This document shows positions 1 through 22,685 of a stretch of 22,685 nucleotides of DNA, piece by piece. Origin of the DNA: a virus (taxonomy: Duplodnaviria > Heunggongvirae > Uroviricota > Caudoviricetes); IMG/VR virus record IMGVR_UViG_2734482779_000007. One strand, written 5' to 3'. The notes beneath the pieces were generated by a model. That model did not search any database. It was not told where the DNA came from and was given only the letters and a program-made list of their open reading frames with translations. Positions within the stretch are counted from its first letter, which is position 1, and the number at the start of each line of letters is the position of its first letter. The position numbers and the translations under genes are program-made.

Positions 1-1152
1 AGAGCCTTCCCCCAAACCAAGGTAATCAAGAACTCCCTGAGTGCTGGTTTTACCAAGAATGGCACGTCCAACACTTGTCAACGCGGTTAACGCGGCACGA
101 TCTGCCCCTGTAAAATATGGGAGTTTATCTGCTGATGTAGCAAGCTCCGCCAGCGCCGTCAGGGTGGCATCCTTCGATTGCTTACCCGCAAGCGCGTTAG
201 TCATGGTAGTCGCAAAGTTCGGGTCATTGCCCAGCGCCGCAGCCAGTTCGTTCAGCGTGTTCAGTGCATCAGGGGACGAATCTACAAGTGCGGCAATCGC
301 AGCCATAACGAAAGCCGTGCTTGCGATCTGGGTATTATTAGTCCCCTGTGGCGCTGTTGGTGTTGTTGGCGTTCCGGTCAGTGCCGGGCTGTTTAATGGT
401 GCTTTCTTGTTCGTTTCATCCATTACCGCCTTAACAGCTTTTGGTGTCGCTGCCAGCGTTTCAGACGTGCTGTTCGTGGCGCTACTGAGCTGAACAATCC
501 CTTTTTGTGTAGTGGTGGCGTTCTGGGCGGTATATTTCCTGTTAGCCAGGTCATATGCAGCCTTAACCGCTTTCGGTGTTGCGGCCAGTGTTTCTGATTC
601 ACTGTTAATTGCACTGCTTAACTGAGTAAAACCTTTTACGGTCAGCGAGGCGTCCGGGTGACGTCGTGACTGTTCGTGCTCTGAGATTTTATCATCCACA
701 TATTTGCGGGTTGCCAGAACCACTGACGGGTCGATTTTCAGCGTGATGGCTTCGGTGTTCGTGACAACCAGAATCATGCGGATAGTCTGGGTGCGTCCAC
801 TGCCTTCCTGCAACTGCGGTTTGTACGTTTCCGGGCAGTTTGCCACCGCAATAAGTACGCCTTCATCATCATAAAGACCAATCTCACGGATCCAGAATCC
901 TCCCTCGTTTTCAGGGATGATTTGTTCCGCAATAATCTGGCTCTGATTGTTAGGGTCAACACTCAGAAGATTCAGCGGTGCAATGCGTTTCTGGTTAATC
1001 AGTTTTGTTTGTGCAGGGTCTGGTGTTGGTAACACACCATTTGCATCACCAACGGCCATTTGCGTCAGATTCAGCTTACTGCCGAGCATCGTCGCGTTAG
1101 CCAGTCGTGCCGCGCCCTGATTAGTCAGAATGGCGTAGTATTTCACTGTCAT
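1..1152 (-). CDS. H: Tail fibre protein, P2 gpH-like, N-terminal 384 codons (3' end beyond window start)
   Basis: Minus-strand ORF with ATG at 1152 (ATGA overlap with stop of gene I) and open to position 1. Translation MTVKYYAILTNQGAARLANA...DKISEHEQSRRHPDASL...SETLAATPKAVKAAYDLAN...VDSSPDALNTLNELAAALGNDPNFATTMTNALAGK matches the conserved N-terminal domain of P2 H. Absent from ORF track because no stop lies in the window. Confidence 0.85.
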   Translation of the reverse strand, partial: MTVKYYAILTNQGAARLANATMLGSKLNLTQMAVGDANGVLPTPDPAQTKLINQKRIAPLNLLSVDPNNQSQIIAEQIIPENEGGFWIREIGLYDDEGVLIAVANCPETYKPQLQEGSGRTQTIRMILVVTNTEAITLKIDPSVVLATRKYVDDKISEHEQSRRHPDASLTVKGFTQLSSAINSESETLAATPKAVKAAYDLANRKYTAQNATTTQKGIVQLSSATNSTSETLAATPKAVKAVMDETNKKAPLNSPALTGTPTTPTAPQGTNNTQIASTAFVMAAIAALVDSSPDALNTLNELAAALGNDPNFATTMTNALAGKQSKDATLTALAELATSADKLPYFTGADRAALTALTSVGRAILGKTSTQGVLDYLGLGEGS

Positions 1153-1757
1153 GCGTTTACTCTCAGATTATCAATTAAATGAATGGCCGGGGCAGGGAAA
1201 TAATCCCCTTCGACAATAATGGACTCCGGGGTGTAGGGATAAACCGTCAGGGCATCGCCGTGATAGCATCCCGTACCAACGAAAATCTTTCCGTTCACAC
1301 TCAGGCTGATCGCCAGCCCTGTCAGATGGCGACTTACTGGTTTTGCATCCGCAATAAGGCGCTCAAGTTCCTGATACATTTCATCGGTGATGCCCTGATC
1401 AAGTACTCCGACAACAATGCGAAATGTTCCCGGCTCCTCGTTGAGTTGCCACCACTCCTTTACTTCAATCAGGTAGCCGAGAGGCTCCACGGCTCTTCGC
1501 AGTGCGCTGATGGTCCCTTTGTGTCGGTGTATCAGCCATGCATCACGAATCACCTGTCGCTTTGTCTCTTCCGGCCAGTTGCGATCCCAGCGGTCAACGG
1601 AAAACGCCCAGGCGAGATAAGGCAGCAGATGCACCGGGCAGGTGTCCGGCGACCACAGCGTGTTGAGGTCTACCGGAATGTCTGTAATGCGTGTTCCGAC
1701 GGCTTCGGCACAACGCATGAAATTGCTGGCTGATGGTGGTAACAACGAATTACTCAT
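1149..1757 (-). CDS. I: Baseplate assembly protein I (P2 gpI-like)
   Basis: ORF track 1149..1790; the codon at 1790 is GTG, the in-frame ATG at 1757 gives MSNSLLPPSASNFMRCAEAVGTRITDIPVDLNTLWSPDTCPVHLLPYLAWAFSVDRWD, typical of the gpI family. Position J-I-H conserved. Confidence 0.85.
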   Translation of the reverse strand: MSNSLLPPSASNFMRCAEAVGTRITDIPVDLNTLWSPDTCPVHLLPYLAWAFSVDRWDRNWPEETKRQVIRDAWLIHRHKGTISALRRAVEPLGYLIEVKEWWQLNEEPGTFRIVVGVLDQGITDEMYQELERLIADAKPVSRHLTGLAISLSVNGKIFVGTGCYHGDALTVYPYTPESIIVEGDYFPAPAIHLIDNLRVNA

Positions 1758-2646
1758 TGCGCCCACCTTCGCTGATGGTGAATGACTCACAGCGCGCCGC
1801 CTGTATGTCGCTGATGGCCATATTCTGTGTGGGTTCGATTATCTCCACGCGTTGCACACCGTGCACATGCAGTGCGGCAGCAATGGCGGACAACGCCACG
1901 TCCTGACCGATAAGCCCCTGCTCAGCCAGCCACTTCCTGAACGACGATTCAGCCGCGGCCAGAATAGGTTCGGATTCCGGGCCGGGGTAAAAGTACAGTT
2001 TTGCATTCAGCCGCCATGTCACGATTCTGGCGCTCTGTACGGTCAGGCGGTCGGCCACCGGGCGGGTATCCTCTGCATTCAGAACGGCGCGAACGGTATT
2101 AAGCAACGCCTCCGTTGCTGTGCCGTCGCCTTCAGTGGACAGGATGGAAACCGTCACACAGGCCGGAGACGGACTGATAGCCCGCGCATCGCGCACCAGA
2201 CCGCTGGCGCTGCGGGCAAAATACTCGTATGCACCTGACGGGCCAGCAACACTCAGGCCGTCGTACGCCCGCTGCGCCCGCAATCTCAGCGAGGTGTCGC
2301 TCTCCATCACCGCGTCGGTGGTATCCGTTGCCGGAGTGATAACCAGGCGCTTTGTGTTCATATTGCCCGCGAGGTTGTCCAGGTTTGTCCCTGAACCGTG
2401 GCTTAACATGCAGGCGCGTGCGCCCTCGTTAACCCGCTGGCGTAACAGCATTTCACGAAAAGACATGGTTTGAGCGATAACGTTCAGGGGTTCCGATTCC
2501 AGCTCCAGCGCGGCGGAGACGGCTTCACGCTGTTCGGCAGGATAGGACGCAATCATCATGGCCTTTGTGTCAGCCAGAATTGCCTCAAAATCAGGCTCCG
2601 CGATGATGGCGGGTTCCGGTAACTGTGAAAGGTCAACAGCAGGCAT
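1750..2646 (-). CDS. J: Baseplate assembly protein J (P2 gpJ-like)
   Basis: 298-aa ORF MPAVDLSQLPEPAIIAEPDFEAILADTKA...RQRVNEGARACMLSHGSGTNLDNL...ESDTSLRLRAQRAYDGLSVAG; collinear similarity to P2 gpJ. GAGGGAG SD precedes ATG 2646. Confidence 0.9.
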   Translation of the reverse strand: MPAVDLSQLPEPAIIAEPDFEAILADTKAMMIASYPAEQREAVSAALELESEPLNVIAQTMSFREMLLRQRVNEGARACMLSHGSGTNLDNLAGNMNTKRLVITPATDTTDAVMESDTSLRLRAQRAYDGLSVAGPSGAYEYFARSASGLVRDARAISPSPACVTVSILSTEGDGTATEALLNTVRAVLNAEDTRPVADRLTVQSARIVTWRLNAKLYFYPGPESEPILAAAESSFRKWLAEQGLIGQDVALSAIAAALHVHGVQRVEIIEPTQNMAISDIQAARCESFTISEGGRNE

Positions 2647-2649
2647 GAT

Positions 2650-3000
2650 TTACTCCCTCAGCGTGATGGTTAATTCAACATTCTGCATGGTCTGCATGAC
2701 AGTGCCCGACAGCGTCACCCCGGCGCGGCCTCCCGCTTTCCAGACAACGTCGATGGCATCCAGGGCAATGCGGGGTTCCCATCGTGTCAGCGCAATCACG
2801 GCAGCACTCATGCATTGCAGACGCGTGGTGTTATTCATGGGTTCGTCAATCAAATCAGGCACAAGGCTGCCATATTCCCGTCGCATAACCCGGCTTGCCA
2901 GCGGGGTGATCAGGATGTCCCTGACTGACTGTTTCAGGTGCTCCGTATCATTCAGGTTTCCCGTCCCGTCCGGATTCATTCCTGTGTAGCGGGTTGTCAC
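2650..3000 (-). CDS. W: Baseplate wedge protein W (gp25/GPW family)
   Basis: 116-aa ORF MTTRYTGMNPDGTGNLNDTEHLKQSVRDILITPLASRVMRREYGSL, GPW/gp25 signature. First codon is GTG at 3000 overlapping the V stop (GTGA); alternative ATG at 2979. Confidence 0.85.
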   Translation of the reverse strand: MTTRYTGMNPDGTGNLNDTEHLKQSVRDILITPLASRVMRREYGSLVPDLIDEPMNNTTRLQCMSAAVIALTRWEPRIALDAIDVVWKAGGRAGVTLSGTVMQTMQNVELTITLRE

Positions 3001-3578
3001 TGCGGGCCTCCTGTCGAATCGCTGCCACCTTTCACGCCACCGTGTTTATGCGTATGCACGGTAATGCCGTTTGAGGTGAAGTTGCCGCCGCTGTGCGTGA
3101 TATTGCCGCTCATCTTTCCCCCTTTTGTGACGTCAAGCGTCGCCGTTCTCAGAAGGTCTGTGCATTCCACGACGGGCGTATCCAGTGTCACGCTGACGGA
3201 TGCCTGCAGGGTGGCTGTTTTCATGCCGCTGGCGCTCAGTGCGCCTGCGTCCGCGTCGTAGCGGAACACCGCGCCATCCGGCGCGCTGACCACGATTTCT
3301 TTCAGGCTTTTGCCGGGTGCCGGACTGGCATCACTCCACAGGCTGCCAATTATCATGGCGGTTTCCGGGTTGCCGCCAATGCAGGCAATTACCACCTGTT
3401 CGCCGGGTGATGGCGGCAGCCACACATTGAAGGCTCCCGCGCGCGTGGTGTTCCAGCGCAACCAGCCTGTTTCCAGTTCGCCGCTGCGAACGCGCACGCA
3501 CCAGGACTTCTCATCAACTTCAGAGATAATCCCGGTGCGGATGATGTTGCTCAGCAGTCGCATGAGTTCTGCGCTCAT
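2997..3578 (-). CDS. V: Baseplate spike/assembly protein V (P2 gpV-like)
   Basis: 193-aa ORF with conserved NIIRTGIISEVDEK... N-terminus and HTHKHGGVKGGSDSTGGP C-terminal motif typical of gpV spikes. ATG 3578 overlaps S stop (ATGA). Confidence 0.85.
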   Translation of the reverse strand: MSAELMRLLSNIIRTGIISEVDEKSWCVRVRSGELETGWLRWNTTRAGAFNVWLPPSPGEQVVIACIGGNPETAMIIGSLWSDASPAPGKSLKEIVVSAPDGAVFRYDADAGALSASGMKTATLQASVSVTLDTPVVECTDLLRTATLDVTKGGKMSGNITHSGGNFTSNGITVHTHKHGGVKGGSDSTGGPQ

Positions 3579-4210
3579 CGTACAGCCTCCGCAATCCGGC
3601 CCAGCACCGTGTTATAAATCAGGCGTTCATCTGCCTGGCTGATACCCAGCAGCTCACGTACCGGGTAATCGGTGAAAATGCCCGGCGCAACCTGATCGCG
3701 CTCACCGAACTGATGAACGCGTGCAATACGTGCAGCCACGCCGCTGTAACCCACCGTCACACCGGAAGCATCCGCACGGGCTTTCAGGTAGCGGGCGGTG
3801 CGCAGTTTTACGAACATGGGGACGCGCTTTGTGCTGTCCTGGTTGATGCGCCGGGTGCGTATTTCCAGAAAACGGTCGATGTCATCCCGGTAAAACGTGC
3901 GGATATTGTTTTTATCCTCATCCCACCCGGTAATGGTTCGCCCGTATTTCCCCGTGTCGTGATGCCAGTTTTTCAGCGTGCGTGCTTCGTTATTCCAGAT
4001 AAAGCGAATGCGCTCCTGTATCCGGGTTACGCGGCGTCTGCGTGGTGTCCATGCGGTCCCGTCCGGCGCTTTCTGTGACCGGATGCGCGCCTGCTGGGCG
4101 CGGCGTAAATCCTGTGCCAGCTTTCTGGCGATGTTATTGATGGCCTGCTGATTCAGGCTGTCGCGGATAGCCTCAAAGGTTTCATCCACGCGGGTGAATG
4201 CCTTATCCAT
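3575..4210 (-). CDS. S: Tail completion / virion morphogenesis protein S-like
   Basis: ORF track 3575..4219 begins with GTG; in-frame ATG at 4210 (MDKAFTRVDETFEAIRD) overlaps the TAA of gene R. C-terminal ...VGYSGVAARIARVHQFGERDQVAPGIFTDYPVRELLGIS resembles the phage virion morphogenesis (gpS) family. Longer than P2 S. Confidence 0.75.
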   Translation of the reverse strand: MDKAFTRVDETFEAIRDSLNQQAINNIARKLAQDLRRAQQARIRSQKAPDGTAWTPRRRRVTRIQERIRFIWNNEARTLKNWHHDTGKYGRTITGWDEDKNNIRTFYRDDIDRFLEIRTRRINQDSTKRVPMFVKLRTARYLKARADASGVTVGYSGVAARIARVHQFGERDQVAPGIFTDYPVRELLGISQADERLIYNTVLGRIAEAVR

Positions 4211-4670
4211 CGCTTTCACCCCACGTCACATCCTGGAATATATGCGACCAGTCGCCTTCGGAAGAGGGCAGACGGGGTTTTGGCTCCGGCAGGTGCTCTG
4301 CTTGCGGTGTGCCCTGACTGTTGCGCGTAATGCGAACGCGTTCCCGCAGGGGGATCGTAAACAGGAGATCGGCGCTGTCATCGTCATTGATAACGGCGGA
4401 AAATTTGATGTCCTGATTACGCTCCGGATTGAGCAACAACTGTGGCTGATTTTCGGATAACCACGCCAGTAGTGGCAGCGTGAGGTCGTCCAGCTCCCCG
4501 GCGTAATCCATGACAAACATCACCATCTGATAGCGGTAAACAAACGAGGGCGTTTCTCCGGTCGTTTCAATGTTGCCGCTCTCCACGAAAATGGTGAATT
4601 TTTCCGGGTTAGCCTGACACCATCGGCATGAACGGGTCATGGCTTCACGCAGGGAATCAGTTTTCAGCAT
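4203..4670 (-). CDS. R: Tail completion protein R (P2 gpR-like)
   Basis: 155-aa ORF MLKTDSLREAMTRSCRWCQANPEKFTIFVESGNIETT...LLAWLSENQPQLL; same length as and collinear with P2 gpR. Confidence 0.8.
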   Translation of the reverse strand: MLKTDSLREAMTRSCRWCQANPEKFTIFVESGNIETTGETPSFVYRYQMVMFVMDYAGELDDLTLPLLAWLSENQPQLLLNPERNQDIKFSAVINDDDSADLLFTIPLRERVRITRNSQGTPQAEHLPEPKPRLPSSEGDWSHIFQDVTWGESDG

Positions 4671-4947
4671 GGTTGTTATCCTCGTTGTTCAGTCGTTGCA
4701 GCCTGCGCTGTTCCAGTAATTCAATGGCCCGTTTATCAGCGTTACAGGTTTCCAGTGCATCCAGAAGGCGGTCGCCCCATATACCGAGATTTCCCCATGT
4801 GGGAGTGTCAGGGAAGGGGGGAGGCGTTACCGGTATGGTCAGCGTCTGCGGTATAAGCCGGACTAACGGCGCTGGCCGTGGCGCGTTCTGCGTGCCTGCG
4901 CAACCTGTCAGTAAAACGAGCGTCAGGCAAAGCGTGGGCGCATTCAT
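4657..4947 (-). CDS. lysC: o-spanin (Rz1/LysC-like outer-membrane lipoprotein)
   Basis: Inside ORF 4657..5061 the in-frame ATG at 4947 gives MNAPTLCLTLVLLTGCAGTQ (signal peptide plus lipobox LTGC) followed by a proline-rich stretch. Starts inside lysB in another frame and runs past its stop, the overlapped spanin architecture seen in P2. Confidence 0.6.
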   Translation of the reverse strand: MNAPTLCLTLVLLTGCAGTQNAPRPAPLVRLIPQTLTIPVTPPPFPDTPTWGNLGIWGDRLLDALETCNADKRAIELLEQRRLQRLNNEDNNHAEN

Positions 4948-5215
4948 CTTTTGCAATATCGTTGCGTAGCTGTTCACGTCTGGCCTCTCCGTCCTGATTT
5001 CGCTGTTGATTTTCCACGCGGAGTTGCGCCAGCACCTGCTGCATATCCTGTACCCCGGCACTGATGATATTCAGTGTGTCGACGGTACTTTTCAGGGTGC
5101 TGGCCTGCGCTTCGTTTCTGGCGTTCTCCCGGCCCAGCGACCACGACAGACGCATGGATGTTCCCCATCCGGCAATCAGAAGGAAAGCGACGCCAAGCAT
5201 GGGCCAGAGCTTCAT
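4808..5215 (-). CDS. lysB: i-spanin (Rz/LysB-like)
   Basis: Inside ORF 4808..5359 the ATG at 5215 overlaps the endolysin stop (ATGA) and gives MKLWPMLGVAFLLIAGWGTS (N-terminal TM helix) followed by a Q/R/E-rich predicted coiled coil. Confidence 0.65.
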   Translation of the reverse strand: MKLWPMLGVAFLLIAGWGTSMRLSWSLGRENARNEAQASTLKSTVDTLNIISAGVQDMQQVLAQLRVENQQRNQDGEARREQLRNDIAKDECAHALPDARFTDRLRRHAERATASAVSPAYTADADHTGNASPLP

Positions 5216-5604
5216 GCCGGATAGGCTCCGTGTGGTAACTGAAAATGCGGTCCGTCTTTCAGGGTCTTCCAGTCGCCGCCCCATTCCACCGGAATATTCA
5301 GTTCCCGGCTGGCCTGTCTGAATGCTGCTGCGATTTTTTCGTACAGCGGCCATTCCCATGACACCTGGCTGCCGATATAAGCCACAACATCCACGGCATG
5401 CCCCGTAAGGTGGCGGCTGTTCATGGTCTGGCTCTTACCCGTGGCCACCAGTTGCTTCTGGCGGTAACGGCTGCGCAACCCTTCGGTGATACCAAAATCC
5501 ACTTCCGAGATTTCCAGTGCCCGTCGGGTCACTTTCACCAGATCAGGATTTACGCCCTGCAAATTCTTTTCGCTCCGGCTGCTGAATTTAAATGTGTTGC
5601 TCAT
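5212..5604 (-). CDS. Endolysin, peptidase M15 family (L-alanyl-D-glutamate peptidase-like)
   Basis: 130-aa ORF with ...SRHLTGHAVDVVAY...WGGDW...DGPHFQL, the zinc-peptidase pattern of M15 phage endolysins. Sits where P2 has lysozyme K; no lysA equivalent follows. Confidence 0.8.
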   Translation of the reverse strand: MSNTFKFSSRSEKNLQGVNPDLVKVTRRALEISEVDFGITEGLRSRYRQKQLVATGKSQTMNSRHLTGHAVDVVAYIGSQVSWEWPLYEKIAAAFRQASRELNIPVEWGGDWKTLKDGPHFQLPHGAYPA

Positions 5605-5924
5605 TCGTCCTTCTCCTTCACCCTGCGATTAAAGGCCGCAATAACCTTGTCGCGTGCTTTCTCTGCACCCATAAAACCGATTGATGCGCCGATAAACGTC
5701 ACGGCATCTTCAGGAAACCCGAAGAAGCGCAACGACCCGGCCACGGCCATGGCAAGAACGCCGCACGCCAGCGATCCCGTTACGGTCTGAACCAGTGTTC
5801 GTCCGTCATAAAGACTCATCAGCGCGGAAATGCTGACCGCCGCGCCTACTGCATACACCGTTGGCAGGTGGTCAAAGAGCCACGCAATAACCTGCTCTGT
5901 GATCCCTGTTTGAATGGTGCTCAC
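5601..5924 (-). CDS. Holin (multi-TM, P2 Y position)
   Basis: Within ORF 5601..6143 a GTG at 5924 lies 5 nt after GGGGGGAG and 3 nt after the X stop. Product ~107 aa with hydrophobic segments (TVYAVGAAVSISALMSL, GSLACGVLAMAVAGSL, AVTFIGASIGFMGA) and charged C-terminus. Start codon uncertain. Confidence 0.55.
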   Translation of the reverse strand: MSTIQTGITEQVIAWLFDHLPTVYAVGAAVSISALMSLYDGRTLVQTVTGSLACGVLAMAVAGSLRFFGFPEDAVTFIGASIGFMGAEKARDKVIAAFNRRVKEKDE

Positions 5925-5926
5925 TG

Positions 5927-6127
5927 CTACTCCCCCCACAACTGAATCATTTCTCGTTTCTTCTTCTCCGGCTCCGGCATCTCCACTTCCTGCCCGGCGT
6001 CCAGAAATACCTGCTGACAGAGTCCGGGGTTGGCATCCAGCACCTTTTCGGTGACGCCCTGCGTCGTGCCGTAGTACCGGAAACAGAGCGAATCCACGGT
6101 GTCGCCTTCCAGTGCCTTCACTTTCAT
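5927..6127 (-). CDS. X: Tail protein X (LysM-like, P2 gpX-like)
   Basis: In ORF 5927..6160 the ATG at 6127 (TGATG overlap with L stop) gives MKVKALEGDTVDSLCFRYYGTTQGVTEKVLDANPGL...IQLWGE, 66 aa, matching P2 gpX MK.F.LQGDTLDAICVRYYG...NLWE. Confidence 0.85.
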   Translation of the reverse strand: MKVKALEGDTVDSLCFRYYGTTQGVTEKVLDANPGLCQQVFLDAGQEVEMPEPEKKKREMIQLWGE

Positions 6128-6621
6128 CAGCACAACTCCGCAAAGATTCGCGGGCGGCACAGAATGTCAGAGATGGCCCAGCTCACATCACGCCACAAAT
6201 CCGATGTCTGTATATCCAGAGCGTCCGCCCGGCGGTCGCCCTTGTCCGTTGTGTCTGCATCACGATAACGCTCCAGAATCAGGGCGCGCGTGGCGGTATA
6301 AACAGCATTGCGCCAGTGCCAGAGATTGACGCTTTCTCCGTTAATTACGGGTGCCGGAACATCGGCCAGCGTCTGATGGCCAGCTGCCTGCTGTTCCTGC
6401 TGCCATGCTTCCAGCTCGCGGGTAACGTGTGCCACAGCCCCGGTGGCAGTATGCAGCAGGCGGGAGGTGGTCACGCGGCCCGGCAGTCGTACCGCCAGAC
6501 GCAGCTCGCGCAGCACAATATCCGGCCAGAATGCACCCGCTGAAATGCGGGTATCGCCATCATCGGTATCGGTGATGTCGTCCTCTGCGGGTCTGGGTTC
6601 AGTTCTGGCAACCATACTCAT
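6127..6621 (-). CDS. L: Head completion/stabilisation protein L (P2 gpL-like)
   Basis: ORF track 6127..6630 starts with GTG; ATG at 6621 has AGGAG 8 nt upstream. Contains ...ISAGAFWPDIVLRELRLAVRL... and ...RDADTTDKGDRRADALD...LWRDVSWAISDILCRPR, collinear with P2 gpL. Confidence 0.85.
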   Translation of the reverse strand: MSMVARTEPRPAEDDITDTDDGDTRISAGAFWPDIVLRELRLAVRLPGRVTTSRLLHTATGAVAHVTRELEAWQQEQQAAGHQTLADVPAPVINGESVNLWHWRNAVYTATRALILERYRDADTTDKGDRRADALDIQTSDLWRDVSWAISDILCRPRIFAELC

Positions 6622-6635
6622 GGGGTTCACTCCTG

Positions 6636-6709
6636 AAAAAAATCGGGCGGTGGGTGCGCGGTGTAAACGGTCACGGAGTCAAACCGGAACACCGCGCACG
6701 CCGCCCGCT
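6636..6709 (-). terminator. Candidate intrinsic terminator/attenuator between M and L
   Basis: Perfect 10-bp inverted repeat GTGCGCGGTG (6654-6663) / CACCGCGCAC (6690-6699), extended by imperfect CGGGCGG arms (6644-6709). On the minus-strand RNA the stem is followed by A plus U7 (plus-strand A-run 6636-6642). Confidence 0.35.
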
Positions 6710-6723
6710 GACGGGGTCAGTCG

Positions 6724-7524
6724 TTAACCGCGCTTCGCCTTCTGCGTCGCGGTGGTTTTTCGTGTTGCAGGCTTCCGCGTTGTCTTTTTACTTTTGCTGC
6801 TTTCGTCCTGCGCCTGCTGTGCGCTGGCGTCTTCTGGTTCGGCTGCGGAATCGGCTTTTTTCAGGGCGCGGGAAAGGGTTGCAATCTCGCGTTTCACACC
6901 TGCGTTCGGGTTCAGGTGCATCGCTTCGCGCAGCAGCTTCAGTGATAAGGCCATGTTGTCTGCATCGGTCAGACCACGACGGGCAAAGGCGCACGCCTTG
7001 CATAATTTGGCGCGTACTTCGTCCGGCATGTCCTGGTCGGTGACAATCTTCCGGAGGGTGTCCAGTGGTTCGATAAAGGCGGACAAATCCGCGTCGGCAT
7101 CCGCCCCGGCCTGCGTCAGTACCGGGTTGCAGATTTCTTCGGTCAGCACTGTGGCAGCAGTACGGCCAAAGTTATCCGGCATAATGAGGTTATGACGGAC
7201 CACATACGCACCAATACGCAACGCCAGCGGAAGATCGCCGCAGTCAATCGCCCACACCATCAGCGTGGCAATCACTTCATCCTGCTGCCCACCGTCAGCC
7301 TCCAGCGTTCCCTCAATCCAGCCGGAAAAGTCCGGCAACAACTCTTTTTTGATGGCGGCTTTCGCGCTTCTGGCCTGTACGCCCTTAAGCCGGGCCTGTG
7401 CCAGACGCAGACGATACAGCACCTCTTCATGCGCGGTACGCGCGGCGTGGTCCACGCCTTCATTCGCCCGGCCTGCGCGCTGTGCCATCACGTTCTGCCA
7501 GTGTTGCTGTGCAGGAGTAATCAT
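6724..7524 (-). CDS. M: Terminase small (endonuclease) subunit M (P2 gpM-like)
   Basis: 266-aa ORF MITPAQQHWQNVMAQRAGRANEG...KKELLPDFSGWIEGTLEADGGQQDEVIATLMVWAIDCGDL...MPDEVRAKLCK, collinear with P2 gpM; basic K/R/T-rich tail. GGAGAG SD before ATG 7524. Confidence 0.85.
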   Translation of the reverse strand: MITPAQQHWQNVMAQRAGRANEGVDHAARTAHEEVLYRLRLAQARLKGVQARSAKAAIKKELLPDFSGWIEGTLEADGGQQDEVIATLMVWAIDCGDLPLALRIGAYVVRHNLIMPDNFGRTAATVLTEEICNPVLTQAGADADADLSAFIEPLDTLRKIVTDQDMPDEVRAKLCKACAFARRGLTDADNMALSLKLLREAMHLNPNAGVKREIATLSRALKKADSAAEPEDASAQQAQDESSKSKKTTRKPATRKTTATQKAKRG

Positions 7525-7541
7525 TTTTTCTCTCCGTTACA

Positions 7542-7560
7542 GGCGGGCATGATGCCCGCC
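7542..7560 (-). other. GC-rich hairpin in the N-M intergenic region
   Basis: GGCGGGC (7542-7548) / GCCCGCC (7554-7560), loop ATGAT; lies between N stop (7570-7572) and the M SD. No U-run follows. Confidence 0.3.
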
Positions 7561-7569
7561 GTGAGTTGA

Positions 7570-8622
7570 TTAGCTGTCGGCGAACTTCAGGCCAGTGACC
7601 ATCGCGCACTTGCCATAGTCTTCAACGACATAAGCGTCATTGATGGACTGATAGGTGGCGATGCGGTTGTATTCCGGTTCGTCTTTCATCAGACGACGCA
7701 TTGAACCTTTTTGCCAGTAAATCGACAGGTTGTTGAACGAGGTGATCAGCATCGTTGCATCCGGGAAGAACGGCGCAAGGAACACGCCCAGCCCGCCAAT
7801 GGTGCGCGATGACAGGATGAGCTGCCCGGCAAGTAATTCCGCATTGGGATTCTGGCCGCTGATGCTGTTCAGCACGGGCAGACGCAGCGAGTTAAACAGG
7901 TTGCGCCCCATAATCACCACGAGGTCGTCAGCTTCCTTGTGCCATTCATCCAGCAGGGATGAACGCGCGTCCTGTACCAGTGCATCAGCGTTCGCATACT
8001 TACCCGCGTGCGCCACGGTGTTGTCCATGTTGCGGGAGGTCAGCGTCACGTCATTCATAACGCGCTCGCTGGCGTCGGTTCTGATGTGCTCCAGCCATCC
8101 CACGTTAACGTCCTGAAGCAGCTTGTTGGTGCTGAAGTTGGATTCATCCGCGTGAGACGTGCCGTTGAAACCGATCATGATGCGGTCAAGCGCCACCTGC
8201 CGGGCAATCTGTGCGCTGATGCGGGACTGAAAATCAGGATGTGCCGCCCAGGCATCAAGCTGCGGATATGAAATAAACGTGTCGTAGTTCACCTGTTCGC
8301 ACTGGTATTTGCGGTTTTTCAGATCAACCACGTTATTCGGGTTACGGCGTTTTGTGCCGTCATAACTGGTATTCGTGCGCGCAATCGGCCCGGTGGTATC
8401 CAGGAGGATTTTTTCGCCTTTCTGGTCGATCACGCCGATCACGTTAATTCTTTTTGTAAATTCGGTGCTTTCCTTTGAGGCGTTTTCAAAACGCTGCTGT
8501 ACCGAGGGTTCCACGGTAAATCGCGATACCAGTGCGGAAACCGGGATATTGTTAAGCGACGCCTGCTGCGCCATATAGCAACCCAGCTTGTTGCGGGTAA
8601 TATCTGACATCACCAGATTCAT
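7570..8622 (-). CDS. N: Major capsid protein N (P2 gpN-like)
   Basis: 350-aa ORF with ...FTVEPSVQQRF...KGEKILLDTTGPIA...YQCEQVNYDTFISYPQLDAWA...MIGFNG...LQDVNVGWLEHIR...DLVVIMGRNL...NLSIYWQKGSMRRL..., collinear with P2 gpN. AAGGAG SD before ATG 8622. Confidence 0.9.
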   Translation of the reverse strand: MNLVMSDITRNKLGCYMAQQASLNNIPVSALVSRFTVEPSVQQRFENASKESTEFTKRINVIGVIDQKGEKILLDTTGPIARTNTSYDGTKRRNPNNVVDLKNRKYQCEQVNYDTFISYPQLDAWAAHPDFQSRISAQIARQVALDRIMIGFNGTSHADESNFSTNKLLQDVNVGWLEHIRTDASERVMNDVTLTSRNMDNTVAHAGKYANADALVQDARSSLLDEWHKEADDLVVIMGRNLFNSLRLPVLNSISGQNPNAELLAGQLILSSRTIGGLGVFLAPFFPDATMLITSFNNLSIYWQKGSMRRLMKDEPEYNRIATYQSINDAYVVEDYGKCAMVTGLKFADS

Positions 8623-8645
8623 AAAAAATTTGCTCCTTTGTCTTA

Positions 8646-9482
8646 TCAGAAGTCAGCCAGCTGGTCGGAGGCTGCGCCCGTTGCGGTGAACCGATTCTGC
8701 GGATCGCTGTCCTGCGTGCGCAGTTTTTCCTTCAGTGCTGCCAGCTCTGTGGTCAGTAAAGTGATTTTCTGGCTGTCCTGCTGATGGCGGGTTTCCAGCA
8801 CATTAAAACGGTCGATAATGTCGGCCTGTGACGTTGCGACACCTTCCACCGCTTCCTGAATACGGGAGAAACTGGCGTCATCCGCTTTGCGGCCACGGCC
8901 AATAATCCCCATAACGCGGTTAAACCACTGGGTGCCTTCTTCCTGACGTTGTTCGGTGAGTTCGATAAGTTCTGACTCCATAGCGGCGGTAAACATCGCC
9001 ACGTCTCCCTGCTGACAGTTGAATGTCATCAGTTGCATACGTTGTTGTGCCGCAAAGGCCAGACGTTCCGTGCCCAGGCTGGCAGGGGTGTCGGTCATTG
9101 CCAGCCCGCGCAGGTAAGGGCCTCCCGTGATGGTTGACTGTGGTTCCAGCTCAATACTGGAGTAAATTTTTTTACCATCGTTAAGCAGGGACATCATGCG
9201 AGCGGTCGGCTCAATTTCGGCATACAGTGCCGTGCGACCTGCCAGCGGGCCATCGGTTATGTCTTCGGTGCTCAACCCCACAACATCGCCCATAGCGGAA
9301 AACTCGCTACCGGGGAGTGGTGACAGGATGTGCTCAATATTCACACGTGCACCATAAACGGACGGGTTATAACTGGTGGCGGCAGCTTTCAGCATGTCGC
9401 CGTTGATTTCGCGCCCGTCTGCCGTTACACCGGAGACAGCCACGCGAAACTTTTTGCGGGATGTCTTTTTTTCATTAGCCAT
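8646..9482 (-). CDS. O: Capsid scaffolding protein O (P2 gpO-like)
   Basis: ORF track 8646..9515. The in-frame ATG at 9482 is preceded by AGAGGGG and gives MANEKKTSRKKFRVAVSGVTADGREINGDMLKAAATSYNPSVYGARVNIEHI, matching P2 gpO MAKKVSKFFRIGVEGDTCDGRVIS. ATG 9515 has no SD. Confidence 0.85.
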   Translation of the reverse strand: MANEKKTSRKKFRVAVSGVTADGREINGDMLKAAATSYNPSVYGARVNIEHILSPLPGSEFSAMGDVVGLSTEDITDGPLAGRTALYAEIEPTARMMSLLNDGKKIYSSIELEPQSTITGGPYLRGLAMTDTPASLGTERLAFAAQQRMQLMTFNCQQGDVAMFTAAMESELIELTEQRQEEGTQWFNRVMGIIGRGRKADDASFSRIQEAVEGVATSQADIIDRFNVLETRHQQDSQKITLLTTELAALKEKLRTQDSDPQNRFTATGAASDQLADF

Positions 9483-9636
9483 AGTTTTTGCCCCTCTGAC
9501 TGGTTCTTCAGTCATGATGGCAAAGCGTAACAGGCTGATACAAAGGGCTTTTGTTGTAAGAAAACGGCCAGAACAGGGGGTTAAGGAGAACAGTTTCGCG
9601 CGCGGGTAATCTTCCTGTAATTACTCAGGGGGAGCA
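9483..9636. promoter_or_regulatory. Divergent late-promoter region between O (leftward) and P (rightward)
   Basis: 154-bp gap between divergently transcribed late operons, equivalent to P2 P_O/P_P. Contains palindrome ACAAA-GGGCT-TTTGT at 9540-9554. No canonical TGT-N12-ACA box found, so promoter positions are not assigned. Confidence 0.4.
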
Positions 9637-11388
9637 ATGATTCAGGACGCTTTTGTGCGCCAGCGTGCGCGGCAACTTTACTGGCAGGGTTATCCGCCCG
9701 CAGAAATATCACGTCTGATGGGAATAAACCCGAACACGATTTATGCGTGGAAAAAACGCGACCAGTGGGATGAAACGCCACCTGTGCAGCGTGTCACGCA
9801 GTCCATCGATGCGCGCCTCATCCAGCTTACTGAAAAACAGAATAAAACAGGCGGTGACTTTAAGGAAATAGACCTGCTGACCCGGCAGCTTAAAAAGCTG
9901 CATGATGGCCAGCCGGATGTGATGGCCGCAGGAAAGAAAGGCCGGGCGAAAAAACTCAAAAATCATTTCACGCCGGAACAGATTGCCGCACTGCGGGACA
10001 AAATCATCAGCAGGCTGGAGTGGCATCAGCGGGGCTGGTTTGACTCCCTGACCCTTTGCAGGGAAGCCGGGATACGTAACAGGATGATCCTGAAATCCCG
10101 ACAGATTGGGGCGACCTGGTATTTTGCACAGGAAGCTCTGCTGATGGCGCTGCGTGACGATGTGGCGCAACCTTACCAGCGTAACCAGATTTTTTTGTCT
10201 GCGTCGCGTCGTCAGGCGTTCCAGTTTAAAAGCATTATTCAGAAGGCCGCGGCTGAAGTTGATGTGGAGCTGAAAGGGGGCGATAAAATCATCCTCTCCA
10301 ACGGCGCAGAGCTGCATTTTCTCGGCACTTCTGCTGCGTCGGCACAGTCCTATACGGGCAATTTTTATTTTGATGAATTCTTCTGGGTCAGTCGCTTTGC
10401 TGAACTGCGCAAGGTGGCTGGCGCTATGGCAACCCTCAGCGGACTGCGGCGCACCTACTTCTCCACGCCATCCACCGAAACGCACGAGGCATACGCCTAC
10501 TGGAACGGCGACCGCTGGAACGAGAAAAAGGCCACGCATAAACGCCAGCGTTTTTCTGTGGACTGGAAAACGCTGCATAACGGGCTTATCTGCCCTGACC
10601 GGACGTGGCGGCAAATTGTCACGCTGGAAGATGTGGTTAATCACGGCTGGAAACACACCGATATTGATGAAATTCGTGATGAAAACACCGAAGACGAGTT
10701 CCTCAATCTCTATATGTGTGAGTTTGTCCGCGAAGGGGAATCGGCATTTAACCTGAATATCCTGATTGGCTGTGGCGTTGACGGATACGATGACTGGAAA
10801 GACTGGAAACCTTTTGCTCCCCGCCCGATGGGGAATCGTCCGGTGTGGATTGGGTATGACGCAAACGGCAGCAGTGGCAACGGCGACAGCGGCGCTGTGT
10901 CCGTGGTGGTTCCTCCGGCTGTTCCTGGTGGCCGTTTTCGAACGGTGGAGACGCGACGCGTTCAGGGGCTGGAGTTTGAAGAACAGGCCAGAGTCATTGA
11001 AGAGTTCACGTGTCGCTACAACGTGGAACACATCGGCATTGATGTGACGGGCGGGAACGGGGAGGCTGTTTATCAGATAGTGAAACGGTTTTTCCCTGCT
11101 GCTATTCCGTACACCTTCACGCTGTCATCAAAACGGTCGCTGGTACTGAAAATGCTGCAAATAATGCGTGCCGGGCGGTGGGAATACGATCGCGCCGAAC
11201 GCGAGCTGGTCGCGGCCTTTAACGCCGTGCGTAAGGTGAAAACACCGGGCGGCTTTATCACTTACGAAACGGACCGCGCGAGGGGGATCAGCCACGGCGA
11301 CCTTGCGTGGGCAACCATGCTTGCTGTCATTAACGAACCGATTGGCGGCGAAGGAGAAAACGAGCGTTTCACGGTTATGGAGTTCTGA
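9637..11388 (+). CDS. P: Terminase large (ATPase) subunit P (P2 gpP-like)
   Basis: 583-aa ORF preceded by GGGGGAG SD; size and position (divergent from O, followed by the portal with TGATG overlap) match P2 gpP. Confidence 0.9.
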   Translation: MIQDAFVRQRARQLYWQGYPPAEISRLMGINPNTIYAWKKRDQWDETPPVQRVTQSIDARLIQLTEKQNKTGGDFKEIDLLTRQLKKLHDGQPDVMAAGKKGRAKKLKNHFTPEQIAALRDKIISRLEWHQRGWFDSLTLCREAGIRNRMILKSRQIGATWYFAQEALLMALRDDVAQPYQRNQIFLSASRRQAFQFKSIIQKAAAEVDVELKGGDKIILSNGAELHFLGTSAASAQSYTGNFYFDEFFWVSRFAELRKVAGAMATLSGLRRTYFSTPSTETHEAYAYWNGDRWNEKKATHKRQRFSVDWKTLHNGLICPDRTWRQIVTLEDVVNHGWKHTDIDEIRDENTEDEFLNLYMCEFVREGESAFNLNILIGCGVDGYDDWKDWKPFAPRPMGNRPVWIGYDANGSSGNGDSGAVSVVVPPAVPGGRFRTVETRRVQGLEFEEQARVIEEFTCRYNVEHIGIDVTGGNGEAVYQIVKRFFPAAIPYTFTLSSKRSLVLKMLQIMRAGRWEYDRAERELVAAFNAVRKVKTPGGFITYETDRARGISHGDLAWATMLAVINEPIGGEGENERFTVMEF

Positions 11389-12434
11389 TGAGCAGAAAAA
11401 ATAAAAAAGTGCGCATGAGTTCACGCATTGATCTCGCTGATGCGCTCAGGAAAGAATCATCGCTCAGTGCATTCACATTTGATGGTCCTTATCGCCTGAC
11501 CGGGCATGACCTGCTGGACAATATGTACTGTGCTGATAACGGGCGGTGGTATGAAACCCCGGTGGACTGGTACGGTCTGGCAAGAGCAGCCCGGCAAACG
11601 TCCTGGCATCAGTCTGCGCTTTACTTTAAGCGCAATGTATTACTCGGTTGCTACATCCCGCACCCGCTGCTTTCCCGGCAGGATTTCTCGGCGCTGGCGC
11701 TGGACTGGTTTGTGTTCGGTAACGCATTCCTTGAGCTTCGAAGCAATATGCTCGGCGAACCGCTTAAATTACGGCACGCCCTGGCGAAATACATGCGACG
11801 CGGAAGCGATCTTGAATCATGGTGGTATGTGCAGGATGGTAAGGACGCGTTTCAGTTTCGCCCTGGCAAAGTGTGCCACCTGATGAATCCTGACATTAAC
11901 CAGGAAATCTACGGCATGCCGGAATATCTCGGCGCATTACTCTCGGCCAGCCTGTCTCATTCGGCGGACATGTTCAGAAAACTGTATTACGACAATGGAT
12001 CCCACGCCGGGTGCATCATCTACATCGGTGCAGCGCAGGTAAACCGCGAAAGCATGGACTCCCTGAAAGAAACGTTACAGGGTGCGCGTGGTGGTGGTGC
12101 GTTTAAAAACGTGCTCATCCATGCGCCCAACGGGGGCAAAGAGGGGGTGCAAATTTTGCCGTTCCAGCAGATCACCGCAAAGGATGAGTTCATGAATGTT
12201 AAGGCGGCATCCCGTGATGATGTGCTGGCTGCGCACCGCGTTCCGCCGCAACTGATGGGGGCGATGCCGGGCGAAAAAAGTGCGTTTGGTGATGTGGAGA
12301 AGGCCGCGCGGGTTTACGCAATTAACGAGCTGATGCCTGTCATGGAGGCCATGAAGCACATCAATGACTGGCTTGGCGAAGAGGTGATCCGCTTTAACCC
12401 TTACGCACTGTTAGACACCCAGCCCACATCCTGA
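11388..12434 (+). CDS. Q: Portal protein Q (P2 gpQ-like)
   Basis: 348-aa ORF translationally coupled to P; size and position match P2 gpQ, the last gene before cos. Confidence 0.9.
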   Translation: MSRKNKKVRMSSRIDLADALRKESSLSAFTFDGPYRLTGHDLLDNMYCADNGRWYETPVDWYGLARAARQTSWHQSALYFKRNVLLGCYIPHPLLSRQDFSALALDWFVFGNAFLELRSNMLGEPLKLRHALAKYMRRGSDLESWWYVQDGKDAFQFRPGKVCHLMNPDINQEIYGMPEYLGALLSASLSHSADMFRKLYYDNGSHAGCIIYIGAAQVNRESMDSLKETLQGARGGGAFKNVLIHAPNGGKEGVQILPFQQITAKDEFMNVKAASRDDVLAAHRVPPQLMGAMPGEKSAFGDVEKAARVYAINELMPVMEAMKHINDWLGEEVIRFNPYALLDTQPTS

Positions 12435-12460
12435 CGCGCTTCGCTTGTCTGCTGCTTCGC

Positions 12461-12485
12461 CGGGGCATAAAAAATTTATGCCCCG
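12461..12485 (+). terminator. Candidate terminator hairpin after portal gene Q
   Basis: 11-bp perfect stem CGGGGCATAAA / TTTATGCCCCG with 3-nt loop, 27 nt after the Q stop. No U-run follows. Confidence 0.35.
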
Positions 12486-12858
12486 ACTCTCCAGCTCCTG
12501 TATCAGTCAGATAATTTCACGACGCTTTCCTGCTGATTGCCATCATCGACAGTCAGACTCTTACGCAATCCCACCGCGTTGACTGCATGTTCTCGCCGTC
12601 TCAGTGCGATTTTGACGGCCTTACCTTTCACCCCATCAAATCAAAAGCCCTCACGTCTTTTTCACGCTCAGCGTGAGAAATACAGCCATTCTGTTGTATC
12701 TCTGCGACATCGTTCAGGGAATGCTATTTACCCCCTGAAACGCGGGCTGTTCCCCCGTCACTTGCGCGCAGAAAAAACGCGTTTTTTTGTGCATGCACGG
12801 ATCCCTGACGGATCCAGCCACCATGCGGGCCGGAAGGGTAAAAAGTCGTTCAAAAAAA

Positions 12859-12885
12859 TTGTGCAAATTTGTGCACTATTGTGCA
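12859..12885. repeat. Three direct repeats of TTGTGCA phased 10 bp apart
   Basis: TTGTGCA at 12859-12865, 12869-12875 and 12879-12885 (one helical turn apart), flanked by A7 upstream and hairpin AGGGCGAT / ATCGCCCT (12888-12911) downstream. Confidence 0.5.
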
Positions 12886-12923
12886 GAAGGGCGATGCGCG
12901 ATTATCGCCCTGGTTTGGCAGTT

Positions 12924-13130
12924 CTAAATACGTTTCACAATACCCACAAGATTGCCAGGTGACAGTTCTGCTGTGTGTTTAATATCGTCCACTATGTACG
13001 ATGCATGTTCACGGTTAATCGCATAGATATAAAATGAGTACTTCCGTTCATCTGCCATAAAGTCGACAGAAAATAATTTCCATGTACGCCCCTCGACTTC
13101 AACCTGTAACGGCATATTTATTCCGCTCAC
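12924..13130 (-). CDS. Hypothetical small protein (68 aa)
   Basis: ORF MSGINMPLQVEVEGRTWKLFSVDFMADERKYSFYIYAINREHASYIVDDIKH...; first codon GTG at 13130 is preceded by AAAGGAG. Last gene of the minus-strand small-ORF cluster before the cos region. Confidence 0.4.
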   Translation of the reverse strand: MSGINMPLQVEVEGRTWKLFSVDFMADERKYSFYIYAINREHASYIVDDIKHTAELSPGNLVGIVKRI

Positions 13131-13156
13131 GCATAGTCTCCTTTTGAAAATTCTAA

Positions 13157-13597
13157 TTAAATATTTTCGTTACGAAGCATGGCGGCGCGGCAGGCTTCAT
13201 CAACCATAGCTTCTACGTTTTCGAGAAGTACGTAACTGTACTGCTGCCCACTAACCCATTCTTTTCTGCGAGGTAATGCGCGTGGGTCAGATACAATAGC
13301 TCGCAAACGTTCCAGAACAGTTGGTACTGCTGGCGGCTCGCGATACAGCGAGATTACACGACGCGGGTCCGCATATTTATCTGGCGGACACTGAAATATC
13401 TCACCGAAACCATACTTCCTGACATCGCGCAGTTCCTCTTCATCAGTCCATGCCACCGGTTCTGCTTCCAGCGATGCCAGAGCAATCCGTGCCAGCTCTT
13501 CCGCTTCTTCTGCTGGCAGTACAACGTTGCTACCAGGTCCGTATGTTTCGCGCCACTGCTTGATTGTCAGCAGTCGCTCTTTGGTTATAGTTGTCAT
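13157..13597 (-). CDS. Hypothetical protein (146 aa)
   Basis: ORF MTTITKERLLTIKQWRETYGPGSNVVLPAEEAEELARIALASLEAEPVAWTDEEELRDV...; ATG overlaps upstream stop (ATGA). No recognisable domain. Confidence 0.5.
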   Translation of the reverse strand: MTTITKERLLTIKQWRETYGPGSNVVLPAEEAEELARIALASLEAEPVAWTDEEELRDVRKYGFGEIFQCPPDKYADPRRVISLYREPPAVPTVLERLRAIVSDPRALPRRKEWVSGQQYSYVLLENVEAMVDEACRAAMLRNENI

Positions 13598-13803
13598 TTG
13601 TTAACCCTCAAAACTTTATGCCCGGGCGCAAAAGCACGTGTTTTGTCTTTGCTTATTCGCCAGCCATCCTTACGCGCCTCTTTTGCACAACCAGCCCATG
13701 ACGTACCGATATACTCTCCGAAGTCTGGCGACTTATATTTGCCATCTGTACACTGGAGGCAATCACAATAGAGATGCATGGTGTAACTTGCAGCGATAGC
13801 CAT
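13594..13803 (-). CDS. Hypothetical small Cys-rich protein (69 aa)
   Basis: Within ORF 13594..13824 the ATG at 13803 is preceded by AAAGGAGAG and gives MAIAASYTMHLYCDCLQCTDGKYKSPDFGEYIGTSWAGCAKEARKDGW (C-x-C-x2-C...C, possible metal site). Confidence 0.45.
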   Translation of the reverse strand: MAIAASYTMHLYCDCLQCTDGKYKSPDFGEYIGTSWAGCAKEARKDGWRISKDKTRAFAPGHKVLRVNK

Positions 13804-13804
13804 A

Positions 13805-13978
13805 TCACTCTCCTTTGATACCAATGTTTACAGTCTGGCAAGCTTCTCTGAGCACCCAGTCAACAGCGTCTTTCCATGCTCCGGTTTCGGTTGGCGGATT
13901 CTCACGCTTTACCAGTTCGCCGTTCTCAGTCCATGCCAGCTTGATGTTGGTGGAGCCGTCGTCGATACAAATTTTCAT
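13805..13978 (-). pseudogene. ParM/StbA-like N-terminal fragment (57 codons), probable remnant
   Basis: Unlisted minus-strand ORF, ATG 13978 preceded by [43 protein letters not shown]... begins like plasmid R1 ParM ([21 protein letters not shown], phosphate-1 motif) but stops after 57 codons. Confidence 0.35.
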
Positions 13979-14012
13979 GTCGCTTTTCCTTATGTTGATT
14001 AATTAATCGTTT

Positions 14013-14037
14013 ACGGGATTCTGAAATCCCGTTTTTT
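14013..14037 (+). terminator. Plus-strand intrinsic-terminator-like hairpin 1 downstream of gene A
   Basis: Stem ACGGGATT (14013-14020) / AATCCCGT (14025-14032), loop CTGA, followed by T6 (14032-14037) on the plus strand. Confidence 0.5.
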
Positions 14038-14048
14038 CCTGTTTTGTG

Positions 14049-14077
14049 CGCGCTTCAAATATCGCTGCGCGTTTTTT
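14049..14077 (+). terminator. Plus-strand terminator-like hairpin 2 overlapping the A stop codon
   Basis: Stem CGCGC (14049-14053) / GCGCG (14067-14071), 13-nt loop, followed by T6 (14072-14077). Confidence 0.35.
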
Positions 14078-16877
14078 GCTCATTTACGGGATTCGTGAGT
14101 CCCGTTTCTGTCTGTTTTTTGTTTTCACTGGTCAGGCCACCCCGCAGCAGGTCTGCTTTGCGGCGGGCGCGTTCAGTGGTTTCACTGATTCTCTGTGCGT
14201 GCTCTGTGTCGCGGATGGCGCTCAGCATGTCAGAAAGCACGGTAACGGGTGTTTTCATGGTGTTCTGGTCCTGCTGAAGTGTGGATGCCAGGCGTGCGGC
14301 GGCTTCAGGGTCTGATGCCCCCAGCTGCGCCAGATAGCTGGCGACCGGGTTATGGCGGATCTCCGTGCTGCTTACGCCGTGATTACGGCTCAGGCGTTGC
14401 CAGAGCTGCGTGATTCGGCTGTCCGGGCGGGTATCCGGTTTGCGTACAATTTCAAATCCCTGCGGTGCAATGATGCTGCCGTCAATGTACAGACTGCCGC
14501 CCCGTAACAGGTGCTGCATCTGTTGTTCACCGATATGCAGGCCGAGAGATTCAGCAGACTCCCGCCATTCTTTAGCGAGTAATTCGTGGTTATCAGGCAA
14601 AGGCCGCTGCTGTTTGCGGCTCTGTGTCCAGCTCTGCATTTCATCACTGCTGTTTTTTGCCTGTTTGTCACGAAGCGAACGCATCAGCGCCCGGCGTTCG
14701 TGCCGTTTCAGTGAGCGCATCCATTCGTTCACTTCAACGCCGTCAGGGAGCTGCGGCCACGGTGCTGGCCGTTCTTCCGGCTGTTCTGTCCCGTTGTTGT
14801 CCGTTTCCTGTACACGGGGACAGTTATTGCCACGAGTCCAAGGGGCGGCAGGGCCGCCCTGAAGGTCAAAACCATTTTCGCGGGTGCTGTCTTCCGCTTC
14901 CGGTTTACGTCTTACCAGCTTCCAGTTATCCGGATGCGTGCACACACGGGAGGATTCCCCGATGAGTGGTGACCAGATCCCGTAAATCTGTACGCTCTGT
15001 TCACCGTAATCGTTCAGCTCATCTGCGAGGTCGTAGGCGGTGCGAATCAGGTAGTCTTTGCGTGGAACAAGTACGCCGCCCTGTTTCTCTATGTAGGTGG
15101 CAAAACATCCGGCATCAGCGGCAGCGAGTACCGCATCCATTGCGTCATCCTTCAGCTGTTGCGGGCCTTCCGGGTTGCGTGCCATCTGGCTGGCAAGGCG
15201 ACGCAGTTCACGCCACACCTGACGGGAGGGGATACCAAAGAACTGGAACTGGCGGACACGGTGAAGGCGCGCCCAGCCGATGGCGCGTTCCACGCTCTCG
15301 GCCATTGACTTTCCGGTTTCGTGGTCAACGCGTGGCTTGCCCGTTTTCGGGTCGGTGCCATCCACGGCGCGGCTGTCCAGGTTCTTTCCGATGTAGGTGG
15401 CGATGTAGCTGGTTGGCGTGCCTTTTGAGCCGTCTACGTACTCCGCCTTAAAACGCGGAGTAATATCATTGCCCAGCTCGTGGCGGTCTTCCTGAATGGC
15501 AATATCACGGGTGTGGGACACAATGGTGTCGATTTCTTCCGGATGAGCAAAGACCATCATATGCCAGTGCACGGTGCCGTCATGGTGAGGCTCCACCGTG
15601 CGGATGCCATACCAGCGCAGGCCGTCGCGGTTCAATTTCTTGCGGACCGCTGCAAAAAACGTGTTAACCAGGTAATCGCTGGAGTCGCGCATGGTGGCCC
15701 CGTTCCATTTGGGATTCGGATGACCGTTCTCTGTTGTGGCGTGGTATTTTGACGGGCAGGTGACAGTCAGAAACACCGCTTTGTCGCCACGGGCTTCGGC
15801 CAGAAGTTCCAGCCCCTTCATGGTGGCCATCATTTCTGCCTTACGGTGAACCGGGTTACTTACTCCCGCGTAATACACTGTCTCGAGATCAATCGTGAAC
15901 CCGTCTTCGTTTTCCAGCATGAAACTTTTCAGGAAGTCGCGTGTTTTCTCGCGCTGTGCGCGAAATTCACTTAATGCATCCTGACTCAGATAGGGGGATG
16001 TTTTTCTGGAAACCAGACAGGCAGCGCGGAGTTGTTCCTCTCTCCATTCGCAACGTAAAAGCCACAATTTGCGTTTCCACCAGTCCGCACAGGTCAGGCG
16101 AAGGATTGCACCCGGCAGCAGTTCTGTGTCCGGTTCGTTCCTCCGGTCTTTGTCTGTTGTCAGTGCGTCATAATGCGGAGGCACTGTGTGCAGATGTAAC
16201 GCCATGCGAGCCAGCAGCTGATACGCCTTCAGCGTTATATCCATGGTCAGCTCGCCATCGGTCGCGCCAAAGCCATCGCAGAGTTTTTCGAAGGTGCTGC
16301 TGAACATTGCCGCCGTCATGACGGCCAGTGTCTGTATCTGGTGTTTGTTGAGCTGCGGCAGGTAAAGTAAATCGTCCAGACGTTCACGTCCGGCAAGGGA
16401 GCGATAACCCGGAGTCAGCCAGCGTCCGTCAGTGCGGGCCAGACGTTCCAATATTTTGCGCAGGGTTCCGCGTGCATAGCGTTCCGCCTGCCAGCTCTTT
16501 TTGCCTTTCCGGCGATCGGCTTCCTGTTTTTTGCGCAGGAAGGAGAGGTGGCGAATAAGCGGATCGCGCAGATAGGACGGCAGCAGGCGCAGCGAGGCCA
16601 TGGCTTCATCCACCGCACCGCGTGCCTGTTTTCTGGCTTCTCTGGCCAGTGTGATGGTTTTGTCCTGCTTTTCCTGTGCGTCCAGGCTTTTATTAATCAG
16701 GTTGCCCAGCGGTGTGGCGGAGAACGCCGCGTCAGCCATTTCCTGGCGGCGCTCGTTCTCTGCCCGGTAGGCATCCAGCCAGGAGGAAAGTGCGGATTCA
16801 GGTGCGGGGATCCCCGTTCCTTCACGTCCTACTGCGTGGCGCGGTTGTTGCCAGTCCCTGATGTACTCTGCCGTCAT
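14055..16877 (-). CDS. A: Replication initiation endonuclease A (rolling-circle HUH initiator, P2 gpA family)
   Basis: 940-aa ORF, the largest in the early operon. Contains ...GIRTVEPHHDGTVHWHMMVF... (HUH-type metal site) and ...TSYIATYIGKN... (catalytic Tyr region) as in P2 gpA, but is longer than P2 A (~761 aa). Confidence 0.85.
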   Translation of the reverse strand: MTAEYIRDWQQPRHAVGREGTGIPAPESALSSWLDAYRAENERRQEMADAAFSATPLGNLINKSLDAQEKQDKTITLAREARKQARGAVDEAMASLRLLPSYLRDPLIRHLSFLRKKQEADRRKGKKSWQAERYARGTLRKILERLARTDGRWLTPGYRSLAGRERLDDLLYLPQLNKHQIQTLAVMTAAMFSSTFEKLCDGFGATDGELTMDITLKAYQLLARMALHLHTVPPHYDALTTDKDRRNEPDTELLPGAILRLTCADWWKRKLWLLRCEWREEQLRAACLVSRKTSPYLSQDALSEFRAQREKTRDFLKSFMLENEDGFTIDLETVYYAGVSNPVHRKAEMMATMKGLELLAEARGDKAVFLTVTCPSKYHATTENGHPNPKWNGATMRDSSDYLVNTFFAAVRKKLNRDGLRWYGIRTVEPHHDGTVHWHMMVFAHPEEIDTIVSHTRDIAIQEDRHELGNDITPRFKAEYVDGSKGTPTSYIATYIGKNLDSRAVDGTDPKTGKPRVDHETGKSMAESVERAIGWARLHRVRQFQFFGIPSRQVWRELRRLASQMARNPEGPQQLKDDAMDAVLAAADAGCFATYIEKQGGVLVPRKDYLIRTAYDLADELNDYGEQSVQIYGIWSPLIGESSRVCTHPDNWKLVRRKPEAEDSTRENGFDLQGGPAAPWTRGNNCPRVQETDNNGTEQPEERPAPWPQLPDGVEVNEWMRSLKRHERRALMRSLRDKQAKNSSDEMQSWTQSRKQQRPLPDNHELLAKEWRESAESLGLHIGEQQMQHLLRGGSLYIDGSIIAPQGFEIVRKPDTRPDSRITQLWQRLSRNHGVSSTEIRHNPVASYLAQLGASDPEAAARLASTLQQDQNTMKTPVTVLSDMLSAIRDTEHAQRISETTERARRKADLLRGGLTSENKKQTETGLTNPVNEQKTRSDI
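14086..14120 (+). terminator. Plus-strand terminator-like hairpin 3 inside the 3' end of gene A
   Basis: Stem ACGGGA (14086-14091) / TCCCGT (14100-14105) followed by a T-rich tract ending in T6 (14115-14120). TTTACGGGATTC is a direct repeat of hairpin 1 (14010-14021 vs 14083-14094). Confidence 0.4.
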
Positions 16878-16883
16878 AGTGAT

Positions 16884-17249
16884 TTACTTCGTCATGCCAT
16901 TCAGGGTGTCGCGGCAGACTGTAGCCAGCCGCTGAATTTCCAGCACGGTGTCTTCTGTGTCGGCATGGCGATGTGTGATGCGGATGCTGTCGGCAATCAC
17001 ATCGACGATTGCAGAGGATGGGCGCTGGTAAATGCCAATAACGGACGGGGTGCCACCTTCAATGCGGTAAAGCCTGTAATTTCCCTCGTTGCTGTCAATC
17101 ATGTAGCGACCATCAATAACAATCTTTCCGTCAGCGAGCTGCGGTACAGGCAGGGATTTCAGGTACATGTCATAACGTTCACGCACGCGAACGGCAAGAT
17201 CACGCTCTGTGTTGAGCAGGTATTCAAGAAAGTCGTTGGCGAGAATCAT
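16884..17249 (-). CDS. Hypothetical early protein (121 aa)
   Basis: ORF MILANDFLEYLLNTERDLAVRVRERYDMYLKSL..., AGAGGA SD, 6 bp upstream of A. No recognisable domain. Confidence 0.5.
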   Translation of the reverse strand: MILANDFLEYLLNTERDLAVRVRERYDMYLKSLPVPQLADGKIVIDGRYMIDSNEGNYRLYRIEGGTPSVIGIYQRPSSAIVDVIADSIRITHRHADTEDTVLEIQRLATVCRDTLNGMTK

Positions 17250-17321
17250 TGCGGCAATCCTCTGGTTACAGATGTGCGAAGGCCTCCCGCCGCAAGGTGC
17301 AGGAAAGGCCCGGAACAGGAA

Positions 17322-17552
17322 TTAATGGAGTTTGTTTTGCTGCTGGATGAGCTGCTGAAGCTCGCGCAGATCATCCGCCAGATAACTGAAAACAGCGGAT
17401 GAGTAGAGGTTTGAAAGTTCGCAGCTACGCTCATGCAGCATATTGATGTGCATGATTTTAGCGACGCGGAATGCGCGGGAAAGTCTGCGGTTGATTTCAG
17501 TCTGGATGTGACGACGCTCCGCGATAGCGCGGTGCTGTTTGCGGTTTGCCAT
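17322..17552 (-). CDS. Hypothetical small basic protein (76 aa)
   Basis: ORF MANRKQHRAIAERRHIQTEINRRLSRAFRVAKIMHINMLHERSCELSNLY... (Arg-rich N-terminus, possibly nucleic-acid binding). AAGAGG SD lies within a repeated 9-mer. Confidence 0.45.
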   Translation of the reverse strand: MANRKQHRAIAERRHIQTEINRRLSRAFRVAKIMHINMLHERSCELSNLYSSAVFSYLADDLRELQQLIQQQNKLH

Positions 17553-17730
17553 GATATGTGGCCTCTTGTAGTAAGTTGTGAAAACTCACCATCCAGAGCT
17601 GCGAAACTGTGGGTGGCGAGACGTACGAGGTTCGCAGTACCGGCTACAAGAGATCCCGGCCCGACCGAAGTCGGCCCCGTACGCCCCGCCATAATTCTGA
17701 CGCGAAAAAAACGTGGCAATACAGTACGCA

Positions 17731-17752
17731 CAAAAAAACCGCTGGCGCGGTT
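17731..17752 (-). terminator. Intrinsic terminator (minus strand) downstream of the SPFH cassette
   Basis: Stem ACCGC (17738-17742) / GCGGT (17747-17751), loop TGGC, followed on the minus strand by U7 (plus-strand A-run 17732-17738). A second U7 lies at 17705-17711. Confidence 0.5.
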
Positions 17753-17888
17753 GTGCGCTCTTGTAGTCAGCAGGCTGCGAAACCCGGCACCCGTTTTATG
17801 AGGTGCATCGAAAATGTAACCTGACTGATTGCGGCATGGCAAGCGGTTTTTTTGTGAGAACGGCATACTAAAAAATCCTGATACTGCT

Positions 17889-17913
17889 CCGGCCAGCGGT
17901 TTGCACTGGCCGG
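17889..17913 (-). other. GC-rich hairpin immediately 3' of the SPFH gene
   Basis: Stem CCGGCCAG (17889-17896) / CTGGCCGG (17906-17913), 9-nt loop, starting 7 nt after the TAA stop. No adjacent U-run. Confidence 0.35.
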
Positions 17914-17919
17914 GTGTCA

Positions 17920-18750
17920 TTACTTCACGGGAACGAACGGAACAGCGGTGTTACTGGTCATGTATTGCGGCAGCGTGCCGTTCCATTTGTTGATCGCTTC
18001 CAGCTCCATAACGCCGGGATTCTGGCGCAGAGCTTCGCCGCGTAAACGAATGGCGTCGGCTTCAGCCTGGGCTTTTGTGCGAATGGCATCAGCCTGTCCG
18101 GCAGCTTCTGCGCGCAACATGTTGGCTTCTGCTTCGCGCTGTTTTACTTCCTGTTCGCGTTGCAGGGTTTTCTGGTTTGCCGTGACTTTGGCGTTAATGC
18201 TGTCGATAACGGTTGGCGGATATTCCGGTTTACCGACATAAGAGAGGCTCATTACCTGAATGCCGATGGGTGTCATTTCTGCCTGAATATCTTTAAGTGC
18301 TGAATCCAGCAGTTCAGACTTGCCACCGTCGATGAATTTATCGGTGGTCATTTTGCTGGCCAGTCGGTTGAGTGCGTCGGCGATCTTCTGGCGCAGGTCA
18401 GTGTCGGTAATGTCGTCCACGCCTTTGCGGTAGGTCTGAAACACCGTGGTAACTTTGGATGGATCAACTTTGTAGGCCACGCCGATGTGATAGCCGATGG
18501 TTGTGCCGTCACTCATCTGGAAGTTGAACGGCTCATCGTAAGTCTTCATTTGTTTGAAAGTCGGGAAGATGTAAACCTCTGTATTCCAGCCTGTCCAGTA
18601 GCGGCCAACGCCAACTACTTCGCCGACGCCTTTGTCGTCGCCCAGTTTGTTGACTTTGATTCCCACATTACCTGGCTCAACGCGATCGCAACCAACCAGC
18701 AGGATGGCGGCAAAAAGCGGGAGAATCTGAAAGAGTTTGAATTTCTTCAT
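17920..18750 (-). CDS. SPFH/Band-7 (prohibitin/HflC-like) domain lipoprotein
   Basis: 276-aa ORF. N-terminus MKKFKLFQILPLFAAILLVGC is a lipoprotein signal with lipobox LVGC. Core ...VEPGNVGIKVNKLGDDKGVGEVVGVGRYWTGWNTEVYIFPTFKQ... fits the SPFH fold. C-terminus is an A/E/Q/R-rich predicted coiled coil (QREAEANMLRAEAAGQADAIRTKAQAEADAIRLRGEA) as in HflK/HflC/QmcA. ATG overlaps upstream stop (ATGA). Confidence 0.8.
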   Translation of the reverse strand: MKKFKLFQILPLFAAILLVGCDRVEPGNVGIKVNKLGDDKGVGEVVGVGRYWTGWNTEVYIFPTFKQMKTYDEPFNFQMSDGTTIGYHIGVAYKVDPSKVTTVFQTYRKGVDDITDTDLRQKIADALNRLASKMTTDKFIDGGKSELLDSALKDIQAEMTPIGIQVMSLSYVGKPEYPPTVIDSINAKVTANQKTLQREQEVKQREAEANMLRAEAAGQADAIRTKAQAEADAIRLRGEALRQNPGVMELEAINKWNGTLPQYMTSNTAVPFVPVK

Positions 18751-18950
18751 TGCTTGATTTCCTTGATGTACTTACTGAAAAGGCGAACAACGCCTGCCGG
18801 GTACAGCATGGCAATGAAAATGCCCAGCAATACCAGGAAGGAGCTGTCTGATGAAATCATTCGGGGGAGTAGTCCTGCATACAGAATGAAAGAGACGAGG
18901 ACGCATACCAGCGCCCACATGTATGCGCGAAACCAGGTCTTTTTGTTCAT
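18747..18950 (-). CDS. Small two-TM membrane protein (67 aa), partner of the SPFH lipoprotein
   Basis: ORF MNKKTWFRAYMWALVCVLVSFILYAGLLPRMISSDSSFLVLLGIFIAMLYPAGVVRLF... with two hydrophobic helices; ATGA coupling on both sides. Confidence 0.6.
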   Translation of the reverse strand: MNKKTWFRAYMWALVCVLVSFILYAGLLPRMISSDSSFLVLLGIFIAMLYPAGVVRLFSKYIKEIKQ

Positions 18951-19165
18951 GTTGATTGCTCTCTTTTGTTATTCAGGAAAAAGTCAAAAACGTTATCGAT
19001 GCGCATCATGAGTTCGCGCTGCATCGCTTCTGGTGTTTCCGGTTCACCAGGCGACCCCAGCGTTGCGCAGAAATCAGCGATCTCGTGTTGAATGAGTTCT
19101 TTCAGCGTCGGTAAGGAATTCATGTGTGTGCGGCGATGCCTGCGTGTGATTCGCCTTCTGCTCAT
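18947..19165 (-). CDS. Hypothetical small protein (72 aa), SPFH cassette gene 2
   Basis: ORF MSRRRITRRHRRTHMNSLPTLKELIQHEIADFCATLGSPGEPETPEAMQ...; basic N-terminus; ATGA coupling on both sides. Confidence 0.45.
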   Translation of the reverse strand: MSRRRITRRHRRTHMNSLPTLKELIQHEIADFCATLGSPGEPETPEAMQRELMMRIDNVFDFFLNNKREQST

Positions 19166-19365
19166 TTACGCTGCTCCTGTACCTGTCGGATAAGGTTTAC
19201 CCGCGCCACATTAGTGGCGCAGAAGTAAGTGCCGTCAGTGAGGTAGATGTGGTGTGCATCCTTTTCCGAACGATGTTTGTCGATAGTGGTAATCAGGCGT
19301 TCGTCGACCTCGTATTCGCGCCCTCTGGAGGTAAAGCGAACGACGGGAAAATGCTTAATTGCCAT
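19162..19365 (-). CDS. Hypothetical small protein (67 aa), SPFH cassette gene 1
   Basis: ORF MAIKHFPVVRFTSRGREYEVDERLITTIDKHRSEKDAHHIYLTDGTYFCATNVARV...; AAGGGGG SD before ATG 19365; ATGA-coupled to the next gene. Confidence 0.45.
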   Translation of the reverse strand: MAIKHFPVVRFTSRGREYEVDERLITTIDKHRSEKDAHHIYLTDGTYFCATNVARVNLIRQVQEQRK

Positions 19366-19388
19366 TGCGCCCCCTTTGTCCAGTAACC

Positions 19389-19799
19389 CTATGCGTTAAA
19401 TACGGTGCACTGTGCGTCATCAATGAATGCGACTTGAGAGCGCTCTATCAGGCGGAGATTTGTCAGAATTTCTGATTCCCTTATGGGGTGAGGAGTGATC
19501 AGGTATTTATCCTGTAACCCGGCGATAATGGTGTATCGCTGTAGCTCCGAGCCAATTGTGTAAATAAGGCGTCCGGTGTTAGACAAATCCAGTCCGGTGA
19601 CGGGTTGTGTTCTGAGAACCGCCAGTTCAGCATCCTGTTTTGCGATAATTTCGGCTGCTTCTGCCGTGACTCTTGCGACTATCAGTGTGTGGGTTGCGAC
19701 GTCCATATGATTATTTGCTATGGCTTTTTTCGCTACTACGTTTTCTGTCTTTGAAATTTCTTTCAGTGCTCTGATGATACCTTCTTCTTTTGCGTGCAT
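19389..19799 (-). CDS. Hypothetical early protein (136 aa)
   Basis: ORF MHAKEEGIIRALKEISKTENVVAKKAIANNHMDVATHTLIVARVTAEAAEIIAKQD...; GGAG SD; 23 bp upstream of the SPFH cassette. Confidence 0.5.
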   Translation of the reverse strand: MHAKEEGIIRALKEISKTENVVAKKAIANNHMDVATHTLIVARVTAEAAEIIAKQDAELAVLRTQPVTGLDLSNTGRLIYTIGSELQRYTIIAGLQDKYLITPHPIRESEILTNLRLIERSQVAFIDDAQCTVFNA

Positions 19800-19867
19800 T
19801 TTTGTATCTCCGTTATTTGCGTGTGCGAATACCTCCGTTAATACGGATGGTTTTCTCGTTTTCTTAT

Positions 19868-20005
19868 TTAATTTGATGTTTTATTTGTATCGTTATTCAC
19901 CAGTGAAAAACGTTCAATCTTTTTTACTGAATGAATAATTCGCATAATTCCAATAGCGCAGGCCACCGAAATAATCAGAACAAGCCATGAGATAAATATA
20001 CTCAT
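19868..20005 (-). CDS. Small hydrophobic peptide (45 aa), unlisted ORF
   Basis: ATG at 20005 overlaps the TGA of the upstream 80-aa gene (ATGA). MSIFISWLVLIISVACAIGIMRIIHSVKKIERFSLVNNDTNKTSN: one TM helix then a basic tail. AT-rich codons; below the ORF-track length cut-off. Confidence 0.3.
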   Translation of the reverse strand: MSIFISWLVLIISVACAIGIMRIIHSVKKIERFSLVNNDTNKTSN

Positions 20006-20244
20006 GCGATATTCCCCAGCTTATACGGTTCAATATGTTCCCCGCATTCTGCGGCACAGATCAGCTCGGAAAGTTCGTTAAGTGCATCCAGATCATCAGC
20101 GTAAAAAGCCACGTCATACAGACTCCGGATTGCCCTGGTCAATGAGTCACGGGCTGCACGTTCAGCATGAGCGCCTGATGCACTTAAGCGAAAATAAAAA
20201 CGCTCAAGTGCTTTGTTAATGAGAGTTTTATATTCTTTGCCCAT
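20002..20244 (-). CDS. Hypothetical early protein (80 aa)
   Basis: ORF track 20002..20295; in-frame ATG at 20244 (MGKEYKTLINKALERFYFRLSASGAHAERAARDSL...) chosen on SD context. Confidence 0.4.
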   Translation of the reverse strand: MGKEYKTLINKALERFYFRLSASGAHAERAARDSLTRAIRSLYDVAFYADDLDALNELSELICAAECGEHIEPYKLGNIA

Positions 20245-20255
20245 CGCAACGCCCT

Positions 20256-20534
20256 TTAATCTGCTTTCTGAATTTCTGCTTCTGAATCCATACAAATAAT
20301 TTCGATATAGGGTTCATCGCCATTAGTCTTACGTGCTTTTTCCGCTTCGCTAATGATTTCGTGTACAGTCTGGTACGGAAGTTCTACGGTCAGGCGCGTG
20401 CCGTTCAGATAAACGTAAGTAGCTGCATTTTTTTCGGATGGAACGACTCCATCAATAGCTGATGCGCGTAATAACAGTTCACCGCGAAAATCAATAAAAC
20501 GAATAAATACACCTTGTGCATGCTCTTTGGTCAT
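20256..20534 (-). CDS. Hypothetical early protein (92 aa)
   Basis: ORF track 20256..20594; in-frame ATG at 20534 (MTKEHAQGVFIRFIDFRGELLLRASAIDGVVPSEKN...) lies 8 bp after the upstream stop with AGGTG SD. Confidence 0.4.
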   Translation of the reverse strand: MTKEHAQGVFIRFIDFRGELLLRASAIDGVVPSEKNAATYVYLNGTRLTVELPYQTVHEIISEAEKARKTNGDEPYIEIICMDSEAEIQKAD

Positions 20535-20544
20535 AAAGCACCTG

Positions 20545-20886
20545 TTATAAATCAGCCTGTTTAATAAAACTTTGTCCGCGAAGCAGACGATCAACCGTGC
20601 GTAGTGCTTCGTATAATGTGAAATCCTGCCCGAACTGATTGTCGCCGCTGCTTAGTGCAAAAATGCGGTTTCCGGTAAACGGATTGCGTGGGCATTTGTG
20701 GACCACGATTCCAGCTTTCTCAATCAGCCAGGTATGCTCGCCGATTTGTTTTACTGGGTAGCCATCCGGCGTTGCGTGTGTATCACTCAGGCTGTAGCGG
20801 ATGTTGCTGCGTGATGCACTGGTAGCGAAACGGTTAGCGTGGCGTTCAGCACCATTACGAAAGCGTGAATTACGTTGCTGTTTCAT
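20545..20886 (-). CDS. Hypothetical early protein (113 aa)
   Basis: ORF MKQQRNSRFRNGAERHANRFATSASRSNIRYSLSDTHATPDGYPVKQIGEHTWLIEK...; AGGGAG SD before ATG 20886; first gene after cox. Confidence 0.45.
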   Translation of the reverse strand: MKQQRNSRFRNGAERHANRFATSASRSNIRYSLSDTHATPDGYPVKQIGEHTWLIEKAGIVVHKCPRNPFTGNRIFALSSGDNQFGQDFTLYEALRTVDRLLRGQSFIKQADL

Positions 20887-20904
20887 ATCAAAACTCCCTG
20901 CATC

Positions 20905-21231
20905 TCATGCAGCAAAATTAAGGAAGCCTAATCCCAAATCTTCCGCCAGCTTCTTGGCTTTCTTAAGCCAGTGATTGCGCCAATCTTTACGCTCAGGAGG
21001 AAGCTGTTTCGTTGCGTCATAGACCATTTCGAGCCACTCATTCCAAAGGATGAGAAGACGGCGCGAACTCCCTTCCTCGCCTAAAACCTCGCGCTCAGTA
21101 GTTAGAGGGATGAGTCGACGCTCTACCAACTTTCTTACGGCTGATTCGGTCTTACCTGTGCGGCGGGAAAACTCATCGACGGTGATGGGGTCTGGGATCT
21201 TAAACAATGCCCTCAATAGTTCTTCATTCAT
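20905..21231 (-). CDS. cox: Cox-like excisionase / early-operon regulator (first gene of early operon)
   Basis: ORF track 20905..21300. The in-frame ATG at 21231 has AGGGAG 8 nt upstream and leaves a 95-bp gap to the divergent repressor gene, as in the P2 C-cox switch. Product MNEELLRALFKIPDPITVDEFSRRTGKTESAVRKLVERRLIPL... has helix-turn-helix character. Assigned mainly by position. Confidence 0.5.
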   Translation of the reverse strand: MNEELLRALFKIPDPITVDEFSRRTGKTESAVRKLVERRLIPLTTEREVLGEEGSSRRLLILWNEWLEMVYDATKQLPPERKDWRNHWLKKAKKLAEDLGLGFLNFAA

Positions 21232-21326
21232 GTGATAATCTCCCTGTTTGGGGTATTTCTTGCGACGGATGCCCCAAATCAAACTCATTTGTATAAACAT
21301 TAATACAGACGTTGGAGAATTGCAAC
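21232..21326. promoter_or_regulatory. Immunity switch region (divergent Pe/Pc promoters and candidate operator)
   Basis: 95-bp gap between cox and C. Inverted repeat TTTGGGGTAT (21247-21256) / ATGCCCCAAA (21269-21278), 9 of 10 complementary, 12-bp spacer. Candidate minus-strand promoter TTGCAA (21320-21325) -17 nt- TAATGT (plus 21297-21302). Confidence 0.45.
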
Positions 21327-21629
21327 ATGCGTATGACTATTGGAGAGCGCATAAAAATCATGCGTGAAAGCGAGAGACTTACTAGCCTCCCGGATACAGC
21401 AAAAATGCTTGGTTTAAACCGTGATGCTCTGTGGAGATATGAAAGCGGTAAAACTATCCCTAATGCTGAAGTAATTGAGCAAATACTAAACAACCCCAGA
21501 TTTGAGAAATATGCGTTGTGGTTTATGACTGGAAAAATTGCGCCTGAATCCGGGCAGATAGCTCCGGCTCTCGCACACTATGGGCAAGAGCCAACGGACT
21601 TACCCCCATCCGAAAGGAAAATTGGTTAA
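21327..21629 (+). CDS. C: Immunity repressor C (P2 C-like)
   Basis: ORF track starts at TTG 21312; ATG at 21327 follows GGAG. MRMTIGERIKIMRESERLTSLPDTAKMLGLNRDALWRYESGKTIPNAEVIEQILNNPRFEKYALWFMTGKIAPESGQIAPALAHYGQE matches P2 C (...LWFMTNQIAPESGQIAPALAHFGQ...). Confidence 0.85.
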   Translation: MRMTIGERIKIMRESERLTSLPDTAKMLGLNRDALWRYESGKTIPNAEVIEQILNNPRFEKYALWFMTGKIAPESGQIAPALAHYGQEPTDLPPSERKIG

Positions 21630-21695
21630 CCCTTTATTATTCTTACGTTTTACAAACTGGAAATGTCTTTCCTCGTTTCACCGGAGGGCTTGCCA

Positions 21696-22685
21696 ATGGC
21701 AATTAAAGCGCTCGATGGTGGACGGTATAAAGTGGATGTTAGACCGCGTGGCCGAAGTGGACGTCGGATTCAGCGGATTTTTAAGAAAAAGGCAGATGCA
21801 GTGGCCTTTGAGCGTTATGTTCTCAGCCACATGCACGATAAGGAATGGCTTGAAAAGCCAACAGAGCAACGTCATCTCTCAGATCTGCTTCCGTTATGGT
21901 GGGAATTGGGTGGACGCAATAAGCCATATGCTAACGGCGTTCTAACCAGGTTGAAAAAAATCATCAAAGAAATGAATGATCCAAGAGTTAGCCAGATTAA
22001 TGCTCGTTTCATGGCCGCTTATCGAAGCTCCCGTTTATCCTTGGGAGTAAAAGAGTCTACTGTTCGGCGTGATGAGTCGGATCTCGGAGGAATGTTTACA
22101 CTCCTGGCAAATGCCGGGGAATTTCACGGAGAAAATCCGCTCCGCGCCCTCCCCTCTTTGAAACGAAAATCCCCCGAAATGACGTATCTCACCACGGAAG
22201 AAATCGCCAAATTACTGGATGCAGTAAGCGGTGATGCCCGGCGGATTACGCTACTTTGTCTCAGTACTGGTGCGAGATGGGGAGAAGCGAAAAATCTGCG
22301 CGCGGAACACATCATCAATAACCGCGTGACGTTTAACAAAACTAAAAACGGAAAAGTTCGAATTATTCCTGTCTCTGATGAAGTTGTTAGTGAGATCAAA
22401 ACAAAGAAATCCGGCCTTTTGTTTGACGTCAATTATGAGGAATATCGCAAGGTGCTTCGCAGTGTTAAGCCTGACCTACCGAAAGGACAGGCTGTACATG
22501 TTCTACGCCATACCTTTGCAGCTCACTTTATGATTAATGGAGGAAATATACTTACGCTCCAGCGAATTATGGGGCACGCCACGATCCAGCAAACTATGAC
22601 CTATGCGCACCTCGCTCCTGATTTCCTCCAGGATGCAATTTCACTTAATCCGTTAAAAGGAGGTATCCACATTTCATCCACATAA
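21696..22685 (+). CDS. int: Tyrosine integrase (P2 Int-like)
   Basis: ORF track 21663..22685; ATG at 21696 follows GGAGGG and gives MAIKALDGGRYKVDVRPRGRSGRRIQRIFKKKADAVAFERY... matching P2 Int MAIKKLDDGRYEVDIRPTGRNGKRIRRKF. C-terminal catalytic motifs LCLSTGARWGEA, HVLRHTFAAHFMINGG, LGHATIQQTMTYAH. Stop TAA is the last three bases of the window. Confidence 0.9.
   Translation: MAIKALDGGRYKVDVRPRGRSGRRIQRIFKKKADAVAFERYVLSHMHDKEWLEKPTEQRHLSDLLPLWWELGGRNKPYANGVLTRLKKIIKEMNDPRVSQINARFMAAYRSSRLSLGVKESTVRRDESDLGGMFTLLANAGEFHGENPLRALPSLKRKSPEMTYLTTEEIAKLLDAVSGDARRITLLCLSTGARWGEAKNLRAEHIINNRVTFNKTKNGKVRIIPVSDEVVSEIKTKKSGLLFDVNYEEYRKVLRSVKPDLPKGQAVHVLRHTFAAHFMINGGNILTLQRIMGHATIQQTMTYAHLAPDFLQDAISLNPLKGGIHISST

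Follow-up and report, generated by a model that had tools for sequence, protein, structure and literature searches.

The terminase of phage P2 takes circular monomers as its substrate, and the cos site of phage lambda holds the R1-R3 sites for gpNu1 together with a site for IHF; in a cosB array of this type the repeats are bound by a winged helix at the N-terminus of the small terminase, and IHF assists in bending the DNA. Among the P2-family phages a 55-bp core of the cos site has been described (Ziermann & Calendar 1990, as cited in PMC5694545 and PMC9594776), and it is through this core that the diverged cos sites of the Ralstonia P2-like phages phiRSA1 and phiRSY1 were recognised, whose cohesive end is GGTGAGGCGGGGTCCAAC (PMC5694545). 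The family's diversity hotspot directly adjoins cos, between Q and the replication gene, and cos is the only element that P4 shares with P2 (Rousset 2022, PMC9122126). For P88 or the genus Xuanwuvirus, neither a description of cos nor a mapping of virion ends was found in the literature searched and, given that none has been described there for the group, the linear records of P88-like genomes begin arbitrarily.

The window, by which we mean the whole 22,685-nt stretch of DNA that was analysed, can be assigned from its sequence to a P88-like prophage (Xuanwuvirus, Peduoviridae) of the P2 family. From position 12300 onward its DNA is 93-98% identical to P88-like Xuanwuvirus records in a similarity search, and the gene order is of P2 type, with terminase and portal genes running into the region of interest and a GPA-type replication gene beyond it. 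The P2-type terminase subunits gpP and gpM and the portal are all encoded in the window according to Pfam (Table 1); the gpP homologue matches Terminase_6N (1e-49), Terminase_6C (8e-31), Terminase_5 (gpP-like, residues 6-63, 2e-26) and HTH_23, and its helix-turn-helix is coded by positions 9637-9830 (residues 6-63). The portal gene (Q stop at 12434) has its 3' end facing the cos region, an arrangement also seen in P2 and 186. Between this end and the cargo beginning at 12886, which is followed in turn by the replication gene, comparison of about 120 relatives, P2, 186, P4 and a satellite-like island located a block at 12720-12885. We put at roughly 85% the probability that this block is the cos site of the prophage, with an architecture homologous to that of the P2, 186 and P4 cos sites; the reading draws on conservation, on a motif register shared with P2, 186 and P4, on the occurrence of the same block in the satellite-like island and on its position at the edge of the hotspot.

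Table 1. Features of the window and of the related island. Information is in bits; the values for the proximal motif, the repeat array, the GC-rich zone, the spacer and the cargo side were obtained from 112 P88-type contexts. Island identity is the number of identical positions in the satellite-like island.
Feature	Coordinates	Strand	Information	Island identity	Remarks
Small terminase gpM homologue	6724-7524	-			266 aa; Pfam Phage_term_smal 3e-37
P2-family capsid	7570-8622	-			
Scaffold	8646-9515	-			
Large terminase gpP homologue	9637-11388	+			583 aa; N-terminal helix-turn-helix; Pfam
Portal gpQ homologue	11388-12434	+			Pfam Phage_portal; labelled portal in P88 and P88_4B11
Hairpin	12461-12485	+			11-bp stem, 3-nt loop
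Lineage-specific spacer	12486-12719		0.78 (mean)		includes the palindrome 12662-12676
Palindrome TCACGCT-C-AGCGTGA	12662-12676				
Right-hand part of the spacer	12686-12719			7/34	
Conserved left flank of cos	12720-12745			24/26 (L122)	AATGCTATTTACCCCCTGAAACGCGG
Predicted cohesive-end segment (cosN)	12746-12764			18/19	GCTGTTCCCCCGTCACTTG; homologue of the P2 19-nt 5' overhang
GC/A-tract segment	12765-12780		1.36		takes the place of the P2/P4 dyad CGCCCGC..GGGGCGG in the stacked alignment
Perfect 16-bp palindrome	12772-12787				AAAAAACGCGTTTTTT
T-run + GTGCA, proximal motif	12781-12793	+	1.84 per position	11/13	fourth TTGTGCA copy; TGCA at +25
Variable GC-rich zone	12794-12840		1.25	19/47	
CGGATCC pair	starts 12798, 12809				
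A-rich segment	12841-12858		1.56	14/18	AAAAGTCGTTCAAAAAAA; leads into the repeat array
Three TTGTGCA, 10 bp apart	12859-12885 (starts 12859, 12869, 12879)	+	1.83 per position	26/27	TGCA at +97, +107 and +117
Start of variable cargo (hotspot)	12886-12923		0.30	15/39 (beyond 12885)	
Hairpin	12888-12911				8-bp stem
GPA-type replication protein	14055-16877	-			940 aa
Satellite-like island, locus L129	NZ_CP033635.1 1325061-1346661				island at locus ~7100-19650

A sequence-only reading had proposed the whole 490 bp after Q (12435-12923) as candidate cos and terminase recognition elements on the strength of six palindromes and repeats. A re-check of the letters placed all six at the coordinates listed (Table 1) and added a fourth copy of TTGTGCA at 12787 that had been overlooked; on the plus strand just two more copies occur in the remaining 22 kb. 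The impression of an unusual density was also borne out by shuffle tests. Four perfect inverted repeats (stem of at least 7, loop of at most 10) are present, against 0.31 +/- 0.60 in 500 dinucleotide shuffles, none of which reached four, and this is the top count among all 489-bp windows of the sequence; short-range direct repeats of 7-mers number seven, against 0.89 +/- 1.31, with 3 of 500 shuffles reaching that value. The placement of cos in the interval adjoining the 3' end of Q is likewise supported computationally, by the relatives, the TGCA register and the satellite-like island. As to extent, the claim stands for about 166 bp (12720-12885), which are conserved, whereas several of the listed features fall outside this block or are incidental to it.

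Two of the features lie between the portal gene and the block. The hairpin at 12461-12485 stands 26 nt past the Q stop, folds as RNA with -22.2 kcal/mol (z = -4.96) and has no U-tract. The tQ terminator of P2 and the tW terminator of 186 are annotated at the same relative place, and four relatives (L006, L009, L026 and L047) carry differing, non-homologous GC-rich hairpins directly after the portal stop, so that the structure is kept and the sequence replaced. We interpret this hairpin as a structure closing the 3' end of the terminase and portal operon, outside cos; a terminator scan returned just a weak minus-strand candidate built from two of the TTGTGCA repeats. The spacer that follows, with its palindrome, does not align between lineages that are 69-78% identical in Q, and no conserved function was found for it. 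No Rfam family was found at E <= 1 in 12350-13250. Small open reading frames overlap the region at 12503-12631 (-), 12714-12866 (-) and 12537-12962 (+), the latter two with no Pfam matches, and the region is treated as non-coding because close relatives differ in it by 1-nt indels.

The right-hand edge of the block is set by the repeats. The pattern TTGTGCA-N3-TTGTGCA-N3-TTGTGCA was found in at least 120 IMG/VR loci and, among the matches listed, about 105 carry the portal gene at a fixed upstream distance of about -427 or about -375, with some at -1050 owing to an insertion. The triple is kept in relatives in which Q is 69-82% and the replication protein 31-35% identical, and after its third repeat the relatives continue into dozens of unrelated sequences. 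Alignments to phages and E. coli genomes typically end at 12885/12886, which for the genome alignments, made with 12435-13600 as the query, corresponds to query position 451-452; some reach 12917 and just four genomes continue through the cargo. This stop fits the published position of the hotspot beside cos. Of the 5426 complete E. coli genomes searched, a large share have the block itself. When P88-type contexts were chosen by the 19-mer of the predicted cohesive end alone, 122 unique contexts were obtained and the 112 in register were scored; information is highest in the T-run with GTGCA and in the triple, lower in the GC-rich zone, lower again in the upstream spacer and lowest on the cargo side (Table 1). 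Natural variants of the motif retain GTGC and the spacing, the changes hitting the preceding base or the last A. From this conservation and from the register, the phased triple, which the earlier reading had likened to a protein-binding array, would serve as a distal recognition array, with which the conserved block ends on the right. The hairpin at 12888-12911 travels with one family of cargo cassettes, outside cos.

Inside the block, not every feature is equally conserved. The 16-bp palindrome straddles the GC/A-tract segment and the T-run motif and is perfect in this lineage only, other lineages having GACATTTGCTTCG or TAAACGCGCC in the 12765-12780 column; the conserved part is the T-run with GTGCA, which overlaps the right arm of the palindrome. 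The GC-rich zone holds the lineage-specific CGGATCC pair (12798-12815) and an imperfect dyad, CCAGCC-N8-GGCCGG (12814-12833), while dyads of the type GCGCCAG..CTGGCGC occupy the zone in most related lineages, in 186 and in P4. Given that other lineages have unrelated sequence at these places, neither the palindrome nor the CGGATCC pair is needed in that form, and within the block both are specific to this lineage. The RNA fold of the inner palindromes was not significant (z = -0.59 for the segment with the 16-bp palindrome, and -0.75). The A-rich segment ahead of the array may be an intrinsic bend. As a separate observation, each CGGATCC contains a GATC (Dam) site, at 12799-12802 and 12810-12813; a single GATC here is retained by several diverged lineages (such as ..GCCGATCCGG..), not by all, and the satellite lacks it.

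The sequence-only reading had been unable to recognise a cohesive end of the P2/186 type, and indeed the 19-nt end of P2, GGCGAGGCGGGGAAAGCAC, has no match within three mismatches in the window; a diverged homologue is nevertheless predicted at 12746-12764. The search with the P2 end fails because this segment, CAAGTGACGGGGGAACAGC when read in the P2 orientation, is identical to P2 at just 10 of 19 positions. It was found by aligning 27 non-redundant variants, among which the diverged relatives L009, L045, L047 and L048 read ...GCGCGCG CTTGCTCCCCCGCCTCGCC TGCGCGC... in the same column. The segment CTTGCTCCCCCGCCTCGCC matches the P2 end as written on this strand, GTGCTTTCCCCGCCTCGCC, at 14 of 19 positions, and at 12 of 12 over CCCCGCCTCGCC. 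In ungapped 170-nt stacks anchored on the 19-mer, L009 and L047 have 78-89 identities with P2, P4 and 186, against a control mean of 43 (sd 5.8), each value being the unique maximum in its locus, and the window has 90 of 170 identities with L009, again a unique maximum. Against P2 alone the window has a weak direct identity, 62 of 170, which is matched by 40 of 45030 control 170-mers. Given the weakness of the direct identities (10/19 and 62/170), the homology to P2 is transitive, through the intermediates and the motif register, and the nick positions at 12746-12764 are inferred to about 2 nt. Two other approaches to the ends were abandoned: a pairing of the GCGCGC box at 12764-12769 with the GCGCGCA that stands to the left of the P2 end, which would have placed the cut in the A/T palindrome, proved out of register in the multi-lineage alignment, and contig ends proved unusable as a proxy for virion ends, the locus boundaries often being storage chunks (L056 and L146 form one contig).

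Counted from the cohesive end, P2, P4 and 186 have TGCA at +25 (within TTTTAATGCA, to which the proximal motif of the window corresponds), +97, +107 and +119/120, and their distal array has the form ATGCAA-N4-ATGCAC-N5-7-ATGCA, with ATGCA at +96, +106 and +118/119; the flanks to the right of the end are mutually unrelated in the three, yet they have the same TGCA spacing. In the window TGCA stands at +25, +97, +107 and +117 counted from 12765, and no other position on the two strands combines TGCA at +25, +97 and +107, where 0.005 would be expected. That the spacing is general is indicated by 104 unique flanks of the P2/186 type, chosen solely by the end core GCTTTCCCCGCCWCGCC and sorting into 55 types with below 60% mutual identity in the stretches between the motifs. 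TGCA occurs at +25 in 99 of these flanks; 73 have it at +97 and 63 at +107, and about 91 have one at +116 to +120. The register as used here (+25, +97, +107 and about +117 to +120) was derived from P2, P4, 186 and these 104 flanks and is not a published definition.

An independent view of the block comes from elements that carry it without P or Q. Two such loci, L122 and L107, share homology with the window that starts at 12720 and 12726, respectively, and the same element is found in the complete E. coli genome NZ_CP033635 as an island of about 12 kb at a tRNA-Arg gene (L129 in Table 1), one of 55 complete E. coli genomes in which it is present. Its genes encode a P4-type integrase, regulators, an Icd-like protein, a Toprim primase, a second integrase, an ogr/delta-like zinc-finger protein, a 236-aa coiled-coil protein, a P2-family major capsid protein (470 aa, with an N-terminal extension) and MazEF; no terminase, portal or tail genes are among them. 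The predicted cos signal is carried by an element that lacks packaging genes. The DNA common to island and window is 12720-12887, at 80.6% over 170 bp, the only other matches being a 36-bp stretch and a weak 139-bp match in the capsid gene, and the proteins that the two have in common are 34-52% identical. Within the block the left flank, the 19-mer, the proximal motif and the triple are almost unchanged, in contrast to the variable zone and the sequence on either side (Table 1); the match marks both edges of the functional block. The pattern parallels the sharing of cos alone between P4 and P2 noted above and, from its gene content, the island looks like a satellite that supplies its own capsid protein. 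The 36-bp stretch, 94% identical, joins window positions 17771-17806 (in the open reading frame 17246-17920, minus strand) and positions 9908-9943 of L122, in the Icd-like gene.

It is conceivable that the 19-mer is a flanking recognition element only and that the cut falls some 80 bp to the right of it, at or beside 12840|12841, inside CATGCGGGCCGGAAGGGTA (12822-12840). This segment is G-rich, like the P2 end, and the linear GenBank record NC_049391 (P88_4B11, virion-sequenced), the sole one of the group, starts and ends at 12840|12841. The authors of that record, however, trimmed the repeats at the contig ends and then set nt 1 relative to reference genomes (PMC6969025), and since they chose nt 1 the junction is not a mapped end; the ends of the record were rejected as evidence on virion ends for this reason. 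Furthermore, within the block the relatives are least conserved at 12794-12840, and the satellite preserves this stretch far less well than 12746-12764 (19/47 against 18/19), while the register of P2, P4 and 186 indicates 12765. A cut at the rightward position is therefore improbable, and 12746-12764 is preferred as the cohesive-end segment.

The repeats might also serve some purpose other than packaging, as operator or promoter elements of the cargo genes or as sites for a phage transcription factor. TTGTGCA is similar to the -35 hexamer TTGACA, there is a promoter-like match close by on the minus strand (12928-12901), and the equivalent ATGCA triple of P2 is near the old promoter region. This role is very unlikely, given that the repeats stay unchanged whichever of dozens of unrelated cargo cassettes adjoins them and whichever way the cassette is oriented, that the window genes next to them run toward them, that they are kept in the satellite-like island, and that in P2, P4 and 186 they hold a fixed distance from the end despite unrelated flanking genes. 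Short repeats spaced by 10 bp after an A-tract have, in addition, the look of replication-origin iterons. Such a function is scarcely credible for a set of repeats that is common to elements with unrelated replication proteins, namely the 940-aa GPA-type protein of the window, the GPA-type proteins of relatives that are 31-35% identical and the Toprim primase of the satellite; moreover, the origins of P2 and 186 sit inside the replication gene, and the annotated ori and crr of P4 are located elsewhere.

As a packaging signal, the site would be used late in infection, when terminase, composed of the large subunit gpP and the small subunit gpM, would recognise the (T)GTGCA array, with one motif 25 bp from the cut and three phased motifs at 97-117 bp. 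The motifs follow A/T tracts, which could bend the DNA, and have a GC-rich dyad in the space between them. The large subunit would then make staggered nicks flanking 12746-12764, leaving, by homology with P2, a 19-nt 5' overhang, after which the DNA would be packaged. The exact nicks, the overhang length, the subunit that reads the motifs and any role of bending are all inferred. The gpM homologue is the classical candidate reader of the repeat array; given the helix-turn-helix at the N-terminus of the large terminase, however, the small subunit is not the sole candidate, and gpP may be the reader as well. No test of terminase binding to such repeats in P2-family phages was found in the literature searched, which did not include the key 1990 paper.

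With the cos sites of P2, 186 and P4 the block shares its location, downstream of the portal gene's 3' end and bordering a variable hotspot, a C-rich 19-mer (..TTCCCCCG.C.C..) in the homologous column, a T-run with TGCA 25 bp from the end and three phased (A/G)TGCA(A/C) motifs at +97, +107 and about +117 to +119; like 186 and P4 it has a GC-rich dyad between the motifs. Homologues of gpP, gpM and gpQ, and the sharing of the block with a satellite-like element, are further points of agreement with P2, 186 and P4. It differs from P2 in the 19-mer (10/19), from P2 and P4 in the replacement of the end-adjacent dyad by the GC/A-tract segment, and from P2, 186 and P4 in its motif, where TGTGCA replaces AATGCA; moreover, Q and cos are about 310 bp apart, as opposed to about 165 bp in P2. 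The phiRSA1 and phiRSY1 ends keep the GAGGCGGGG core nearly intact, whereas the P88-type end is further diverged (GTGACGGGGG). A looser analogy may be drawn with the cosQ-cosN-cosB arrangement of lambda, in which a nick site is likewise accompanied by several short repeats of one motif on one side over about 100 bp and by bendable A/T tracts, and such repeats are proposed here to be read by a DNA-binding domain of terminase; there is no sequence similarity to the window, and the lambda overhang is 12 nt long as opposed to 19 nt in the P2 family.

The cos site of the window is very probably an ordinary, if diverged, member of the P2-family cos sites, the fine anatomy of which can now be predicted. 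What may be modestly new is that the distal motif array keeps a conserved register and that the P88-type sites may form a specificity group apart, with satellites particular to it. It is tentatively suggested, as a proposal that we consider speculative, that the distal phased TGCA triple (about 97-120 bp from the end) and the proximal +25 motif form a general second recognition module of P2-family cos, read by the helix-turn-helix of the large terminase or by gpM, and that the switch from AATGCA (P2/186/P4) to TGTGCA, along with the diverged 19-mer, defines a separate packaging-specificity group with satellites of its own, in which a P2-type capsid gene takes the place of sid and psu. No earlier description of the distal triple as a cos module was found, Ziermann & Calendar 1990 being outside the literature searched. 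P88-like prophages are common in E. coli, and a prediction of the ends at the level of single bases would allow quick checks of virion ends and the correct orientation of genome records, and would be of use for P88-based cosmids or transducing particles and for finding satellites that exploit P88-like phages. The register shared by P2, 186, P4 and the P88-like phages is also a concrete target for the study of DNA recognition by P2-family terminases, which has been poorly characterised so far.

Several observations fall outside this argument. In one further locus (L111, about 8200-10660), gpM-, gpN- and gpO-like genes that are 27-46% identical to those of the window adjoin a diverged cos-like array, a T-run with GTGCAC followed by three TTGTGCA, in which the 19-mer column reads CGCTCCCCACCCCCTCGCG; P and Q are absent and a P4-type integrase lies downstream, and the element may be another type of satellite or a degraded phage. 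On the left side of the block, the portal gene ends at -1000 to -1050 rather than -427 in eleven loci (L029, L036, L040, L079, L085, L088, L092, L095, L114, L116 and L121), where about 575-620 bp are inserted between Q and cos; given such insertions in some close relatives, the portal-cos spacer, too, accepts extra DNA. The cargo that follows the block in the window encodes proteins of 68, 146 and 76 aa at 12924-13824 (minus strand), with no Pfam or PADLOC matches and with PHROGs of unknown function only (phrog_10509, phrog_60/660 and phrog_926). The region of the 146-aa gene matches DUF551 genes, some of them on plasmids of about 95-100 kb.

Follow-up and report, generated by a model that had tools for sequence, protein, structure and literature searches.

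The small open reading frames (ORFs) between replication gene A and cos in this prophage are probably the remnant of a deletion followed by shuffled small phage genes and reflect ordinary turnover at a variable hotspot, not a new defence system. The window (the whole stretch of 22,685 nucleotides that we analysed) is a P88-type (Xuanwuvirus) P2-like prophage of E. coli, and the small-ORF segment is the cos-proximal tail of its early (replication) operon. Based on our results, we conclude that the ancestral cargo at this position was parM-parR, an actin-like segregation pair of the R1 type, and that behind it lay an array whose small genes are swapped at conserved stop/Shine-Dalgarno junctions. 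An illegitimate deletion of 1,805 bp at a GTTC microhomology left an in-frame chimera of 57 codons, and a Mom-like XF1762 cassette was lost later by recombination between repeated junctions of 15-22 nt. The three remaining genes, encoding proteins of 69, 146 and 68 amino acids, are intact, and each belongs to a large family of phage genes.

The four ORFs lie on the minus strand at 12924-13978, as had been predicted, in the A-Q interval that is a known variable hotspot of P2-like phages (PMC9122126). Their strand is that of the entire early operon, from the Cox-like gene to A. Gene A (14055-16877, minus strand; 940 aa; Pfam Phage_GPA, E 1.6e-129) is the last core gene of this operon, and its product is 96-99% identical to the 'replication endonuclease' of P88-type prophages; the small ORFs follow downstream. 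The size originally given for the interval, about 1.1 kb, fits the ORF block (1.05 kb) but not the full distance from the A stop to the Q stop, which is 1.62 kb. Similarly, the description of the ORFs as chained by ATGA overlaps, with good Shine-Dalgarno sites, applies only in part. The overlap is found between the 69- and 146-aa genes, whereas the junction between the 57-codon ORF and the 69-aa gene reads TGA-T-ATG and a 26-nt spacer separates the 146- and 68-aa genes. The Shine-Dalgarno sites of the 69- and 68-aa genes are good, but those of the 57-codon and 146-aa ORFs are only fair.

The 57-codon ORF (13805-13978, minus strand) was correctly recognized as a ParM-like fragment. Residues 1-28 of its product match the N-terminal domain of ParM (Pfam StbA_N, E 3e-8; profile positions 1-28 of 158). 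Protein comparison and blastn breakpoints against an undeleted relative, L001, resolve it into two parts that share one reading frame: ParM residues 1-21 (13916-13978) and, behind them, residues 69-104 of a hypothetical protein of 104 aa (13805-13915). The 3' part of the chimera thus encodes the final 36 residues of the 104-aa product, and this C-terminal part matches PHROG 26213. The deletion junction is at 13915-13918, where the 4-bp GTTC occurs in both parental sequences, and the DNA missing relative to L001 carried parM codons 22-319, parR, a ClpX-zinc-finger gene and the 5' two-thirds of the 104-aa ORF. A full-length actin-fold ATPase (about 320 aa, with StbA_N and the ParM C-terminal domain) is absent from the window, as is a Plasmid_stab_B (ParR) gene, which falls inside the deletion. 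The chimera cannot act as ParM, and segregation activity is impossible in the window because the ATPase body, ParR and a demonstrated parC are all missing. The suggestion that the block is residue of a larger lost system therefore holds, in that the deletion can be traced base by base, but what was lost was a parM-parR module and not a defence system.

Undeleted relatives preserve the ancestral arrangement. In L001, L002, L003, L008 and L010 the order is A, parM, parR, variable small genes, cos and Q. Their parM encodes 319 aa with both StbA_N and the ParM C-terminal domain (both are present in the L001 protein), and their parR is a Plasmid_stab_B gene. Intact parMR of this type is present in 1278 of 5426 complete E. 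coli genomes, and 1453 of the 1455 places where it occurs are chromosomal. No gene of the undeleted relative matched PADLOC at E <= 0.01. Literature searches gave no paper devoted to ParM in P88-type phages and nothing on XF1762, and searches with the RefSeq accessions of the 69-aa protein and of XF1762-family proteins also returned nothing.

The later steps can be followed at the junction CATTGGTATCAAAGGAGAGTGA (13805-13826, minus strand), which encodes '...IKGE*' and holds the Shine-Dalgarno site of the 69-aa gene. In relatives, the 15-nt core of this junction, ATCAAAGGAGAGTGA, occurs on either side of an XF1762-family cassette (163 aa) that the window lacks. In L019-L023, XF1762 is located exactly between the positions corresponding to window 13805 and 13826, and L024 is like the window. 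Because the core is repeated on both flanks of the cassette, we attribute the loss of XF1762 to recombination between the junctions. Most carriers of the fusion allele still have XF1762.

The exact sequence of the chimera recurs in many independent assemblies; its fusion junction is found in no complete RefSeq E. coli genome and in many draft assemblies. Within the ORFs, the copies of the deletion allele do not differ at all (100% identity), and the A genes of the carriers are only 95.6-99% identical. Strain 266917_2 has an independent parM deletion that also ends in the 104-aa ORF. One reading of these observations is that the whole block is inert debris, functionless at present and kept because the deletion is recent. 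The 57-codon ORF is plainly a by-product of the deletion, the identity among allele copies leaves little time for decay, and pseudogenes are common at P2 hotspot loci (PMC13586616). However, none of the other three ORFs is truncated, and prophages that retain parMR carry identical copies of them. Conserved residues and purifying selection are seen in their families, and the allele is found together with A genes that diverge by up to 4.4%, which suggests viable, recombining phages. We consider the debris reading improbable.

The block is bordered by candidate regulatory features. A 42-nt direct repeat in two copies (D1, 14007-14121) straddles the A stop codon and lies upstream of the parM start. 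Each copy contains the palindrome ACGGGATTC-N4-(A/G)(A/G)TCCCGT (inverted repeat I1), and the palindromes score as terminator-like on the plus strand only. The repeats may be a parC-like site, an operator or plus-strand terminators. Upstream of the chimera, the coding strand shows no consensus sigma-70 promoter. At the other end of the block, a terminator-like hairpin with a T-run (12851-12876, on the minus, coding strand) is located ~50 nt past the stop codon of the 68-aa gene and is likely the end of the transcription unit ahead of cos. The non-coding, cos-containing spacer between Q and the small ORFs (12435-12923) includes the Q terminator hairpin (12461-12485) and is flanked by gene Q (portal, 11388-12434). 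The 19-nt cohesive-end (cos) sequence of P2 is absent from the window, even allowing 3 mismatches; the record of Xuanwuvirus P884B11 starts at about window 12840.

The three full-length small ORFs are more than chance reading frames: PHROG families match every one of them (E 3e-26 to 4e-36), most codon changes in the 69-aa gene are synonymous (below) and the 68-aa family has invariant residues. Searches of Pfam and NCBIfam with these three proteins found nothing, including no nuclease, NTPase, membrane or sensor domain. PDB sequence searches with the single proteins and with the profiles A1, A2 and A3 found nothing meaningful, and Foldseek against BFVD returned uncharacterised phage proteins only.

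The 69-aa protein (13594-13803, minus strand; phrog_926) has that length from its ATG and would have 76 aa if an upstream TTG were used. It had been described as Cys-rich; it contains four cysteines, and the conserved ones are the three (C13, C15 and C18) of a CxCxxC motif. Compared with lambdoid and P1-like copies, the gene has 5-7 synonymous codon changes and 1 non-synonymous change, a pattern by which we judge it to be under purifying selection; the gene is intact. The AF2 model has a pLDDT of 79, and no fold or PDB relative was found. Homologues are present in Stx phages, P1-like phage-plasmids and virulent Ackermannviridae. Together with the 5' module of the 146-aa gene, the gene is 93-97% identical at the DNA level in Stx phages, where the two lie between exo and xis, and the same combination occurs, at this level of identity, in about 376 plasmids, mostly non-mobilizable. 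The listed plasmids with the 69-aa gene are ~70-250 kb, mostly 90-130 kb, and we take them to be P1-like phage-plasmids.

The 146-aa protein (13157-13597, minus strand; phrog_660/phrog_60) is a mosaic 'ea-type' protein with more than 4,597 homologues. It consists of N-terminal and central modules that elsewhere are fused to DUF551, Ead/Ea22 or DUF550 domains, and alignment A2 shows variable blocks between the conserved joints ALASLEAEPVAW, PPAPxVP and ACRAAML. The protein has no Pfam match at E <= 1, PF13935 (Ead_Ea22) and PF04448 (DUF551) included. It is 76-81% identical, over 98-100% of the query, to PF04448-bearing proteins of 222-233 aa, and 94% identical over 72% of the query to PF13935 proteins; what it has in common with Ead/Ea22-like and DUF551 proteins is the modular N-terminal and central blocks.

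The original prediction allowed that the set could be a toxin-antitoxin-like module, which as a pair or triplet would stabilise the prophage. The genes are small, overlapping and translationally coupled, and an ea-type gene with an ATGA overlap consistently follows the 69-aa gene. This downstream partner ranges from 86 to 285 aa, however, and is highly mosaic, with modules exchanged freely, unlike a co-evolving pair. In Ackermannviridae the 69-aa gene is found alone or adjoining the 68-aa gene, and Pfam, NCBIfam and PADLOC reveal no toxin or antitoxin domain. We regard a toxin-antitoxin function as very improbable.

The 68-aa protein (12924-13130, minus strand; phrog_10509) starts at a GTG behind the Shine-Dalgarno site AAAGGAGA. 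Its fold, three strands and a helix, is predicted confidently (pLDDT 92.5), and its family has 80 representatives at 50% clustering. Homologues are found in the virulent Taipeivirus, Certrevirus and Kagunavirus, and homologues of the 69- and 68-aa proteins occur in virulent Ackermannviridae, Vequintavirinae and Kagunavirus. Adjacency of the two genes was confirmed only in Taipeivirus KWBSE43-6 and IME250; the single-protein search gave only four loci, comprising three near-identical relatives and one 66%-identical match (a 154,938-bp contig). A concatenated 69+68-aa query gave 101 'full-length' places that we rejected, the Stx-phage ones examined being tblastn extensions into an unrelated 72-aa membrane-like ORF (933W ST933Wp07; hhalign probability 0.2%). 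Seven apparent matches to the 68-aa query in P0210 (1,837 aa), a carbohydrate-binding-module repeat protein, were spurious.

The 68-aa protein could be a distant relative of T7 Gp2 that stops or redirects host transcription early in infection. Gp2 (PF16857; PDB 2wnm, 2lmc, 4llg) is of similar size and, like the predicted fold of the 68-aa protein, has a small sheet packed on one helix. The profile and fold similarities between them are weak and in register, with scores that are not significant, and hhalign of the 68-aa family against the Gp2 family gives a probability of 43%. PF16857 does not match the 68-aa protein of the window, and only 1 of 44 family members matches it (E 0.11). R56 and R58 of Gp2 contact the beta-prime jaw and are essential for polymerase binding. 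Both are invariant in alignment A4, whereas alignment A3 of the 68-aa family has no conserved C-terminal arginine pair, and the two proteins do not have an acidic character in common. We regard a relationship to Gp2 as unlikely. We are equally doubtful of a broader proposal, that the 68-aa protein is a very distant Gp2-type branch or another inhibitor of a host enzyme and that it and the 69-aa protein form a cassette for early host takeover or counter-defence, carried in the P2 'defence' hotspot.

The other function originally suggested was miniature defence. Under this reading, the prophage would express the three intact ORFs as a new, compact system for anti-phage defence or superinfection exclusion. 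The position is a documented P2-like defence hotspot (PMC9122126), in 19% of P2 elements the defence loci contain unknown genes only (PMC13586616), and without ParR the operon could be constitutively on. As had been noted, nothing resembles tin, old or a defence family: all four proteins lack a PADLOC match (including Old and Tin) at E <= 1. Such absence of HMM matches counts against defence but is not decisive at a P2 hotspot, because six of eight unknown-gene P4 loci were protective when tested (PMC13586616). Other observations weigh against it. The genes do not travel as a unit, since many different ea-type genes accompany the 69-aa gene and most such loci lack the 68-aa gene. Lambdoid copies are in the pL early operon and not in positions expressed in the lysogen, the 69- and 68-aa families are found in strictly virulent phages, and the nuclease, NTPase, membrane and sensor domains are all lacking. 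Some genes that virulent and temperate phages have in common are active in superinfection exclusion. We nevertheless consider a prophage-expressed defence system quite unlikely.

We favour hotspot turnover that has left genes with an early, phage-serving role; gene context and host range point to this role over prophage defence or toxin-antitoxin activity. Assuming read-through from gene A into the small ORFs, the three intact genes would be transcribed with or just after A, ending at the hairpin at 12851-12876. We suspect that they serve the phage early in lytic growth and do not protect the lysogen, and that their products are probably small binders of host or phage proteins, acting in host takeover, counter-defence or the tuning of lysis and lysogeny. 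Apart from holding ribosomes on the mRNA ahead of the 69-aa gene, the chimera would have no function of its own, and a ParR-repressed promoter before it, if there is one, would now be unrepressed.

The P2-like 'defence hotspot' does not always hold defence: about a quarter of E. coli genomes have a segregation pair and early accessory genes there, and such accessory genes are common to lambdoid, P1-like and even virulent phages. The window documents, at base level, both the erosion of cargo by microhomology deletion and its reshuffling at repeated stop/Shine-Dalgarno junctions. Hotspot-based mining for defence systems should exclude families of the phrog_926, phrog_660 and phrog_10509 types, and the 69- and 68-aa families are reasonable candidates in screens for small host-binding phage proteins. 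These findings open no long-standing question and will not surprise a specialist.

The cargo of the A-Q interval in P88-type prophages (Rousset et al. 2022, PMC9122126) and that of the window agree in lineage, position, flanking A, cos and Q, and upstream palindromes, and the 69-aa, ea-type and 68-aa genes of the window are 98-100% identical to those of L001 and L002. The window differs in that parM is cut to 21 codons and parR, the ClpX-zinc-finger gene and the XF1762 cassette are missing. Compared with the type II ParMRC (StbA/StbB) system of plasmid R1, the window keeps the first 21 codons of ParM, its start codon context and the upstream region, but not the ATPase body, ParR or a demonstrated parC. 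P2 tin and old occupy the same map position (A to cos) as the window genes but have no sequence or domain relationship to them; transcribed from promoters of their own, the two P2 genes work from the lysogen, whereas the window genes have the orientation of the early operon and belong to families found in virulent phages.

Arrays of small, tightly packed mosaic genes that, like those of the window, end an early operon are also found in lambda and Stx phages (the exo-xis or 'ea' region) and in P22 and P1-like phages (the ead/eaa region). The exo-xis genes are among the earliest transcribed (PMC10834534), and the pro-lysogenic phenotype reported from this region is a feature of ea22. The array in the window lies behind a rolling-circle replication gene of the P2 type, not behind exo/bet/gam, and its 146-aa protein is without the Ead_Ea22 and DUF551 signatures. 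Ea22 is built from exchangeable blocks (PMC10834534), and so is the ea-type protein of the window.

At the A-Q interval, a known hotspot, the window carries a rare deletion derivative of a cargo type that is common and has been described before. At the DNA level, the window shares 93-98% identity with Escherichia phage P88 (Peduoviridae, Xuanwuvirus) and with many E. coli prophages. It is a P2-like prophage in the orientation opposite to the usual P2 map, with the scaffold gene O (8646-9515, minus strand) followed by the terminase gene P (9637-11388, plus) and the portal gene Q (11388-12434, plus). Approximately 490 bp of cos-containing non-coding DNA separates Q from four small minus-strand ORFs, beyond which lies the replication gene A (14055-16877, minus; Pfam Phage_GPA, E 1.6e-129). 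The four ORFs sit exactly where the original prediction placed them and have the sizes it gave: 57 aa (13805-13978), 69 aa (13594-13803, phrog_926), 146 aa (13157-13597, phrog_660/60) and 68 aa (12924-13130, phrog_10509). Chaining by ATGA overlaps, also predicted, holds only between the 69- and 146-aa genes; the 57- and 69-aa ORFs meet at TGA-T-ATG, and a 26-nt spacer separates the 146- and 68-aa genes. Shine-Dalgarno sequences are strong ahead of the 69- and 68-aa genes, and a hairpin with a T-run on the coding (minus) strand (12876-12851) probably ends the unit before cos. Three closely spaced copies of TTGTGCA (12855-12890) overlap this terminator-like hairpin, just to the right of the probable cos (~12840).

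To the right of A, the rest of the early operon continues on the same strand with a Cox-like gene, DUF4761, DUF4754, an SPFH protein and an Ash-like gene; the integrase gene lies on the other strand. The SPFH/Band 7 family protein (17920-18750, minus; E 4e-31) is encoded mid-operon and precedes the Ash-like gene and A. The Ash-like ORF (17246-17920) encloses two matches at the Rfam gathering level, one to C4 antisense RNA (17609-17696, minus; 81 bits) and one to the Hfq-binding RNA isrK (17732-17806, minus; 66.7 bits). Together these probably represent a P1/P4-style antisense immunity element within a P2-like phage.

The ancestral cargo of the interval includes a segregation module. In relatives, A is followed by parM, parR, a set of variable small genes, cos and then Q. 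Their parM encodes 319 aa with both ParM domains, parR encodes a 103-aa Plasmid_stab_B protein, and the small genes encode a ClpX-type zinc-finger protein, a 104-aa hypothetical protein, a 163-aa XF1762-family protein, the 69-aa protein, an ea-type protein of 86-240 aa and the 68-aa protein. Of 5426 complete E. coli genomes, 1278 carry the parM-parR pair (6849-8124 in L001, an undeleted P88-type relative) in at least 80% intact form, in agreement with a published remark that a putative partition system occupies the A-Q hotspot in about one in four E. coli P2-like phages (PMC9122126). Many arrangements of the type "StbA + Plasmid_stab_B + hypothetical..." are listed in the supplement of that study (PMC9122126). 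The pair is chromosomal in 1453 of 1455 places, 98% of its traces are at least 80% intact, and nearly all copies lie within an integrase-bearing prophage. A plasmid segregation pair is faithfully kept by an integrating phage.

Two alignments to L001 define what was lost from the window. Window 13915-16109, covering A, the intergenic region and the first 64 nt of parM, corresponds to L001 8061-10255, and window 13805-13918 corresponds to L001 6142-6255, the 3' end of the 104-aa ORF. The two alignments share GTTC, found in both parental sequences; therefore, 1,805 bp were removed and two ORFs were joined. The resulting chimera fuses ParM residues 1-21 in frame with residues 69-104 of the 104-aa protein. 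In Pfam it matches the ParM N-terminal domain over that domain's first 28 positions (StbA_N; E 3e-8), and its own C-terminal half matches phrog_26213. The event is a textbook microhomology deletion that produced the 57-codon ORF as a by-product. The suggestion that the small ORFs are residue left after loss of a larger system was correct, but what was lost is a segregation module, parM-parR.

Complete RefSeq E. coli genomes lack the window's junction. Draft assemblies have the exact 57-aa protein in 47 index blocks, and one such locus (GCA_021115835.1) is 99.6% identical to the window. Backbones with the fusion allele have A genes 95.6-99% identical to that of the window and cargo ORFs that are 100% identical, a combination that suggests a viable, recombining phage population. 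The same locus has been damaged independently in two other strains. A separate deletion in strain 266917_2 (L007 3501-4076) has its breakpoints in parM and in that same 104-aa ORF, and an IS21-family element adjoins the small genes in strain GF60 (L009 5139-7446).

Two 42-nt repeats upstream of the chimera, 73 bp apart, straddle the stop codon of A, one in the A-parM spacer (14007-14048) and the other within the 3' end of A (14080-14121). Their palindromic cores read ACGGGATTC-N4-(A/G)(A/G)TCCCGT, and the repeats could be the ParR-binding site (parC) and operator of the former parMR operon. If they are an operator, loss of ParR would have left the putative promoter unrepressed. Alternatively, the repeats could be plus-strand terminators that halt late transcripts from P-Q.

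The XF1762 gene is also missing from the window. It is kept between the chimera and the 69-aa gene in five of the six fusion-allele places listed individually and, judging by how the look-up grouped them, in 13 more similar ones. The cassette is flanked on both sides by one junction with the core ATCAAAGGAGAGTGA, which encodes "...IKGE stop" and supplies the Shine-Dalgarno sequence of the next gene. These junctions mark the ends of neighbouring cassettes (window 13805-13826; L001 5646-5670 and 6139-6165) and look like joints for cassette gain and loss. Recombination between these repeats explains the absence of XF1762 from the window. The XF1762-family gene (L001 5648-6139), common in this type of array, encodes a protein with a sub-threshold match to the Pfam Mom family (E 1.3e-4). 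The match hints at, but does not establish, a DNA-modification or anti-restriction role for the protein and anti-restriction-type functions in the array.

The three intact ORFs are members of widespread but uncharacterised phage gene families. All four proteins match PHROG families of unknown function, and Pfam and NCBIfam gave nothing for the three intact ones. As originally predicted, none of the four belongs to a known defence family in PADLOC, and PADLOC likewise had no match among the genes deleted or missing relative to L001. In the 69-aa protein, C13, C15 and C18 and a GWRIS...R motif are conserved, and its gene differs from copies in a Stx phage, a P1-like phage and another prophage by 5-7 synonymous codon changes versus one non-synonymous change. 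More than 100 Stx phages carry this gene and the first ~48 codons of the next (93-97% identical) between an Ea22-like gene and DUF551/xis in the early leftward operon. The ORF is intact and unannotated in the RefSeq record of Stx2 phage 86 (L005 5143-5349). The same stretch is in P1-like phage RCS47 and in 376 plasmid records, 360 of them predicted to be non-mobilizable; the listed ones range over ~70-250 kb, most of them 90-130 kb, and we take these plasmids to be phage-plasmids.

Homologues are also found in virulent phages. Protein searches identified 69-aa homologues (35-48% identity) in Ackermannviridae (Kuttervirus, Taipeivirus, Limestonevirus), at a fixed position between genes for a bPH_2 membrane protein and a head-completion protein, and 68-aa homologues (46-66% identity) in Taipeivirus, Certrevirus and Kagunavirus, within runs of tiny genes. 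In Taipeivirus KWBSE43-6 and IME250 the two are adjacent on one strand at the bPH_2/head-completion spot (L012 2294-2704; L014 1292-1704), where other Ackermannviridae have only the 69-aa homologue. Mainly because obligately lytic phages, which have no lysogen to serve, keep these genes, we consider an early role in service of the phage more likely than prophage defence or addiction, a preference drawn from distribution rather than a demonstration. With these homologues and no PADLOC matches, the proposed defence or toxin-antitoxin module is not supported.

One specific early function, inhibition of RNA polymerase, was considered for the 68-aa protein. In its family (80 representatives), A37, H42 and A43 are invariant and G14 and W17 nearly so, and a very confident model (pLDDT 92.5) has three strands and a single helix. 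The gene is unannotated by PGAP in L001 and in L002, another relative (4485-4691), despite an identical, intact ORF. For comparison with Gp2, the T7 inhibitor of host RNA polymerase, the Gp2 sequence was confirmed against the PDB, and its family was collected and aligned. Profile-profile comparison of the two families gave a probability of 43% (P 2.5e-4) over 31 columns, with the structural register kept, and one Kagunavirus homologue carries the deposited name "putative RNA polymerase inhibitor". However, only one of 44 family members matches Pfam RNA_pol_inhib (E 0.11), Gp2 is not among the Foldseek matches to viral models, and the arginines required by Gp2 are not conserved. We therefore keep distant kinship with Gp2 as a lead, and an improbable one.

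The 146-aa protein has more than 4,597 homologues, which align as variable blocks separated by the short conserved joints ALASLEAEPVAW, PPAPxVP and ACRAAML. Other phages have DUF551, Ead/Ea22 or DUF550 domains after these blocks; the window protein ends after ACRAAML, with no Pfam signature of any of the three. Ea22 genes of lambdoid phages lie between exo and xis and are among the first transcribed, and they bias the phage towards lysogeny (PMC10834534, PMC7093339). The lambdoid Ea22 proteins have the same mosaic architecture as the 146-aa protein.

Follow-up and report, generated by a model that had tools for sequence, protein, structure and literature searches.

What does an open reading frame of 57 codons that begins like the partition protein ParM represent in a P2-type prophage of Escherichia coli: the remnant of a lost gene, a small protein in its own right, or an error of assembly? 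We address this question for the frame called here ORF57, in the whole 22,685-nt stretch of DNA recorded in IMG/VR as IMGVR_UViG_2734482779_000007, which we call the window. A first-pass annotation made from the letters alone had reported the 57-codon frame with its strand unstated; the frame is confirmed, and lies on the minus strand. ORF57 is, with high probability, the deletion scar of a prophage parM gene, formed by a microhomology-mediated, in-frame fusion across 1.8 kb.

Genomic setting

Across 81% of the window, identity to Escherichia phage P88 (Xuanwuvirus, Peduoviridae) is ∼95%, which makes the window a P88-like, P2-type E. coli prophage. Its features are collected in Table 1. ORF57 lies in a variable region, 76 nt downstream of the replication endonuclease gene (rep), which forms the conserved left flank; the conserved right flank is the portal gene, ∼1.4 kb beyond ORF57 and on the opposite strand. 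The 146-aa gene is part of a lambdoid-type module downstream of ORF57, and its DNA matches lambdoid, Stx and RCS47 phages.

Rousset et al. (2022, PMC9122126) describe the gpA-gpQ interval as a variable cargo hotspot of P2-like phages, about one-quarter of which are reported to have a putative partition system there. Pseudogene remnants are given as common at such loci, and module exchange at gene boundaries as typical, in a second study (NAR 2026, PMC13586616). ORF57 resembles these cases in sitting between the replication and portal genes and differs in being individually reconstructed, with both parents, the exact joint and the microhomology in hand; term searches of the two papers found no individual description of it.

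Table 1. Features of the ORF57 locus (window coordinates) and parM-disrupting alleles (parM nucleotides, with coordinates in the sequence named); L and P numbers are our handles for loci and proteins
Feature	Position	Strand	Remarks
Replication endonuclease gene, gpA family, 940 aa	14055..16877	minus	Pfam Phage_GPA, E=1.6e-129
Two 42-nt direct repeats, 73 nt apart	14007-14048, 14080-14121 (14007..14121)		One in the spacer between rep and parM, the other inside rep at its 3′ end
parM upstream spacer, retained	13979..14054	minus	Ribosome-binding site AAGGAAAAGCGAC before the ATG; one 20-nt palindrome; identical in intact relatives
Chimeric 57-codon ORF (ORF57)	13805..13978	minus	ATG to TGA; in-frame fusion, very probably left by an 1809-bp deletion
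parM remnant, codons 1-21 and one base	13915..13978	minus	Colinear with nt 1-64 of P88 and E2855 parM
Deletion joint	13915..13918		GAAC as read on the minus strand, a 4-nt microhomology shared by the two parental sites
3′ end (codons 69-104 and stop) of the 104-aa phage gene, P88 gp20 family	13805..13914	minus	
22-nt boundary sequence	13805..13826		Site of the 163-aa XF1762-family insertion in most other carriers of the fusion
69-aa gene, phrog_926, no assigned function	13594..13803	minus	Annotated homologues exist
146-aa gene, no assigned function	13157..13597	minus	phrog_60 and phrog_660 (PHROGs)
Portal gene, gpQ homologue	11388..12434	plus	PF04860
Allele of the window (P0001)	parM nt 60-64 (window 13915-13919)		Joined to codon 69 of the 104-aa gene, in frame; 1809 bp lost
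Allele of L015 (P0026)	parM nt 64 (L015 5061-5064)		Joined to unrelated sequence; nearly all DNA as far as the portal gene gone
Allele of L016 (P0025)	parM nt 60 (L016 ∼5060)		Joined to the 3′ end of parR; ∼1.2 kb deletion
Allele of L018 (P0022)	parM nt 61-64 (L018 ∼4061-4064)		23-nt slippage deletion between GAAC-type repeats
Allele of L044 and L073	parM ∼nt 366		Short novel tail, then XF1762; in frame to the common stop codon
Allele of L017 (P0007)	parM ∼nt 375		Joined to codon 38 of the 104-aa gene, in frame

Composition of ORF57

Two unrelated parts are joined in ORF57. Its residues 1-28 match profile positions 1-28 of the Pfam ParM N-terminal family StbA_N (PF06406; E=3.1e-8), and the 34.2 bits of this alignment lie above the curated cut-off of 24.6. 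Residues 1-21 match a PHROGs family of partition proteins (phrog_691), and residues 2-20 align to the solved structure of R1 ParM, a type II partition actin-like ATPase (PDB 1MWM/1MWK; PF06406 and PF21523), with one 10-residue stretch identical, so the start of R1 ParM is indeed reproduced as first described. Both the phosphate-1 loop DxGxxxxK and the N-terminal beta-hairpin that mark the ParM family are present; the remnant spans beta1, the phosphate-1 loop and beta2 of the actin fold. The first-pass annotation had spoken of an N-terminus that 'mimics' ParM/StbA. The resemblance is real, and neither mimicry nor chance explains it; the cause is descent, since at the DNA level window 13915-14200 shares 98% identity with the start of P88 parM together with its upstream spacer and the 3′ end of the replication gene.

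The ParM portion comprises residues 1-21 only, and the remaining residues belong to an unrelated phage family. For residues 21-57 the match is to phrog_26213 (E=2.8e-20, at positions 53-89 of an 89-position profile) and also to phrog_660 and phrog_250, the three being PHROGs families with no assigned function, and residues 68-104 of P88 gp20 match the window by tblastn (E=1.7e-19). The 36 C-terminal residues of ORF57 are the conserved tail of the P88 gp20-like family (phrog_26213/phrog_660), a C-terminal module that ends in GIKG(D/E) and has 26 invariant columns in the family alignment. What sets ORF57 apart from this family is the other end: the N-terminal two-thirds, including the AVRFY segment before the tail, is absent and ParM residues 1-21 stand in its place. 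Across phages the tail is joined to many different N-termini, in proteins of 56 to 155 aa. By its occurrence in these sequences the 36-residue tail (phrog_26213/660/250) is a mosaic C-terminal module. Tail and 69-aa gene together (window 13455-13918) are contiguous at 92-93% identity in the lambdoid-type locus L003 (3896-4359) and in L004 (3898-4358), a P2-like prophage without ParMR. The closing of the frame after 57 codons, noted earlier, thus stands as to length; it involves no nonsense codon or frameshift, since the frame runs into the natural 3′ end of another gene (21 + 36 codons).

Twenty-one residues forming beta1, the phosphate-1 loop and beta2 supply one of the five motifs of the actin fold and cannot bind ATP or polymerise; ATP-dependent polymerisation by the ParM fragment is not expected. 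ORF57 covers 28 of the 158 positions of the StbA_N (N-domain) profile and none of the ParM C-domain (PF21523). Compared with R1 ParM it keeps 21 of ∼320 residues and is without the nucleotide-binding cleft, the filament interfaces and the ParR partner. A complete fold of ∼320 residues, with both domains and the phosphate-2, adenosine and connect motifs, is not contained in 57 aa. Because both the full fold and the ParR partner are missing, ORF57 is a remnant of the ParM family and not a functional member. An AlphaFold model of the chimera is of low confidence (pLDDT 52.6, pTM 0.27) and uninformative, since that pLDDT was obtained on a shallow alignment of 7 rows. NCBI names the protein 'ParM domain-containing protein', which overstates it, and one modest use of the present finding lies in annotation.

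Intact relatives and the deletion joint

In P88 the replication gene is followed by parM (319 aa), a ParR/StbB-type gene (103 aa), a ClpX-type zinc-finger gene (110 aa) and gp20 (∼104-112 aa). The order in the E2855 prophage is rep, parM (319 aa), parR (103 aa), the zinc-finger gene (110 aa), the 104-aa gene, an XF1762-family gene (163 aa), the 69-aa gene, a 240-aa gene and, further on, the portal gene; the CREC-591 prophage has this order minus the XF1762-family gene. P88 ParM matches StbA_N (1.8e-82) and the ParM C-terminal domain (1.3e-68) and aligns with R1 ParM over its full length (PDB 1mwk, E=9e-93), and its 103-aa neighbour, gp18, matches Plasmid_stab_B (1.6e-24). Judged by such profiles, the genes lost from the window are a genuine ParMR pair. 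The window shares with these P88-like ParM/ParR loci (gp17/gp18 in P88, and those of E2855 and CREC-591) the position after rep, the spacer, the ribosome-binding site and the first 64 nt of parM, at 98% DNA identity, and differs in lacking 1809 bp. With an intact 319-aa parM at exactly this syntenic position in all three, the suggestion in the first-pass annotation that the frame is the scar of a plasmid-partition-like cargo gene is well supported.

The joint can be placed to within a few nucleotides. When the window is compared with P88 by BLAST, two colinear segments meet inside ORF57 and overlap by 4 nt. The counterpart of window 13915-19075 starts at nt 64 of P88 parM and extends back over rep into the genes that precede it; that of window 13809-13918 is the 3′ part of gp20. 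Against the E2855 prophage (L013), window 13915-16574 is colinear with L013 7656-10300, and window 13805-13918 matches L013 5737-5850, the tail of the 104-aa gene, at 99.1% identity. Exactly 1809 bp, L013 5851-7659, are absent from the window, with a 4-nt ambiguity from the microhomology, and the P88 geometry agrees. The missing DNA takes in parM from codon 22 to codon 319, parR and the zinc-finger gene in full, and the first 68 codons of the 104-aa gene. With the joint marked by a slash, the parental sequences read ...AACGGCGAAC/GCCGC in parM and ...TTCTATGAAC/TGGTAAAG in the 104-aa gene; in the coding-strand alignment parM has ...GAGAACGGCGAAC/GCCGCAAC..., gp20 ...TTCTATGAAC/TGGTAAAGCG... 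and the window ...GAGAACGGCGAAC/TGGTAAAGCG... The product is ParM residues 1-21 followed in frame by residues 69-104 of the gp20 family, the Glu at the joint being common to both parents.

Intact orthologues of both parental genes are syntenic and colinear on either side of this one joint in E2855, CREC-591 and P88. An undeleted query assembled in silico, from window 13560-13918 and the P88 sequence expected to precede it, is held at a coverage of at least 80% by eight complete E. coli genomes, with and without the XF1762-family gene. In tblastn searches of the whole window in all frames with the ParM, ParR-like, zinc-finger and gp20-22 proteins of P88 there was no further remnant of ParM, the ParR-like protein or the zinc-finger protein, and the gp18 query for the ParR adaptor gave no significant match (best E=0.26). 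Full-length ParM likewise found no frameshifted continuation, as predicted for a scar. The short form must derive from the long forms because its N-terminus is homologous to R1 ParM and its tail to the C-terminus of an independent family; as read from these alignments, the direction of change, long to short, is unambiguous.

Under the deletion explanation, the ancestor would have been a P88-like prophage with rep (gpA), parM, parR, the ClpX-type zinc-finger gene, the 104-aa gene, downstream cargo and the portal gene, a layout that persists in E2855 and CREC-591. One illegitimate recombination across GAAC would have removed the 1809 bp, leaving a joint that is in frame by chance and an ORF57 that ends at the natural stop of the 104-aa gene; the type II partition module is lost. 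An in-frame outcome is expected one time in three by chance and is therefore by itself no evidence of selection. After a single origin the allele would have spread into diverged P88-like backgrounds by homologous recombination, and the XF1762-family gene beside the scar would be absent in the window's sub-lineage. Nothing among the results obtained contradicts a deletion origin. What the scar shows is the usual decay of prophage genes, at a locus whose variability is documented; it is a cleanly reconstructed example of cargo loss at the gpA-gpQ hotspot and matters little in itself.

Distribution and history of the fusion

The exact 57-aa protein occurs on 26 contigs whose sources name E. coli, and its cluster at 90% identity has one member. 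Among 5.8 billion proteins searched, the full 57 aa are covered by the query alone, other matches covering at most 72%. A conserved family of ∼57-aa proteins with this sequence, unrelated to actin-like ATPases, had also been considered; with a one-member cluster and no other match spanning both halves, it is out. None of 5426 complete E. coli genomes covers at least 80% of a 561-nt query that spans the joint, and an exact 23-nt pattern across the joint had no match in IMG/VR or among the GTDB representatives.

Between window positions 14200 and 13805, eight independent loci that were retrieved match at 100% identity. They share with it an identical block of ∼2 kb, reaching ∼0.9-1.5 kb upstream of the start codon and ∼1 kb downstream, with flanks 95-96% identical. 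Beyond the block the carrier prophages differ by 4-5%, their replication proteins range from 935 to 941 aa, and their early genes differ. Compared with L005-L012, mismatch clusters start abruptly at window 14885-15511 and 12696-12777, a sign of recombination tracts and of mosaicism in rep (935-941 aa). The sequences agree with one origin and later homologous exchange between P88-like phages.

In most carriers ORF57 is directly followed by a 163-aa XF1762-family gene (L005-L010, 6175-6668), which is absent in the window and in L011; the protein matches NCBIfam NF045478 (1e-60), with a weak match to Pfam Mom. This insertion is bounded by a sequence of ∼20-22 nt shared with the end of ORF57 and containing Shine-Dalgarno sequence, stop and start (ATCAAAGGAGAGTGAnATG). 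From its position and content, ATCAAAGGAGAGTGAnATG looks like a module-boundary sequence used in cargo exchange.

Alternative explanations

Two other origins for the joint were weighed. A sequencing or assembly artefact, a chimeric contig or collapsed repeat, has nothing specific in its favour, the joint sharing only 4 nt; the identical junction recurs on the 26 contigs, from independent NCBI and Logan read-set assemblies and on contigs of up to 394 kb, and we give an artefact practically no credence. The tail could also have arrived from outside, by illegitimate recombination of a P88-like prophage with a co-resident lambdoid prophage bearing the tail, the 69-aa gene and a DUF551-type module. 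In lambdoid and other prophages window 13455-13918 has an unbroken counterpart of 92-93% identity, window 13455-13816 is 95.6% identical to phage RCS47, and in the gpA-gpQ hotspot modules are typically exchanged where genes meet (PMC13586616). However, such an exchange would need a second crossover to regain the P88-like portal flank, and the closest match to the tail (99.1%) is a P88-like prophage with intact ParMR, so that a single deletion suffices; we regard the exchange as very unlikely.

The remaining alternative concerns function. The chimera might be a neo-functionalised small protein in which the tail or the ParM strand-loop is useful, for example by interfering with competing ParM filaments. 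The in-frame fusion with its good ribosome-binding site would suit such a role, as would the persistence of the allele in several diverged prophage backgrounds, the conservation of the tail on many N-termini (among them a natural 56-aa protein, P0003) and two other independent parM deletions (P0007 and the L044/L073 type) that run in frame to the identical stop. Yet there is one invariant allele, with no sequence diversity from which selection could be read; the AVRFY segment, which precedes the tail in every natural family member, is missing; the AlphaFold scores given above are low, though from a shallow alignment; only one of five actin-fold motifs is present; and the allele is rare, none of 5426 complete genomes having it while 1279 have intact parM. 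We consider a new function highly improbable, and the idea in the first-pass annotation of a small protein that retains only the strand-loop as a functional unit found no support in the single invariant allele, the lack of a family or the low-confidence model. Deletion, as reconstructed above, remains our explanation of ORF57.

Recurrent breakpoints in parM

Other broken parM alleles came from a protein search, and five were checked at the DNA level (Table 1). Four independent parM-disrupting alleles have a left breakpoint within the same 5 nt, after GGCGAAC (parM nt 60-64). The search detects only alleles keeping at least ∼20 N-terminal residues and favours short proteins, and the shared breakpoint may be a deletion hotspot or a search bias. 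DNA secondary structure at the recurrent breakpoint is nothing unusual (z=0.27). Pattern scans of IMG/VR and the JGI metagenomes gave no further junction at parM nt 64; the hits of the IMG/VR scan were two G-to-A SNPs and an unrelated phage contig of high GC content, L021 (979-1001; IMGVR_UViG_3300043331_002276), in which 22 nt match parM nt 42-63 exactly (AWTENGE) inside an unrelated ORF, probably by chance. Two further alleles have their break at parM nt ∼366-375, beside an A-run.

In three independent deletions (P0001, P0007 and the L044/L073 type) reading still ends, in frame, at one common stop codon, and this codon overlaps the start of the next gene. The kept frame hints at selection for coupling, as the common breakpoint hints at a hotspot. 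A break- or slippage-prone site inside parM, perhaps tied to the palindromic parC-like repeats described below, together with selection for deletions that preserve downstream coupling, could account for these patterns, and we think this combination rather unlikely.

Translation of the chimera

ORF57 retains the parM start codon and ribosome-binding site (AAGGA, 8-12 nt before the ATG), and because of this ribosomes probably still translate the chimera, as the first cistron behind rep. A promoter scan found no sigma-70-like promoter on the minus strand of window 13400-14400, which leaves the rep operon, or a promoter that the scan did not recognise, as the presumed source of transcription. The Shine-Dalgarno sequence of the 69-aa gene lies inside the last codons of ORF57 (GGAGAGTGAtATG), and since its ATG follows 1 nt after the ORF57 stop (GGAGAGTGATATG) the 69-aa gene can be translationally coupled to the chimera. 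The likely sole role of ORF57 would be passive: ribosomes delivered to the stop/start overlap GGAGAGTGAtATG would sustain translation of the 69-aa and 146-aa genes and spare them polarity.

The lost partition module

The module missing from the window is common in the species. Intact phage-type parM, counted at an identity of at least 95%, is carried by 1279 of the 5426 complete E. coli genomes; its chromosomal places number 1441, those on plasmids two. In all four intact loci inspected (P88, L001 3393-5064; E2855; CREC-591; L018) a ParR-like gene follows parM; next comes a ClpX-type zinc-finger gene in three of the four and a DUF7446 gene in L018. The literature searched contained no experimental test of the role of a prophage-borne ParMR, and the P88 phage paper makes no mention of ParM or partition. 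A precedent for a ParM-type system in an integrated prophage is AlpC, the experimentally studied actin-like protein encoded by the Corynebacterium prophage CGP3 (PMC4446434); it differs in coming from another lineage and in being an intact, functional protein, and bears on the role of the lost module, not on the scar. In studies of that role the scar allele could be of modest use as a natural ParMR-minus, near-isogenic control.

The DNA upstream of the start codon may hold a further trace of the module. Each of the two 42-nt direct repeats contains a 20-nt palindrome, ACGGGAT-N6-(A/G)TCCCGT (14013-14032 and 14086-14105). The repeats are present upstream of the start codon in loci bearing parM or a parM stub and are absent from the parM-less P2-like prophage L004. 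From this arrangement we infer a candidate orphan parC-like centromere or operator, a putative ParR-binding site of the lost ParMR. On the plus strand the same repeats score as terminator-like hairpins.

Follow-up and report, generated by a model that had tools for sequence, protein, structure and literature searches.

Terminator-like hairpins at the end of gene A in a P88-like prophage: probable orphaned, parC-like control block of a ParMRC cassette

What is a cluster of hairpins and T-runs, pointing against the gene, doing at the 3' end of a phage replication gene? The question is raised by a P88-like (Xuanwuvirus) prophage, of which we analysed a stretch of 22,685 nucleotides (the window). 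Its minus-strand gene A, whose product is 30% identical to P2 A, ends in a segment that an earlier note described as three tandem hairpins overlapping the 3' end of A and interpreted as plus-strand terminators, either insulating A or forming the 3' end of an antisense RNA. Our comparisons point elsewhere: positions 13979-14119 are probably an orphaned control or centromere-like relic (parC-like, with a predicted ParR site) of a ParMRC cassette.

Hairpins and repeats at the end of gene A

The features at the end of gene A are as follows.

14055-16877, minus strand: gene A, replication endonuclease, 940 aa (Pfam Phage_GPA, E 1.6e-129)
14013-14032: hairpin 1, ACGGGATTCTGAAATCCCGT, 8-bp stem with 4 G-C pairs and a 4-nt loop, followed by the plus-strand T-run TTTTTT
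14048-14072, no strand assigned: hairpin 2, a central G-C dyad between the two boxes described below, with a 6-bp G-C stem and a 13-nt loop
14086-14105: hairpin 3, ACGGGATTCGTGAGTCCCGT, with a weaker tail, TTCTGTCTGTTTTTT (-10.2 kcal/mol, z -3.0)
14030-14045, 14070-14085 and 14103-14118, plus strand: three copies of a 16-nt T-rich motif (the 'T-runs'; repeat family D2, spacings of 40 and 33 nt)

Only the outer two of the three hairpins held up. Hairpin 1 folds at -10.2 kcal/mol (z -3.5 against shuffles), hairpin 3, with an 8-bp stem that includes one G-U pair and the tail UUCUGUCUG, folds equally well, and both were called as terminators by a pattern scan. The middle hairpin was not called, and its fold is no better than that of shuffled sequences (z -0.6; 48 of 200 shuffles fold as well); moreover, the central dyad region is variable among P88-type loci, with the loop replaced in some, and is not conserved in lineages L099 or L100. 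The overlap with A is likewise partial, comprising hairpin 3 and half of hairpin 2: the stop codon of A (14055-14057) lies within the central dyad, and hairpin 1 falls outside the gene, in the 76-bp spacer between A and the remnant of parM that follows it, a remnant overlooked in the earlier note.

The direct repeat shared by two of the hairpins was confirmed, with TTTACGGGATTC at 14011 and 14084, 73 bp apart and within a 42-nt direct repeat whose two copies share 79% identity. The pattern CGGGATT-N4-AATCCCG occurs at just two sites in 22.7 kb, these two hairpins, compared with ~0.1 expected by chance, and the 146-nt stretch as a whole folds better than 200 of 200 shuffles on both strands. Terminator-like matches between 12000 and 16000 numbered 7 against 4.1 +/- 2.0 expected, so their count alone is not striking. 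The T-rich motif, which on the gene strand reads as A-rich, AAAAC-type sequence, is confined to the lineage of P88 and Hafnia L095, being absent from L099, L100, L190 and L187.

A control block at the head of parM

In the intact relatives P88 and Shae_phiSM, parM and then parR (2789-3100 in P88, L001) come after gene A on its own strand, identified by their StbA_N and ParM domains (E 1e-82) and by PF10784 (E 1.6e-24), respectively. The corresponding features in the window are listed here.

13979-14119, minus strand: 5' control block of the parM-parR cassette (parC-like), ~141 bp, boundaries set by comparison, orphaned here
14088-14103, no strand assigned: box 1 (distal), GGGACTCACGAATCCC on the gene strand, starting at -125 from the parM ATG; core of hairpin 3
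14015-14030, no strand assigned: box 2 (proximal), GGGATTTCAGAATCCC on the gene strand, starting at -52 from the parM ATG; core of hairpin 1
13998-14007, minus strand: ATTAAT box, between box 2 and the ribosome-binding site; ATTAA invariant in 7/7 aligned sequences from four lineages
13915-13978, minus strand: 5' remnant of parM, 21 codons, MKICIDDGSTNIKLAWTENGE (Pfam StbA_N residues 1-28, E 3e-8), with its ATG at 13978

The block thus holds two dyad boxes, a central region and the ATTAAT box, and the last ~21 codons of gene A (14058-14119), box 1 among them, extend into it. Homology of the window to P88 ends at 13915, where lambdoid DNA appears to have replaced the rest of the cassette: parM is cut after 21 codons and fused to lambdoid-phage DNA in a chimeric 57-aa ORF (13805-13978) whose C-terminal part matches phrog_26213, and parR is absent. 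Both cognate proteins, present in cis in the intact relatives, are missing here; with parR and all but 21 parM codons gone, the site would be an orphan relic.

Gene context and sequence identity across relatives indicate that the block moves with parM and not with A. It lies directly upstream of parM-parR in P88, Shae_phiSM, L003, L004, L095, L099, L100 and L190. In L047, the A 3' end is unrelated and homology resumes exactly at window position 14119, continuing to 13915, and P88 and the Hafnia lineage L095 are 45-65% identical over the A 3' end, a figure that climbs to 70-80% starting about -146 from the parM ATG. Another ORF separates A from the block in L100, L190 and L187 (one of 167 aa in L100 and L190), and in L187 it lies at the head of a 93-aa ORF located ahead of parM-parR, with boxes at -128 and -55. 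In L095, the A stop codon falls inside box 1, so the end of A is not conserved for its coding content; the boxes and their spacer are conserved despite the different coding overlap. The A genes of P2 and 186 are without the 3' region seen here, and P2 has no parMR after A, so that comparison with these two phages was uninformative.

The boxes keep a fixed distance from the first ATG of the cassette in four diverged lineages. Defined as GGG-N10-CCC, box 1 starts at -125 in the window, -124 in L095, -131 in L099 and -128 in L100, and box 2 at -52, -51, -59 and -55, respectively, giving spacings of 73, 73, 72 and 73 bp. The invariant columns are GGGA..AA.CCC, with CCC changed to CCT in box 2 of about a quarter of the P88-type loci. 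By chance, 200 nt would contain such a pair with a probability of ~1-2e-5 per sequence, for a pattern defined after inspection of the data and in four lineages that are homologous rather than independent inventions. Exactly two boxes, 72-73 bp apart, are found in all lineages whose ParR has the N-terminus TRR(I/V)SFYL. Such boxes precede none of the five plasmid parM genes compared, and are also missing from Serratia and Enterobacter cassettes, in which ParR differs (NRKISFYL) and other repeats are found, like the TATTTTTCT repeats upstream of parM in the IncL/M and IncF plasmids examined. Within the P88 population, box variants did not co-vary with the two ParR sequence types. The earlier note's remark on a possible protein-binding function of the repeated motif gains support from this comparative evidence.

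The ATTAA box stands 20-25 nt before the ATG and may be a -10-like element; together with the head-of-cassette position of the block in L187, it hints at a promoter. We found no convincing sigma-70 promoter in the block, by scan or by eye, and the ATTAAT box itself fails the scan criteria; an operator role for the block is hence only an analogy.

P88-like phages of the P2 family carry a ParMRC cassette (type II, R1-like) at the end of the early operon, directly after A, and we propose that the block is its 5' control region. The functional core of the block would be the two 16-bp dyad boxes, GGGA-N8-TCCC, followed by the ATTAAT box and the parM ribosome-binding site. Being 73 bp (~7 helical turns) apart, the boxes would lie on the same side of the DNA, where the ribbon-helix-helix adaptor ParR is predicted to bind them, building a centromere complex that would capture ParM filaments. 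ParR would probably also repress the cassette's own promoter, as it does at parC in plasmid R1. The look of plus-strand hairpins with T-runs would then be a by-product of dyad symmetry and A-rich flanks in this lineage.

The comparisons show that an R1-type actin-like segregation cassette recurs at the early-operon end in integrative phages of the P2 family from Escherichia, Citrobacter, Hafnia, Plesiomonas, Serratia and Enterobacter, and that one ParR subgroup accompanies a candidate centromere of unusual simplicity, with two dyad boxes separated by seven helical turns. Several sequence searches gave near-identical relatives only, whether by blastn against phages, by ParM or ParM-alignment searches of IMG/VR, against GTDB genomes, or again in IMG/VR with diverged ParM sequences. 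A tblastn search of plasmids with ParR returned P88-like prophages inside large 'plasmid' records and nothing else. One complete P88-like genome has been deposited as a circular 34.5-kb 'plasmid'. No work on parMR in P88-like phages or in Xuanwuvirus turned up in the literature that was searched.

Alternative readings of the block

Hairpins 1 and 3, perhaps with hairpin 2, could be intrinsic terminators that stop plus-strand transcription antisense to A or end an antisense RNA. The 8-bp stems, fold energies, T-rich tails and scan calls described above are what this reading would expect, and a plus-strand promoter-like site (TTGTCA-16-TATAGT, 10/12 matches) is found at 13564-13591, ~420 bp upstream. 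The hairpins and T-runs are kept in P88 and in Hafnia L095, where some secondary terminator activity is possible, and a common hairpin 3 polymorphism, a gene-strand change of T to C, produces a G-U wobble on the plus strand alone. Two common hairpin 1 polymorphisms, by contrast, give A-C mismatches on that strand, the stems of hairpins 1 and 3 have only 4 G-C pairs, and hairpin 2, as shown, cannot be told from shuffles. Genomic context argues further against termination. Neither in the window nor in P88 does any plus-strand gene stop at this point; the closest plus-strand ORF of 100 aa or more in the window reaches no further than 12962, and in P88 the entire 2.5 kb between Q and the block is transcribed from the other strand. 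Read-through of the late P-Q transcript, which the earlier note had offered as the transcription to be stopped, would first reach a stronger plus-strand terminator-like site already just after Q and cos (~12765-12790 in the window, 1896-1914 in P88, L001). In L099, L100, L190 and L187, the position of the elements and their GGG/CCC ends are kept and the terminator features are lost, with stem stabilities of -4.1 to -4.6 kcal/mol (one -8.2) and 1-3 T in the 8-nt tail. We accordingly consider a terminator function for the hairpins unlikely.

A structured RNA lying between A and parM in the early transcript of the sense (minus) strand, acting as a processing or stability hairpin or in translational coupling of parM, appears less probable still. 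The minus strand does fold better than shuffles (z -4.1), two frequent hairpin 1 variants (A1 to G, C18 to T) become G-U wobbles in minus-strand RNA, and the changes in Hafnia hairpin 2 are wobble-compatible on this strand; against this, the common hairpin 3 variant is a mismatch on the minus strand, the stems are not conserved in L099 and L100, the block in L187 precedes another ORF and not parM, and no compensatory double changes were seen. Nor was there an Rfam match for the block: a search with the Rfam 15 covariance models gave one chance-level hit, to the rpsB sRNA (15.7 bits against a gathering threshold of 40, E 0.92). Polymorphism asymmetry (G-U versus A-C) was also tried as an indicator of the RNA strand across 53 distinct P88-type variants, and the result was mixed, with no signal.

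The boxes might instead bind a protein other than ParR, such as a host factor or phage regulator, or be elements of promoter architecture without centromere function. The block is always at the head of the cassette, ATTAA is invariant, box variants in the P88 population do not co-vary with ParR type, and the box layout is unlike that of known parC arrays, all of which would fit such a role. On the other side, the boxes occur only where the ParR N-terminus is TRR(I/V)SFYL, with other repeats where ParR differs, the position, size and arrangement of two repeats around a core match parC, and the box motif is not known to match any host-factor site; we regard this possibility as improbable, if worth keeping in mind. 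It is most improbable that the block serves the A protein as an origin of replication or a nick-site structure. In favour of this idea, origins in the P2 family are located within the 3' portion of gene A, and the sites used by rolling-circle initiators often have inverted repeats close by. In the window, the homologue of the annotated P2 nick site, GCGCCTCGG/AGTCCTGTCAATAACTGT, is CCTTGGACTCGTGGCAATAACTGT at ~14826-14860, 700 bp from the hairpin region, and the idea was rejected for this reason; the block, besides, travels with parM rather than with A.

Significance and comparison with known systems

For annotation, an orphaned ParMRC control block would mean that an apparent antisense-terminator cluster in the last part of an essential replication gene marks where an adjacent cassette, since deleted, used to begin, a warning for terminator prediction in mosaic phage genomes. 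The block is modestly novel in itself, and carriage of ParMRC by integrative P2-like phages is the more interesting point. If the boxes bind ParR, they would provide a compact and easily mutated model centromere for studying the ParMRC mechanism, and would lead one to ask what role DNA segregation has in a phage whose usual course is to integrate. Speculatively, and with rather little confidence, we suggest that in P88-like and related P2-family phages of Enterobacterales a minimal two-box ParMRC centromere positions or segregates excised or replicating genomes, or maintains a plasmid-like carrier state; orphan relics could then titrate ParR and cause incompatibility with co-resident or superinfecting relatives.

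Like Rho-independent terminators, hairpins 1 and 3 combine a stem-loop with a T-rich tract that follows it on the plus strand; unlike them, they do not stand at the end of a plus-strand unit, have weak stems and lose these features in diverged relatives. Ribbon-helix-helix proteins such as Arc, Mnt and CopG bind operators whose inverted half-sites are spaced by roughly one helical turn. In each box, the half-sites GGGA and TCCC, 12 bp apart centre to centre, would have the geometry expected for a dimer of such dimers; the Arc, Mnt and CopG sites differ from the role proposed for the block in being plain repressor operators without a centromere function.

Among plasmid centromeres, that of pSK41 reportedly has four 20-bp repeats. 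The parC region of plasmid R1 is 159 bp long, lies upstream of parM and carries ten tandem 11-bp direct repeats as two sets of five around a 39-bp promoter core (PMC2241845). Like R1 parC, the block is immediately upstream of parM, measures ~140-160 bp and has two repeat units around a central core, and the adaptors belong to the same Pfam family (ParR of R1 is of the StbB family, PF10784) with alignable N-termini. An R1-type sequence (L010) also shares A-rich, AAAAC-type flanks and a similar ribosome-binding region, CATAAGGA. Direct homology to R1 parC or to other plasmid parC regions (L006-L010) was considered and discarded, as these share only the A-rich character and cannot be aligned beyond the ribosome-binding region. 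The block differs from R1 parC in having only two 16-bp dyad boxes, spaced by 73 bp, and in lacking a recognisable sigma-70 promoter, and from the R1 system in its location in the early operon of an integrative P2-like phage, with the cassette proteins missing in the window.

A precedent for an integrative phage with such a system is the AlpA/AlpC/alpS system of the Corynebacterium prophage CGP3, in which an actin-like filament protein works with a DNA-binding adaptor that binds repeats upstream of its operon, and which supports efficient replication of the phage DNA (PMC4446434). As proposed for the P88-like phages, an integrated prophage there encodes actin-like segregation, in CGP3 with the adaptor gene first, 24 short TTAAnnG motifs in place of two dyad boxes, a host from another phylum and proteins unrelated at the level of sequence families.

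The relic of a parM-parR cassette beside gene A

The window is a P88-like prophage (Xuanwuvirus, Peduoviridae). In P88 and in Citrobacter phage Shae_phiSM, gene A is followed on the same strand by parM (319 aa, StbA_N and ParM domains, E 1e-82) and parR (103 aa, PF10784 Plasmid_stab_B, E 1.6e-24), which form an R1-type (type II) partition cassette. P88 homology in the window ends at 13915, cutting parM, so that the hairpin region sits exactly where the control region of a truncated parMR cassette would be expected. The features are:

13805-13978, minus strand: chimeric 57-aa ORF; first 21 ParM residues MKICIDDGSTNIKLAWTENGE, junction at 13915, then lambdoid/Stx-phage DNA
13979-14119, minus strand: the block upstream of the parM start codon
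14013-14032, hairpin 1: ACGGGATTCTGAAATCCCGT, 8 pairs, 4-nt loop; -10.2 kcal/mol as plus-strand RNA, z -3.5
14048-14072, hairpin 2 (middle): 6-bp G-C stem, 13-nt loop
14086-14105, hairpin 3: ACGGGATTCGTGAGTCCCGT, 8 pairs, 4-nt loop; -10.2 kcal/mol as plus-strand RNA, z -3.0

Beyond the parM codons, the chimeric ORF matches phrog_26213 and phrog_660. The P88-type cargo region has been exchanged through recombination with a lambdoid phage; lambdoid DNA took the place of parR and of almost the whole of parM, which leaves the block in the window as a relic. The next minus-strand ORFs (13594-13824, 13157-13597 and 12924-13130) correspond to lambdoid phrogs of unknown function.

The feature described in the earlier note exists, though only partly in the form given there. 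Of its three tandem hairpins, hairpins 1 and 3 are clear stem-loops, but the middle one has no advantage over shuffles, 48 of 200 of which fold equally well. Hairpins 1 and 3 each form the core of one copy of a 42-nt direct repeat (79% identity, copies 73 bp apart), confirming the shared repeat reported there, and CGGGATT-N4-AATCCCG has no further copy in the 22.7-kb window (chance expectation 0.1 matches). The T-runs also stood, as a T-rich 16-mer, itself in three copies, follows each of the three elements on the plus strand. Overlap with the 3' end of A (940 aa, Phage_GPA domain, E 1.6e-129) is partial: its stop codon is at 14055-14057, and hence coding sequence covers hairpin 3 and half of hairpin 2 but not hairpin 1.

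Association of the block with parM

Comparison of related loci indicates that the block belongs to parM rather than to A. In the IMG/VR locus L047, A departs from the window at 14641, with a different end followed by an extra 155-aa ORF, and homology returns precisely at 14119 and continues to 13915. Between P88 and Hafnia locus L095 (ParR 74%, ParM 95% identical), nucleotide identity is 45-65% over the A 3' end, 70-80% from about -146 of the parM ATG and 85-90% in parM; the L095 A stop codon falls within box 1 (the core of hairpin 3), the elements being conserved despite the different coding overlap. A 167-aa ORF separates A from the block in Hafnia L100 and L190, Enterobacter L103 has a methyltransferase-like ORF plus one of 71 aa in the interval from A to parM, and in L187 the block is followed by a 93-aa ORF and then parM-parR. 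The L047 breakpoint, the L095 identity step, the intervening ORFs and the L187 order thus mark the block as the head of the parM-parR cassette.

In L047 (IMGVR_UViG_2547132279_000014, 2082-2924), the end of A comes about 480 codons earlier, measured in window coordinates, and the unrelated 155-aa ORF extends into the par control block, where its stop codon is the TGA that also ends A in the window. The 93-aa ORF of L187 (1200-1481, MKRQVNSAEAEDELEEL...), inserted after the two-box block and ahead of parM in this Hafnia-type cassette, carries a separate copy of the ATTAA/RBS-like leader.

A pair of conserved boxes upstream of parM

Cassettes 3' of A were recovered from P2-like prophages of Escherichia, Citrobacter, Hafnia (two types), Plesiomonas, Serratia and Enterobacter, lineages that are homologous and not independent. 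Exactly two 16-bp GGG-N10-CCC boxes occur in the 200 nt upstream in every lineage whose ParR has the N-terminal strand TRR(I/V)SFYL.

Box positions relative to the first ATG of the cassette
Window and P88: box 1 start -125; box 2 start -52; spacing 73 bp
Hafnia L095: box 1 start -124; box 2 start -51; spacing 73 bp
Plesiomonas L099: box 1 start -131; box 2 start -59; spacing 72 bp
Hafnia-type L100, L190, L187: box 1 start -128; box 2 start -55; spacing 73 bp

Such a pair arises in about 1-2 per 100,000 mononucleotide shuffles per sequence, a figure that is indicative only, since the pattern was set after inspection. A seven-sequence alignment has GGGA..AA.CCC and CGGG..A.CCC as invariant columns, together with an ATTAA box positioned 20-25 nt ahead of the start codon. 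Within a box, one turn of the helix separates the GGGA and TCCC half-sites; seven turns separate the boxes, which share one face of the DNA. Such geometry is typical of ribbon-helix-helix operators. The two-box pattern is missing in front of five plasmid parM genes. It is missing too from the Serratia and Enterobacter cassettes, in which ParR starts with NRKISFYL; these have instead inverted GGGAAC and ATAGAAAAAT elements, similar to the TATTTTTCT repeats that precede parM in the IncL/M and IncF plasmids compared (L006, L007). In Serratia L102 and Enterobacter L103, the 130 nt before parM hold a long inverted repeat, GGGAAC-(A/G)A(A/T)ATAGAAAAAT ... ATTTTTCT(A/G)TTTC-GTTCCC, around a G-C dyad.

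Box 2 has CCT in place of CCC in about one in four P88-type loci, and among P88-type loci the box variants do not follow the two ParR sequence types, whose N-termini are identical. These types (L001 versus L003/L004; 103 and 104 aa, 52% identical) share the N-terminal 18 residues and a C-terminal LFPE and diverge throughout the middle, while the accompanying ParM is 99% identical. A 226-kb Firmicute contig labelled Vagococcus sp. (NZ_JBQPOM010000071.1) encodes a ParM with 98% identity to that of the E. coli phage, probably through contamination or a mislabelled assembly.

Candidate roles and known partition systems

In plasmid R1, the 159-bp parC precedes parM and has a 39-bp promoter core between two sets of ParR-binding repeats; bound ParR represses the promoter and builds the complex pushed by ParM filaments (PMC2241845). 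As position, size and layout correspond, we consider it reasonably probable that the block is the parC counterpart of the P88-type cassette, surviving as a relic in the window. The two dyad boxes would be candidate ParR sites, and we infer ParR binding, centromere activity and promoter overlap for the block, in which no sigma-70 consensus promoter was found. The comparison supports the passing remark in the earlier note that the repeated motif could be a protein-binding site; that the boxes serve another protein or are a pure promoter element appears unlikely.

The terminators or insulator proposed earlier for 14009-14130 are unsupported, and genuine plus-strand terminators here are improbable. 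There is nothing obvious to stop, every P88 gene between Q and A being on the other strand, and a G-C hairpin with a T7 run already follows Q and cos far earlier (P88 L001 1896-1914; window about 12765-12790, plus strand). The hairpin and T-run form is kept in the P88/Hafnia clade, where it may add a terminator effect, but the orthologous boxes of L099, L100, L190 and L187 are poor hairpins (-4.1 to -4.6 kcal/mol; one -8.2 with a 10-nt loop) with 1-3 antisense-strand T in the next 8 nt, versus 5-7 in the P88/L095 lineage. A sense-strand RNA element is more doubtful still. Polymorphisms among 53 distinct P88-type variants have no consistent wobble asymmetry on either RNA strand, and an Rfam search of the element gave no match. 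The element as replication origin was rejected as extremely improbable, since a homologue of the P2 nick site lies about 700 bp away inside A.

This homologue, CCTTGGACTCGTGGCAATAACTGT (about 14826-14860, minus strand), corresponds to the annotated P2 ori nick site GCGCCTCGG/AGTCCTGTCAATAACTGT, codes for the aligned peptide AAPWTRGNNC and is likely the replication origin of the prophage. A long A/T-centred dyad, GGGGCATAAAAAATTTATGCCCC (12463-12487, plus strand), directly after the portal gene, and the hairpin at about 12765-12790 are candidate terminators of the P-Q transcript, both shared with P88. The best sigma-70-like match in 12000-16000, a consensus match only (TTGTCA-16-TATAGT, 10/12; 13564-13591, plus strand), faces the hairpin region, antisense to the lambdoid ORFs.

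The larger question raised by the relic is that of phage-borne ParMRC; our literature search turned up no publication dealing with parMR of P88-like phages. Bearing on why such phages carry a partition cassette, a complete P88-like genome from a cat E. coli isolate (NZ_CP148288.1; 34,461 bp; int, cox, A, parM, parR, P, Q, tail genes, ogr) has been entered as a circular, non-mobilizable 'plasmid'. The record is compatible with an episomal or excised form without proving one. The closest phage precedent is AlpA/AlpC/alpS of CGP3, in which an actin-like protein and its adaptor, binding upstream repeats, promote efficient phage DNA replication (PMC4446434). Among known systems, R1 parC/ParR/ParM comes closest, being alike in position and protein families; the P88-type block differs in its replicon, an integrative phage, and in its repeat architecture, two boxes unlike characterised parC arrays.

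Follow-up and report, generated by a model that had tools for sequence, protein, structure and literature searches.

We show that the interval 17553-17919, inside the early operon of a P88-like prophage (P2 family, Xuanwuvirus), contains a so far unannotated cassette of an established phage RNA switch, in which IsrK, a putative decoy RNA, is followed by a C4/CI antisense RNA. The kind of element is not new: Rfam has curated families for both C4/CI and IsrK, and phages P1, P7, P4 and Gifsy-1 provide experimental precedents. Very probably the copy works as an RNA immunity cassette of the P4/P1 type, in which C4 blocks translation of an epsilon-like gene, with probable polarity on replication gene A, and IsrK serves as a decoy.

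The C4 RNAs of P1, P7 and P4 are cut from a transcript and act in trans. The a/b nomenclature of their elements, which is used here, and the mechanism of a translation block followed by polarity both stem from the P1 literature. The P2-like phage family is usually described with a C/Cox switch only. In P4, the CI RNA pairs with seqA and seqC and shuts off the replication genes; IsrK has been described as a structural homologue of the P4 seqA RNA and in trans activates the downstream anti-repressor (PMC4825925). Full repression of P1 ant requires C4 RNA (PMC8198154).

Methods

The window is the whole stretch of 22,685 nucleotides that was analysed. RNA families were assigned on the minus strand with Rfam covariance models, by score relative to the gathering threshold. 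C4 loci were collected from IMG/VR by a pattern search anchored on TATGGCGG. The covariation set comprised 50 C4 loci with distinct loops, and non-cognate pairs of loop or junction and target served as control. Duplex energies were computed on the accessible segment; RNAcofold, which is without loop-loop kissing, kept C4 and its targets folded separately.

Results

Both RNA families are matched above their gathering thresholds and over the full length of the models (Table 1). The IsrK-family RNA is composed of a 5' hairpin, a second hairpin with b1, a single-stranded a1 and a terminator, and in the C4-family RNA a closing stem encloses the UUCG hairpin and the specificity hairpin. The minimum free energy (MFE) structure of C4 agrees with the Rfam consensus, a long closing stem around two hairpins with single-stranded loop and junction. 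This three-way junction folds with -47 kcal/mol (z = -4.18), and in an alignment of 51 sequences compensatory changes were found at 13 of the 21 consensus pairs of its stems. The isrK segment alone is unremarkable in fold stability (z = -0.89).

Table 1. Coordinates of the RNA elements, signals and genes in the window
Feature	Coordinates	Strand	Basis and details
Promoter-like site for isrK	17842..17813	-	Consensus scan, 9/12 matches; -35 TTGCCA 17842..17837, 18-nt spacer, -10 TACATT 17818..17813
IsrK-family small RNA (P4 seqA RNA equivalent)	17806..17732	-	Rfam RF01394, 66.7 bits (gathering 50), model 1-77 of 77
b1, upstream target of C4 junction	17775..17781	-	UUCGCAG; within 10-mer 17774-17783
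a1, upstream target of C4 loop, inside IsrK	17758..17766	-	CUACAAGAG; third 9-mer copy
Rho-independent terminator of IsrK	17730..17752	-	Stem 17752..17737 then U7; 3' end of Rfam isrK model
Second promoter-like site	17719..17691	-	Consensus scan, 9/12 matches; TTGCCA-17-AATTAT
C4/CI-family antisense RNA	17696..17609	-	Rfam RF01695, 81.1 bits (gathering 45), E = 8.7e-15, model 1-87 of 87
C4 hairpin 1, UUCG tetraloop	17674..17661	-	Fold and alignment; 4 of 5 pairs changed on both sides in 23-25 of 51 sequences
a', 12-nt loop of C4 hairpin 2	17644..17655	-	GAUCUCUUGUAG; includes inverted 9-mer 17644-17652
b', single-stranded C4 junction	17631..17637	-	CUGCGAA; complementary to b1 and b2
b2, downstream target of C4 junction	17599..17605	-	UUCGCAG; begins 4 nt past C4 3' end; within 10-mer 17598-17607
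a2, downstream target of C4 loop	17562..17571	-	CUACAAGAG(G); overlaps Shine-Dalgarno AAGAGG of 76-aa gene
76-aa gene, P4 epsilon homologue (helper derepression protein), putative regulated target	17322..17552	-	Pfam PF25738 Derepression, 29.5 bits (gathering 27)
121-aa gene (orf121), next in operon	16884..17249	-	phrog_3237 match
Replication gene A (GpA endonuclease, 940 aa), last gene of unit	14055..16877	-	Pfam Phage_GPA, E = 1.6e-129

An earlier, sequence-only reading had described the interval as a structured, non-coding 370-bp leader, a riboregulatory module of the minus-strand transcript or else a small RNA. A novel leader it is not, since it corresponds to isrK and C4 above gathering. 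The small-RNA option proved right, with two known RNA genes matched, and the riboregulatory interpretation is largely borne out. The UUCG hairpin and the intrinsic terminator which that reading had reported are likewise present.

The Rfam model of the other upstream target type, c4-a1b1 (RF03163), remained below threshold at the locus (16.6 versus 46.7 bits), though complements a1 and b1 are present. The a1/b1 function is carried here by an isrK-type RNA in place of the c4-a1b1 type; at several other loci both models are matched. In 40 of 50 loci C4 is preceded, within 75 nt, by a hairpin with a T-run.

We also considered and rejected a protein-coding reading of the interval (a 224-aa frame running across it and plus-strand ORFs), for which the one point in favour was a sub-threshold Phage_ASH match; no ORF in 17553-17919 is credibly supported. 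This Pfam family also matches a reading frame overlying the CI/C4 RNA gene in P4, and we therefore regard Phage_ASH as modelled on a translated RNA gene. Public records either leave the cassette unannotated or wrongly list it as an 'ash family' pseudogene or as an ORF on the reverse strand.

The repeats on which the targets lie are above chance. The 9-mer CTCTTGTAG has three exact copies in the window, at 17563-17571 (+), 17644-17652 (-) and 17758-17766 (+), with an expected count of 0.04; none of 100 dinucleotide shuffles of the 22.7-kb window contained three or more. The 10-mer GCTGCGAAAC has two copies in the window, at 17598-17607 and 17774-17783, with an expected count of 0.13, and two or more copies arose in one of 100 shuffles. 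Exact counts and shuffles thus bear out a triplicated 9-mer with an inverted middle copy and a duplicated 10-mer, both of which had been noted before. What had been missed is that GCTGCGAAAC supplies the second half of a two-part target, its partner being CUGCGAA in the C4 junction.

At the start of the 76-aa gene, the minus strand from 17571 to 17563 reads CUACAAGAG followed by G and overlaps the Shine-Dalgarno (SD) sequence AAGAGG, which is located 9 nt before the ATG at 17552; the overlap of a 9-mer copy with this SD had been correctly recognised. The inverted copy was thought to sequester the SD through a long-range helix. It does pair with the SD copy, but it is not the arm of a simple long-range helix, being instead the exposed 12-nt loop of C4. 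The remaining copy, proposed as a competitor because it lies upstream of the terminator, is indeed a competing target, namely a1 in IsrK. Together b1 and a1 of IsrK form an almost continuous 27-nt complement to C4. The predicted duplex energy of the accessible C4 segment is -37.0 kcal/mol with IsrK (b1 through a1) and -33.9 kcal/mol with the leader.

IMG/VR contains at least 50 different C4 loop sequences, each with its own matching flanking targets. Across the 50 loci, a Watson-Crick complement of at least 8 nt to the cognate loop was found upstream in 46% and downstream in 60%, compared with about 1% for non-cognate pairs. Complements of at least 7 nt to the cognate junction were present upstream in all loci (50/50; 100% versus 1.3% non-cognate) and downstream in 90% of the 50 (versus 2.1% non-cognate). 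An ORF was called after a2 in 43 loci, and in 38 of these the start codon follows a2 by 5-14 nt; in the other five the offset is -2, 1 or 1, or the ORF is sub-threshold at 31 aa. Eight P88-like loci have nearly identical scaffolds, and variation is essentially confined to a1, b1, a', b', b2 and a2, which change together in a compensatory manner, with seven loop types and three junction types. The loop sequence at the locus studied here is CUCUUGUAG, and loop type CUUUGGUUG is that of locus L002. According to this covariation, specificity is determined by the C4 loop and junction, whose sequences define RNA immunity types. For a bipartite kissing interaction, the P88-like loci amount to a very clean series of natural compensatory mutations, which can be used directly in specificity-swap design.

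Three copies within 210 bp, one of them inverted, next to a gene for a basic 76-aa protein, might also suggest DNA-level sites, i.e. operators or iterons bound by this protein, by the C repressor or by GpA. We regard this as extremely unlikely. Covariation makes the copies reverse complements of an RNA loop, and their strand and order are fixed relative to the conserved RNA structure; this covariation fits RNA-RNA pairing rather than a DNA operator, and the earlier suggestion that the 76-aa protein binds the 9-mer finds no support. Furthermore, the protein is a homologue of P4 epsilon, for which inactivation of the helper repressor has been reported (PMC8628076). When a C-repressor operator was searched for by comparing the Pe/Pc operator region with the isrK promoter region, no shared k-mer of at least 7 nt was found.

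Two promoter-like sites are candidates for the transcription of the cassette. Between the predicted -10 hexamer of the first and the 5' end of isrK (17806) the distance is 7 nt. Its two hexamers are invariant in the eight P88-like loci, in which the sequence upstream of approximately 17855 represents three unrelated contexts. The -10 hexamer of the second site is the conserved 5' flank of the C4 model (AAUUAU). A start about 7 nt downstream of it would fall inside the C4 closing stem, so this is probably not the relevant promoter, and the site is probably not functional for C4. It is the weak promoter-like element noted previously, at 17719..17691. The site at 17842..17813, directly 5' of isrK, is the better candidate as a predicted promoter. 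The P4 promoter upstream of isrK/seqA is called PLE.

Downstream of the cassette, the 76-aa protein shows 29% identity to P4 epsilon over 66 aa (BLASTP, E = 1e-8), and P4 epsilon itself scores 170 bits on the PF25738 Derepression model. On the strength of the 29% identity we consider the 76-aa protein a putative anti-repressor homologue. P4 epsilon acts by binding the repressor protein and is not known to act on DNA. The next gene, orf121, would be co-regulated with the 76-aa gene, judging by gene order; similarity of orf121 to P4 orf151 was looked for and not found. Gene A is probably subject to polarity, if P4 and P1 are a guide. Anti-repressor types are frequent among the genes that come first behind C4 modules; the 41 examined include Bro-N (6), Derepression (5), Rha (2), P22_AR_N (1) and AntA (1). 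With GpA, C repressor, cox and integrase, the window belongs to a P88-like P2-family phage and not to a P4-like satellite, for which alpha primase, sid, delta and psu would be typical.

Discussion

The most probable course of events starts at the conserved predicted promoter, from which a 75-nt IsrK RNA, as defined by the family match, would be made and would end at its own predicted terminator. Read-through transcripts would carry C4, which by analogy with P1 and P4 may be excised as a stable species of about 80 nt whose 5' end would be generated by RNase P. Folding and family structure show that a 12-nt loop, a', and a 7-nt junction, b', are exposed in C4 as single strands. These could pair colinearly with a2 and b2 on the epsilon-like leader, as the observed complementarity suggests. 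Because a2 covers the Shine-Dalgarno sequence, translation of the 76-aa anti-repressor homologue would be blocked. Rho might then act on the untranslated mRNA and end its transcription, as happens in P1 and P4, and orf121 and gene A would stay off. IsrK contains both targets, b1 and a1, in an almost continuous complement to C4 and is for this reason assigned a decoy role. As a decoy or anti-antisense RNA it could act in cis within read-through transcripts and, as may be extrapolated from Gifsy-1, in trans as a short RNA. The ratio of IsrK to C4 would decide the expression of the epsilon-like gene and of gene A. Transcript ends, processing, trans action, Rho polarity and Hfq binding in this phage we infer from homology; Hfq binding of IsrK and its trans activation of anti-repressor translation have been shown only for Gifsy-1 (PMC4825925).

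In the MFE structure of the 271-nt read-through transcript, the IsrK a1/b1 segment is paired with the C4 loop and junction, and a2 is in a local hairpin. The SD may therefore be limited by cis structure too, a2 being partly buried in this leader hairpin. Such a fold is what a purely cis-acting leader switch would look like, in which isrK pairs with C4, the SD is sequestered locally, short IsrK opens the structure in trans and C4 is never a free trans repressor. This is the model of the sequence-only reading and is close to that for Gifsy-1, whose genetics were read by the authors as a cis structural switch opened by IsrK rather than a C4 trans repressor; over-expression of the C4-equivalent RNA did not relieve IsrK toxicity there (PMC4825925). 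For the present locus we nevertheless consider it rather unlikely. C4 is a very stable autonomous fold (-47 kcal/mol) with flanks conserved as in the processed P1 and P4 RNAs, and a processed species of about 80 nt, STnc1160, has been detected in Salmonella. Moreover, a2 and b2 covary with the C4 loop and junction as strictly as a1 and b1 do, which is needed only if C4 pairs with the leader.

In a P4-style explanation, control of termination would be the primary effect: C4 on nascent a1/b1 would stop transcription at or near the IsrK terminator, C4 on a2/b2 would cause a Rho-dependent stop, and the translation block would be secondary. The P4 CI RNA has been described as a termination factor acting via seqA and seqC, and the layout here is P4-like, with the terminator 5 nt past a1. 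Against this, a2 overlaps the SD and the start codon follows at the 5-14 nt seen in most loci with a called ORF, which argues that translation is the direct target; nor does an ORF start after a1 in the window, unlike in the P4 leader. As the primary effect, termination control seems to us very unlikely, but it overlaps with the block of epsilon-like gene translation that we favour and is not exclusive of it.

Among the known systems closest to the cassette is P4, where isrK (8692..8615) and C4 (8507..8420; CI RNA/seqB) are matched by the same families in the same order. P4 shares the bipartite targets: b2 comes directly after the C4 RNA, and a2 covers an SD that precedes an ATG by about 9 nt. 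It also has a promoter with TTGCC in its -35 just upstream of its isrK/seqA match, similar in position and -35 to the promoter-like site of the window. The common order is promoter, seqA/IsrK RNA, CI/C4 RNA, seqC at the SD, epsilon-family gene and replication gene. In P88, too, isrK is matched at the same relative position. The window differs from P4 in that it represents a P2-like helper-type phage and not a satellite, and in that its replication gene encodes GpA, a rolling-circle nickase, instead of the alpha primase-helicase. Furthermore, a2 lies on the SD of the epsilon-like gene, whereas in P4 it lies on that of an ORF starting at 8364, upstream of epsilon; the spacer between isrK and C4 is 35 nt compared with 107 nt in P4; and there is no leader ORF after a1.

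With the IsrK/orf45 (STnc1160)/AnrP system of Salmonella Gifsy-1 (Hershko-Shalev et al. 2016, PMC4825925) the window has in common an IsrK sRNA followed by a terminator, which is leaky in Gifsy-1 and predicted in the window, and preceded by a promoter of its own, for which the window has a candidate; complementarity of about 30 nt between IsrK and a downstream C4-like segment, and an anti-repressor-type gene downstream. The IsrK:C4 helix in the read-through MFE structure is similar to 'structure A', the inactive form that experiments revealed in Gifsy-1 (PMC4825925). Gifsy-1, however, is lambdoid, and its regulated protein is a different anti-repressor, AnrP, reached via a coupled 45-codon ORF overlapping the C4-like RNA; in the window it is an epsilon-like protein that is targeted, without need of an ORF over C4. 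The immI region of P1 and P7 (c4 - icd - ant) likewise has a C4 RNA with two recognition elements, for which targets lie upstream as a1 and b1 and, at the ribosome-binding site, downstream as a2 and b2, and its control of an anti-repressor is a second immunity layer beside the main repressor. The downstream genes are icd-ant in P1 and the epsilon-like gene, orf121 and gene A in the window, and the upstream target is of the P1-type c4-a1b1 model in the former, of isrK type in the latter. Whereas the P1 operon is also repressed by C1, the Pe/Pc k-mer search revealed no operator-like sequence in the window.

The position of the cassette before an epsilon-type anti-repressor homologue and a replication gene in P2-like phages implies a second immunity layer like that of P1. 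It is conceivable, although we put it forward tentatively and hold it to be less probable than not, that P88-like P2-family phages possess a second, RNA-based immunity layer derived from or shared with P4-type satellites, in which C4/IsrK gates the epsilon-type anti-repressor and initiator A, with at least seven immunity types whose reassortment does not follow the C repressor. In that case this large group of phages would have a bipartite immunity like that of P1. The group is present in about a quarter of complete E. coli genomes; an 801-bp query (the cassette with flanking gene ends) found similar sequence in 1416 of 5426. The switch could then explain the inducibility of P88-type phages, and cross-regulation between helper and satellite would be possible where specificities match. 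In a search that was not exhaustive, none of 12 IMG/VR matches to the loop and junction specificity of this locus lay on a non-P88 scaffold, as such cross-talk would have it; all 12 are P88-like, each with its own a1 and a2. C4 loop types reassort freely relative to C-repressor types. For the epsilon allele the linkage to C-repressor type is partial: it goes with one type in 5 of 5 loci, yet it is found with another type too.

An isrK-C4 RNA cassette with a bipartite target

Scanned against Rfam, the whole window gave exactly two matches above the gathering score, isrK and the C4 antisense RNA, both full length, on the minus strand and within the interval 17553-17919 (see table). We regard the identity of the element as an isrK-C4 cassette as practically certain; it is an unannotated representative of RNA families that are known, as is their mode of action. 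RNA annotation at the cassette is absent from public records: the P88 record has a hypothetical ORF on the reverse strand at this position and RefSeq E. coli an 'ash family protein' pseudogene. No description of the cassette in a P2-like phage setting was found in the literature searched.

Folded alone, C4 adopts the Rfam structure (-47 kcal/mol, z = -4.18). Its first hairpin is the UUCG hairpin, and the second presents a 12-nt loop, GAUCUCUUGUAG, with the inverted 9-mer as its core. The IsrK 3' end is the minus-strand intrinsic terminator. Hairpin, terminator and a weak promoter-like site had been picked out by the sequence-only reading and are confirmed.

Features of the cassette in the window
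Feature	Position	Strand	Remarks
Promoter-like site TTGCCA-18-TACATT	17842..17813	minus	consensus match; end 7 nt ahead of isrK 5' end
isrK (RF01394)	17806..17732	minus	66.7 bits (gathering 50)
b1 UUCGCAG	17781..17775	minus	within IsrK
a1 CUACAAGAG	17766..17758	minus	within IsrK
Terminator stem	17752..17737	minus	followed by U7
Weak promoter-like site	17719..17691		
C4 antisense RNA (RF01695)	17696..17609	minus	81.1 bits (gathering 45)
a' loop	17652..17644	minus	within C4
b' junction CUGCGAA	17637..17631	minus	within C4
b2	17605..17599	minus	leader; first nt 4 nt past C4 3' end
a2	17571..17563, plus G·U pair at 17562	minus	leader; over SD

As that reading had also claimed, the 9-mer CTCTTGTAG is triplicated (17563-17571 (+), 17644-17652 (-), 17758-17766 (+)), GCTGCGAAAC is duplicated (17598-17607 and 17774-17783; expected count 0.13), and a 9-mer copy overlaps the SD AAGAGG, 9 nt upstream of the ATG at 17552. 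The 9-mer has no further copy in the window (expected count 0.04; at least three copies in 0 of 100 shuffles). Both repeats are genuine and non-random, and together they form a single bipartite target that occurs twice. The targets are ordered b then a and C4 carries a' then b', as required by antiparallel pairing. For the accessible C4 segment, the predicted duplex with IsrK is an almost continuous 27-nt helix (-37.0 kcal/mol), and that with the leader consists of two blocks flanking a local hairpin (-33.9 kcal/mol).

Covariation of C4 with its targets

A search of IMG/VR anchored on the conserved C4 positions, with no constraint on the loop, yielded 114 C4 copies. They comprise 51 distinct loops, counted over all matches including the window and the E. 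coli locus L002; 50 of these have full flanks. Watson-Crick complements of at least 8 nt to the cognate loop are present upstream in 46% and downstream in 60% of these 50 loci, as against about 1% of non-cognate loop/flank pairs. Every locus (100%) has an upstream complement of at least 7 nt to its cognate junction, and 90% have one downstream (non-cognate pairs, 1.3% and 2.1%). In 38 of the 43 loci with a called ORF, a start codon follows the downstream loop target at a distance of 5-14 nt; a hairpin with a T-run separates the upstream targets from C4 in 40 of 50, and double compensatory changes are found at 13 of 21 consensus stem pairs in the 51-sequence alignment.

An alignment of eight P88-like loci provides the sharpest evidence in this comparison: between about 17855 and the start codon the scaffold hardly differs, and a1, b1, a', b', b2 and a2, six blocks in all, vary in concert. 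As DNA of the transcribed strand, the loop a' is CTCTTGTAG in the window, CTTTGGTTG in L002 and CTGTAGTTG in P88; a1 and a2 are both CTACAAGAG, CAACCAAAG and CAACTACAG, respectively. Likewise, junctions CTGCGAA, TTGAGAA and GTGGAAA go with b1/b2 TTCGCAG, TTCTCAA and TTTCCAC. By the criterion set in the sequence-only reading, lack of the repeats in related prophages that share this gene order would have spoken against regulation; the repeats are present there and covary. The riboregulatory logic guessed from the raw sequence was largely correct, and the element is a genuine regulatory one. The suggested binding of a protein to the 9-mer, or a DNA operator, is contradicted by the reverse-complement covariation; no k-mer of at least 7 nt is shared with the Pe/Pc region. 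A purely cis structural switch fits the folding results, as the minimum free energy structure of the 271-nt read-through RNA pairs the a1/b1 segment of IsrK in cis with the C4 loop and junction, but it does not account for the covariation of a2/b2 with C4, which is as strict as that of a1/b1.

Types of C4 loop and junction combine freely with C-repressor types and epsilon alleles among the P88-like loci (L002, L127-L249 and the window, with its C repressor at 21312-21629). The window's loop, for instance, occurs with three different C repressors. C type 'MRMTIGERIK...' has the window's epsilon allele in 5/5 loci, and this allele is also found with another C type.

Comparison with known systems and proposed mechanism

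In P1 and P4, RNase P processes C4/CI, and a translation block is followed by Rho polarity. Like the window, P4 contains both Rfam families in the same order (isrK 8692..8615, C4 8507..8420); pattern search places b1 (GTGAGAA) at 8667..8661 and b2 at 8415..8409. Read by eye, the P4 isrK segment holds the loop complement TTCACAGG, and a2/seqC is ATTCACAGGAGG, 8 nt ahead of ATG 8364; exact 8- and 9-mer searches of P4 for CTTCACAG(G) gave no match. In P4, epsilon and the replication gene lie further downstream of the cassette, and a2/seqC (at 8364-8385 (-)) covers not epsilon's own SD but that of an unannotated ORF upstream of epsilon, beginning at ATG 8364. In the P4 RefSeq record, the RNA gene is still overlain by an annotated protein of 137 aa, 'cI transcriptional repressor'.

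Processing of the leader yields the P4 CI RNA, which pairs with seqA and seqC and keeps the replication genes from being expressed; the P4 seqA RNA has a structural homologue in IsrK (PMC4825925). In Gifsy-1, IsrK activates downstream anti-repressor translation in trans, and the C4-equivalent segment gives rise to a processed RNA of about 80 nt, STnc1160 (PMC4825925). In P1, C4 RNA is required for full repression of the anti-repressor Ant (PMC8198154).

Beyond the family membership, structure, flank complementarity, SD overlap, covariation and P4-like layout demonstrated here, we propose that the putative promoter at 17842..17813 would start IsrK and read-through transcripts, from which C4 would be cut out as a stable RNA. 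By pairing with b2/a2, C4 would keep the epsilon-like gene from being translated, and polarity would silence orf121 and gene A. C4 may be titrated by IsrK or, in cis, by the a1/b1 segment, and its loop and junction may set immunity specificity. A termination-first, P4-style mechanism overlaps with this model. Identity and mechanism taken together, the explanation is in our view quite probable; for the mechanism in its details we lean towards the scheme with reserve.

Genomic context and the putatively regulated gene

The window is a P88-like prophage (Xuanwuvirus, P2-family), and its cassette region is 91% identical to phage P88. Of 5426 complete E. coli genomes, 1416 match an 801-bp query (17200-18000), and in 891 of these at least 80% of it is covered at one place. 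The minus-strand gene order is C/cox switch, small accessory genes, SPFH lipoprotein, isrK-C4, 76-aa gene, 121-aa gene and replication gene A (940 aa). The stretch 17920-18950 (-), directly upstream of the cassette within the early operon, holds the SPFH/Band-7 lipoprotein gene (276 aa) and a gene for a small membrane protein (67 aa, phrog_1130 'moron'). Past the SPFH stop there is a GC-rich hairpin, CCGGCCAG...CTGGCCGG (17910..17886), without adjacent U-run. The left cassette boundary is sharp near 17855, and upstream of it the P88-like loci show three unrelated contexts, the SPFH gene end (window) or two other genes; this suggests that the isrK-C4-epsilon unit is mobile as one module. Downstream of gene A, P88 has ParM and a partition protein; the window instead has, at 12537-14055, three small ORFs (13594..13824 (-), 13157..13597 (-), 12537..12962 (+)), none with a Pfam match.

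The 76-aa protein passes Pfam PF25738 'Derepression' (29.5 against a gathering score of 27; P4 epsilon, 170 bits) and is 29% identical to P4 epsilon over 66 aa (E = 1e-8), pointing to an anti-repressor. A recognisable anti-repressor type is the first downstream gene in 15 of 41 C4 modules (Bro-N 6, Derepression 5, Rha 2, P22_AR_N 1, AntA 1). In L129, L152, L157, L170, L150, L169 and other loci, the first ORF after C4 encodes a small DUF3077 or DUF6124 protein (3 of 41 loci each) or, in several cases, a family-less protein of 50-100 aa. These take the C4-controlled place that Bro-N, Rha, Ant or epsilon anti-repressors fill in other modules, and all are candidates for unrecognised anti-repressors.

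Concerning Pfam PF10554 'Phage_ASH', it matches frames over the C4/CI RNA in the window (17563-17818 (-)), P4 (8329-8521 (-)) and L002 (5135-5398). Its match to the obsolete 'cI gene product' ORF of P4 (59.7 bits) falls exactly on the CI RNA, and the window frame spanning isrK and C4 gets a sub-threshold 22.5 bits; PGAP calls 'ash family protein' pseudogenes over the C4/CI region. PF10554 appears to model the conceptual translation of this RNA region, not a protein, the true epsilon family being PF25738. In a large survey of P4-like satellites (PMC8628076), 'epsilon' was scored by PF10554, a marker that probably tracks the RNA immunity locus.

Follow-up and report, generated by a model that had tools for sequence, protein, structure and literature searches.

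SPFH proteins are membrane scaffolds that assemble into rings or domes, and their roles in bacteria are still poorly understood. The closest described counterparts of the phage locus analyzed here are the gp19/gp20 pair of bacteriophage N4 and the gp11/gp12 pair of bacteriophage P88 (NC_026014). Full-text searches of the literature on phage SPFH proteins and on N4 gp19/gp20 retrieved only comments in genome notes and one study of Pasteurella virulence. No exclusion, FtsH or lysis phenotype of such a pair, the N4 copy included, was reported in the literature searched.

The early operon and the extent of the inserted module

The whole stretch of DNA that was analyzed (22,685 nucleotides, referred to below as the window) is an E. 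coli P88-like (P2-family) prophage, in which a tRNA scan found no tRNA genes. Four ORFs on the minus strand lie between a Cox-like gene on one side and gpA on the other. ORF1 (19162-19365; 67 aa; PHROG 3459) is an early-operon gene of the P88 lineage. ORF2 (18947-19165; 72 aa; PHROG 4144 at 1e-28), also a P88-lineage gene, encodes a protein of pI 9.3 with a basic N-terminus. ORF3 (18747-18950; 67 aa; PHROG 1130 at 3e-22) encodes a membrane protein of the N4 gp19 family with two hydrophobic segments, i.e. two transmembrane (TM) helices, and ORF4 (17920-18750; 276 aa; PHROG 200 at 7e-112) encodes an SPFH/Band-7 lipoprotein of the N4 gp20 family. The first-pass annotation had described the same four minus-strand ORFs between cox and A, with the same sizes, a basic second product and a two-TM third one, and the ATGA overlap that it reported at all three junctions was confirmed by reading the sequence. 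Its further proposal, that the four are made as a unit, did not stand: gene content separates ORF1 and ORF2 from ORF3 and ORF4, and 4-nt overlaps are usual in this operon. In P88 every junction from gp08 to gp12 is a 4-nt overlap, although gene content differs. The ATGA overlaps are thus generic in the operon and do not mark functional units.

The second half of this segment fits the N4 gp19/gp20 type, since both PHROG profiles (1130, “membrane protein”, and 200, “lipoprotein”) are matched by adjacent genes in the same order. N4 gp20 is a homologue of ORF4 over its full length (61.5% identity), while N4 gp19, the ORF3 homologue, has the same two-TM architecture and the same conserved turn; the two N4 genes also follow the same order and have an overlapping start (8 nt). 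N4 is strictly virulent and carries its pair near the RNAP II genes, whereas the pair in the window is an accessory insertion in the early operon of a temperate P2-like phage. P88 gp11 and gp12 are 97% and 99.3% identical to the ORF3 and ORF4 products, respectively, and occupy the same position, followed, as in the window, by a hairpin, isrK, C4 and the derepression gene. In place of the window's 72-aa ORF2, upstream of the pair, P88 carries two genes, one encoding a wHTH protein and the other a longer Ead/Ea22-like protein.

The bounds of the mobile segment were set by a three-way alignment of the window, P88 and phage vB_EcoM-569R5, together with gene-by-gene tblastn and blastn maps. The genome of 569R5, a close and syntenic relative, retains DUF4754, p9338, ORF1, an ORF2-like gene, isrK, C4, the derepression protein gene, p3237 and gpA, and is without exactly ORF3, the SPFH gene and the hairpin that follows it; homology with it is lost over positions 17857-18950 (minus strand). 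This segment is a 1.1-kb two-gene mobile module inserted in the early lytic operon of the P88-like prophage. The SPFH gene is absent from 569R5 and from most Xuanwuvirus records, and it is present in P88, Stx/phiP27, P1-like RCS47 and N4-like phages. The ORF3/SPFH pair is accessory cargo, present in some and absent from other syntenic phages and occurring in unrelated phage backbones, between which it moves. That most P88-like phages lack the SPFH lipoprotein, while unrelated phage types have it, agrees with the earlier suggestion of variable cargo. The comparison with 569R5 reduces this cargo from four genes to two genes and a hairpin, and a four-gene cassette is ruled out by synteny, each half occurring without the other. 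Similarly, the statement that none of the four genes is part of the conserved backbone applies to the ORF3/SPFH pair and fails for ORF1 and ORF2, which are kept in the P88 lineage with or without the SPFH gene.

Matches to ORF1 came from 14 Xuanwuvirus-type records only, the majority of which are without the SPFH gene, and the SPFH-less vB_EcoM-569R5 likewise has ORF1. ORF1 is predicted to be co-transcribed with the module, yet lies outside it. Over its C-terminal ~50 aa the ORF2 product shares homology with P88 gp10, an Ead/Ea22-like protein from which its basic N-terminus differs, and homologues with 64-75% identity occur in P88-like phages, SPFH-less ones included. The window lacks the wHTH gene that separates ORF1 from ORF2 in P88 and 569R5. 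By these sequence comparisons, ORF1 and ORF2 belong to the early operon of the P88 lineage and not to the mobile module.

Just 3′ of the SPFH stop codon, the inserted module contains a 10-bp GC-rich hairpin (17889-17913, minus strand), which is present in P88 and absent from 569R5. The 71-nt stretch 17855-17925 folds with -22 kcal/mol (z = -2.2). Of the hairpin and terminator that had been assigned to the cassette, the hairpin is there, but a canonical terminator is not: the T6 run begins 13 nt past the stem, and the hairpin was not called by a consensus-based terminator scan. What was taken for the cassette terminator is probably that of an isrK-family small-RNA gene immediately downstream of the module (17732-17806, minus strand; Rfam RF01394, 66.7 bits, gathering score 50), which has a promoter-like site at 17842-17813 and its own terminator-like site at 17752-17737. 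This gene is followed by a C4 antisense RNA gene (17609-17696, minus strand; Rfam RF01695, 81.1 bits, gathering score 45), also preceded by a promoter-like site, and then by a gene encoding a 76-aa “derepression protein” (17322-17552; Pfam PF25738 at 6e-7). A 224-aa ORF (17246-17920) that overlaps the isrK/C4 region was discounted as spurious, since this region is already accounted for by the derepression gene and the two Rfam RNAs. The only minus-strand promoter-like sites within 17200-19900 are those of isrK and C4. None was found upstream of the ORF3/SPFH pair, whose expression therefore probably depends on the repressed early promoter, although the scan was a crude consensus match and may have missed a weak internal promoter.

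The SPFH lipoprotein and its two-TM partner

The ORF4 product matches Pfam PF01145 (Band_7) over residues 23-209 with E=4.2e-31 and a score of 108.8 bits (cut-off 23.6). It carries a signal peptide with the lipobox LLVGC, containing Cys21, and an Asp residue at position +2. An AF2 monomer model of the protein (pLDDT 74) consists of strands (residues 20-95), helices (97-162) and a 65-residue helix (179-243); the modelled long helix, of the coiled-coil type, follows the SPFH1/2 domains. The Band_7 match, the lipobox and this helix support the SPFH lipoprotein of HflK/C-like architecture recognized in the first-pass annotation. In a Foldseek search the model matched the cage-forming proteins HflK/C, prohibitin, erlin, stomatin and flotillin over ~240-300 columns (E-values from 3e-13 to 1e-7); with the match to QmcA included, the range extends to 2e-7.

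The ORF4 family is characterized by a conserved C-terminal motif, E-A-I-N-K-W-N-G-x-L-P, located in a region of the model with pLDDT below 50. Residues C21, K255, W256, G258 and P261 are invariant in an alignment of 11 phage lineages, and the ORF3/SPFH pair is under strong purifying selection (dN/dS of 0.02-0.08). Family members differ in the residue at position +2, next to the lipobox Cys (S 18, T 15, D 11, G 10, others), so inner-membrane retention is predicted for the copy in the window only; judging from their C-N-K and C-E-R sequences, the destination of some enterobacterial-phage homologues might be the outer membrane. In Stx phage records the SPFH gene bears the name “serine protease”, a propagated misannotation.

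The two TM segments of the ORF3 product are separated by a conserved turn, G-x3-P-x-[LM]-[IV]-S-x-x-[DS], and its alignment with the homologues from N4 (gp19), SonariX, phiP27 and P88 revealed the invariant residues Y24, L27, P29, S33, V40, G43 and P51. In 30 of the 33 SPFH clusters the SPFH gene is immediately preceded by a small two-TM ORF (compared with 3/33 and 0/33 in the controls), and 25 of these upstream ORFs contain the conserved motif. The partner counts are conservative, because the simple hydrophobicity counter overlooks partners with abutting TM helices (phiP27 type: L003, L182, L183). In phiP27 and Stx phages the partner is an unannotated 62-aa ORF with an ATGA overlap with the SPFH gene. 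Moreover, in at least 14 of the 150 best cluster representatives a single reading frame joins the two-TM partner, a signal peptide with lipobox and the SPFH protein, in a topology that places the motif loop and the SPFH domain both in the periplasm. Among species-representative bacterial genomes, the partner occurs throughout the proteobacterial branch. The most distant branches yielded no clear two-TM partner; these are phiCbK-like prophages of Caulobacterales, most Bacteroidota and Staphylococcus Kayvirus, the last of which has the one-TM protein MbpV in its place. We regard ORF3, on sequence grounds, as the dedicated partner of the SPFH lipoprotein.

Homologues of the SPFH protein were identified in 778 of 50,697 phage records, many of them from virulent phages, and the branch comprises 444 clusters at 50% identity (E<=1e-30). 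The family is also found in phages of Gram-positive bacteria and Bacteroidota, and the pair recurs in the jumbo phage SonariX, lambdoid Stx phages, P1-like RCS47 and Vibrio phages. An SPFH homologue is present in 393 of 5426 E. coli genomes, 145 of which contain the whole P88-type pair. These data define a large phage-borne branch of SPFH proteins, lipid-anchored and with a KWNGxLP motif, the proteobacterial part of which has an apparently obligate small two-TM partner that is sometimes fused to the SPFH protein. Since N4 is a model phage and ~7% of complete E. coli genomes also carry the pair (Stx-converting prophages included), clean genetic and structural tests should be easy.

Possible roles of the pair

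The explanation of the whole that we lean towards, and hold to be somewhat probable, is a mobile pair of the N4 gp19/gp20 type, whose products would form a lipid-anchored periplasmic SPFH assembly with a two-TM partner, act early in lytic growth and shield the membrane. Processing by signal peptidase II would leave the SPFH protein anchored by the lipidated Cys21 on the periplasmic side, and the Asp at position +2 predicts its retention in the inner membrane. All solved full-length SPFH proteins of the same architecture oligomerize, and ORF4 would likewise assemble, through the long helix and the KWNGxLP motif, into a membrane-bound ring or dome. The predicted topology of ORF3 places both ends in the cytoplasm and the P-x-L-I-S-x-x-D turn in the periplasm, and the protein may sit under the SPFH assembly or nucleate it, as NfeD does for QmcA or FtsH for HflK/C. 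The pair would be switched on from the early promoter when the phage infects or the prophage is induced, and remain silent in the repressed lysogen; that strictly virulent phages, N4 for example, also carry it favours a function in lytic growth over one in the lysogen.

The least certain step is the output, for which our favoured guess is that the assembly shields or reorganizes a patch of the inner membrane early in lytic growth. By analogy, such a patch might exclude secondary insults, for example the entry of a superinfecting genome. Phage early lipoproteins and small inner-membrane proteins commonly exclude secondary insults. A bolder proposal, which we find doubtful, is that the pair is a phage membrane device, working early in both virulent and temperate infection, that closes the inner membrane to superinfecting genomes or captures a host machine such as FtsH. 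If true, this would add a new functional class to the known SPFH assemblies and might reveal an exclusion mechanism that is both new and very common.

We consider it unlikely that the pair is a modulator of FtsH or of quality control, i.e. that the SPFH assembly mimics HflK/C or competes with it on the periplasmic side of the inner membrane, altering which membrane or regulatory substrates FtsH can reach during infection. HflK is the best PDB sequence match of ORF4 (E=7e-4), the top fold matches include HflC/HflK in FtsH complexes (7vhq, 7wi3, 9cz2), and the periplasmic orientation, inferred from the signal peptide and lipobox, is common to HflK/C. The NCBIfam HflC and HflK models were also matched, but weakly, with scores far under the equivalog cut-offs (24.8 bits against 134.4 and 22.7 against 159.4, respectively), and ORF4 was rejected as an equivalent of either protein. 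Prohibitin, erlin and stomatin match the model equally well, which places the resemblance at the superfamily level. Further points against such a modulator are the single SPFH gene, with neither a K/C pair nor a TM anchor, the conserved partner, which is neither a protease nor NfeD, and the presence of the family in phages of Gram-positive bacteria and Bacteroidota.

A role in membrane integrity or lysis timing, with the assembly stabilizing the energized inner membrane or restraining a membrane-active small protein until lysis, seems improbable. The partner, a protein of 60-85 aa with two TM helices and a C-terminus that is basic, broadly resembles a class II holin in shape, the Staphylococcus Kayvirus genes mbpV-mbpS adjoin the endolysin gene lysK, and many virulent phages carry the family. 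However, the pair lies outside the lysis cassette in the window, N4, Stx phages and P1-like phages, and we know of no holin with a conserved proline-containing periplasmic turn. A two-component spanin (an inner-membrane protein and a coiled-coil lipoprotein) was also considered, and was rejected because in the loci examined, except for Kayvirus, the pair is outside lysis cassettes, and the lipoprotein has a full SPFH fold.

Prophage membrane lipoproteins often exclude other phages, and the four genes had been read as one cassette for anti-phage defence or exclusion in the lysogen. The three ATGA overlaps and the variable occurrence of the SPFH pair are compatible with this reading, which we now judge highly improbable. 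Some phages have ORF1 and ORF2 but no SPFH gene and others the SPFH pair but neither ORF1 nor ORF2, 4-nt overlaps are generic in the operon, and the early operon is repressed, with no promoter-like site ahead of the pair. The pair is, furthermore, widespread in virulent phages, the strictly virulent N4 among them. No PADLOC model was matched by any of the four proteins: in PADLOC-DB v2.0.0, ORF1, ORF2 and the SPFH protein had no match, and ORF3 gave only an alignment with PDC-M18B (E=0.0068 over 21 TM residues). The ORF3/SPFH pair is not an identified defence system.

Lysogenic conversion, in which the triacylated SPFH lipoprotein would stimulate the immune system of the animal host or promote virulence in it instead of serving the phage, is scarcely tenable. 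The prophage-borne Pmorf0222 of Pasteurella multocida, set beside the ORF4 family by its HflK/C-like description, has been reported to be released in outer-membrane vesicles and linked to TLR1/2 signalling and mouse virulence (PMC9872710), but virulent and environmental phages carry the ORF4 family in large numbers, and both the fusions and the conserved inner-membrane partner speak for a cell-autonomous function at the membrane.

Comparison with known membrane assemblies and exclusion proteins

The HflK/HflC-FtsH complex and ORF4 have in common the SPFH1/2 domains followed by a long helix, and ORF4 is likewise predicted to be on the periplasmic side of the inner membrane. The level of identity is ~16-18%. 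HflK and HflC form a K/C hetero-pair with N-terminal TM anchors and have FtsH as their partner, whereas ORF4 is encoded by a single gene, has a lipid anchor and is accompanied by a 67-aa two-TM protein.

Early small membrane proteins or lipoproteins acting at the envelope are known from both virulent and temperate phages, e.g. Imm and Sp of T4, Llp of T5, Ltp of Streptococcus phage TP-J34 and gp15 of HK97. None of these superinfection-exclusion proteins is an SPFH protein, and no sequence or fold kinship between them and the pair was found; the likeness is one of functional analogy only.

In SPFH-NfeD operons (E. coli QmcA-YbbJ, PDB 8z5g; Pyrococcus PH1511-PH1510) the SPFH gene is tightly linked to a gene encoding a small membrane protein, as in the window. 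ORF3 has no Pfam NfeD match and neither an NfeD OB-fold nor a ClpP-class protease domain, its only Pfam hit being a sub-threshold one to RseC_MucC (E=0.06). QmcA, which is TM-anchored and faces the cytoplasm, matches the fold of the ORF4 model (E=1.8e-7), whereas ORF4 is predicted to be a secreted lipoprotein.

Extent of the unit and its setting

The window is a P2-family prophage, with genes for an integrase (21663-22685, plus strand), a C-type HTH repressor (21312-21629, plus), a Cox-like protein (20905-21300, minus) and gpA (14055-16877, minus), together with portal and large terminase genes. Its nearest relatives in DNA sequence are Escherichia phage P88 (Xuanwuvirus, Peduoviridae) and many E. 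coli prophages, and over 17200-19900 the top chromosomal hits are 96-98% identical.

Four minus-strand ORFs, i.e. ORF1 (19365-19162), ORF2 (19165-18947), ORF3 (18950-18747) and the SPFH gene ORF4 (18750-17920), are present exactly as described in the first-pass annotation, and ATGA can be read at all three junctions. Their interpretation as a single cassette is refuted by synteny. Nine local proteins and two RNAs were placed on 85 related loci, and phage vB_EcoM-569R5 retains the gene order of the window (DUF4754, phrog_9338, ORF1, ORF2-like, isrK, C4, derepression gene, phrog_3237, gpA) but lacks ORF3 and the SPFH gene. In a three-way alignment of the window, P88 and 569R5, the difference corresponds to 17857-18950, that is ORF3, the SPFH gene and a hairpin. 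The survey of the cox-A interval thus bears out the SPFH pair as variable cargo, but not the four-gene cassette: the unit is two genes. The first-pass observation was largely right, and its interpretation partly so.

Homologues of ORF1 were found in only 14 phage records, nearly all P88-like, and those of ORF2 likewise in 14 (three Serratia phages and one Pectobacterium phage matching weakly); the SPFH gene is absent from most of these records. P88 carries the same ORF3-SPFH pair (97% and 99% identical), preceded by a wHTH gene and a longer Ead/Ea22-like gene, with a 4-nt overlap at every junction. Since P88 shares the overlaps but differs from the window in gene content, the ATGA junctions reflect operon style and give no sign of a four-gene machine. 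In both P88 and 569R5 a wHTH/MarR-like gene separates ORF1 from the Ead/Ea22-like gene; it is missing from the window (18947-19165 compared with L001:5248-5804 of P88 and L002:2676-3235 of 569R5). The arginine-rich N-terminus of ORF2 (MSRRRITRRHRRTH) differs from that in P88 and 569R5, while the C-terminal ~50 aa are conserved, a pattern suggestive of a variant that arose by deletion or replacement; the same form is seen in about half of the P88-like loci of IMG/VR. An imperfect ~11-nt repeat is common, on the minus strand, to the ORF3 start (ATGAACAAAAAGACC, 18936-18950) and the point where 569R5 homology resumes (TCTCACAAAAAAACC, 17846-17860), and may represent microhomology at an insertion or deletion junction.

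A 10-bp hairpin (17889-17913, minus strand) follows the SPFH stop codon, within a 71-nt stretch folding at -22 kcal/mol (z = -2.2). The cassette had been credited with its own hairpin and terminator; the hairpin stands, but the terminator does not, as the T-run starts 13 nt beyond the stem and the terminator scan did not call the 17889-17913 hairpin. Instead of an operon terminator, the pair has two small-RNA genes downstream of it, isrK (17732-17806, minus; 66.7 bits) and C4 antisense RNA (17609-17696, minus; 81.1 bits). A promoter-like site precedes each of them, and isrK has in addition a terminator-like site (17752-17737). They are followed by a gene for a 76-aa "derepression protein" (PF25738), the whole stretch covering 17322-17842 (minus). 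This layout resembles the P1 immI region (c4-icd-ant), but here it lies within the early operon of a P2-like phage, immediately before gpA. A 224-aa ORF overlapping isrK/C4 (17246-17920) is probably spurious.

Elsewhere in the window, the portal-gpA interval (12434-14055) is the counterpart of the P2 tin/old accessory position, where P88 carries a ParM-like gene. Its ORFs of 146 aa (13157-13597, minus), 76 aa (13594-13824, minus) and 141 aa (12537-12962, plus) had no match in Pfam or PADLOC. A 45-aa hydrophobic ORF (19868-20005, minus) inside the 202-nt DUF4754/phrog_9338 gap occupies the position of an annotated small "membrane protein" gene in P88 (gp07) and 569R5.

Conservation and spread of the pair

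ORF3 and the SPFH gene form a conserved, selected and mobile two-gene unit, encoding a two-TM membrane protein and a secreted SPFH lipoprotein. The two hydrophobic segments of ORF3 agree with the earlier description, and the aligned small partner proteins share invariant Y24, L27, P29, S33, V40, G43 and P51. From 172 viral loci, 33 SPFH clusters were obtained (80% identity, single linkage), and a partner was defined as a two-TM ORF of 40-125 aa on the same strand within 450 nt upstream of the SPFH gene. Such an ORF, mostly overlapping the SPFH start, was present in 30 of the 33 clusters, and a P-x-[LM]-[IV]-S-type motif in 25. The downstream control gave a two-TM ORF in three clusters and the motif in none; the opposite strand gave 0/33.

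When 1.84 billion cluster representatives were searched with a profile, 444 clusters were obtained at E<=1e-30. Among the 150 best representatives, at least 14 are single ORFs that begin with the two-TM segment (motif in 11) and continue with a signal-peptide-like helix, a lipobox Cys and the SPFH domain. These may yield a fusion product subsequently cleaved by signal peptidase II, or else use an internal start; in several metagenomic lineages (P0173, P0178, P0190, P0193 and others) an internal Met lies just 5′ of the signal peptide. With one genome taken per bacterial species, relatives occur in Gamma-, Alpha- and Betaproteobacteria, Bacteroidota, Verrucomicrobiota, Cyanobacteria and candidate phyla (CPR); the partner was found throughout the proteobacterial branch, and was not detected by the criteria used in the most distant branches.

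A tblastn search with the SPFH protein matched 778 of 50,697 phage records, including N4 (61.5% identity), jumbo phages, Vequintavirinae, Ounavirinae, Pseudomonas Bruynoghevirus, crAss-like and phiCbK-like phages, and Staphylococcus Kayvirus (MbpS). The N4 homologue is gp20, whose start overlaps the gene for the 68-aa gp19 by 8 nt; the two genes of the pair in jumbo phage SonariX also overlap by 8 nt. In P1-like RCS47 the pair sits between upl and tRNA-Met/ban. In phiP27 and Stx2 phages the start of the SPFH gene shares an ATGA overlap with a 62-aa two-TM ORF that is left unannotated (phiP27 locus L003, 3304-3492, minus), while the SPFH gene itself is annotated as "lipoprotein" or "serine protease". 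The latter label, present in many Stx2-converting phage records (H10-H22), looks like a propagated misannotation, since no protease domain was found in the window protein, which is ~91-93% identical to the Stx/phiP27 copies.

The SPFH gene occurs in 393 of 5426 complete E. coli genomes (145 of the 393 with the whole P88-type module), and 34 gene places are on plasmids, those sampled being about 90-97 kb. Stx/lambdoid prophages and the ~90-97 kb plasmids share ~89-92% nucleotide similarity with the window over the mature SPFH core only (17953-18699), these lambdoid and P1-like copies differing in the signal-peptide region, partner gene and 3′ end; this confinement suggests recombination breakpoints within the SPFH gene. 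Among SPFH copies of E. coli-type prophages dN/dS is 0.02-0.08.

Structure and proposed role

By both domain and fold, ORF4 belongs to the SPFH superfamily. It matches Pfam Band_7 (E=4e-31), and the residue next to its lipobox, LLVGC21, is Asp. An AlphaFold model built on an alignment of 25 sequences (pLDDT 74) shows an SPFH1/SPFH2 core and a single 65-residue helix (179-243), upholding the description of an SPFH lipoprotein with an HflK/C-like tail. Foldseek matched full-length cage-forming SPFH proteins in the PDB (E 3e-13 to 2e-7): HflC/HflK (7vhq, 7wi3, 9cz2), prohibitin (8rrh), erlin (9vvg), stomatin (9oh9), flotillin (9bq2) and QmcA-YbbJ (8z5g). The closest solved relative by sequence alone is HflK (E=7e-4).

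Solved SPFH proteins of this architecture all form rings or domes, and by analogy the lipoprotein would do so too. At the C-terminus, the invariant K-W-x-G-x-x-P motif could be an inter-subunit element, which would fit its poor modelling in the monomer. The partner has basic residues at its two ends, which would place the conserved turn in the periplasm. The same topology is needed in the fused forms (TM1 out, TM2 in, signal helix out), where the turn would then face the same compartment as the SPFH domain. For this copy, retention in the inner membrane is predicted from the Asp at +2, although not generally, as the residue varies across the family.

The scan found no promoter-like site upstream of ORF3, which, with the occurrence of the pair in virulent phages, would place its action in lytic growth. 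We lean, by analogy, towards protection or exclusion at the inner membrane as the output; nearly as plausible are a modulating effect on FtsH or some other inner-membrane machine, and a part in controlling membrane integrity or the timing of lysis. The proposed prophage defence role is unsupported. No PADLOC defence model matched.

Comparison with known systems

ORF4 is not an HflK or HflC equivalent: it scores 23-25 bits against NCBIfam cut-offs of 134-159, and is a single gene with a lipid anchor, whereas HflK/HflC are two genes anchored by a TM helix. An SPFH-NfeD pair is ruled out because the partner has no NfeD domain. A Pasteurella multocida prophage HflK/C-like protein, possibly of this family, is reported to be a TLR1/2-activating virulence factor (PMC9872710). 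No functional study of N4 gp19/gp20 or PHROGs 1130/200 was found in the literature searched, where the role is described as "unclear" or is a matter of speculation (PMC13239085, PMC10269572). The ORF3/SPFH entity, uncharacterised as a conserved pair, is already annotated in databases, and its exact relatives are N4 gp19/gp20 and PHROGs 1130 and 200.
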